From NCBI GenBank assembly GCA_011364905.1, contig RDNZ01000039.1, positions 1 through 27,882 of the forward strand: a DNA stretch of 27,882 nucleotides, given 5' to 3'. Position numbers and translations under genes: made by a program. Shown in pieces: positions 1 to 27,882 of the stretch. How positions within the stretch are numbered: position 1 is the first letter of the stretch; the number at the start of each line of letters is the position of its first letter. Source of the stretch: Candidatus Thorarchaeota archaeon (GTDB lineage: Archaea > Asgardarchaeota > Thorarchaeia > Thorarchaeales > Thorarchaeaceae). Below the pieces are notes generated by a model, which saw only the letters and a list, made by a program, of their open reading frames with translations, was not told where the DNA came from and made no database searches.

Positions 1-167
1 TTGAAAGAGAGATTGATGAGGATAACATTGTCATTTGTCGTCAGATTTCTGTGGCAACAGGTGGCGACACAGATTTTGTGTGCTACATGATGAGGAAGAT
101 TGTTGCAGAGTTGGAGCATATCTCAGACTACATCAAAGAATGTGCAGAAATCGTCGCGGAGATTTGA
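1..167 (+). CDS. 3' end of DUF47/PhoU-like (phosphate transport regulator) family protein, truncated at window start
   Basis: Not in the ORF track. The frame from nt 3 reads EREIDEDNIVICRQIS...MMRKIVAELEHISDYIKECAEIVAEI* (TGA 165-167), matching the E-x-x-x-D...LE-x-I-x-D-x-x-x-x-x-A pattern of DUF47 C-terminal helices. Confidence 0.65.
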   Translation, partial: EREIDEDNIVICRQISVATGGDTDFVCYMMRKIVAELEHISDYIKECAEIVAEI

Positions 168-173
168 TTCTAA

Positions 174-1943
174 TTGATGCAGGGACAGGAGCTATCAACA
201 ACACTTCTTGTCTTGATAGCTGGTGTTCTAATCCTTGGAGTGGCTATAGCAAAGGCAGCAGAACGATATAGAGTACCTCATCCTATCCCTTTGGTCGTAA
301 CAGGACTTGCTCTTGGACGCATCCTGCTCTATTTCAATCCTGAAACGCCACTGGTACAAATTGCAGGCTTCGACTTCATTGCTCAATTAACACTAGCAGC
401 AGTCCTTTTCTATGCAGGTCTGACATTGAATCTCCGCGAATTGCGTTTATCAATAGTCAATGTAATGCTACTCGCGACTATTGGAGTATTAGCCACCGCA
501 TTGATTGGTGGATTCACCATTGCGATAGCAACCGCTGCGATTGGCATACCAGTGGGAATTGCCGCATTTCTTATTGGAGCCATACTTGCTCCAACAGATC
601 CAGCCGCACTCTTTTCTGTATTGGAATCAGGAGGAATCAGAGTCAAGAGAAAGATATTCTCAATTCTAGAAGGAGAAGCAGTTTTCAACGATGCGACATC
701 TGTGATATTAGTAATCCTGGTCTTCGAACCAATCGTTATAGCTTCTCTAGCTAACATAACAGGTGGATCAAATTGGGGCCTCATTGTTGGTGAATTTCTA
801 GCAAGTATGGGTTTAGGTGTTGTCCTTGGCTACATTGTTGCACAGATAATCGGATGGGCAATACCAAAAGCCGGAGATGATACAAATGTTTCAATTCTGA
901 CAGCCACTACTCCATTTCTCGCATATGGGGTAGGTGAACTGTTCACAATATTCTATATTCATCCAGGTGCACTTGCTGCAGTCTTTACAGGTATTTTCAT
1001 GGCAAATGCACGAAGAATTGGAATTGAACCTTTACCTCAAAGATCAATGCGAGGCGTCATGAAAAACGTTTCATTCTTCTTTGAAATAGCAGTTTTCATT
1101 CTTTTAGGATACTCGTTGAGTGTTCCGCTCATTCCAGGAGAAGTTGAGATCAATGGTAGGATTATTCCTACAGAAACAATTGGTTTCGTGATTGAGTTTC
1201 CGGGTGTTCTTGTACTTGGACTTCTTACTGCTGTTTTAGTCATTCTAGTTGCGCGACCCATTTCGGTCTTTTTAGTAACAGCAGGGGACAGGAGAATGGG
1301 ATTCAAAGAGAGATTTTTCCTTAGCTGGGCGGGGATTAAAGGCGTCGCAAGTGCTGCACTCGCAGCTATATCAGTTACGGTAATCATCAATTATTCACGA
1401 ACGATAGAAGATGCAATTGCTCAAGGCACGTATATTAGCACCATTTCCACGATTGTACCAACGATTTACGCAATTGTTTTCATAGTACTTTTTGTGAGCC
1501 TTGTTGTTCAAGGATTATCAACTTCATACTTAGCAAATCTCCTTGGTTTGGCTGAGAAATATGACCTTGCGACAGAAATCACTGTTCATCGAAATGCAAC
1601 AAGACAAGCTCTTCTCAATCTAGTTGACCAATATACTGAGGGAAAGATCGATTCGGCAATGTATTCTCGTCTCAAATCCGAATTGGAAGAGGAAATCTAC
1701 ACACTTGAAGATAATCTTAGGAGGGTTCTAGCTGAAAGAAGAGCACAGATACAAGAACTCGGTATCCGCGAGGAAATCTTTAGGATAAAACTTGAGTTTT
1801 ACGAGAACCAATTTGAATCAGAGAAAATTACTGAGGGGACATTCCAGTCTCTGAAGAGCGAATTAGAAGCAGAAATAGAGGAAATTAGGAACAGAATTCG
1901 AAGGCAAGAGAAATCTATACCTGATGAATCTGAGGAAGATTAG
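174..1943 (+). CDS. CPA1/NhaP-type cation:proton antiporter with charged helical C-terminal cytoplasmic tail (ATG start at 177 possible)
   Basis: About 12-13 hydrophobic segments; CPA1 motifs GAILAPTDPAA, LEGEAVFND, VARP and WAGIKG; charged C-terminal tail. Confidence 0.9.
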   Translation: MMQGQELSTTLLVLIAGVLILGVAIAKAAERYRVPHPIPLVVTGLALGRILLYFNPETPLVQIAGFDFIAQLTLAAVLFYAGLTLNLRELRLSIVNVMLLATIGVLATALIGGFTIAIATAAIGIPVGIAAFLIGAILAPTDPAALFSVLESGGIRVKRKIFSILEGEAVFNDATSVILVILVFEPIVIASLANITGGSNWGLIVGEFLASMGLGVVLGYIVAQIIGWAIPKAGDDTNVSILTATTPFLAYGVGELFTIFYIHPGALAAVFTGIFMANARRIGIEPLPQRSMRGVMKNVSFFFEIAVFILLGYSLSVPLIPGEVEINGRIIPTETIGFVIEFPGVLVLGLLTAVLVILVARPISVFLVTAGDRRMGFKERFFLSWAGIKGVASAALAAISVTVIINYSRTIEDAIAQGTYISTISTIVPTIYAIVFIVLFVSLVVQGLSTSYLANLLGLAEKYDLATEITVHRNATRQALLNLVDQYTEGKIDSAMYSRLKSELEEEIYTLEDNLRRVLAERRAQIQELGIREEIFRIKLEFYENQFESEKITEGTFQSLKSELEAEIEEIRNRIRRQEKSIPDESEED

Positions 1944-2005
1944 GTGCCCTATTTATAGAATCTTTTTTCAATCAGTGAATTTGTGATTTGCATTGAGTAA
2001 AGATA

Positions 2006-4813
2006 ATGTCTGAAGAGGAAATTGGATTGACAACAGATTTCGTTGACTATGATGATTGCTTACAAATTCTGGGAGCAGATGCTGAAGGTCTAGCGAATGA
2101 AGAGGCTCGAAATCGACTAGAGGAATACGGGAATAACAGTCTGACTGTTGAAACGGGCGACAGCGCATTCATCATGTTTCTTAGACAGTTCAAGTCTCCA
2201 CTCGTCTATGTTTTAATACTCGCCGCGGTAATCTCACTAGTAGGAGGACATGTGGAAGACACGGTAGTTATTGCTGTAATTCTCATCATCAATGCAATAA
2301 TTGGATTCACACAGGAGTGGAGGGCAGAAAAGACAATTGAATCAGTTAAGAAATTAATCGAGGAGAAATCAACAGTCATCCGTGAAGGCGAGGAGTTGGA
2401 AATATCATCATCCGAAATCGTTCCCGGAGACATTTTACTTTTGAGAGCCGGAGAGAAGGTGCCAGCTGATTCCCGTGTGATCTTTGAGAGAAATCTTCAC
2501 GTTGATGAGAGTCTTCTAACTGGTGAGAGTGTACCATTAAAGAAAGATGTAGTATGTCTTGTAGAAGAACCACATTATTATGAGGAATCAAACAAGGTTT
2601 TTGCAGGATCGTTTGTCACCCAAGGTAGAGCACGGGTCCTTGTTGAGAAAACTGGAGATAGTACAGTTCTGGGTGAAATCAACAAAGAATTACAGGATGT
2701 TAGGAAAGAACCAACATCAGTTGAATTACGACTAAAGAGATTGAGTCTATTCTTTCTAGCACTTGCATTTATCTTTCTGATATTAACACTTCTTCTTGGT
2801 AGTTATAGGGGAATTGAAACATATGAACTGATTCTGTTCTCACTATCTGCATTAGTATCTGCAATACCCGAGGGACTTATTGCAGTAATCACCATTGTTC
2901 TTTCCGTCGGCGTTTACAGACTTTCTCGGAAAAATGTGATTGTGAGAAACCTTAGTGTTGTTGAAACCCTTGGTCTTGTTGATGTGATCTGTTCAGACAA
3001 GACAGGGACCCTCACACGAAATCAGATGATGGTGAGAAGAATTTTTACACCGCACCATTTCTATGAATTAAGTGGCATTGGTTTTGATGCTGAAAGCGGG
3101 GGAATCTTTCTAGAAGGATGCGGTCCGGTTGGATGCCTGCGTTCAGAGGAACCTCACGAAATATTCGACCAGGATTCTGAGGTGAGTAATAGAATTGGCC
3201 ACGAAAGACTAAGAAATTTCCCTGACTTAGAAATGCTTCTTACCTATATGTCAATCTGCAATGATTCAGAATTGTACACGGAATGTCTTGATGAAAAGGA
3301 TGCTGTAGCGAAATGTACAGGCAAAAGCAGAGTCTGGAAAATTCGAGGGTCGCCCACTGAAGCTGCATTGATTGTAGCATTAGAAAAAGCAGGTCTCCAC
3401 AAATATGTATTGAATGAGTCATGGCCAAGAATAGCTGAGATTCCCTTTACCAGTGATAGGAAGTATATGGCAACGTTGCACAGTCCGAGTCGCTCAATCC
3501 AGCTTGGTTCGACCAAAACAAACAAAGACTCAAACCTAATTGTCGTAAAAGGGGCACCAGAGAGAATTGAGGCATTTTTGCAGAAAGCATCAGGAACAGA
3601 AGAAGTGGTTGCCGAATTCGCATCACAGGGGCTTCGAGTACTAAGTTGTGCTATCAAACATGTACCCAAAAATAAACTGCAGGTAACGACCGATGATCTT
3701 CATGATCTAGAATTCATTGGTTTGTGTGGTATTAATGATCCTCCTAGAGAAGGCGTTGCGGATTACATCAAAAAATGTGAAAAAGCAGGTATAGAGGTCA
3801 TAATGATCACAGGAGACAATGAATTAACAGCAAAGGCAATAGGTGAAGAAGTGGGTATCTTCAAACCTGAGGAAGGTGATATCGGAATCTCTGGTGATGT
3901 CATCGATAACATGGATGAAAATGAACTTGAAGATGCCCTTGAGAACCATGCTACTGTTCTATCTAGAACAAGTCCCATCCATAAGCTTAGAGTTGTAAAG
4001 GCTCTTCAGAAGAAAGCTAAGATTGTAAGCATGACTGGTGACGGCGTGAATGACAGTCCTGCTTTGCGACAAGCGAATGTTGGGATAGCAATGGGGATTA
4101 CCGGGACGGACATCGCCAAGGAAGCCTCAGATATTGTACTCCAAGATGAACGCTTCGAGTCTGTTGTTGATGGTATTGATGAGGGAAGGCATATCCTGAA
4201 CACATTTCGCCGTGTTGTTCTTTTTCTCACTTCGACGAACTTCGCAGAGAGTTTTGTTATTTTGGCTACACTATTGCTCTTCGTTGATCCTATTCTGTTG
4301 CTCCCGCTTCAGATTCTTTGGGTAAACCTAGTAACAGATGGACTGTTGGACATAGCAGTTTCAATGGAACCAAAGGAGAAAGGGCTACTTGACCAACCTC
4401 CAATCTCGATGAAAGAACGAGTTTTATCGAAACAGACTTTGAGTAGAGCACTGTTCTATGGAGGAACAATGGCTGCAATCGTGATGGTAGTATATTTCCT
4501 ATATATAGGTCAAGGAATCAAGCTTAGGACTATGCTGTTTGCAACTCTTATTATCACTCAGTGGTTCAGTGCGCAAAACTGCAGATCTCCAACCAAATCA
4601 GCTTTCGAAATGGGAATTCTGAAGAACAAGGTTCTGTTGGTGGTTTATGTGATTGATATATTACTCGTAGCGTTGTTGTTCCTTGTTCCTCCATTGAGCG
4701 CTTTATTTGAATTGAGCCATATTGCACCATTGGAGTGGATATTCGTGACAAGCTTGTCCTCGATTGTCTTTATCATTGAAGAAATCAGGAAATGCCTCGC
4801 TAAAAGGTTATAG
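2006..4813 (+). CDS. Cation-transporting P-type ATPase, type IIA (Ca2+-ATPase-like)
   Basis: Motifs TGES, IPEGL, phosphorylation site DKTGTLT, KGAPE, DPPR, MITGD, MTGDGVNDSPAL, and LWVNLVTDG in TM6. Confidence 0.95.
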   Translation: MSEEEIGLTTDFVDYDDCLQILGADAEGLANEEARNRLEEYGNNSLTVETGDSAFIMFLRQFKSPLVYVLILAAVISLVGGHVEDTVVIAVILIINAIIGFTQEWRAEKTIESVKKLIEEKSTVIREGEELEISSSEIVPGDILLLRAGEKVPADSRVIFERNLHVDESLLTGESVPLKKDVVCLVEEPHYYEESNKVFAGSFVTQGRARVLVEKTGDSTVLGEINKELQDVRKEPTSVELRLKRLSLFFLALAFIFLILTLLLGSYRGIETYELILFSLSALVSAIPEGLIAVITIVLSVGVYRLSRKNVIVRNLSVVETLGLVDVICSDKTGTLTRNQMMVRRIFTPHHFYELSGIGFDAESGGIFLEGCGPVGCLRSEEPHEIFDQDSEVSNRIGHERLRNFPDLEMLLTYMSICNDSELYTECLDEKDAVAKCTGKSRVWKIRGSPTEAALIVALEKAGLHKYVLNESWPRIAEIPFTSDRKYMATLHSPSRSIQLGSTKTNKDSNLIVVKGAPERIEAFLQKASGTEEVVAEFASQGLRVLSCAIKHVPKNKLQVTTDDLHDLEFIGLCGINDPPREGVADYIKKCEKAGIEVIMITGDNELTAKAIGEEVGIFKPEEGDIGISGDVIDNMDENELEDALENHATVLSRTSPIHKLRVVKALQKKAKIVSMTGDGVNDSPALRQANVGIAMGITGTDIAKEASDIVLQDERFESVVDGIDEGRHILNTFRRVVLFLTSTNFAESFVILATLLLFVDPILLLPLQILWVNLVTDGLLDIAVSMEPKEKGLLDQPPISMKERVLSKQTLSRALFYGGTMAAIVMVVYFLYIGQGIKLRTMLFATLIITQWFSAQNCRSPTKSAFEMGILKNKVLLVVYVIDILLVALLFLVPPLSALFELSHIAPLEWIFVTSLSSIVFIIEEIRKCLAKRL

Positions 4814-4829
4814 AAGTTTGATCCAGTAC

Positions 4830-5420
4830 CTAGTCACAGTCGTTGCTTGTAGGTTGCATGCACTTTTCCTTTAGCTCGGTTCGTCCTATGACTAGCCGCA
4901 CTAGTCCATTGGCAAAAAGGGCGATGACAAGGAGAATTAACATCGCGGAAACACCAACATTTGGAAATATGAAAACAAAAGCCGCTAGGTTGACCGTAAG
5001 GATGCCTACAAGCACTTGCAACATTTGAATCCAAATTGGTACGTTTCTGATTAGTAGACCCAACACCAATCTTGAAGTTCCTACCATTAGCATTGCTATT
5101 GCTGGATAGAGTATTAGCAGCTCAGGATTAAGCGAGAGAAATATGAAGTCGATGAGTGATATGATAATGGCAACTAATCCTGTGACAAACATGAACAGCC
5201 TGGCATATTTGTTGTCACGAAGGATATAGACACTCCAGAGAATCCATGCTATACCCATTGTTATTAGTCCTAGGGAAAGTACTTCAAATGCGTAAGCAAA
5301 ACTAATTGTAAGTTCCAATACTGCAATTATTGCTACAACTATGACGATGATACCTATTGCATCGTCGAGCAAATCAATCCAAGATGATTCTTGCTTCCCA
5401 CTCATAAGAAAATAGCTCAA
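4830..5420 (-). CDS. HdeD/DUF308-like multi-pass membrane protein (ATG start at 5405 possible)
   Basis: Six hydrophobic segments in a duplicated three-helix pattern, with G-x-x-R-L-V motifs (GTSRLVLG, GLVRLVIG) typical of DUF308 repeats. Confidence 0.55.
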   Translation of the reverse strand: MSYFLMSGKQESSWIDLLDDAIGIIVIVVAIIAVLELTISFAYAFEVLSLGLITMGIAWILWSVYILRDNKYARLFMFVTGLVAIIISLIDFIFLSLNPELLILYPAIAMLMVGTSRLVLGLLIRNVPIWIQMLQVLVGILTVNLAAFVFIFPNVGVSAMLILLVIALFANGLVRLVIGRTELKEKCMQPTSNDCD

Positions 5421-5444
5421 ATGTTGAGAGTTATCTCTTTCGGT

Positions 5445-6101
5445 TTAGAGTTGAATCTTCTTGTAGGCATCAGGAATCCTGATTCCTGTCTTGCCAGCGA
5501 AAACATCTCTCAGTAGTTCAACGTGCTCATCAAGATCCTTGAGTAATTTGTCTCTAGCATGCTGTTCGATGTTTGGTTCAATACCCCAAATCGTGAGGTA
5601 ATTACTGACGACACCAATATCAACTGCGCCTTCTTCAAAATCCCTGAAGATTGTGAGTTTGACAAGAAACTCTGCTTCATACATATTCAATATGTCACGC
5701 ACACTGATCATGATTAAATCAAGGAATCCTATTAGGTCCTCAAGCTCTTGTGTGTCTTGGAGATTCCCACGCATGGTCTCAGTCAGTGTCTGAATCTTTG
5801 AGGATGTGTGACGAAGATTCTCAAACATGTGCATCAGTTTTGTGAACTCTCTGATGGAGGTTTCAAGAGCTGGCACAAGCTTGTCGTATAGGGTGACTAG
5901 GAGGATACCTTTCGCATTCTCTCGTATGTTCTGAAAACTATCAAGTTTCCCTAGAGGACCATCTAGATGCTCAATTTGCATGATAGTGTTTGTCACTGCC
6001 TGAATGGCTTTAACCGACTTCCTTTGGATATTTGCCCATTTCTCGACAAAGGTGTCGAGCCCCTCGCGAAGGTCGTCAAGCGTATCTAGGTAGTGTGCCA
6101 T
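5445..6101 (-). CDS. All-helical protein with CINP/C1orf109-like motifs (putative eukaryotic signature protein)
   Basis: 218-aa soluble ORF. The C-terminal MYEAEFLVKLTI...NYLTIWGIEPNIE resembles the CINP motif MYxxELLLKxTV...YLSxWxxQPYVE as I recall it; N-terminal FVEKW helix. Confidence 0.65.
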   Translation of the reverse strand: MAHYLDTLDDLREGLDTFVEKWANIQRKSVKAIQAVTNTIMQIEHLDGPLGKLDSFQNIRENAKGILLVTLYDKLVPALETSIREFTKLMHMFENLRHTSSKIQTLTETMRGNLQDTQELEDLIGFLDLIMISVRDILNMYEAEFLVKLTIFRDFEEGAVDIGVVSNYLTIWGIEPNIEQHARDKLLKDLDEHVELLRDVFAGKTGIRIPDAYKKIQL

Positions 6102-6206
6102 TATATTCCACCAGCTTCTTCATTTTCTGCCATATAAGACATTCTGCGGGGGCACATTTTCCAGAAATGTTCAAAATAGAACATTTTCCGGAGCGATTCA
6201 GAGTTG

Positions 6207-6740
6207 CTATATCAGCTTCAAAAGGTCACTCCTAGTGATGATTCCCTGAAGTCGTCCTTGGGTCATTATCAGGACAGCTTGATATCTCTCAAAAAGCGGA
6301 ATTATGACATCGACAGATGTATTCTCATCAACTATGATCGTACCGCCGAGACTCATAACTGATTGTACAGAAATTTCCCGGAGATTGTGTTTGAGATTTC
6401 GAATGACGTCCCATTCAGTGATAATTCCCAAAATCTGAGTGCCTCGCACCACCGGCAGCTGTGAATATCCATGTTTCTGCATTAAAGTCACTGCGAGTGA
6501 AACGGTATCACGTGCATCAACAGTGACAGGCGCTAGCGTCATGATTTCCGAGCAAACCTTACTGCTACTTTTTGTTAGGACTTCTACGACTTTCCTTACT
6601 AGAGAGAGTTTGGGGTCAAGTGAGCCATTCTCAAGTCTAGCTATATACGACTGTGAAACTCCCACCTGATTAGCAAGTTCAGCCTGTGTAAATCCCTTGC
6701 TTAATCGCAATCGTCGGATATCGTCAGATGTGAGAATCAT
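6207..6740 (-). CDS. XRE-family HTH transcriptional regulator with C-terminal CBS pair (COG3620-like)
   Basis: N-terminal IRRLRLSKGFTQAELANQVGVSQSYIARLENG (Cro/XRE HTH); two CBS motifs (YSQLPVV...LGIITEWD; GIITRSDLL). Confidence 0.92.
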   Translation of the reverse strand: MILTSDDIRRLRLSKGFTQAELANQVGVSQSYIARLENGSLDPKLSLVRKVVEVLTKSSSKVCSEIMTLAPVTVDARDTVSLAVTLMQKHGYSQLPVVRGTQILGIITEWDVIRNLKHNLREISVQSVMSLGGTIIVDENTSVDVIIPLFERYQAVLIMTQGRLQGIITRSDLLKLI

Positions 6741-6748
6741 GTGTCGAA

Positions 6749-6765
6749 TATTCCTATTAGGAATA
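6749..6765. promoter_or_regulatory. Palindromic operator candidate TATTCCTA-T-TAGGAATA
   Basis: 8-bp perfect inverted repeat with a 1-nt spacer, 8 nt upstream of the HTH-CBS start codon, in the divergent intergenic region shared with SAM synthetase. Confidence 0.55.
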
Positions 6766-6866
6766 AAAATATTTGTCTTTGATGATTGTAGGTCATATTT
6801 TTGTCACTTAACATAAGCTATAAATGGACTTCGAAACGCGGCCGTGGAAAAGATGAGTTGATTATA

Positions 6867-8066
6867 ATGAATTTGAAAGTCACACGTGGAGCTGGACCTC
6901 CTGTTGAGAAGCTCCCAGTAGAGATTGTTGAGAGGAAAGGGAAAGGTCACCCTGATACTCTATGTGACAAAGCTGCTGAGGAGTTGTCAGTTAGGTTAAG
7001 CGAGTATTATATGGAAGTTTTCGGCCAGGTCCAACATCATAATGTGGACAAAGTCCTGCTTGTTGGAGGGCAATCCAATGCTAAATTCGGCGGCGGGGAT
7101 GTTATCGAACCCATTTACATTCTGATGAGTGGGCGAGCAGTCGATGTTGTTGACAAGGATTACGAGCGAATCGTTCCTGTTGGCAAGTTTGCTGTCGAAC
7201 ATACTAGAGACTGGTTGAGCAAGGACCTTCCTCACCTCGATGTGAACTCTGATGTGATCATCGACTACAAAATCAGAGCTGGAAGTACAGATCTGGTCGG
7301 CAACTTCGACCTTGAGAGAGATGTACCAAGAGCTAACGATACAAGCTTTGGCGTCGGTTATGCCCCACTGTCACCGACCGAGTTAATCACTCTTGAGTCC
7401 GAGCAACTTCTGAACAGCGAGAAAGTCAAGAAGGAGTGGCCACAGATCGGCGAGGACATAAAGATCATGGGAACAAGGATTGATAACAAGATTCACGTCC
7501 AAGTTGCCTCAGCTATAATCTCCAGTGAAACAAAGGATGCAGATGAATATGCCAATGTCATGCAGGGAATCTGTGATATGTTAGGAGACCTAGCAACAAA
7601 AATCACTGATTTAGAAACTGAAATCAGCGTCAATACTGCAGACAGCCCTGAAGATGGTCTGTTTTACCTCACAGTCACTGGCACATCAGCTGAGCATGGA
7701 GATGATGGACAGGTGGGTAGAGGGAATCGTGCTAACGGTCTAATCACTCCATATAGACCAATGACACTCGAGGCGGCTGGCGGTAAGAACCCAGTATCAC
7801 ATGTTGGCAAGACATACAATGTGGCAGCGAGAGAGATAACTGAGCGGGTCTACAAGGAGCATCCGGATCTCTCACAGGTCTACTGTTACCTTGTAAGCCA
7901 GATTGGTGCGCCTATCACTGAGCCAAAGGCTGTCAATGTCGAGCTTTTCGGAGACTGCGACATCGACAAAGTCAGATCATCAGTTGAGTCAATTACAGAG
8001 GAAGTCATTGCCAAGCTCCCACGAGTCTGGGAGGGCTTTGTCAAGCGGCAATATCAACTCTGGTAG
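6867..8066 (+). CDS. mat: Archaeal-type S-adenosylmethionine synthetase (methionine adenosyltransferase)
   Basis: Motifs [50 protein letters not shown] and [17 protein letters not shown] 6867 is preferred over the upstream TTG at 6801. Confidence 0.96.
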
Positions 8067-8089
8067 TTCGCGAAACAAAAGAAGAACAG

Positions 8090-8120
8090 AGGGCAGAAGA
8101 CTCTGCCCTACATCTTTTTT
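8090..8120. terminator. Hairpin between convergent genes, possible bidirectional terminator
   Basis: AGGGCAGA-agac-TCTGCCCT (8-bp stem), followed by a T run on + and preceded by an A-rich tract (T-rich on -). Confidence 0.55.
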
Positions 8121-10099
8121 TATGTCCCATCAAGTCCCAATGACTTCATGAATGCATCAGTATTCATTTTTCTTCCCAGGAAGCTTTTGACCATATCATC
8201 AGGATCTAGACTTCCACCGGGGGCAAGTATTTTCCTACGGTATTCCGTGCCCGCATCAGGATTCATGAATCCATTGGCTTCAAACTTAGTAAAGATATCC
8301 TCAGCATAGGCTTTGGACCAAAGGTATGTGTAATAACCTGCAGTGTAGAGCGAGTTCATAAGATGTCCAAAACCAGCATCCATTCTGGTATCATCTGGCA
8401 TCTCATATCCAGTAATCTCTTCGAAAATCCTCCTGAAAACCTCACTAGTGTCTTCTGCGCCTTCTGTGTGATATATCATATCAATCAAGGAATAAGCGAC
8501 TTGCCTGAGTTGTAACGTGCCAATGTCAAGAAGCTTAGCATCAATCATTCGTTTAAGAAGATCTGATGGAAGTTTTTTCTCCGGATTCTTATAGTGTCTA
8601 GAGAGTTTGGTCAAGACCTCTTCTTTCCACGCCCAATTCTCAAACATCATGGAGGGGGTTTCACTGAAGTCTGAAAGCACTCCTCCGAGGCCGAATCTCG
8701 CGTAGTCTGTTTGATTGCTAATGACGTGCATTACATGGCCAAATTCATGAAAGAAGGTTTCAACATCATTGTGATTGAGAAGTGAAGGTCTTTCTTTTGT
8801 TGGCTTGTCAAAGTTTGTAACCAAGGCACAGATTGGAAGATAGGTTGTGCCATCCTTGACGCGTCTTTCAAGGAAGTTGAACATGGCATAGTGCTTGAAC
8901 TTGCCATCTCGTGGGTAGAGGTCCAGGAGAAACACTCCTAGAGTCTGTCCATTTGTCTTGTCTGTTACAGCAAACTCTCGTACATCATCATACCACACGT
9001 TTGGTTCGTTGACTTCCTTGAAATCAAGATTAAGCACCAACTGATAAACATCAAGCACCCCATTAATTACCGAGTCAATCGGAAAGTACTCTTTGATCTC
9101 ATTTTGGTCGACAGCATAAAGCTCTTTCATTAACATTTCATGATAGTAGAAGATATCCCAAAGTTTCATCGTTGTTTTTTCGAGCGGTGTATTCATTTCT
9201 TTTGATTTGAGTTCCCTAAGTCTGGCGGTTTCTTTCCCACTAAGTTTTGAGAGCTTTGTCTTTAGGTCATTCATGAAATCGAATACTCTCTGAGGAGTCT
9301 TTGCCATCTTCATTGATATGACATACTCCGCAAAGTTTGAAAATCCGAGGAGTTTCGCTTGTCGGTCTCTCAACGCAAGCGCATCAGATAGTCGTTGGCT
9401 GTTCTCAGCTCCGCCTCTCTGATAATAAGTAGTCATCATTCTCTTCCGAGTCTCGGGGTTCCTTGCGTAGTATACAACTGGAATATAGACGGGATAATCG
9501 AGGGGACAAAGGTATTTCTCCCCATCTTTCTCCAACGACTCATAGACAGGAGGGGGAACTCCTTGAAGCTCCTCCTTCGTGAAAGGTACGGTTGTAGTAA
9601 TCTCGTTAAGAACTCGTTGGAAATCTGATTCAAGAATCGAGATGTTGTTTGCTATCTCAAGGAATTCCTTCCGTTTGTCATCGTCAAGTGCCGCACCTTG
9701 ATGCCTAAACTGTTTGAGCGTCTTATCCAAGAGCATACGATCTTCTGGATTGAAAGAATCAATCTGAGGCTCAAGTTGAACAAGTACATCATAGAGGTCT
9801 TTTCTGCCCCACACCTCGTTGGCAAACTTACGAACCTCTTTCTCAATATCATCAGCCATATCACGTTGAGCTTTGTCAACGGCCACGTGTTTGATGAAAA
9901 GAATATAACCAAGAGGGAAGTCGGAACCCAATACCTCCTCAAACTTCAACAGCGTTTCAAGGCTAACTTTTTCAGCTGGAGTCTTGGCAATTTCATCAAG
10001 TTTTTTCTTTGCCTTTCCCAAATCGTCATCCGCGAGAGACCGCATCTTTTCGGGCGGAACAGTCCAATCTGGTTTCCGGATTACTACATGCTCTGTCAT
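8120..10099 (-). CDS. M3A family zinc oligopeptidase (thimet oligopeptidase/neurolysin-like)
   Basis: FFHEFGHVMH zinc motif, DFSETPSMMFENW (third zinc ligand), LDLYPRDGKFKH, AGYYTYLWS, ILAPGGS. Confidence 0.95.
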   Translation of the reverse strand: MTEHVVIRKPDWTVPPEKMRSLADDDLGKAKKKLDEIAKTPAEKVSLETLLKFEEVLGSDFPLGYILFIKHVAVDKAQRDMADDIEKEVRKFANEVWGRKDLYDVLVQLEPQIDSFNPEDRMLLDKTLKQFRHQGAALDDDKRKEFLEIANNISILESDFQRVLNEITTTVPFTKEELQGVPPPVYESLEKDGEKYLCPLDYPVYIPVVYYARNPETRKRMMTTYYQRGGAENSQRLSDALALRDRQAKLLGFSNFAEYVISMKMAKTPQRVFDFMNDLKTKLSKLSGKETARLRELKSKEMNTPLEKTTMKLWDIFYYHEMLMKELYAVDQNEIKEYFPIDSVINGVLDVYQLVLNLDFKEVNEPNVWYDDVREFAVTDKTNGQTLGVFLLDLYPRDGKFKHYAMFNFLERRVKDGTTYLPICALVTNFDKPTKERPSLLNHNDVETFFHEFGHVMHVISNQTDYARFGLGGVLSDFSETPSMMFENWAWKEEVLTKLSRHYKNPEKKLPSDLLKRMIDAKLLDIGTLQLRQVAYSLIDMIYHTEGAEDTSEVFRRIFEEITGYEMPDDTRMDAGFGHLMNSLYTAGYYTYLWSKAYAEDIFTKFEANGFMNPDAGTEYRRKILAPGGSLDPDDMVKSFLGRKMNTDAFMKSLGLDGT

Positions 10100-10272
10100 G
10101 GTTTCGAGGCAGCTATTTTCATATTTAAGGACCGCTTTGTCGGCGATTCCGGAGGCCTAGAGATAGGAAAACTTGGTTGTAATATGTTTTTTAAGGACTC
10201 ACGTATAATCCCATGCAAGTCAACCCCGTAAGTCATGTCTAGGGGTTGTGAACATTCAGGAGAATTAACAGC

Positions 10273-10833
10273 ATGGGTAAAGTAACCGACCCAATTGCCA
10301 AGAGGATCAGAAAGAAGGCTGCTAAGGACATCAAGGGTGGCTTCTTTGGTAAGATCACTCATTACATCCCCGGCTGGCACGGGTATCAAGAGAAGGAAGA
10401 ACGCCGCTCAGCTGACAAGGTCCTTCGTGAGTTTGTAGCTGACCAGCTTCGACTTGTCAAGCAAGACCTCGAAAAGCTGCAAATGATGGCGGTGGACTAT
10501 AATCTCAACAAGACGTGGGAAACATTCGACAGGATGCTTGCACTCACTGACAAGATTGAGTCAGCCATCAGGTATGCGGACTACGGATACGCCGCTTGGG
10601 GTTCGAAAGAGAAGATCAACGAGAAGGAGCTCGATCAAGTCTACGAGTTCGATGCAGTCATTATTGATGACATAGGTGCAATCAATGACGTCGCGGAGGA
10701 GTTCCAAGACGAAATGAACCAGGGCAAGTTTGACAGCGCCTGGGACTACACCTATCGTATGTGGACCATCATGCAGCGCCTCGAGGAGAAGTGGAATCAG
10801 CGAGAGGGCTACATGAAGGGCTACCAAGAATAA
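10273..10833 (+). CDS. Conserved helical hypothetical protein (IPGxxGY...ERRxADKxLR family)
   Basis: 186-aa ORF with a biased, C/G-ending codon pattern. The motifs IPGWHGYQEKEERRSADKVLR, IRYADYGY and YEFD recall an uncharacterised archaeal/bacterial family. Confidence 0.7.
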   Translation: MGKVTDPIAKRIRKKAAKDIKGGFFGKITHYIPGWHGYQEKEERRSADKVLREFVADQLRLVKQDLEKLQMMAVDYNLNKTWETFDRMLALTDKIESAIRYADYGYAAWGSKEKINEKELDQVYEFDAVIIDDIGAINDVAEEFQDEMNQGKFDSAWDYTYRMWTIMQRLEEKWNQREGYMKGYQE

Positions 10834-10845
10834 TTCATTATTATC

Positions 10846-10885
10846 ATTCCGGGGCAAATGCCCCGGAATTCTACTTCTTTTCTTT
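10846..10885 (+). terminator. GC-rich hairpin plus T-tract terminator
   Basis: ATTCCGGGGC-aaat-GCCCCGGAAT (10-bp perfect stem) followed by tctacttcttttcttt, 12 nt after the stop at 10833. Confidence 0.65.
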
Positions 10886-11040
10886 GTATCAGGATTGTGA
10901 AAGACAAGAAGGATAAGCAGTTTTTTCAATCATCAAGTATCATAAGAATTATTTCGCAAATAGCAATCAGCTGGAAGTTGATACCCATAGATTGTATCAC
11001 TTCAAACACTAATCTGGAACTCAGAAGGTAGGATTAAGCC

Positions 11041-12042
11041 TTGAACTACTCACGTATGATGAAGATAGCTGCTCGTTTTATTGGAATTGTCATCTTCATC
11101 TGCATCTTGACGGGGATAGACCTGCGGCGTATGATGACGACAGTCTTCTCAATTCCTCCTTTCTATGCCCTATTACTGGTTTTGAGTGTCTTGCCAATCA
11201 TGTTGCTGAGAGGAGCAAGATGGAAGGTCGTAGCCGAGGGTCTGGACTTGAACCTAGACACAAAAGAAGCAACTGAGGCATTGTGCTTAGCACAACTTGC
11301 GAATCTGGTAATTCCAGGAAGCTTTGGAGATCTGATCAGAATCCCCTATATGAAAACAAGAGGCAATCCAGCGGACCGGACTATAATCAGCATACTACTA
11401 GACGCAATTATCGGGTCAGTTTTTCCCTTTACCCTGGGAGTCTTGGCTTTAGCGGTTATTCTCGAGATCACACTAACAGTCGAAGCTCTATTGATTTGTG
11501 GATTATGGGTAGCAGGTGGGTACGCCTTCTATCGTATCATAAAAGCAACCCTCTGGTCAAGATTCATGCAAGCCCGACTGAAACGATTAATGGAGGAAGG
11601 CATCAGAGGGAGGTCGTTTTTCACTTTGAGCTCAATGATGAGGTCTATTGGTGGCAAGAGGATCGCGTTGAGTTTGTTTCTTGCACTGCTTTGGTTCATT
11701 GTCTACGTGACCCAAGCATATGTCCTTGCTCAAATATTGGGCGTGGAAGTTCACTGGGTGTATCTAGCCTTTACAATGGGAGTCACTATGATATTGATTG
11801 CAATACCCGTGACAATTCAGGGGCTTGGTCTAAGAGAAGGGGCGTTATTGTTCATGCTAACACGAATAGCAATAGATCCCGTGCTTGTTGTTTCCTTCTC
11901 ACTCACCTTGATGGTATTCAACATGACACCCGCAATTGCCGGATTGATTTTATGGTTTAGAAATCCCTTCGTTGACATAACTGACCAAGATGTGCTCGAT
12001 AATGATGCAGTTTTGCCTTCGGAGAATCTATTCGAAACATGA
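11041..12042 (+). CDS. Lysylphosphatidylglycerol synthase TM-domain / flippase-like protein (UPF0104/AglD2-like)
   Basis: Family motifs LRGARW, NLVIPGSFGDLIR and PVTIQGLGLREG; about 8 TM segments. The start may be ATG 11056. Confidence 0.85.
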   Translation: MNYSRMMKIAARFIGIVIFICILTGIDLRRMMTTVFSIPPFYALLLVLSVLPIMLLRGARWKVVAEGLDLNLDTKEATEALCLAQLANLVIPGSFGDLIRIPYMKTRGNPADRTIISILLDAIIGSVFPFTLGVLALAVILEITLTVEALLICGLWVAGGYAFYRIIKATLWSRFMQARLKRLMEEGIRGRSFFTLSSMMRSIGGKRIALSLFLALLWFIVYVTQAYVLAQILGVEVHWVYLAFTMGVTMILIAIPVTIQGLGLREGALLFMLTRIAIDPVLVVSFSLTLMVFNMTPAIAGLILWFRNPFVDITDQDVLDNDAVLPSENLFET

Positions 12043-12184
12043 ACTTGACGTTTGTATTGAAGATGCCAATTGGTAGATTCATTGCCCTTGTGAATATAAT
12101 CTTGAAATAGTGTTTTTTCATTTAGAAAAGAACAACCATATAACAAAAGCCAATTTAGGTTGGAGCTAAAATAAACAGACGGCG

Positions 12185-12484
12185 ATGATGCAGGGTCCAT
12201 ATCTAATAATCACTATAGGTGCTGAATTCTTTTTACTCGCGGGATTTTTATTCTATCTGATATTTCGTGCCTATATTTCTGAAGAAGATCGAGCTTCGTT
12301 GTTGGTATGGATTTCAGGACTCATTGGACTATACATCTTGGGCTTGGTTGTATCAATCACACTCGTGGCCGCAAGAATGACGATTAGAGATGTGGTAGTT
12401 GCATTAGCAATAGAAGCGGTCGATATAGTAGGATTGTACCTTATCATTGATGATACAGTAAGAATATCCAAAGCGTCTAGATGA
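12185..12484 (+). CDS. Small three-TM hypothetical membrane protein
   Basis: 99-aa ORF with three hydrophobic segments, filling an otherwise intergenic gap. Confidence 0.6.
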   Translation: MMQGPYLIITIGAEFFLLAGFLFYLIFRAYISEEDRASLLVWISGLIGLYILGLVVSITLVAARMTIRDVVVALAIEAVDIVGLYLIIDDTVRISKASR

Positions 12485-12494
12485 GAATAGACAT

Positions 12495-12905
12495 TCATTT
12501 ATCATCGGATATTTGGTCACCTAAATGAGTTACAAAGTCGTCCCATGCCATTCCCTTGAATTCTGTAAACCACATCGGGAACTTAGCAATGGCTTCCTCA
12601 ATGTTTAGCACAGTGAGCGTGTAATCTGGAGAGCCAGAATTCTCAACTTTCACGAATCCTGCTACATTTTGAATATCTTTGTCATAGAGCAATTCCTGAA
12701 AATGTTGGATCTTTTCATTGGTTGTCATAGGCTCTTGGGGATTGCTGATGAGGTCCAAGACGTCGTTGATTTTGCTAAAAAGCAAGAAGTTCACCCTCTT
12801 CTTTTCGAATTGAGAGGCAAGATCCTGCAGTGAGATTTCCATACTTTCCTGATCCCACATTATTATCCAGACTTCCATTAACTGATAGAGCGAGCTCGTG
12901 GTCAT
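12495..12905 (-). CDS. Hypothetical soluble protein
   Basis: 136-aa ORF of protein-like composition, tiling between neighbours with no overlap. Confidence 0.6.
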   Translation of the reverse strand: MTTSSLYQLMEVWIIMWDQESMEISLQDLASQFEKKRVNFLLFSKINDVLDLISNPQEPMTTNEKIQHFQELLYDKDIQNVAGFVKVENSGSPDYTLTVLNIEEAIAKFPMWFTEFKGMAWDDFVTHLGDQISDDK

Positions 12906-12950
12906 TGCAAATCAATTGCCAAAGGATTATTGTGAATAAATACTTGGCTG

Positions 12951-13214
12951 CTACTCAATGCCGAGATCTTTGAGAGCACGGTGCAATAGACGAATACTGA
13001 GAAGATGGTTGCACTTGTTACACGCAAATGTATCAGGACCTTGCCATGCGACACCTCTATTGAAATCAACAACACTTCCGCAGTTTGGACATTCTATCCT
13101 GTGACTCTGAGGGGATGAGAGAAACTTCTGTGTGACGGATTCAAAAGCTGGTAATTCATTCTGCTCAGGAATGGGATTTTTTTGATGGGCATGTCGGTTG
13201 CGAAATGATTCCAT
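12951..13214 (-). CDS. Small zinc-ribbon protein (CPNC...CNKC)
   Basis: Two CxxC pairs; GGTGA SD-like motif upstream of the ATG on the - strand. Confidence 0.65.
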   Translation of the reverse strand: MESFRNRHAHQKNPIPEQNELPAFESVTQKFLSSPQSHRIECPNCGSVVDFNRGVAWQGPDTFACNKCNHLLSIRLLHRALKDLGIE

Positions 13215-13390
13215 TCTCTTTCACCAATAAATTGGCTATGACTAAGCAAATTACAGTATAAGACTGAGCAATACAAACCTGGGGGTGATTGGAAGTTCTT
13301 TGTATATTGTCCTGAACCGGTTGCTAAGAAGAAAAGCTCACTGCAATTATTCTGGAAAGGCTCATTGAAAGACAATGGAAACAAGCGAGC

Positions 13391-13428
13391 AAAATAAAGA
13401 GAAGGAAAAGGAGATACTCCTCCTTCTC
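13391..13428 (-). terminator. Hairpin plus T-tract terminator for the 13446-14270 gene
   Basis: GAGAAGGA (13399-13406) pairs with TCCTTCTC (13421-13428), with an inner GGAG/CTCC stem; followed on - by TTTATTTT. Confidence 0.5.
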
Positions 13429-13445
13429 CAAACTATTCAGAATTA

Positions 13446-14270
13446 CTATTCAAACTTCTTTGCTATTTTCTCCATACCATAGATGAACAGTATGATTAGA
13501 AGAATGGCTCCAAGGTTTGTGTTCCCGAGATTGGATAGACCTGCGAAGAAGTCAATGGATGCAGATGGTCCGGCATAACCCCAGTAGTTGGCACCAGGAT
13601 AGGCTGTTGCATTGAATACAATACCTAATAGAAATACAAGAACCATTAGCATGTAGAAGACTTTGGCTAGATCACCAAAGTATCCACCGACTGTGTCACC
13701 CAGATACATCTTGAAGATGTTGAAGAGACCGTAGCACATGAGAATGAAAGCAAACGCAATCATGATGCCGCCGCCCATGTAAATGAATTGCGGCATTATG
13801 TGGTTAGCACTGGTCGATCCAATCATGGCATCCATGTCAAAGCCAGCATAGAATACCACGGCAAGAACAAGAAACAGACCTTTCAAGAAATGGAATGCAT
13901 TCTTTATCAGATCCCAGTTCCCGACTCTGTTCTCAATGAATGGTGCTATGAAGAATAGAAGTCCAGCCAAGAGAACCAGAACAGCAGCTGCAGCTTGTGT
14001 CGCGTCAACGACCATCCAAAGTATCGAGTTAATGATCAAAGAGAGTCCTAAGCAAATCCAAGCTGTGTTCTCTTTTCCTATGGCATAGTACATCGGGAAC
14101 AGAAGTCCGATTACTAGAGTAAAGTAGTATACCCATGTCAGCGCCACATTAGTTAGTACTTCAGCAGAAAGATATGTCCATGGAAGGTATATCAAGAAGA
14201 ACAGTGCTAATGCAATTGCGGACAGGTATTGAATTAGAGTCTTGAAATCCATTTGTTCACTCAAGCTCAT
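13446..14270 (-). CDS. Hypothetical multi-pass (about 8 TM) membrane protein
   Basis: Hydrophobic ORF. Start reassigned to ATG 14270 (MSLSEQ), which is preceded by the SD-like AAGGAGTGAA. Confidence 0.75.
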   Translation of the reverse strand: MSLSEQMDFKTLIQYLSAIALALFFLIYLPWTYLSAEVLTNVALTWVYYFTLVIGLLFPMYYAIGKENTAWICLGLSLIINSILWMVVDATQAAAAVLVLLAGLLFFIAPFIENRVGNWDLIKNAFHFLKGLFLVLAVVFYAGFDMDAMIGSTSANHIMPQFIYMGGGIMIAFAFILMCYGLFNIFKMYLGDTVGGYFGDLAKVFYMLMVLVFLLGIVFNATAYPGANYWGYAGPSASIDFFAGLSNLGNTNLGAILLIILFIYGMEKIAKKFE

Positions 14271-14537
14271 TTCACTCCTTTGGCCCAAAGGCCCACGCAG
14301 TAGCATAAAATAGTACGAAGTAGTATAAATTGGTGTTGTTTTAGTGAAAATAAATTCGACAAATGCCGAATTTTTGATATGAATCACGAGTTTCTCTCTG
14401 ACCCTTTTGATGGAATTGGCGCGCTTCGACTTTTAGAAAAACTCGTTCAATGATTAGATTTAGGTTTGAGAGAACCATACCCCTTTGGCATTGATCCGAA
14501 CCTCTCTGCTCTGGCTCATCACACTCTTTTTTTCGTG

Positions 14538-15812
14538 CTAAGCGAAAAATGTGAGCTGGAACTGATACATCACCCATAGTCCTACGAAAAAGAACATCAC
14601 AGACATTACAATGTACATTGAACGCGACATTCGTCCCTTGAATGCAAGGAGTCCAACCCAGGCCGACAGCATTGTCCTTGGTGATGCAATTCCAGAGATT
14701 CCTTCCATACTCAATACAACCCACATGAACAAAACGCCATAGAGTCCAAGTTCAACATCATCTTTGAGGAGGACTAGCGTCAGTACGAAGAAAGGTATAG
14801 TGAACATGTACCTCTGAAGCATCAGTAGAATTGGCTCTACTCCGGGATTGATCTGAGTGAAGTATCCCTCAAAGAACCATATGAACTGATTTATTGGAGT
14901 AGAGAGCGTGTCGCCAAACCAAGCATGGGCATCGAAGGCTGCGAAAAAGCTTCCAGTCAAAGATTGAAAGTATAGAAAAAGTGCACCGACACTAATGCCT
15001 GTAATCCCAAACCACAGCCACCTAATATCAAACGCTTTCAGAATGGATTTTTTCTCATGGTATCGATCAATCATCTTCGAGAGGAGGATGACGCCATAAA
15101 CAGCCACTAGTAATCCAGAGATGTATCTCGTGAGAACGGAAAGTGTTGTGAAAATAGCGCATGGTAGATATTGCTCCTTTTTGAAGAAGTACCATGAGGA
15201 AATCGCAAAGAACAGAAAAGGTGCTTCAGAGTATGCAAGTGTACTATAGGCGAAATATGTAGGAAACATACCAAAGACCAGAGCGAGTAAGCATGATTCC
15301 ACATAGTCTGTATACAGTCTTGCTACTTTGTAGAAGATGACTATGGAGAGGAAATAGAATACATTGGATACAATCACACCTGCCAAGTAAAGATTTCCGA
15401 CACCTCGAGCGACTGCCGCGACCATCCATGGATATACTGGTGCAAAAGCGAATAGAAGATCGCTCTCTACACCCGTAGGATATCCATTACGAGCAATCTC
15501 CAGAAAATGTTGCGAGTCCCATCGATTGGCGAGAGCTAGAAGTATTTCAGGAGTTCCTGTCATATCTGACGGATTGTAGGGATTTGTATAGAGCCAAGGA
15601 ATCAGATTGTCAGCTAGCATCCAATTAAGAAGTGAAACGAGGAGTAACTTGGCTAGTGCGAGAGATCCCAATACAATGATAAGGAGAACAGGAAATTTCG
15701 GCGAAGCCAACATCTGAACAAAGCTAGTATAGTAGCGCCTGAGTAACCCATGCTTTTTTGTCTCATCAGTTTCTGCCTTTTCCTGCAGTATTTTTTCATC
15801 CTCGTTGCTCAA
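14538..15812 (-). CDS. GT-C fold glycosyltransferase, PIG-V/Gpi18-like (GPI mannosyltransferase II family) homolog
   Basis: RWDSQHFLEIARNGY...FAFAPVYP...YSEAPF match the PIG-V-family WD/IAxxGY/AFxP/YSE motifs; multi-TM. Probable start TTG 15812 (GAGGG upstream, TTATATA box near 15862-15868); the ORF is open to 15947. Confidence 0.8.
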   Translation of the reverse strand: MSNEDEKILQEKAETDETKKHGLLRRYYTSFVQMLASPKFPVLLIIVLGSLALAKLLLVSLLNWMLADNLIPWLYTNPYNPSDMTGTPEILLALANRWDSQHFLEIARNGYPTGVESDLLFAFAPVYPWMVAAVARGVGNLYLAGVIVSNVFYFLSIVIFYKVARLYTDYVESCLLALVFGMFPTYFAYSTLAYSEAPFLFFAISSWYFFKKEQYLPCAIFTTLSVLTRYISGLLVAVYGVILLSKMIDRYHEKKSILKAFDIRWLWFGITGISVGALFLYFQSLTGSFFAAFDAHAWFGDTLSTPINQFIWFFEGYFTQINPGVEPILLMLQRYMFTIPFFVLTLVLLKDDVELGLYGVLFMWVVLSMEGISGIASPRTMLSAWVGLLAFKGRMSRSMYIVMSVMFFFVGLWVMYQFQLTFFA

Positions 15813-15986
15813 ACTATAACCCTCAACGGCGATTACTTGATTCTTTCGAGAACATTCACTTGTATATAACTGTGGTTTCAAGTGTAAATGCAAATCTGCC
15901 AAAGATGAAGTTAGGTCTGTAAACCAGAAATCCGAAAGGAGTGGCAAATAAATAGCGCTTTGTCATCATAACTTTAGTGACCGGGA

Positions 15987-16370
15987 GTGGACCAGCGACC
16001 TAGCGAACCGAATCATCAGCTGACCAAATCTGATGAGAAATTGGAAACACGTGTTGTAGCGGTAGCGAAAAACATGACTAGTCTGGTCTTGAAAAACATT
16101 GGAAAGGGTATGGATAGGAATCTCCTCCTGAAGCAGCACAGAAATTTAGTCGATGCTCTCGAGGAGTTATGGAATGAAGTGGAAAAAGGAGATGTCGTGG
16201 TTGATTGTCTCCCCCTACTCAGAACAGCCAGAAATGTATCGTGTCCAGAAATCAGCCGGAAACTCCATGCTCCAGATTTGGATCATGCAAAGATCATCAG
16301 AGACCTCAATCTTCTTGTGAACACATTCACGTATGTAATTCGGCCAAAGAACTCATGCAGCGATTTCTGA
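15987..16370 (+). CDS. Hypothetical helical protein
   Basis: 127-aa ORF with a GTG start, filling the gap before the MBL hydrolase. Confidence 0.55.
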   Translation: MDQRPSEPNHQLTKSDEKLETRVVAVAKNMTSLVLKNIGKGMDRNLLLKQHRNLVDALEELWNEVEKGDVVVDCLPLLRTARNVSCPEISRKLHAPDLDHAKIIRDLNLLVNTFTYVIRPKNSCSDF

Positions 16371-16429
16371 TTCAGGCTCAAGTAAAGGAAGACTGAATAC
16401 GTACTGAGTATCTGTGACTTGCGATAGAA

Positions 16430-17185
16430 ATGAAAGCAGTCATGTTAGGGACCGGTACTTCGTTTCCAGACCCACTTCGTGTGCAGTCAGGAATTCTTAT
16501 TGAGGATGGAAACCACAGGATCCTGCTGGATATCGGATCAGGTGTCCTTCATCGACTTACCCAACTTGCATTTGACATTAAGACCATCGATGCTGTTTTC
16601 ATCAGCCACTTTCATGTCGACCATTGCGCTGACTTCCTCCCCCTCTGCCAAAGCCTATGGTTAACTGGATTTGACGAAACCTTGAAGCTCTACGCACCTC
16701 CAACTGTAACTGAGTGGTCAAGAGGGTTGAGCGACATTTCCTTTACTTACCTTAGAGATAAAATTCGTATTGCTACAACTTCGTTGCAGGAGAATCAAGT
16801 AGTGTCTTTGGGAAACCTCAGGATTGTAGCAACTCCAACTCTTCATAGTAATTATGATACTCGAGCATTCAGGGTGGAGGGGAATGGAAAAAGCTTGACG
16901 TTCTCATCGGATACCGCTCCATGCAGAAACATCATTGATTTAGCTAAAGACACTGATGTATTGGTGCACGAGTGCAATTGGTTAGACGGAGTACATCGTG
17001 AAGGTATTCATACCAGTCCAAGCGAACTTGCTAGGATTGCTGAGGAGATCAACCCATCCAAGATAGTATTGACACATGTTTCTCCAGAGGTCGCGGTTGA
17101 AAGGGAAAAGGTCATAGAGATAGTGAGCAGGAGGACAACAGCAGAAGTCGTTATGGGGGAGGATCTTATGGCGGTTGGGATTTAG
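16430..17185 (+). CDS. Metallo-beta-lactamase fold hydrolase, RNase Z/BN (ElaC/AtsA)-like
   Basis: Motifs LGTGTSFP, LLDIGSG, SHFHVDH (HxHxDH), SSDT, VHEC and LTH. The short length suggests it lacks the tRNA-binding exosite arm. Confidence 0.85.
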   Translation: MKAVMLGTGTSFPDPLRVQSGILIEDGNHRILLDIGSGVLHRLTQLAFDIKTIDAVFISHFHVDHCADFLPLCQSLWLTGFDETLKLYAPPTVTEWSRGLSDISFTYLRDKIRIATTSLQENQVVSLGNLRIVATPTLHSNYDTRAFRVEGNGKSLTFSSDTAPCRNIIDLAKDTDVLVHECNWLDGVHREGIHTSPSELARIAEEINPSKIVLTHVSPEVAVEREKVIEIVSRRTTAEVVMGEDLMAVGI

Positions 17186-17187
17186 TT

Positions 17188-17634
17188 TCAGGGGTATTGG
17201 AAACCAGTTTTTCTTGGCCCATACATCCGTTTGATGTTAGCCATTCCGTAAACGCCTCCTAGGATGTACATTGGAGCCCAAGATGCAAGCCCCGTAAACT
17301 GCGGCCAGATGGGTGGAGGAAAGCCTTGGCTTATTGCAGCACCATTCACAACAAGCACAAAGAACCATACTATTGAGTAACAAAGGTTCACAATAGCAGC
17401 TATTCGAGCGAATCGAATCCCATAGGTCTTCACCACATGATGTGTGTCACGTATAAGGATGATTACGAAAAGCATGGTGAAAGCGATCAAAGCTGGGTAA
17501 TGAAATAACCAGAAGAGGATGTACCCAACAAGGACAAGTCCTGTGTAGATTACATATGTAGCAAGTGGATTGAACGGACGAGACCTGGGCATCAGGGGCT
17601 CAGATGGTTTTTGCTCAGCCGTTTCCTCACTCAT
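17188..17634 (-). CDS. Hypothetical four-TM membrane protein
   Basis: Four hydrophobic segments; ATG at 17634 (MSEET). Confidence 0.65.
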   Translation of the reverse strand: MSEETAEQKPSEPLMPRSRPFNPLATYVIYTGLVLVGYILFWLFHYPALIAFTMLFVIILIRDTHHVVKTYGIRFARIAAIVNLCYSIVWFFVLVVNGAAISQGFPPPIWPQFTGLASWAPMYILGGVYGMANIKRMYGPRKTGFQYP

Positions 17635-17804
17635 ATAAACCAACACTGAGGAATCGTCACTAGCTCATATAACTGAGCGTTTAGGAGCAAAAGAATGACG
17701 GTTCTCAGCAGTTTTTAATGTCGATATTCTGCCATGTCAATGTTTAAAACATATGGGAACTCTATCCATCCTAGAACTCGAAACAAATTACGAGTCGATG
17801 AATC

Positions 17805-18686
17805 ATGGCCGACGCGATAGAGTGGAGTAACGCCAGTCCTGATCACATTGTTTGGCGTTATCCAGATAATAGGATTAAATGGGGTTCGCAACTCATAGTT
17901 ATGGAAAACCAAGCCGCTATCTTCTATAGAGATGGCAAGGCTTTGGACACATTCCTTGCTGGTCGTCACAAGTTGACCACGAGTAGTATGCCTGGGCTTG
18001 TAGGGTGGTTGCAGAAGAAGGTCAAGGGCGATGTCTTTGAAGCCACTTGTATCTTTATTTCACGCTCACAATTTCAAGGCAAGTACGGCGGAAGAGGCCA
18101 GACTAGTGACTTAGCCCCCTTGATGTTCCATGGCAATTTCTGGTTCAGAGTCAAAGAGCCAAAAATCTTCACGAACGAAGTAGTCAGTAATCAAAACGCC
18201 TTCTCAACGAAGAAGGTCAATGATTTTCTACGCTCTTTCATGAACGAACAGATAATTGACGAATTTGCACACTACGATCTTCAGGCAGTTTTCACTCAGC
18301 TTGATGAGACCTCCTTAAAGGTTAAGACGAAGGTTCGAATGAATTTTGAGAGGATTGGTCTTGAGCTTGTGGACTTGAAGTTCGAAGGCATTGACACTAC
18401 AGAGAAGTACAGAGAGCGACTCTTCTTCATGAAAACTGGTGGGGTCAGTGGGCAACAGCTCATGGGCGCTGAAACAATGAAGGAATCCGCGGAGTCCCTT
18501 GGAAAGAGTCCGGGTGCTGGATTTGGCGCAGGTATGGGCTTTATGGGTGTCATGGGTCAGCAGATGCAAGGTGGCGGACAACAGGGACCAGCTGCAACTC
18601 CAGCGGGTGCTAAGTTCTGCGCAAACTGTGGAACAGCACTAGAGGGTGCCAAGTTCTGTCCGAACTGTGGCTCTAAAGTAGGATAA
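17805..18686 (+). CDS. SPFH/band 7 domain protein (YdjI/COG4260-like) with C-terminal double zinc ribbon
   Basis: IVWRYP...GSQLIVMENQAAIFYRDGK...GRHKLTT N-terminus, Gly/Met-rich linker (GAGFGAGMGFMG), then CANCG...KFCPNCG. Confidence 0.9.
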   Translation: MADAIEWSNASPDHIVWRYPDNRIKWGSQLIVMENQAAIFYRDGKALDTFLAGRHKLTTSSMPGLVGWLQKKVKGDVFEATCIFISRSQFQGKYGGRGQTSDLAPLMFHGNFWFRVKEPKIFTNEVVSNQNAFSTKKVNDFLRSFMNEQIIDEFAHYDLQAVFTQLDETSLKVKTKVRMNFERIGLELVDLKFEGIDTTEKYRERLFFMKTGGVSGQQLMGAETMKESAESLGKSPGAGFGAGMGFMGVMGQQMQGGGQQGPAATPAGAKFCANCGTALEGAKFCPNCGSKVG

Positions 18687-18697
18687 TTTATTCCCGG

Positions 18698-18733
18698 GTG
18701 GACGGCTCAGTCCGTCCACACGATTCTCTTTTT
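18698..18733 (+). terminator. GC-rich hairpin plus T-tract terminator
   Basis: GTGGACGG-ctcagt-CCGTCCAC (8-bp stem) then gattctcttttt, 11 nt after the SPFH stop. Confidence 0.6.
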
Positions 18734-18815
18734 GAATTGGCAGTTTAAATCCAATTTCGAAGACAATGGTGCGTTTATTCCTTGGCAAAATGAGTCGGGT
18801 TAAATATATGATGGA

Positions 18816-20756
18816 ATGAGAATAGGGAAGATTGTCAAGAGAATTTCCAAACAGGATATTAGCAAGATGCGAAATGAATCCAGCTATCAAGTTTCATCGG
18901 ATGCAGCTGTAGTTTCTAGTAGGGCACACAAGAAGAGTATTGGATCCTTCTACACGCCTGAGCCTCTTGCTAACCTGATAGCACACGATACAATATTCGC
19001 TTGGCTATCAAAGAAAGCAAATAGACCACTTCAGAGCCTTGAGGAAATTGAAGAACTACGACCCGTCAAGAAAGAGCAGCTTCTTAATGTGACAAGAAAC
19101 ATTTCAATTCTTGATCCTGCAGTTGGAGATGGCGTTTTTTTACTGGCCGCAGGGGAGTGGCTTGAAAAGATACAGGTCGCGTTAGATGACGATGCCACGC
19201 CGAAGGAGCTAAGAAATCATATAGTCAGACAGTGCCTCTTCGGAGTTGATCTCTCAAATCATGCTGTTAAATTATGCAACCAGAAATTGAAACAATGGGG
19301 AAACTGTCTATCATCAAGCATATTGTCCAATCTGAAAGTTGGAAATAGTCTTGTTGGTTTTGTTGGCTTGAATAACCAGATTGAATCAACCCAAGCTAAA
19401 CTAGACAACAGGCTTTTCGGATTGCTGAGTACTGAAAAGTCATCTGAGATTCTGGACGACCTCATAAACGCAAAACCACTGCATTGGTCCCTTGCTTTTC
19501 CTGAAATATTCTCGAATTCATCTCCAGGATTTGATGTGATTCTTGCAAATCCCCCCTATGGAAGCATTCTTAGACCCATTGAGAGAAAGCACATTTCAAT
19601 AGTCTTTGATTTTTCCGTTGGAGGAAGTCGAGAAGGTACATGGAACAGTGCCGCACATTTTCTCGTTAGAGCAGTTTCTTTAATGAAGGAAGGTGCAGAG
19701 CTAGGTTTTCTAGTTCCTAATAGCTTCCTTCGTGTAAAACAATTCTCAAAGATTAGAAACTATCTCCTGAATTACACAAATCTTTGGAAAATAGTGGATG
19801 AAGGTAGTCCATTTGCAGATGTCACGCTTGAAATGGTAAGTATTTTCAGCGAAAAAATAACTGCTCCAAGAAACCACGAAATCGTGATTGAGTCTCGGCG
19901 ACCAGGACTAGAACAGTCAAATGTCGTGTCTTCAAGTGTGTTCAGAAAAAGTCGGATCTTTTCGATATATCATGACCACATAATGGATAAAATAATCCAG
20001 AGAGGGGAGAAACACCTTCTGGTTGCGAGAAGGGGCAGGGACATACCAAAGAAGCATGTAAGAAAATCGAAATCAGAAGAATTCATGACACCATACATAA
20101 CCAGTGGCAGAAGCGTCAGGAGATATGCATTGAATCATATGCATGTTTTCTATAGCGATGATTGGTACAAGCAGGACACGCGTTTACGAGAGTCGTTTGA
20201 GCATGAGTTTCTCGTTGCCACAAAGAACTACAGATTTCCTCGATGTGTGCTTAAGCCCAAAGGAGTGATTCATGGAGGAGGCATAGTTAATATCACACCG
20301 CTCTATGAGGGAGCAGATCTACATGTTCTTGGTTTAATCCTGAACTCGAAACTTGTCAGGCAGATATCAATACGATACCTCACAAACTACTCCCAGCTCA
20401 CATGCTGTTTGAACACAGGAATGATGGAAGACCTGCCTCTGGTCTTGCCCAACCGGAAACAGGTGTACAGAGATGTTTTCGATACATTAAGCCATCTTTA
20501 TTCACATAAGATTGAACCGGCGAAGATGGAAAACATCCCAATTCTAGAAAGACTGGCTGATGCCCTTGTGTATTCATTGTATTTTGGTGACGATTCCCTT
20601 GAAGAAAAAGTAAGCGAAGAAAAAATGGATGTTGTAACTATTGCTCAAAAACCAGACGTTGTCAACATGATCAATAAAATCATGAATGAGAATACAGTTC
20701 TGGAACTGGAGCAATTTGGGAGTTTTCCTCCATCTAGAAAAACTCGTAGATACTGA
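18816..20756 (+). CDS. N6-adenine (gamma-class, TaqI/Eco57I-like) DNA methyltransferase with C-terminal target recognition domain (start possibly ATG 18867)
   Basis: Motif X GSFYTP, motif I ILDPAVGDGVFL, LFGVD, GNSL, motif IV ILANPPY, GFLVPNSFL; C-terminal LGLILNSKL typical of a TaqI-like TRD. Confidence 0.9.
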   Translation: MRIGKIVKRISKQDISKMRNESSYQVSSDAAVVSSRAHKKSIGSFYTPEPLANLIAHDTIFAWLSKKANRPLQSLEEIEELRPVKKEQLLNVTRNISILDPAVGDGVFLLAAGEWLEKIQVALDDDATPKELRNHIVRQCLFGVDLSNHAVKLCNQKLKQWGNCLSSSILSNLKVGNSLVGFVGLNNQIESTQAKLDNRLFGLLSTEKSSEILDDLINAKPLHWSLAFPEIFSNSSPGFDVILANPPYGSILRPIERKHISIVFDFSVGGSREGTWNSAAHFLVRAVSLMKEGAELGFLVPNSFLRVKQFSKIRNYLLNYTNLWKIVDEGSPFADVTLEMVSIFSEKITAPRNHEIVIESRRPGLEQSNVVSSSVFRKSRIFSIYHDHIMDKIIQRGEKHLLVARRGRDIPKKHVRKSKSEEFMTPYITSGRSVRRYALNHMHVFYSDDWYKQDTRLRESFEHEFLVATKNYRFPRCVLKPKGVIHGGGIVNITPLYEGADLHVLGLILNSKLVRQISIRYLTNYSQLTCCLNTGMMEDLPLVLPNRKQVYRDVFDTLSHLYSHKIEPAKMENIPILERLADALVYSLYFGDDSLEEKVSEEKMDVVTIAQKPDVVNMINKIMNENTVLELEQFGSFPPSRKTRRY

Positions 20757-20796
20757 TGCTTAAATATGGCAAACTCAGAATCCAAGAGGATTAAGA

Positions 20797-21411
20797 ATGG
20801 ACGAAGATGGCGCTGACTCTGATGATATGGCTGAGGACCTAGTAGATGCGGTGGATGAAGAAGCGGATGACGAGGTGGTAGATGACGGGCTCACAACCAA
20901 GGAGCGAGAGATTGAGGTCAGTCGAGAAACCGAACGTCATAAGAAGGCACAAGAACTAAGGAAACAGTTGAGAAAACGCCAGTTAGGCATACTCACATAT
21001 CGATGGCCTGCCATTACGCTGATTTTGGGAGGAGCACTCGCAATATCAACTGAATTCCTAAAAGTAATGACCCGCGAAGCAGGAGTTCCTCCGGAGGTCG
21101 GATTTAATACATTTCCAGATGCATTTGTTCGAACAGGTGGTGTTGTGTATCTGTTCCCTCTGATCGCAGGAGTGTTTATGGTAGTCTTGAGCTATTTCTC
21201 ATATAGAAATCCGAGATATACCTGGCTCGCTCTCATTCCAGCAGCTTTGATGGGTATGTCTGGGGGAACAGTATTATTTCTCACTAGTTTCGCAGTTACT
21301 GTAGATCCATCTTTGGAAGGATTGATTTATCCAAGCCCTACTGTATTTTCCATGTTCATTGCAGCAGTGATTGCACTTCTTGCTATAGCTCTAAAAGAGA
21401 AAGAAGGCTAA
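20797..21411 (+). CDS. Hypothetical membrane protein with acidic N-terminal tail, basic helix and about 4 TM segments
   Basis: D/E-rich first 30 aa, K/R-rich helix, then four hydrophobic segments; TTAAATAT box upstream (about 20760). Confidence 0.75.
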   Translation: MDEDGADSDDMAEDLVDAVDEEADDEVVDDGLTTKEREIEVSRETERHKKAQELRKQLRKRQLGILTYRWPAITLILGGALAISTEFLKVMTREAGVPPEVGFNTFPDAFVRTGGVVYLFPLIAGVFMVVLSYFSYRNPRYTWLALIPAALMGMSGGTVLFLTSFAVTVDPSLEGLIYPSPTVFSMFIAAVIALLAIALKEKEG

Positions 21412-21977
21412 TCAGTAAGGAACTCGTCAAGACGCCCTTGTTCCTCTAACATTGCCATCCAGTCTATTCGATGTGGCGATGATCCGTCCTTCATAATCTT
21501 TTCAATTATCTCTACAGCGTCAGGTGCGCTGATTTCGGTTGTGTCGATTTCGAATACTCGTTCTTCTCCGAATGCTTCGAGTGCATCCATCTGGCAGACT
21601 CCAATAACCTCAGCCTCAACATTCTCCGTGACCTTTCCCTTTGAGTACTTACGCTCAGTCAATCGAGTTCTGAGCTGTTCAGGGTGGGTCCGAAGAATGA
21701 AGACCCATTGAACAGACGAGCTAGGCACCAGATCGATGTAATGTCCTTCGATAACCATCCTCTTGCTTTTGTCATCAGTGAGATCCAGAAGAGCATCAAC
21801 GAGACAGTCCTCATTAATAATTCCGGTTTTTCGAGCTTTGTCTTCTGCGGTGATGCATCCCGACTCATCTGCAAAGTCTCCGAGGGCAACGACTTCTACA
21901 CTAAGCTTGCTCCCCAGAATCTTTGCCACTTTTGTTTTGCCAGTCGCGGGAGAGCCTCCAATAAGTATAACAGACAT
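21408..21977 (-). CDS. Adenylate kinase 6 / Fap7 (hCINAP)-family P-loop kinase
   Basis: GSPATGKT Walker A, VIEGH (hhhxGH signature), LRTHPEQLRTRL...YSKGKVTENVEAE, EIDTT. Start at ATG 21977. Confidence 0.9.
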   Translation of the reverse strand: MSVILIGGSPATGKTKVAKILGSKLSVEVVALGDFADESGCITAEDKARKTGIINEDCLVDALLDLTDDKSKRMVIEGHYIDLVPSSSVQWVFILRTHPEQLRTRLTERKYSKGKVTENVEAEVIGVCQMDALEAFGEERVFEIDTTEISAPDAVEIIEKIMKDGSSPHRIDWMAMLEEQGRLDEFLTD

Positions 21978-22077
21978 GCGAGATTTTCGAACCATTCTAA
22001 AGATAAGCTTTGAGAATGAGCTAAGTTGGTCCGGTGCATAAGCAATAAAAGATGTATGAAGTTGCTCTATAACAGCC

Positions 22078-22584
22078 ATGAATCAACCGTTTACTCTTCG
22101 CAAATTTGAGCCTGACGACCTAAAGCAGGTAGTTTCAATAAATGAGAGATGCCTACCGGAGAATTATCCAGATCAATTCTTCATGGGGCTGCATTACCAT
22201 GCGCCAGATGCATTCTATGTTGCGCAAAATGACGGAGAGATAATTGGATACATCATGTGCCGAGTTGAAAGGGGCATCTCTGGATTTGGAAGGATGCCAG
22301 TGAAGAAAGGGCATATTGTTTCTGTTGCAGTTCTTGGAACGATGAGGAATAAGGGAGTTGGAACTGCACTAGTCAACGCTGGGATGGAGGGTATGATGGG
22401 TTATGGGGCTAGTGAATTTTTCCTAGAGGTCAGAAAGACAAACGAAGAAGCTATTGCTGTCTATGAGAAACTAGGTTATACTGTACGTCGCGTTCTACGA
22501 GGCTACTATCGAGATGGAGAAGACGCTTATCTGATGGTCAAGAGGGTAGAGAGTGAACCTGAGGAAGGAAACGTAGATGAGTGA
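22078..22584 (+). CDS. N-alpha-acetyltransferase, Ard1/Naa10 (RimI-like GNAT)
   Basis: INERCLPENY, GYIMCRVE, KGHIVSVAV...RNKGVG, LEVRKTN, YYRDGEDAYLM. Confidence 0.92.
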   Translation: MNQPFTLRKFEPDDLKQVVSINERCLPENYPDQFFMGLHYHAPDAFYVAQNDGEIIGYIMCRVERGISGFGRMPVKKGHIVSVAVLGTMRNKGVGTALVNAGMEGMMGYGASEFFLEVRKTNEEAIAVYEKLGYTVRRVLRGYYRDGEDAYLMVKRVESEPEEGNVDE

Positions 22585-23494
22585 CCAAATAAGGGTCCCC
22601 CTTATACCAGATTGTTCAGCATGCATTGTTAACAGCCTGAAGACAATGATTCCTCTTCTTTCTCAGGACCAGGATGAACAAAACAAAATGTTCTCACTTG
22701 CCTTCAAGAGGATATCAGAGGGATACAACAAGAAACTCCCTCCAATAATATTATCAATTCAGCTCTATCAGGAGCTCTACATGATGGAAGGGGCTGAGGA
22801 TCCATATTCTGAAATCAAGAGACTTGGTAAGGAGTCCGCACTCAAAATCCTCCCCCATGTGGAAGAGAAGATTGCAGATCTGGATGGTATGGCTAGATTG
22901 AGGGCCTGCATAGCTGCCTCAGTAACAGGAAATCTCATTGACTACAATACAGCTGAGCACACCCCTGATCTTGGAAATCTCCTCGAAGTCTTCAATACCA
23001 TTCTTGTAGAGGGATTCGAGCCTGACGATTCCGAACAACTGTGGAGGTCACTCAGTTCAAAAAAGGGAAAGCTTCTCTACATCGCAGATAATGCGGGAGA
23101 GGTGATTCTTGACATTCCATTTCTGAGGTTTTTGAAGGAACTAGGTTGGGAAACGACATTCGTTGTAAAGGGTCAGCCAATGATTAACGATGCGACCGAG
23201 GAGGATGTGAGAGGCACTGAGATTGAGAAACTAGCCACTATCACGAACAGTGGAGGGTGGGCTCATGGTGTGCCTGAAAAGTTTGTCAGTAAAGAGTTCC
23301 TTCGGTTGATGGCAACAAGTGACATGGTGATATCAAAGGGACAGGCAAACATCGAGACAGTGCCTGAGATTCAACGAAAAACTGGTGTCGAGACCTACTA
23401 CATCACAAAGGCGAAGTGCTCACACATCTCTCAGGCAATTGGAGCGAAGAAAGGGAGCAATGTGGTCTTAAGGCGTCCCAAAATTGCCGCTTGA
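22577..23494 (+). CDS. DUF89/ARMT1-like damage-control metal-dependent phosphatase
   Basis: CxxC N-terminus, DPY, GNLIDY, ADNAGE, PMINDAT, ISKGQANIE and KAKC; overlaps the acetyltransferase stop by 8 nt. Confidence 0.9.
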   Translation: MSDQIRVPLIPDCSACIVNSLKTMIPLLSQDQDEQNKMFSLAFKRISEGYNKKLPPIILSIQLYQELYMMEGAEDPYSEIKRLGKESALKILPHVEEKIADLDGMARLRACIAASVTGNLIDYNTAEHTPDLGNLLEVFNTILVEGFEPDDSEQLWRSLSSKKGKLLYIADNAGEVILDIPFLRFLKELGWETTFVVKGQPMINDATEEDVRGTEIEKLATITNSGGWAHGVPEKFVSKEFLRLMATSDMVISKGQANIETVPEIQRKTGVETYYITKAKCSHISQAIGAKKGSNVVLRRPKIAA

Positions 23495-23609
23495 AAGCAA
23501 CGTTTAAAAACGAAAAATTCTGCGAAGTGCATGTACAGTTTTCTTGAACTGGTCAAAATCAGTCAGTAATATGTCGACTGACTATCAGACCAGAAAATGG
23601 AGGAACTAA

Positions 23610-25253
23610 TTGATGAGTCAACAGGTACCGGTGCTTGTTTTAAAAGAAGACACCGAGAGAACGCGAGGCCGTGATGCTCAGAGAAACAACATCATGGCTG
23701 CAATTGTGATTGCTGAAGCAGTGAAGTCTGCTCTTGGGCCTAAGGGTATGGACAAGATGCTCGTTGACAGCTTCGGTGATATTACGGTCAGTAATGATGG
23801 AGCAACAATCCTGAAAGAGATGGACGTTGCACATCCAGCTGCAAAGATGGTAATTGAGGTCGCTAAGACTGTGGATTCAGAGGTCGGAGATGGAACAACC
23901 ACCTCTGCTGTTTTGACTGGAGACCTTCTGAAGCAGGCTGAAACCCTACTGGATCAGAAAATCCATCCAACCACAATTATCAGTGGGTATAGAAAAGCCA
24001 CTCAGAAAGCGTTGGAGGTAATTGACAAGGTCGCAGAACCAGTAGATCCTGCAGATAAGGAGTACAAGAAAATCCTCAATGATGTAGCGAAGACCTCAAT
24101 GTCAAGCAAGTTTGTTTCAACCTCAAAGGACCAACTTGCTAAGATTGTTGTTGATGCTGTCCTATCAGTCGCAAAAGACCTTCCCGAGGACGAGGAGCTT
24201 GATGTTGAAAACATACCACGCCAGAAGCAGGATGGAATGCCTGTCGATAGGACCGAGCTTGTTAAGGGTTTAGTCCTTGACAAAGAGATAGTCCATGCGG
24301 GGATGCCAAAGAGAGTGGATGGAGCCAAGATTGCACTAGTTGAGGCAGCTCTCGAGGTCACCAAGACTGAGTTTGATGCAAAGATCTCTATCTCTGACCC
24401 AGGTTCTATGCAGGGTTTCCTCGATGAGGAAGAACGTATGCTGAAGAGTATGGTTGACAAGATAGTAGCAGCAGGTGCAAATGTTGTCATCGCTCAGAAG
24501 GGCATTGATGATGTTGTTCAGCACTACCTTGCAAAGGAAGGAATCCTTGCTGTCCGAAGGATTAAGAAATCTGATGTTGAGCGTGTGCACAAGACAACAG
24601 GTGCTGCCATCATTTCCAAGATTCAGAACCTGACTGCCGCAGACTTAGGAAAAGCCAAGCTTGTTGAGCAGAGAGATGTCGGCGACGACAAAATGCTGTT
24701 CATCGAGGGAACACCGAAATCAAGTGTTGTCACTCTCCTCGTCCGAGGAGGAACAGATCACATAGTAGATGAGGTGGACCGTGCTCTGAATGATGCGCTC
24801 TACGTCGTTCGTGATGTTGTCATACATCCAGCTGTTACTTACGGTGGTGGTGCTCTGGCTGCAGAAATTTCCAAACAGCTGAGAGACTATGCTGCAACAC
24901 TCGAAGGAAGAGAGCAATACGCGGTCAATGCATTCGCTGACGCGGTTGAGTCCTTACCCAATACACTTGCGGAGAATGCAGGACTTGATCCTATTGACGT
25001 AATAGTAAATCTACGAAAGGCTCATACTGAAGGGAATGTCTTCCATGGCATCAATATTGACAAGGGACGTGTTGATGACATGAAGAAAGCCAGAGTTGTT
25101 GAATCCGCAATTGTTAACAAGCAGATTGTTATGTCAGCAGCTGAAGCGGCTCAGATGATTCTCAAAATCGATGATGTCATTAGCTCGAAGGGGACTCCAT
25201 CAATGGGTGGTGGCGGTCCTGGCGGCGCTGGTGACATGGGCGAGGACGAATAG
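23610..25253 (+). CDS. ths: Thermosome subunit (group II chaperonin)
   Basis: LGPKGMDKML, SNDGATIL, GDGTTT, AQKGIDD, LAENAGLD, ILKIDDVI and a Gly-rich tail; SD GGAGG at 23599-23603. Confidence 0.97.
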   Translation: MMSQQVPVLVLKEDTERTRGRDAQRNNIMAAIVIAEAVKSALGPKGMDKMLVDSFGDITVSNDGATILKEMDVAHPAAKMVIEVAKTVDSEVGDGTTTSAVLTGDLLKQAETLLDQKIHPTTIISGYRKATQKALEVIDKVAEPVDPADKEYKKILNDVAKTSMSSKFVSTSKDQLAKIVVDAVLSVAKDLPEDEELDVENIPRQKQDGMPVDRTELVKGLVLDKEIVHAGMPKRVDGAKIALVEAALEVTKTEFDAKISISDPGSMQGFLDEEERMLKSMVDKIVAAGANVVIAQKGIDDVVQHYLAKEGILAVRRIKKSDVERVHKTTGAAIISKIQNLTAADLGKAKLVEQRDVGDDKMLFIEGTPKSSVVTLLVRGGTDHIVDEVDRALNDALYVVRDVVIHPAVTYGGGALAAEISKQLRDYAATLEGREQYAVNAFADAVESLPNTLAENAGLDPIDVIVNLRKAHTEGNVFHGINIDKGRVDDMKKARVVESAIVNKQIVMSAAEAAQMILKIDDVISSKGTPSMGGGGPGGAGDMGEDE

Positions 25254-25289
25254 AAAGAGTCAAACGTGGAACAAAATCAGGTGTAGCTC

Positions 25290-25970
25290 ATGTCAGAAGG
25301 CTCTGAACCACCAAAAAAAGAAAAAAAAGATGCTGAAAAACCAGCTGAACCCACTATTGAAGAGATTGTAGCTCTATTGACGAATATCGCAGGCGTGGGT
25401 CCAAAGACTGCAGAGAAACTCGCTGCTGCAGGCTATGACACACTTGAGAAGGTCGTGGATGCAGATAAAGAAGCATTGGCTGCAGCAGTCGCAGGCCTGA
25501 GTGTAGCGAAGGCAGAGGCGACAATTGCAGAGGCGGCTGACCTTCTTGAAAAGGTGAATTCTGGAGCCATAGATCTGAGTGGGAAATCAAAGTCGAAGAG
25601 GAAGAAAGCTCCCGAGCCAGAACCTGATAGGCATGAGCTAGAACCCATAAAAGCCGTTGCAAGGGCTGAAGAACGAAAACGACTTGTGACAGGCTATGAG
25701 AAAGAAAAACTGGCAATGGGTATCCCTGTTGGTCCGAAATGGCTGACAAAGTTCGAAAAGGCTCGAATCATCGGCGCAAGGGCACTTCAAATTTCTATGG
25801 GAGCCCCAGTGTTGATTGATATGAAGACTGCACCCAAAGGACGATTCGGATTCGCCGAGGCGGAGCTTCGGGCAGGAGTTTTACCTATGACTGTTCGAAG
25901 GACTCTTCCCACTGGGGAGAGCTATGACATTGCCTTGTCAATTCTCTTGAAGAATACGAGGTTGGACTAA
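25290..25970 (+). CDS. rpo6: RNA polymerase subunit Rpo6 (K / RPB6 / omega family) with N-terminal helix-hairpin-helix domain
   Basis: C-terminal [22 protein letters not shown]...[21 protein letters not shown]; N-terminal [17 protein letters not shown]...[10 protein letters not shown] (HhH)2. Confidence 0.9.
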
Positions 25971-26069
25971 TTCCAGCCTCCTTTCTCATTTTATTCAATA
26001 ACGACTACTTGTGCAATCATACTACGCCTTAAAAGTGAGTCATGGATAATATTCCATTCCTAGTGGTGA

Positions 26070-27395
26070 GTGAAAATGCAAGCTCTGTTGCCTCCTCCGG
26101 ACTTAATCGCTAAAATCCTACTGGGATTTGTTGTTGGAGCCTTGATTGGCCTTGAAAGGCAGAAGAAACTGGATGCAGAGCGCGTTGTTGGTGTGAGATC
26201 TTTTGGATTACACAGCTTGTTGGGAACACTCTCCGCTTATTCAACAGGTATCCTTCAAGAGCCTGTTATTCTAATCTATTCAGTCGTGATATCTGTCATT
26301 CTCGTTGCCTCACAAGTCTATTACAAGCTGTTCAGGTTGACGGGCAAGGGACTGACGACGCCCTTGGTTTTCGCAATTTCATTCATTCTTGGTGTAGTAG
26401 TGGGATTGGATGAGCCACAAGGTGGACTTCCCTTTGGCACACAGAGTGTGCTGGCGATGACGGTTTCATTCGGCGTGTTCTTAGTTCTATGGTTCAAAGA
26501 TGAACTTGCTCATGCTGTAGAAGTCATTACACGTGACGAGATGATAAGTGCAGTAGAGCTAGGAGTCATCATCCTGTTTCTTTGGCCCTTAATCCCAGCT
26601 ACCATAATGATTGGTCCAATCGTATATCCTCTACTCACAATTTACTTCTTGATTGTAATCCTTCTTGCCATCAGTTTTGCAAACTACTTGCTTGTCAAGA
26701 AGTACAAAGACAAAGGAGTCTACTTCTTCGGCTTCTTTGGTGGATTAGCAAGTAGTGAAGCAGCAGTCACGAGTGTAACACACTTCTACGTGAACTCAGA
26801 AAGGAAAGGTTCTGGAAAGATATCGCTATCTGTGGTATTGGCAAATGTTGCAATGGTGGTTCGTAATGGCTTCCTCCTCATAATTCTGGACACTTCGTTC
26901 AGGCTTATTTGGTTGTACTTGATTCCAATCGTAGCCATTCTAGTGTTCAGTTTGGTTCGAGTAGTCATTGAGGAAAAATCAGAAGACAACCCTGATGGAC
27001 AAATGTTTGACACAAAGTTGGTCTCTCCATTCGAATTTGGAGCTGCCCTACGTTTTGCAGCTATCTTTGCAGTGGTCTATCTTGTACAACTTGCCCTCAC
27101 AACAACATTCAGTGATCTAGGTGTGATTGTGGCTGCGATATTGGGTGGTTTTGTTTCTGCAGGAGCTGTTGTTGCAAGTGTAGCCACATTGTTCTTCGGA
27201 GGACAGATTACACTCTCGTTTGCGGCGTATGCAGTGATTCTTGCATCCACGACGTCTGTGTTCAACAAAATGATGTTTGTGTATCTGACAGACCGGCAGA
27301 CAGGACTACTGAAGAAGGTGGCAAGAGATTCTGCGATTATTGGGGGATTCTTCATAATCTACCTATTGGCACTGTCAATGGGTCTATTTCCGTAG
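26070..27395 (+). CDS. MgtC/SapB family membrane protein with DUF4010 domain
   Basis: GALIGLERQ, GVRSF and GLTT (MgtC N-terminus); GGLASSEAAV and SPFEFGAALRFA (DUF4010). Confidence 0.88.
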   Translation: MKMQALLPPPDLIAKILLGFVVGALIGLERQKKLDAERVVGVRSFGLHSLLGTLSAYSTGILQEPVILIYSVVISVILVASQVYYKLFRLTGKGLTTPLVFAISFILGVVVGLDEPQGGLPFGTQSVLAMTVSFGVFLVLWFKDELAHAVEVITRDEMISAVELGVIILFLWPLIPATIMIGPIVYPLLTIYFLIVILLAISFANYLLVKKYKDKGVYFFGFFGGLASSEAAVTSVTHFYVNSERKGSGKISLSVVLANVAMVVRNGFLLIILDTSFRLIWLYLIPIVAILVFSLVRVVIEEKSEDNPDGQMFDTKLVSPFEFGAALRFAAIFAVVYLVQLALTTTFSDLGVIVAAILGGFVSAGAVVASVATLFFGGQITLSFAAYAVILASTTSVFNKMMFVYLTDRQTGLLKKVARDSAIIGGFFIIYLLALSMGLFP

Positions 27396-27542
27396 TTCAG
27401 CACAAGACTTAAAGTGGAATTAGATAGAGTCGCTGTTGGTGACAAATGTGATAGTTGGTGGATTTGTTCATCCAATTGAGTAGTTGTAGTGGAACCACCA
27501 CAATCCTTGCTTGTGACCGATACGAATTCTGGAGGATTTGCG

Positions 27543-27882
27543 ATGAGTGAGATGAGAACAGTAAGGGGCATGAGAGACCTAATGGGTCCAGAAATGCAGG
27601 TCAAGAACTACCTCATATCTACCGCAGTGGAGATTTTTGAGCAGTACGGATATGAACCCCTAGACTCACCTGCGATGGAACTCTGGGAAACACTATCGGC
27701 AAAAGGTGGGGAAGAGGTCGAAGCTGAAACTTTCAAGTTCACTGATAAGGGTGATCGAGAAGTAGGATTGAGATTCGATCTCACCGTACCTCTAGCACGG
27801 ATTGTTGCCACAAATCCCCATTTACCAAAACCATTCAAACGCTATGCGACGGGGAAAGCATGGAGGTATGACAGGCCGCAAG
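27543..27882 (+). CDS. hisS: Histidyl-tRNA synthetase, 5' part (runs off window end)
   Basis: Not in the ORF track. Reads MSEMRTVRGMRDL...FEQYGYEPLDSPAME...FKFTDKGDREVGLRFDLTVPLAR...KPFKRY...WRYDRPQ; SD GGAGG at 27531. Confidence 0.95.
   Translation, partial: MSEMRTVRGMRDLMGPEMQVKNYLISTAVEIFEQYGYEPLDSPAMELWETLSAKGGEEVEAETFKFTDKGDREVGLRFDLTVPLARIVATNPHLPKPFKRYATGKAWRYDRPQ

Follow-up and report, generated by a model that had tools for sequence, protein, structure and literature searches.

[quoted passage not shown] Yeast, to our knowledge, possesses neither protein, and the two were therefore long regarded as late additions. The structures of CINP and C1orf109 are very similar, and the two proteins are probably related (Ni et al. 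2022, PMC9004343). In the human complex, 55LCC, they form T-shaped heterodimers in which C1orf109 makes a hydrophobic contact with CINP through the loop that links its helices 1 and 2 (PMC12019325). The N-domains of the SPATA5 and SPATA5L1 ATPases bind the heterodimer junction and its sides, with SPATA5 R84 contacting CINP E147 (PMC12019325), and the lid subunits together form a funnel above the pore, which is why they are thought to be the substrate adaptors of SPATA5/SPATA5L1 (PMC11055677, PMC12019325). One of these studies also describes direct contact between human CINP and the pre-60S particle, through GTPBP4 and ES27A (PMC12019325); CINP itself was initially characterized as a factor in replication and checkpoints (PMC12962969). 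Plants possess the OPENER complex, in which OPNR corresponds to C1orf109 and OAP1 to CINP, together with CIP111 and CDC48D (PMC12332008), and the lid system is thus old within eukaryotes.

An archaeal branch of this family has been described as well. Köstlbacher and co-workers found that, among prokaryotes, CINP homologues are confined to five major Asgard clades (10.1101/2024.07.03.601958; PMC12962969; bioRxiv July 2024, Nat Microbiol March 2026), and in their tree eukaryotic CINP is monophyletic and sister to Hodarchaeales with a UFBoot support of 99% (PMC12962969). The main text of that work discusses neither C1orf109, nor copy number, nor an ATPase partner. The gene that we describe here, from a Thorarchaeota genome, was recognized as a candidate CINP/C1orf109 homologue in an initial annotation that also raised the question of prior Asgard reports; the recognition was correct, but such a report exists, and the homology to CINP, which places the origin of the lid before eukaryotes, is already known. 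Here, we examine this locus with respect to copy number, likeness to C1orf109, and possible ATPase partners.

The CINP-like gene and its conserved motifs

The analysed stretch of DNA, hereafter the window, spans 27,882 nucleotides and belongs to a Thorarchaeota metagenome-assembled genome (MAG) of 3.08 Mb in 95 contigs that is 80.8% complete. The CINP-like gene and the candidate signals upstream of it are located as follows:

5445–6101, minus strand: CINP-like coding sequence, 218 aa (P0001), stop codon included; supported by the open reading frame and its translation, homologues, the family profile, and the structural model
6108–6112, minus strand: GGTGG, candidate Shine-Dalgarno-like sequence, 6 nt 5′ of the ATG; read from the sequence only
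6132–6137: TTATAT, possible TATA box, 31–36 bases before the ATG of the CINP-like gene

The reading frame is intact and runs over 218 codons from an ATG at 6101 to a TAA at 5445–5447; a stop codon upstream of this ATG makes a longer in-frame start impossible. Residues 18–38 of the encoded protein read FVEKWANIQRKSVKAIQAVTN, residues 50–61 LGKLDSFQNIRE, residues 137–151 ILNMYEAEFLVKLTI, and residues 167–179 NYLTIWGIEPNIE. The protein had initially been presented as a 218-aa all-helical polypeptide bearing a set of quoted strings, and this description stands: the frame is intact, every string is present, and the AlphaFold2 model is all-helical. Upstream of the gene, GGTGG is a Shine-Dalgarno-like candidate; alternatively, TTATAT could be the TATA box for a near-leaderless mRNA, and the two readings are mutually exclusive.

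A word-indexed search returned 142 homologue clusters at 64–99% identity, all of them from Thorarchaeota-type MAGs and nearly all 218–220 aa in length, with Candidatus Thorarchaeota archaeon SMTZ1-45 (92% identity) as the closest named relative. Approximately 12 further full-length distant relatives, at 20–34% identity and from MAGs labelled as Asgardarchaeia, Promethearchaeota, and Hodarchaeota, came from an exhaustive HMMER search over 1.84 billion representatives. This search returned no eukaryotic sequences at E ≤ 1e-3, and one with the family profile likewise yielded Asgard clusters only among the 120 matches listed. By six-frame scanning, the gene was detected in 128 of 400 Asgard genomes. 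Some Asgard families carry it almost throughout (79/85, 21/22, 17/19, 5/5, and 2/2 genomes), and others lack it entirely (0/135, 0/31, 0/14, 0/12, and 0/12 genomes). Among the 128 positive genomes it is practically always single-copy, the few double matches being fragments. Querying our own, 80.8%-complete genome with the family profile and with the Pfam family PF15011 revealed no second CINP-like or PF15011 locus, and in five genomes from other Asgard families the sole PF15011 match over the cut-off was the CINP-like locus itself. No fused or longer forms of the protein were found, in a search that we rate as weak evidence. The 142 close Thorarchaeota homologues and the presence in 128 of 400 Asgard genomes identify the frame as a real gene and not a chance open reading frame; it represents the Asgard CINP-like family in Thorarchaeia and was inherited vertically.

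Conservation of motifs was scored on 26 sequences drawn from at least seven Asgard families. The elements that bear on the comparison with CINP and C1orf109 are the following:

6036–6038, minus strand: codon for W22 in helix 1, invariant in the 26 Asgard homologues and aligned with the W of human CINP ‘LILKWETL’
5934–5954, minus strand: loop ‘LGKLDSF’ between helices 1 and 2, residues 50–56, placed by the alignments and the secondary structure of the model
5652–5684, minus strand: MYEAEFLVKLT in helix 3, residues 140–150, aligned with human CINP ‘MYRKELLLKRT’
5565–5600, minus strand: motif YLTIWGIEPNIE, residues 168–179, aligned with human CINP ‘YLSMWLHQPYVE’

The LGKLxxF consensus is the most conserved N-terminal segment, with L53 conserved at 90% or above in the first alignment, A1. 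Within the helix 3 motif, two residues, M140 and E142, never vary; position 141 is occupied by Y or F, position 144 mostly by E, and position 148 by K or R. In the C-terminal motif, conservation reaches 90% or above for W172 and E175 across the Asgard alignments and is complete for P176 in alignment A1. The initial annotation had made its reading depend on conservation of the MY..E-K and YL..W-P positions among archaeal homologues, and in the 26 Asgard sequences these positions are indeed invariant or nearly so. By analogy with the human heterodimer, we infer that the conserved loop between helices 1 and 2 may be functionally equivalent to the corresponding loop of C1orf109.

Homology to CINP and C1orf109

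When the single protein sequence was queried against the PDB using phmmer, four human CINP chains were placed at the top with E-values of 0.02–0.04. Distant single members of the family, including Hodarchaeal-type sequences, matched CINP weakly (E 0.04–0.5) and left C1orf109 unmatched. A profile built from 15 Asgard homologues matched CINP at E 9e-10 (41 bits), and a profile built from 26 homologues representing at least seven families did so at E 1.5e-10 (44 bits). Both profile matches extend over nearly the full length of either protein, pairing profile positions 6–187 with CINP residues ~22–198, and the match of the larger profile includes ~175 aligned residues; the identity between the CINP-like protein and human CINP is 17–19%. 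In the HMMER alignments, the human CINP chains read ‘...LILKWETLNDAGFTTANNIAN...’ and ‘LLEMYRKELLLKRTV...SYLSMWLHQPYVE’; the strings that the initial annotation gave for human CINP were correct and align with the CINP-like protein in the way that it set out.

The AlphaFold2 model, generated from a 15-row alignment (pLDDT 88.1, pTM 0.82), is organized entirely into helices comprising residues 2–45, 59–112, 118–157, 162–174, and 180–201. The comparison proposed at the outset, an AlphaFold model searched by Foldseek, returned CINP (TM 0.64/0.73) and C1orf109 (TM 0.62/0.66) as the best natural matches in the PDB, and a VIA-align superposition on full-length CINP (8cih_A) gave Z 16.1 with an rmsd of 3.3 Å over 182 residues. 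An exhaustive comparison with 48,161 representative PDB chains, carried out independently of Foldseek, placed CINP first, with Z 14.8, and C1orf109, taken from the CINP-C1orf109 crystal, second, with Z 13.8 over 185 residues.

The background for helical bundles is high in such comparisons, with de novo designs reaching Z 12–13.7 against the model, so that the fold alone is no proof of homology. An unrelated helical bundle, resembling CINP through helical composition and chance, would agree with this background, with the ESM Atlas shape search, which gave generic helical bundles only (for example, an ABC2 membrane protein and GldL_N), and with the weak E-values obtained from the single sequence. 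Such a coincidence is nonetheless very improbable, given a profile E-value of 1.5e-10 sustained over ~175 residues, with the W, MY.xE, and YL..W...P..E positions in register, the ranking of CINP and C1orf109 as first and second among 48,161 chains, and the agreement with independently published structure and tree work (PMC12962969). It is the combination of the fold with the profile E-value that makes the homology convincing. The proposed homology to CINP was thereby borne out by profile, fold, and conserved motifs alike, and the CINP-like protein is very probably a homologue of eukaryotic CINP and a more distant one of C1orf109/AIRIM.

The likeness to C1orf109 is carried by other data. Pfam PF15011 (CA109-like), which represents the C1orf109 family, has a gathering cut-off of 27 bits; the CINP-like protein of the window falls short of it at 22.6 bits (E 1e-4). 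Across the family, PF15011 matches 13 of 15 members, and the non-Thorarchaeial members score 35–54.5 bits, values to be read with the possibility in mind that the seed already includes CINP-like or Asgard sequences. A 99%-identical sequence and many Thorarchaeial homologues carry precomputed PF15011.13 matches, and the nearest neighbours of the CINP-like protein by protein language model are eukaryotic C1orf109 clusters, with a score of 0.93. The link to C1orf109, for which the initial annotation had pointed to a C1orf109 segment given there as ‘LRAFPDLKE’, is supported by the highest of these PF15011 scores and by the second-ranked structural match.

The occurrence of both CINP-like and C1orf109-like signals in one gene, present in a single copy per genome, makes it most likely that the gene predates the split between the two lid subunits. 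With moderate confidence, we take it to represent the state before the eukaryotic CINP/C1orf109 duplication. The single pre-duplication gene envisaged initially is thus upheld as to copy number and as to one locus bearing both likenesses, and it is not proven as an ancestor. A different reading, in which the gene is the orthologue of one eukaryotic protein only (CINP, as published, or C1orf109) and the other eukaryotic protein has a separate origin, appears improbable to us. In its favour, the Asgard profile matches human CINP at 44 bits, whereas its direct match to human C1orf109 is insignificant (15 bits and E 0.12 for the 26-sequence profile, E 0.12–0.5 over both profiles), and in the published tree the family figures as CINP; for C1orf109 as the sole counterpart, the Pfam and language-model features point in that direction. 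Yet both signals emanate from the same single gene, and no genome possesses two copies. Moreover, CINP and C1orf109 share the five-helix fold and have been judged related (Ni et al. 2022, PMC9004343), and the same model retrieves them as its two best structural matches.

Genomic context and candidate ATPase partners

The neighbours of the CINP-like gene encode an HTH-CBS regulator, a SAM synthetase, a P-type ATPase, an Na+/H+ exchanger, and a small membrane protein. Those immediately flanking the gene are:

6207–6740, minus strand: regulator with an XRE-type HTH and a CBS pair, divergent from the SAM synthetase
6801–8066, plus strand: archaeal SAM synthetase
4830–5420, minus strand: multi-pass membrane protein, 196 aa, without a Pfam match; begins 24 bp past the stop codon of the CINP-like gene, on the same strand

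The order of the SAM synthetase gene, the divergent HTH-CBS gene, and the CINP-like gene downstream of the latter is kept in most Thorarchaeial genera, in which the HTH-CBS proteins are 45–61% identical. In three other Asgard lineages, neither this gene order nor a nearby AAA gene was found. We read the arrangement as inherited synteny with no functional link. The membrane protein gene looks like a local insertion, since tblastn recovered it at 0 of 30 Thorarchaeial loci. The initial annotation had noted no AAA ATPase in the window, and the neighbourhood survey found no AAA gene close to the CINP-like gene.

Several further features of these neighbourhoods were recorded. In the Asgardarchaeia MAG GCA_054384735.1 (loci L019/L020), a gene for RNase HII directly follows the CINP-like gene, PolB is encoded ~4 kb away, and genes for a MetRS-like synthetase, an Arf-like GTPase, and a homologue of the PAC2 proteasome assembly chaperone are near; a MetRS-like gene is also close to the CINP-like orthologue at another locus (L017). 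Within the window, a single plus-strand frame at 25290–25970 joins a helix-hairpin-helix region (HHH_5, residues 29–84) to an Rpo6 core (RNA_pol_Rpb6, residues 150–196). An N6-adenine DNA methylase of the Eco57I type, akin to type IIG restriction-modification proteins, is encoded at 18816–20756 on the plus strand and adjoins a Band-7/SPFH protein with a zinc ribbon (17805–18686). A 223-aa AAA_18 protein is encoded at 21408–22079 on the minus strand and has no evident tie to the CINP-like gene; the Pfam family AAA_18 includes Fap7/adenylate kinase 6, a maturation factor of the small ribosomal subunit.

We next consider the ATPases that such a lid could serve. Our own assembly encodes one Cdc48 (P0160, Cdc48-A), and complete Thorarchaeial genomes encode two; the second paralogue of the complete genomes (P0161 type, Cdc48-B), ~42% identical in the N-domain, is missing from our 80.8%-complete assembly. 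Cdc48-A scores 833 bits with VAT, ~656 bits with p97, and 620 bits with SPATA5, and the corresponding values for Cdc48-B are 811, ~705, and 586 bits. By these sequence scores, both Thorarchaeial paralogues look like generic VAT/p97-like ATPases and are not demonstrably AFG2-like. Every Asgard genome possesses at least two CDC48_N genes, with or without the CINP-like gene, and among 131 near-complete Asgard genomes no pattern connects the number of CDC48_N genes with the presence of the CINP-like gene. As Thorarchaeial genomes have only the minimal two CDC48_N genes, no dedicated AFG2-like paralogue tracks the CINP-like gene.

In four Thorarchaeial genomes, the second Cdc48 gene shares a contig with the CINP-like gene at a distance of 43–75 kb (contigs G362:C5, G336:C3, G383:C1, and G313:C1; loci L081, L075, L080, and L074). 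This distance exceeds that expected of an operon, and the shared location probably reflects conserved synteny of the region. Matches to the Cdc48 N-domain were also observed in frames of 1241 and 1236 aa (G075:C9:116416–116964 and G397:C47:3860–4111), compared with the usual 730–750 aa; these may be fused or read-through genes.

A search of our own genome (80.8% complete) for a counterpart of Rlp24, the placeholder with a threadable C-terminal tail that is the known substrate in eukaryotes, found none. The genome encodes one eL24, in a 67-aa frame, and its only other match to PF01246, a weak one at 18 bits, corresponds to a TRASH zinc finger within an ArsR-like protein. With no Rlp24-type placeholder in the genome, the substrate cannot be the eukaryotic one. 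A complex in which the N-domain of Cdc48-A (residues 1–190) was combined with a pair of CINP-like chains, modelled from alignments A1 (CINP-like) and A2, gave ipSAE values of 0.08 and 0.02 against a mark of 0.32; with three chains the model lies outside the calibration of the tool, and we weigh it neither for nor against binding. The initial proposal that the protein serves as an adaptor for an archaeal Cdc48/AFG2-like ATPase thus drew no genomic support from gene neighbours, fusions, co-occurrence with Cdc48, or an Rlp24 substrate.

Taken together, a model for the CINP-like protein can be put forward. The protein is a five-helix bundle of ~215 aa and very probably an Asgard relative of the 55LCC/OPENER lid subunits CINP and C1orf109/AIRIM. 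The bundle would self-associate via the conserved loop between helices 1 and 2 and a C-terminal MYExE / YLxxWxxEP surface, and it would then select substrates as an adaptor that occupies the N-domain ring of a double-ring unfoldase of the Cdc48/VAT type; the lid would presumably be a homo-oligomer, standing in for the eukaryotic heterodimer. By analogy with the human complex, we infer that the LGKLxxF loop and the C-terminal motifs are candidate interfaces. The placement of the protein on the N-domain ring as a substrate-selecting adaptor, likewise argued from the eukaryotic machines, is in our view the likeliest mechanism, but a doubtful one. The composite account, in which a CINP/C1orf109 homologue in its pre-duplication state acts as a Cdc48 lid adaptor, is the best overall explanation available to us, and we offer it tentatively.

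The main rival to this proto-55LCC adaptor is a true CINP/C1orf109 homologue that operates without an AAA+ ATPase, perhaps as a free-standing helical scaffold for large ribosomal subunits or for proteins of replication and repair. Were this so, the SPATA5-type link would be a eukaryotic invention. The lack of any genomic, fusion, or co-occurrence tie to Cdc48 and of an Rlp24 substrate in the genome is consistent with such a scaffold, as are the direct contacts of human CINP with pre-60S (PMC12019325), the original description of CINP as a replication and checkpoint factor (PMC12962969), and the proximity of RNase HII and PolB in one Asgardarchaeia MAG. That neighbourhood, however, is confined to a single lineage. 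In humans and plants, moreover, the family constitutes a constitutive lid on ATPase N-domains (PMC11055677, PMC12019325, PMC12332008), which suggests that lid and ATPase were already partners in the last eukaryotic common ancestor, if not earlier. We consider the ATPase-free scaffold somewhat unlikely.

Returning to the Cdc48-lid adaptor, its most far-reaching version holds that the CINP-like gene is the direct ancestor of both lid subunits, that its product was already a homo-oligomeric lid on the Cdc48 N-domains, and that the eukaryotic heteromer emerged by parallel duplication of lid and motor. We regard this version as distinctly unlikely. If it is true, adaptor-guided, ubiquitin-independent unfolding of ribosomal or replisome clients predates eukaryotes. 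More generally, should one gene have given rise to both lid subunits and its product work with an archaeal Cdc48, a Cdc48-family system of substrate-selecting adaptors would have been inherited from archaea, and a simple, homomeric version of the lid would become usable for biochemistry.

Comparison with known lid proteins and complexes

The Asgard CINPL proteins of Köstlbacher and co-workers and the protein described here belong to the same family: among prokaryotes it is restricted to Asgard archaea, its distribution is patchy, and its members are full-length CINP-like proteins of ~200–240 aa. Our scan of 400 genomes across the phylum yields the same picture of its distribution.

The similarity between the Thorarchaeial protein and human CINP (8cih, 9gwj_B, 8rhn_C, 9lgo_J) encompasses the five-helix bundle, a similar length, and the shared W of helix 1, MY.xE...K.T, and YL..W...P..E. 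Human CINP differs in pairing with its paralogue C1orf109, and its docking via GTPBP4 and ES27A is a eukaryotic feature. The residues corresponding to the Asgard glutamates E142 and E175, invariant or nearly so in the archaeal family, are R and Q in human CINP. The SPATA5-contacting E147 of human CINP aligns with I132 or M131 of the Thorarchaeial protein, an alignment reading that is uncertain. Human C1orf109/AIRIM (9gwj_A/C, 8rhn_A/B) possesses the same fold (Z 13.8 over 185 aa against the model), and the loop between helices 1 and 2 that binds CINP in C1orf109 is conserved in the Asgard family.

Relative to the 55LCC and OPENER complexes, the Thorarchaeial genome possesses one lid gene rather than two or three, and in place of two paralogous lid subunits we found one gene per genome in the 128 positive Asgard genomes. 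By sequence score, the Thorarchaeial ATPases look VAT/p97-like and are not demonstrably AFG2-like, and the genome is without an Rlp24 placeholder. In common with these complexes, the Thorarchaeial genome encodes a homologue of the lid subunits together with Cdc48-family double-ring ATPases that bear N-domains.

Follow-up and report, generated by a model that had tools for sequence, protein, structure and literature searches.

The rpo6/rpoK gene at 25290..25970 on the forward strand of the window (i.e., the whole analysed stretch of 27,882 nucleotides) encodes, with near certainty, an in-frame fusion of a (HhH)2 domain and a basic patch with the RNA polymerase subunit Rpo6. The open reading frame begins with ATG, comprises 226 aa and contains no internal stop codons (the terminal stop codon is counted in the coordinates). 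This architecture, proposed in an earlier note made from the sequence alone, is borne out by three profile matches: Pfam HHH_5 (PF14520) covers aa 29-84 (E 3.8e-11; 43.7 bits against a cut-off of 27), Pfam RNA_pol_Rpb6 (PF01192) covers aa 150-196 (28.6 bits, cut-off 26), and the NCBIfam RpoK equivalog NF002207 covers aa 138-225 (91.7 bits, cut-off 71). Close homologues are named as Candidatus Thorarchaeota, e.g., SMTZ1-45 with 87% identity.

The protein begins with a variable, charged N-terminal tail (aa 1-21, 25290..25352), which holds a run of A (25313-25328) and passes into the (HhH)2 domain (aa 22-90, 25353..25559) with its five helices and two hairpins. Hairpin 1 is of the form GVGPK (aa 35-39) and lies within a motif of 12 residues (aa 33-44, nt 25386-25421); hairpin 2 reads GLS..KA (aa 69-75), likewise within a motif of 12 residues (aa 67-78, nt 25488-25523). 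There follow a Lys/Arg patch, KSKSKRKK (aa 99-106, nt 25584-25607), an acidic-proline motif (aa 108-119, 25611..25646) with the family consensus EPEPDxHELPP, and finally the Rpo6/Rpb6 core (aa 138-226, 25701..25967), to which the RpoK equivalog applies and which includes the 12-residue RPB6-like motif at aa 199-210. All these parts are on the forward strand. The hairpins, the lysine-rich patch, the RPB6-like motif and the A-run sit where the earlier note had placed them; the beginning of the core, assigned there to Met143 (25716), is moved by the RpoK model to around aa 138 (nt 25701).

Concerning the start of translation, a Shine-Dalgarno-like AGGTG (25279..25283, forward strand) is situated 6 nt 5' of the ATG of the long reading frame. 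Of 20 relatives examined, 18, the sister family included, have a GGTG-type element 6-9 nt in front of the corresponding ATG, and the remaining two possess GGGT or GGGGT ahead of this start. The ATG at 25716 is in frame and could open a normal short Rpo6, but no Shine-Dalgarno-like element precedes it in the sequence, and several genera have I, L, K or R in place of Met143 (alignment A1). Among six genus-level sequences, dN/dS was 0.045 in the HhH2 domain, 0.06 in the connector between this domain and the core, 0.047 in the core and around 0.8 in the N-terminal tail, all values being rough with dS saturated at about 1.5 in this set. On these estimates, purifying selection on the HhH2 domain and the connector appears to be as strong as that on the core (dN/dS around 0.05). 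An internal start at Met143 was rejected in view of the conserved AGGTG of the long frame, the variability of Met143 and the low dN/dS (around 0.05) upstream of it, all of which support translation from the upstream ATG. In principle, a frameshift could be concealed by the A-run close to the 5' end; however, relatives share the reading frame and the N-terminal residues across this run, which supports the frame there, and an assembly artefact is contradicted by the identical architecture, which independent assemblies show in 296 database proteins and 16 genera.

The fused gene is the single Rpb6-family match in its own genome (3.08 Mb, 80.8% complete, 4.6% contaminated), such that the canonical short rpo6 which the earlier note had considered as a possible true polymerase subunit was not found there. 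With the core alone as query, exactly one copy of rpo6 was found in 81 of the 86 genomes of the family (f1, an Asgard family labelled Thorarchaeota), among them all 23 high-quality ones, and the reading frames measured around 220-300 aa save where a contig end cuts them. The five genomes without a match were 92% complete in one case and 62-83% in the others. Contamination or a second Rpo6 was rejected, since the only extra copy in the family (genome G327) is truncated by the end of its contig. From the single copy per genome and the long frames it follows that the fused protein is the polymerase subunit itself and not an additional paralogue. By equivalog model, fold and copy number, aa 138-226 are a full member of the family formed by canonical archaeal Rpo6/RpoK, eukaryotic Rpb6 (RPABC2) and bacterial omega. 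Canonical archaeal Rpo6, however, has only around 60-120 aa, and the N-terminal extension that eukaryotic Rpb6 likewise possesses, and that could reach the cleft, is an acidic and disordered tail, whereas here a folded HhH2 domain, a lysine patch and a connector of fixed length have been added.

The conservation of the fusion in relatives, which the earlier note had proposed to check, proved to be complete at the level of genera: among 400 genomes of the phylum, matches over the full length (aa 1-226, down to 49% identity) occur in family f1 only, and there in all 16 genera. In the sister family and in around 310 other Asgard genomes, the match is limited to aa ~137-226, or begins at around aa 100 given charged tails, and no HhH arm was found on the N-terminus of Rpo6 in any of them. 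Among 1.84 billion representative proteins, the N-terminal fusion makes up just three clusters at 50% identity (P0121-P0123).

The gene is situated directly downstream of the thermosome (Cpn60/TCP-1) gene (23610..25253, forward strand; Pfam PF00118, E 4.6e-177) and starts 36 nt past its stop codon; since the gap is so short, the two genes probably form one transcript. The position of rpo6 behind the thermosome gene, to which the earlier note had drawn attention, is real and kept across the order: the adjacency is present in the 16 genera and in the sister family, which have in common the order ARMT1-like phosphatase, thermosome, rpo6, MgtC/DUF4010 membrane protein and hisS. In the same syntenic slot, the sister family (represented by one genome) carries an Rpo6 of 153 aa with an acidic, eukaryote-like tail and without HhH. 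Because the synteny is thus identical around a short, HhH-less Rpo6, the simplest history is a single gain of HhH2 and lysine patch, in situ, at the base of the family. The module was added to an Rpo6 that already bore a charged N-terminal tail, as that of the sister family still does.

The N-terminal tail itself is poorly conserved. Its length varies from 5 to 98 aa ahead of hairpin 1 among 141 distinct fused proteins, its pLDDT is below 50, and aa 1-21 carry a net charge of -6 to -13 in most relatives and of only -1 here. In the sister family the tail is acidic throughout, whereas in family f1 it is interrupted by the folded domain and the basic patch. The Lys/Arg patch is present in every member of the family, aa 91-108 having a net charge of +3 to +9 (median +5), and is followed by a mostly acidic part (aa 109-137, net charge -10 to +1) with the acidic-proline motif, in which E109, P112, L117 and P119 are each at least 90% conserved (alignment A1) and which has a partial counterpart in the tail of the sister family. 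The distance between hairpin 2 and the GPKW motif of the core is 79 residues in 121 of the 141 distinct fused proteins (range 72-83). Because its length is fixed while that of the N-terminal tail varies, and because its sequence is conserved, the connector, with its conserved K/R patch and EPEPDxHELPP motif, reads as a fixed-length ruler and not as a free linker. The flexible tether assumed in the earlier note is not supported by this conservation (dN/dS 0.06) and constancy of length, even though AlphaFold2 leaves the connector unfolded. Two metagenomic variants (P0030 and P0045) possess the whole unit of HhH2, patch and motif twice in tandem.

In the AlphaFold2 model of the full protein, built on an alignment of 27 sequences, aa 1-21 are disordered, aa 23-90 form five helices (23-30, 38-47, 52-57, 60-66 and 72-90), aa 91-134 lack structure, and the core is confidently predicted, its pLDDT being mostly 81-94 and 77 at the final residues. 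The predicted core has the Rpb6 fold, i.e., two central helices and a C-terminal beta-finger; Foldseek superimposed it on chain F of Pol II with an rmsd of around 1.5 A, 37-42% identity and a TM score (target) of around 0.8, and Sulfolobus RpoK was matched as well. With the whole model as query, almost solely Rpb6 chains were returned, and the N-terminal module was therefore folded and searched alone. The model of the HhH2 domain alone reached a pLDDT of 84-87 and resembled the N-domain of Methanococcus voltae RadA (rmsd 1.0 A over 57 aa, 40% identity) and the AR domain of NusA (rmsd 1.2 A, 38% identity), the Foldseek E-values being weak (at least 0.016) owing to the small size of the domain, while rmsd and probability were good.

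Compared with PDB sequences, the family profile matched residues 622-688 of Topo V (E 1e-13), the N-domains of archaeal RadA/Rad51 (E 2.5e-11 to 4e-10), the L32e extension of Haloarcula (E 5e-8) and AR2 of NusA (E 1e-4), and the best PDB match with a single sequence as query was the N-terminal HhH extension of haloarchaeal L32e (E 6e-7). Among the fused forms, G37, K43, G69, S71, K74 and A75 are invariant (alignment A3, 18 sequences), and the same six positions are at least 90% conserved in alignment A1, which includes the HhH-less sequence of the sister family. The form of hairpin 1, GVGPK, is that of a canonical DNA-contacting hairpin, and hairpin 2 is a G-L-S pseudo-hairpin. The pattern GVGP...GhS..KA is shared with the N-domain of RadA/Rad51 and with the repeats of Topo V, the (HhH)2 domains of which make sequence-unspecific contacts with the DNA backbone. 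For the N-domain of RAD51, such unspecific contact to the backbone is described via Lys64 and Lys70 (PMC10990931), and by the spacing G-h-S-x-x-K, K74 may be the counterpart of Lys70; since a query of the 39 aa around hairpin 2 gave no matches among PDB sequences, this correspondence is drawn from motif spacing and from the coordinates of the PDB matches obtained with a single sequence. Despite the similarity, RadA and Topo V carry their HhH2 on a recombinase or topoisomerase, whereas it is here part of a polymerase subunit.

The nearest relatives of the module in the databases are HhH2 arrays on subunit A of Topo VI (seven copies in P0124, four in P0136) and on L32e (four copies in P0127). 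In the own genome, this HhH2 type recurs on Topo VI-A (746 aa), which has two copies of it, both basic, and a tail rich in Lys; L32e carries no HhH there. The own RadA N-domain was rejected as closest paralogue, as it gave no match at E-values up to 0.01, whereas the HhH2 copies of Topo VI-A were matched. In haloarchaeal L32e, the same type of HhH2 is naturally fused to a protein of a nucleic-acid machine, host protein and lineage being different.

Concerning its charge, the HhH2 domain of Rpo6 is acidic in the own genome (net charge -6, pI 4.3) and throughout most of the family (median -5.5, range -10 to +2; pI around 4.4 in most members), whereas the two copies on the own Topo VI-A have net charges of +2 and +5. 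Consequently, of the (HhH)2 module binding nucleic acid non-specifically, as the earlier note had described it, the identity of the domain stands, whereas a simple, unspecific DNA binder is made less probable by the acidity, which keeps protein binding in the manner of NusA AR in play. Acidity is, however, no bar to contacts with the backbone, since RadA/RAD51 N-domains bind weakly (the own RadA N-domain has a net charge of -4).

A second kind of fusion involves the C-terminus of Rpo6. In six metagenomic proteins (P0145, P0279-P0282 and P0165), the core comes first and is followed by one or two HhH2 domains, which belong to a subtype different from the Thorarchaeal one, both hairpins being of the form G-h-G. 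In the two-domain forms these C-terminal arms have a net charge of -5 to -19, whereas unfused kin (P0283 and P0284) end in PAKKAAKK repeats. As the C-terminal arms are acidic, they do not settle the function of the Rpo6 arms. The genome closest to this clade is a metagenome-assembled one labelled as Heimdallarchaeota, with 70% identity in the core and a shared RNase R-like neighbour (60%); its Rpo6 ends exactly where the C-terminal additions of the clade begin. In species genomes, P0279 alone as query matched nothing, and a query made from the alignment gave short Rpo6 genes only. A further Asgard family (f17) possesses a Lys-rich N-terminal tail on Rpo6. Taken together, the N-terminal fusion, the independent C-terminal fusion and the tail of f17 show that, in Asgard archaea, charged or HhH appendages have repeatedly been placed on the termini of Rpo6.

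The best explanation of these findings as a whole, which is given an even chance of being correct, is that of a sole Rpo6 with a family-wide HhH2 arm gripping DNA; as for function considered by itself, the arm may serve as a grip for nucleic acids, a proposal that stands just short of an even chance. In archaeal and eukaryotic polymerases without exception, the base of the clamp is where the Rpo6 core is anchored. Anchored there likewise, the core would be the origin from which the connector, around 47 residues of fixed length, would follow a defined path and position the HhH2 hairpins and the adjoining lysine patch at DNA in or near the main channel, where hairpins and patch would contact the sugar-phosphate backbone independently of sequence. 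The target zone of the arm would be the region reached by the N-terminal tail of yeast Rpb6, of which residues 12-35 lie in the cleft of Pol II in the pre-initiation complex (PMC9935396). The expected effect would be a stabilised loading or retention of DNA, i.e., of the open complex or of processivity.

In favour of such a grip, hairpin 1 has the GVGPK form, and the Gly/Ser of the hairpins and one lysine behind each of them (K43 and K74) are invariant in the fused proteins on an otherwise variable and acidic surface. The nearest solved relatives are the HhH2 of Topo V and the N-domain of RadA/Rad51, and the own RadA N-domain is about as acidic. The same type of HhH2, in basic form, occurs beside the Lys-rich tail of the own Topo VI-A, and the other Asgard appendages of Rpo6 (C-terminal HhH2, PAKKAAKK repeats and the Lys-rich tail of f17) point in the same direction. 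Against it, the HhH2 is acidic in most members, like the protein-binding AR domains of NusA, which are close structural neighbours; in the second clade, the HhH2 arms at the C-terminus have a strongly acidic character that contrasts with the basic tails of the unfused kin; and hairpin 2 is a pseudo-hairpin. In the AlphaFold2 model, neither the arm nor the connector docks onto the core.

The acidity of the domain could instead reflect a protein-binding or self-regulating module, an alternative that is possible but rather doubtful. Acidic HhH2 and tail might recruit a factor, comparable to AR2 of NusA binding the alpha-CTD and to the tail of human RPB6, which binds the PH domain of TFIIH p62 (PMC8754651), or they might act as a DNA mimic occupying the positively charged cleft of the idle polymerase, comparable to the yeast Rpb6 tail (PMC9935396). 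This would agree with the net charge of -3 to -10 in most members, with the place of NusA AR among the nearest folds and profile matches (E 1e-4), with the tail of the sister family, which is purely acidic and eukaryote-like and occupies the same place, and with the very acidic C-terminal arms of the second clade. Hairpins of NusA AR replace the second Gly, however, whereas hairpin 1 retains GVGPK, and the fused forms do not vary at K43 or K74. Furthermore, the ever-present patch of +3 to +9 beside the domain would be odd for a DNA mimic, and no protein is known as a candidate partner, none being encoded nearby.

It appears unlikely that the extension is mainly structural, although the connector shows a constant length and strong purifying selection and part of its motif predates the HhH2, being present in the sister family. 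A published model reports contacts of Rpo6 with Rpo5 and with RID in Thorarchaeota (PMC13257274), and Rpo5 is likewise unusual in this family, being a long form whose N-domain resembles an endonuclease. The complex prediction for Rpo5 (A4) and the Rpo6 core against aa 18-137 of Rpo6 gave a score of 0.04, the mark being 0.32, which weighs neither for nor against such contacts. A structural role would leave unexplained the complete HhH2 with its conserved hairpins, the tandem duplication of the unit of HhH2, patch and motif, and the addition of HhH2 to the opposite end of Rpo6 by another lineage, and the other Asgard polymerases all assemble without such an arm. That the long reading frame is no functional product at all, be it as an artefact of assembly or annotation or by a start at Met143 yielding a normal short Rpo6, is extremely improbable in view of the conserved start, the selection upstream of Met143 and the distribution described above.

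The comparison with the bacterial alpha-CTD, also drawn in the earlier note, is sound as an analogy: as in the alpha-CTD and in AR1/AR2 of NusA, which are also acidic in the latter case, a small HhH-type domain is tethered by a linker to the polymerase or to a protein bound to it. It fails as a homology, PF03118 not being among the Pfam matches at E-values up to 1. There are also differences: the domain is located on another subunit and at the opposite end of the protein (here the N-terminus), its origin is separate, and a variable, flexible linker there contrasts with a tether here that is conserved and fixed in length.

The fusion itself is already in print: Shematorova and Shpakovski (Int J Mol Sci 2026;27:4679; PMC13257274) mention in one sentence that the Rpo6 of Thorarchaeota has a long sequence at its N-terminus with an element of the helix-hairpin-helix type, for which they cite Shao and Grishin 2000, and in their model they describe the contacts with Rpo5 and RID as additional ones. 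Beyond this publication, the literature search found no paper linking Thorarchaeota, RNA polymerase and HhH; the analyses of distribution, selection, connector, charge and convergent fusion are new here. Routine annotations carry the fused protein as 'subunit K'.

The fused Rpo6 is a real, lineage-wide and selected variant of a known polymerase subunit, for which the function outlined above is plausible. Archaeal RNA polymerase is a model for the eukaryotic enzymes, and its subunits are not known to possess a built-in DNA-binding arm like the bacterial alpha-CTD. It might be, although this is rather speculative, that Asgard polymerases repeatedly built appendages on Rpo6 that grip nucleic acid or chromatin, and that the Thorarchaeal arm, borne by a strut of fixed length, is an intrinsic DNA clamp or a contact to promoter DNA, a counterpart of the alpha-CTD, perhaps aiding the transcription of histone-bound DNA. 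The HhH2 module (around 70 aa), or the module of around 100 aa with the lysine patch, could serve in the engineering of polymerase processivity, and the fused Rpo6 is a concrete protein with which the use of the position of the Rpb6 N-terminal tail can be tested. Together with the second fusion at the C-terminus of Rpo6, the family-wide arm suggests that contacts of the polymerase with DNA or with factors can be hard-wired into this subunit.

The order of genes around rpo6 (25290-25970) at window positions 22577-27881 is an ARMT1-like damage-control phosphatase, the thermosome, rpo6, an MgtC/DUF4010 membrane protein and hisS. This arrangement is kept in 16 genera and in the sister family, which bears out the earlier note's observation that rpo6 follows the thermosome gene instead of residing in its usual operon; in the order to which the Thorarchaeota-labelled family and its sister family belong, rpo6 lies outside the ribosomal-protein/rpoN cluster. 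Concerning the 5' end of the gene, dS in a small sample is about 0.27 in codons 1-21 (25290-25352), versus about 1.5 elsewhere in the gene, and dN/dS across these first 21 codons (same small sample) is about 0.8. Constraint at the nucleotide level on this purine-rich end, including the A-run at 25313-25328, may be the cause of the low dS in this small sample.

The N-terminal arm itself can be duplicated: in two Rpo6 proteins of the Thorarchaeota type, P0030 (325 aa) and P0045 (320 aa), the entire unit of HhH2 domain, Lys patch and EPEPD..ELPP motif occurs twice in tandem, N-terminal to the core. Whereas HhH2 is N-terminal to the core in the Thorarchaeota type, it is C-terminal in a small metagenomic clade (P0145, P0279-P0282 and P0165; fusion locus at L035:5412-6134), in which the Rpo6 core is N-terminal and a single HhH2 domain or a pair of them, with G-h-G at both hairpins, comes after it. 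The tails of these opposite-order fusions are acidic (net -5 to -19, two-domain forms), and the nearest genome to the clade is a Heimdallarchaeota-labelled MAG (L041), the Rpo6 of which is short.

Low-complexity Lys-rich tails are found on further Rpo6 proteins, with PAKKAAKK repeats at the C-terminus in P0283 and P0284 (the latter at L037:8001-8462; net tail charges +21 and +29, respectively), and rich in KKxxKK at the N-terminus in another Asgard family, f17 (L120, L121). A LarA-like (lactate racemase) protein, P0251 (553 aa), exhibits a weak C-terminal Rpb6-like match (E 5.9e-5, below cut-off); this joining may be a gene-calling fusion.

HhH2 modules also occur on topoisomerase VI subunit A of the window's own genome (746 aa; G000:C78, about 59.6-61.9 kb, minus strand), with two basic RadA-type copies and a basic patch N-terminal to TP6A_N and Toprim, and a very Lys-rich N-tail (+38 over the first 110 aa). 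Its relatives carry four (P0136) or seven (P0124) copies. Four HhH2 copies are likewise borne by an L32e protein, P0127.

Two tandem Rpo5 paralogues of this genome (G000:C47:74758-75312 and 75417-75962), 66% identical to each other, each combine an Mrr/restriction-endonuclease-like N-terminal domain with Rpb5_C, the eukaryote-like long Rpb5 architecture. The tandem duplicate is confined to some genera of the family; long Rpo5 is present in 35 of 41 sampled family genomes, and in all 20 of the high-quality ones.
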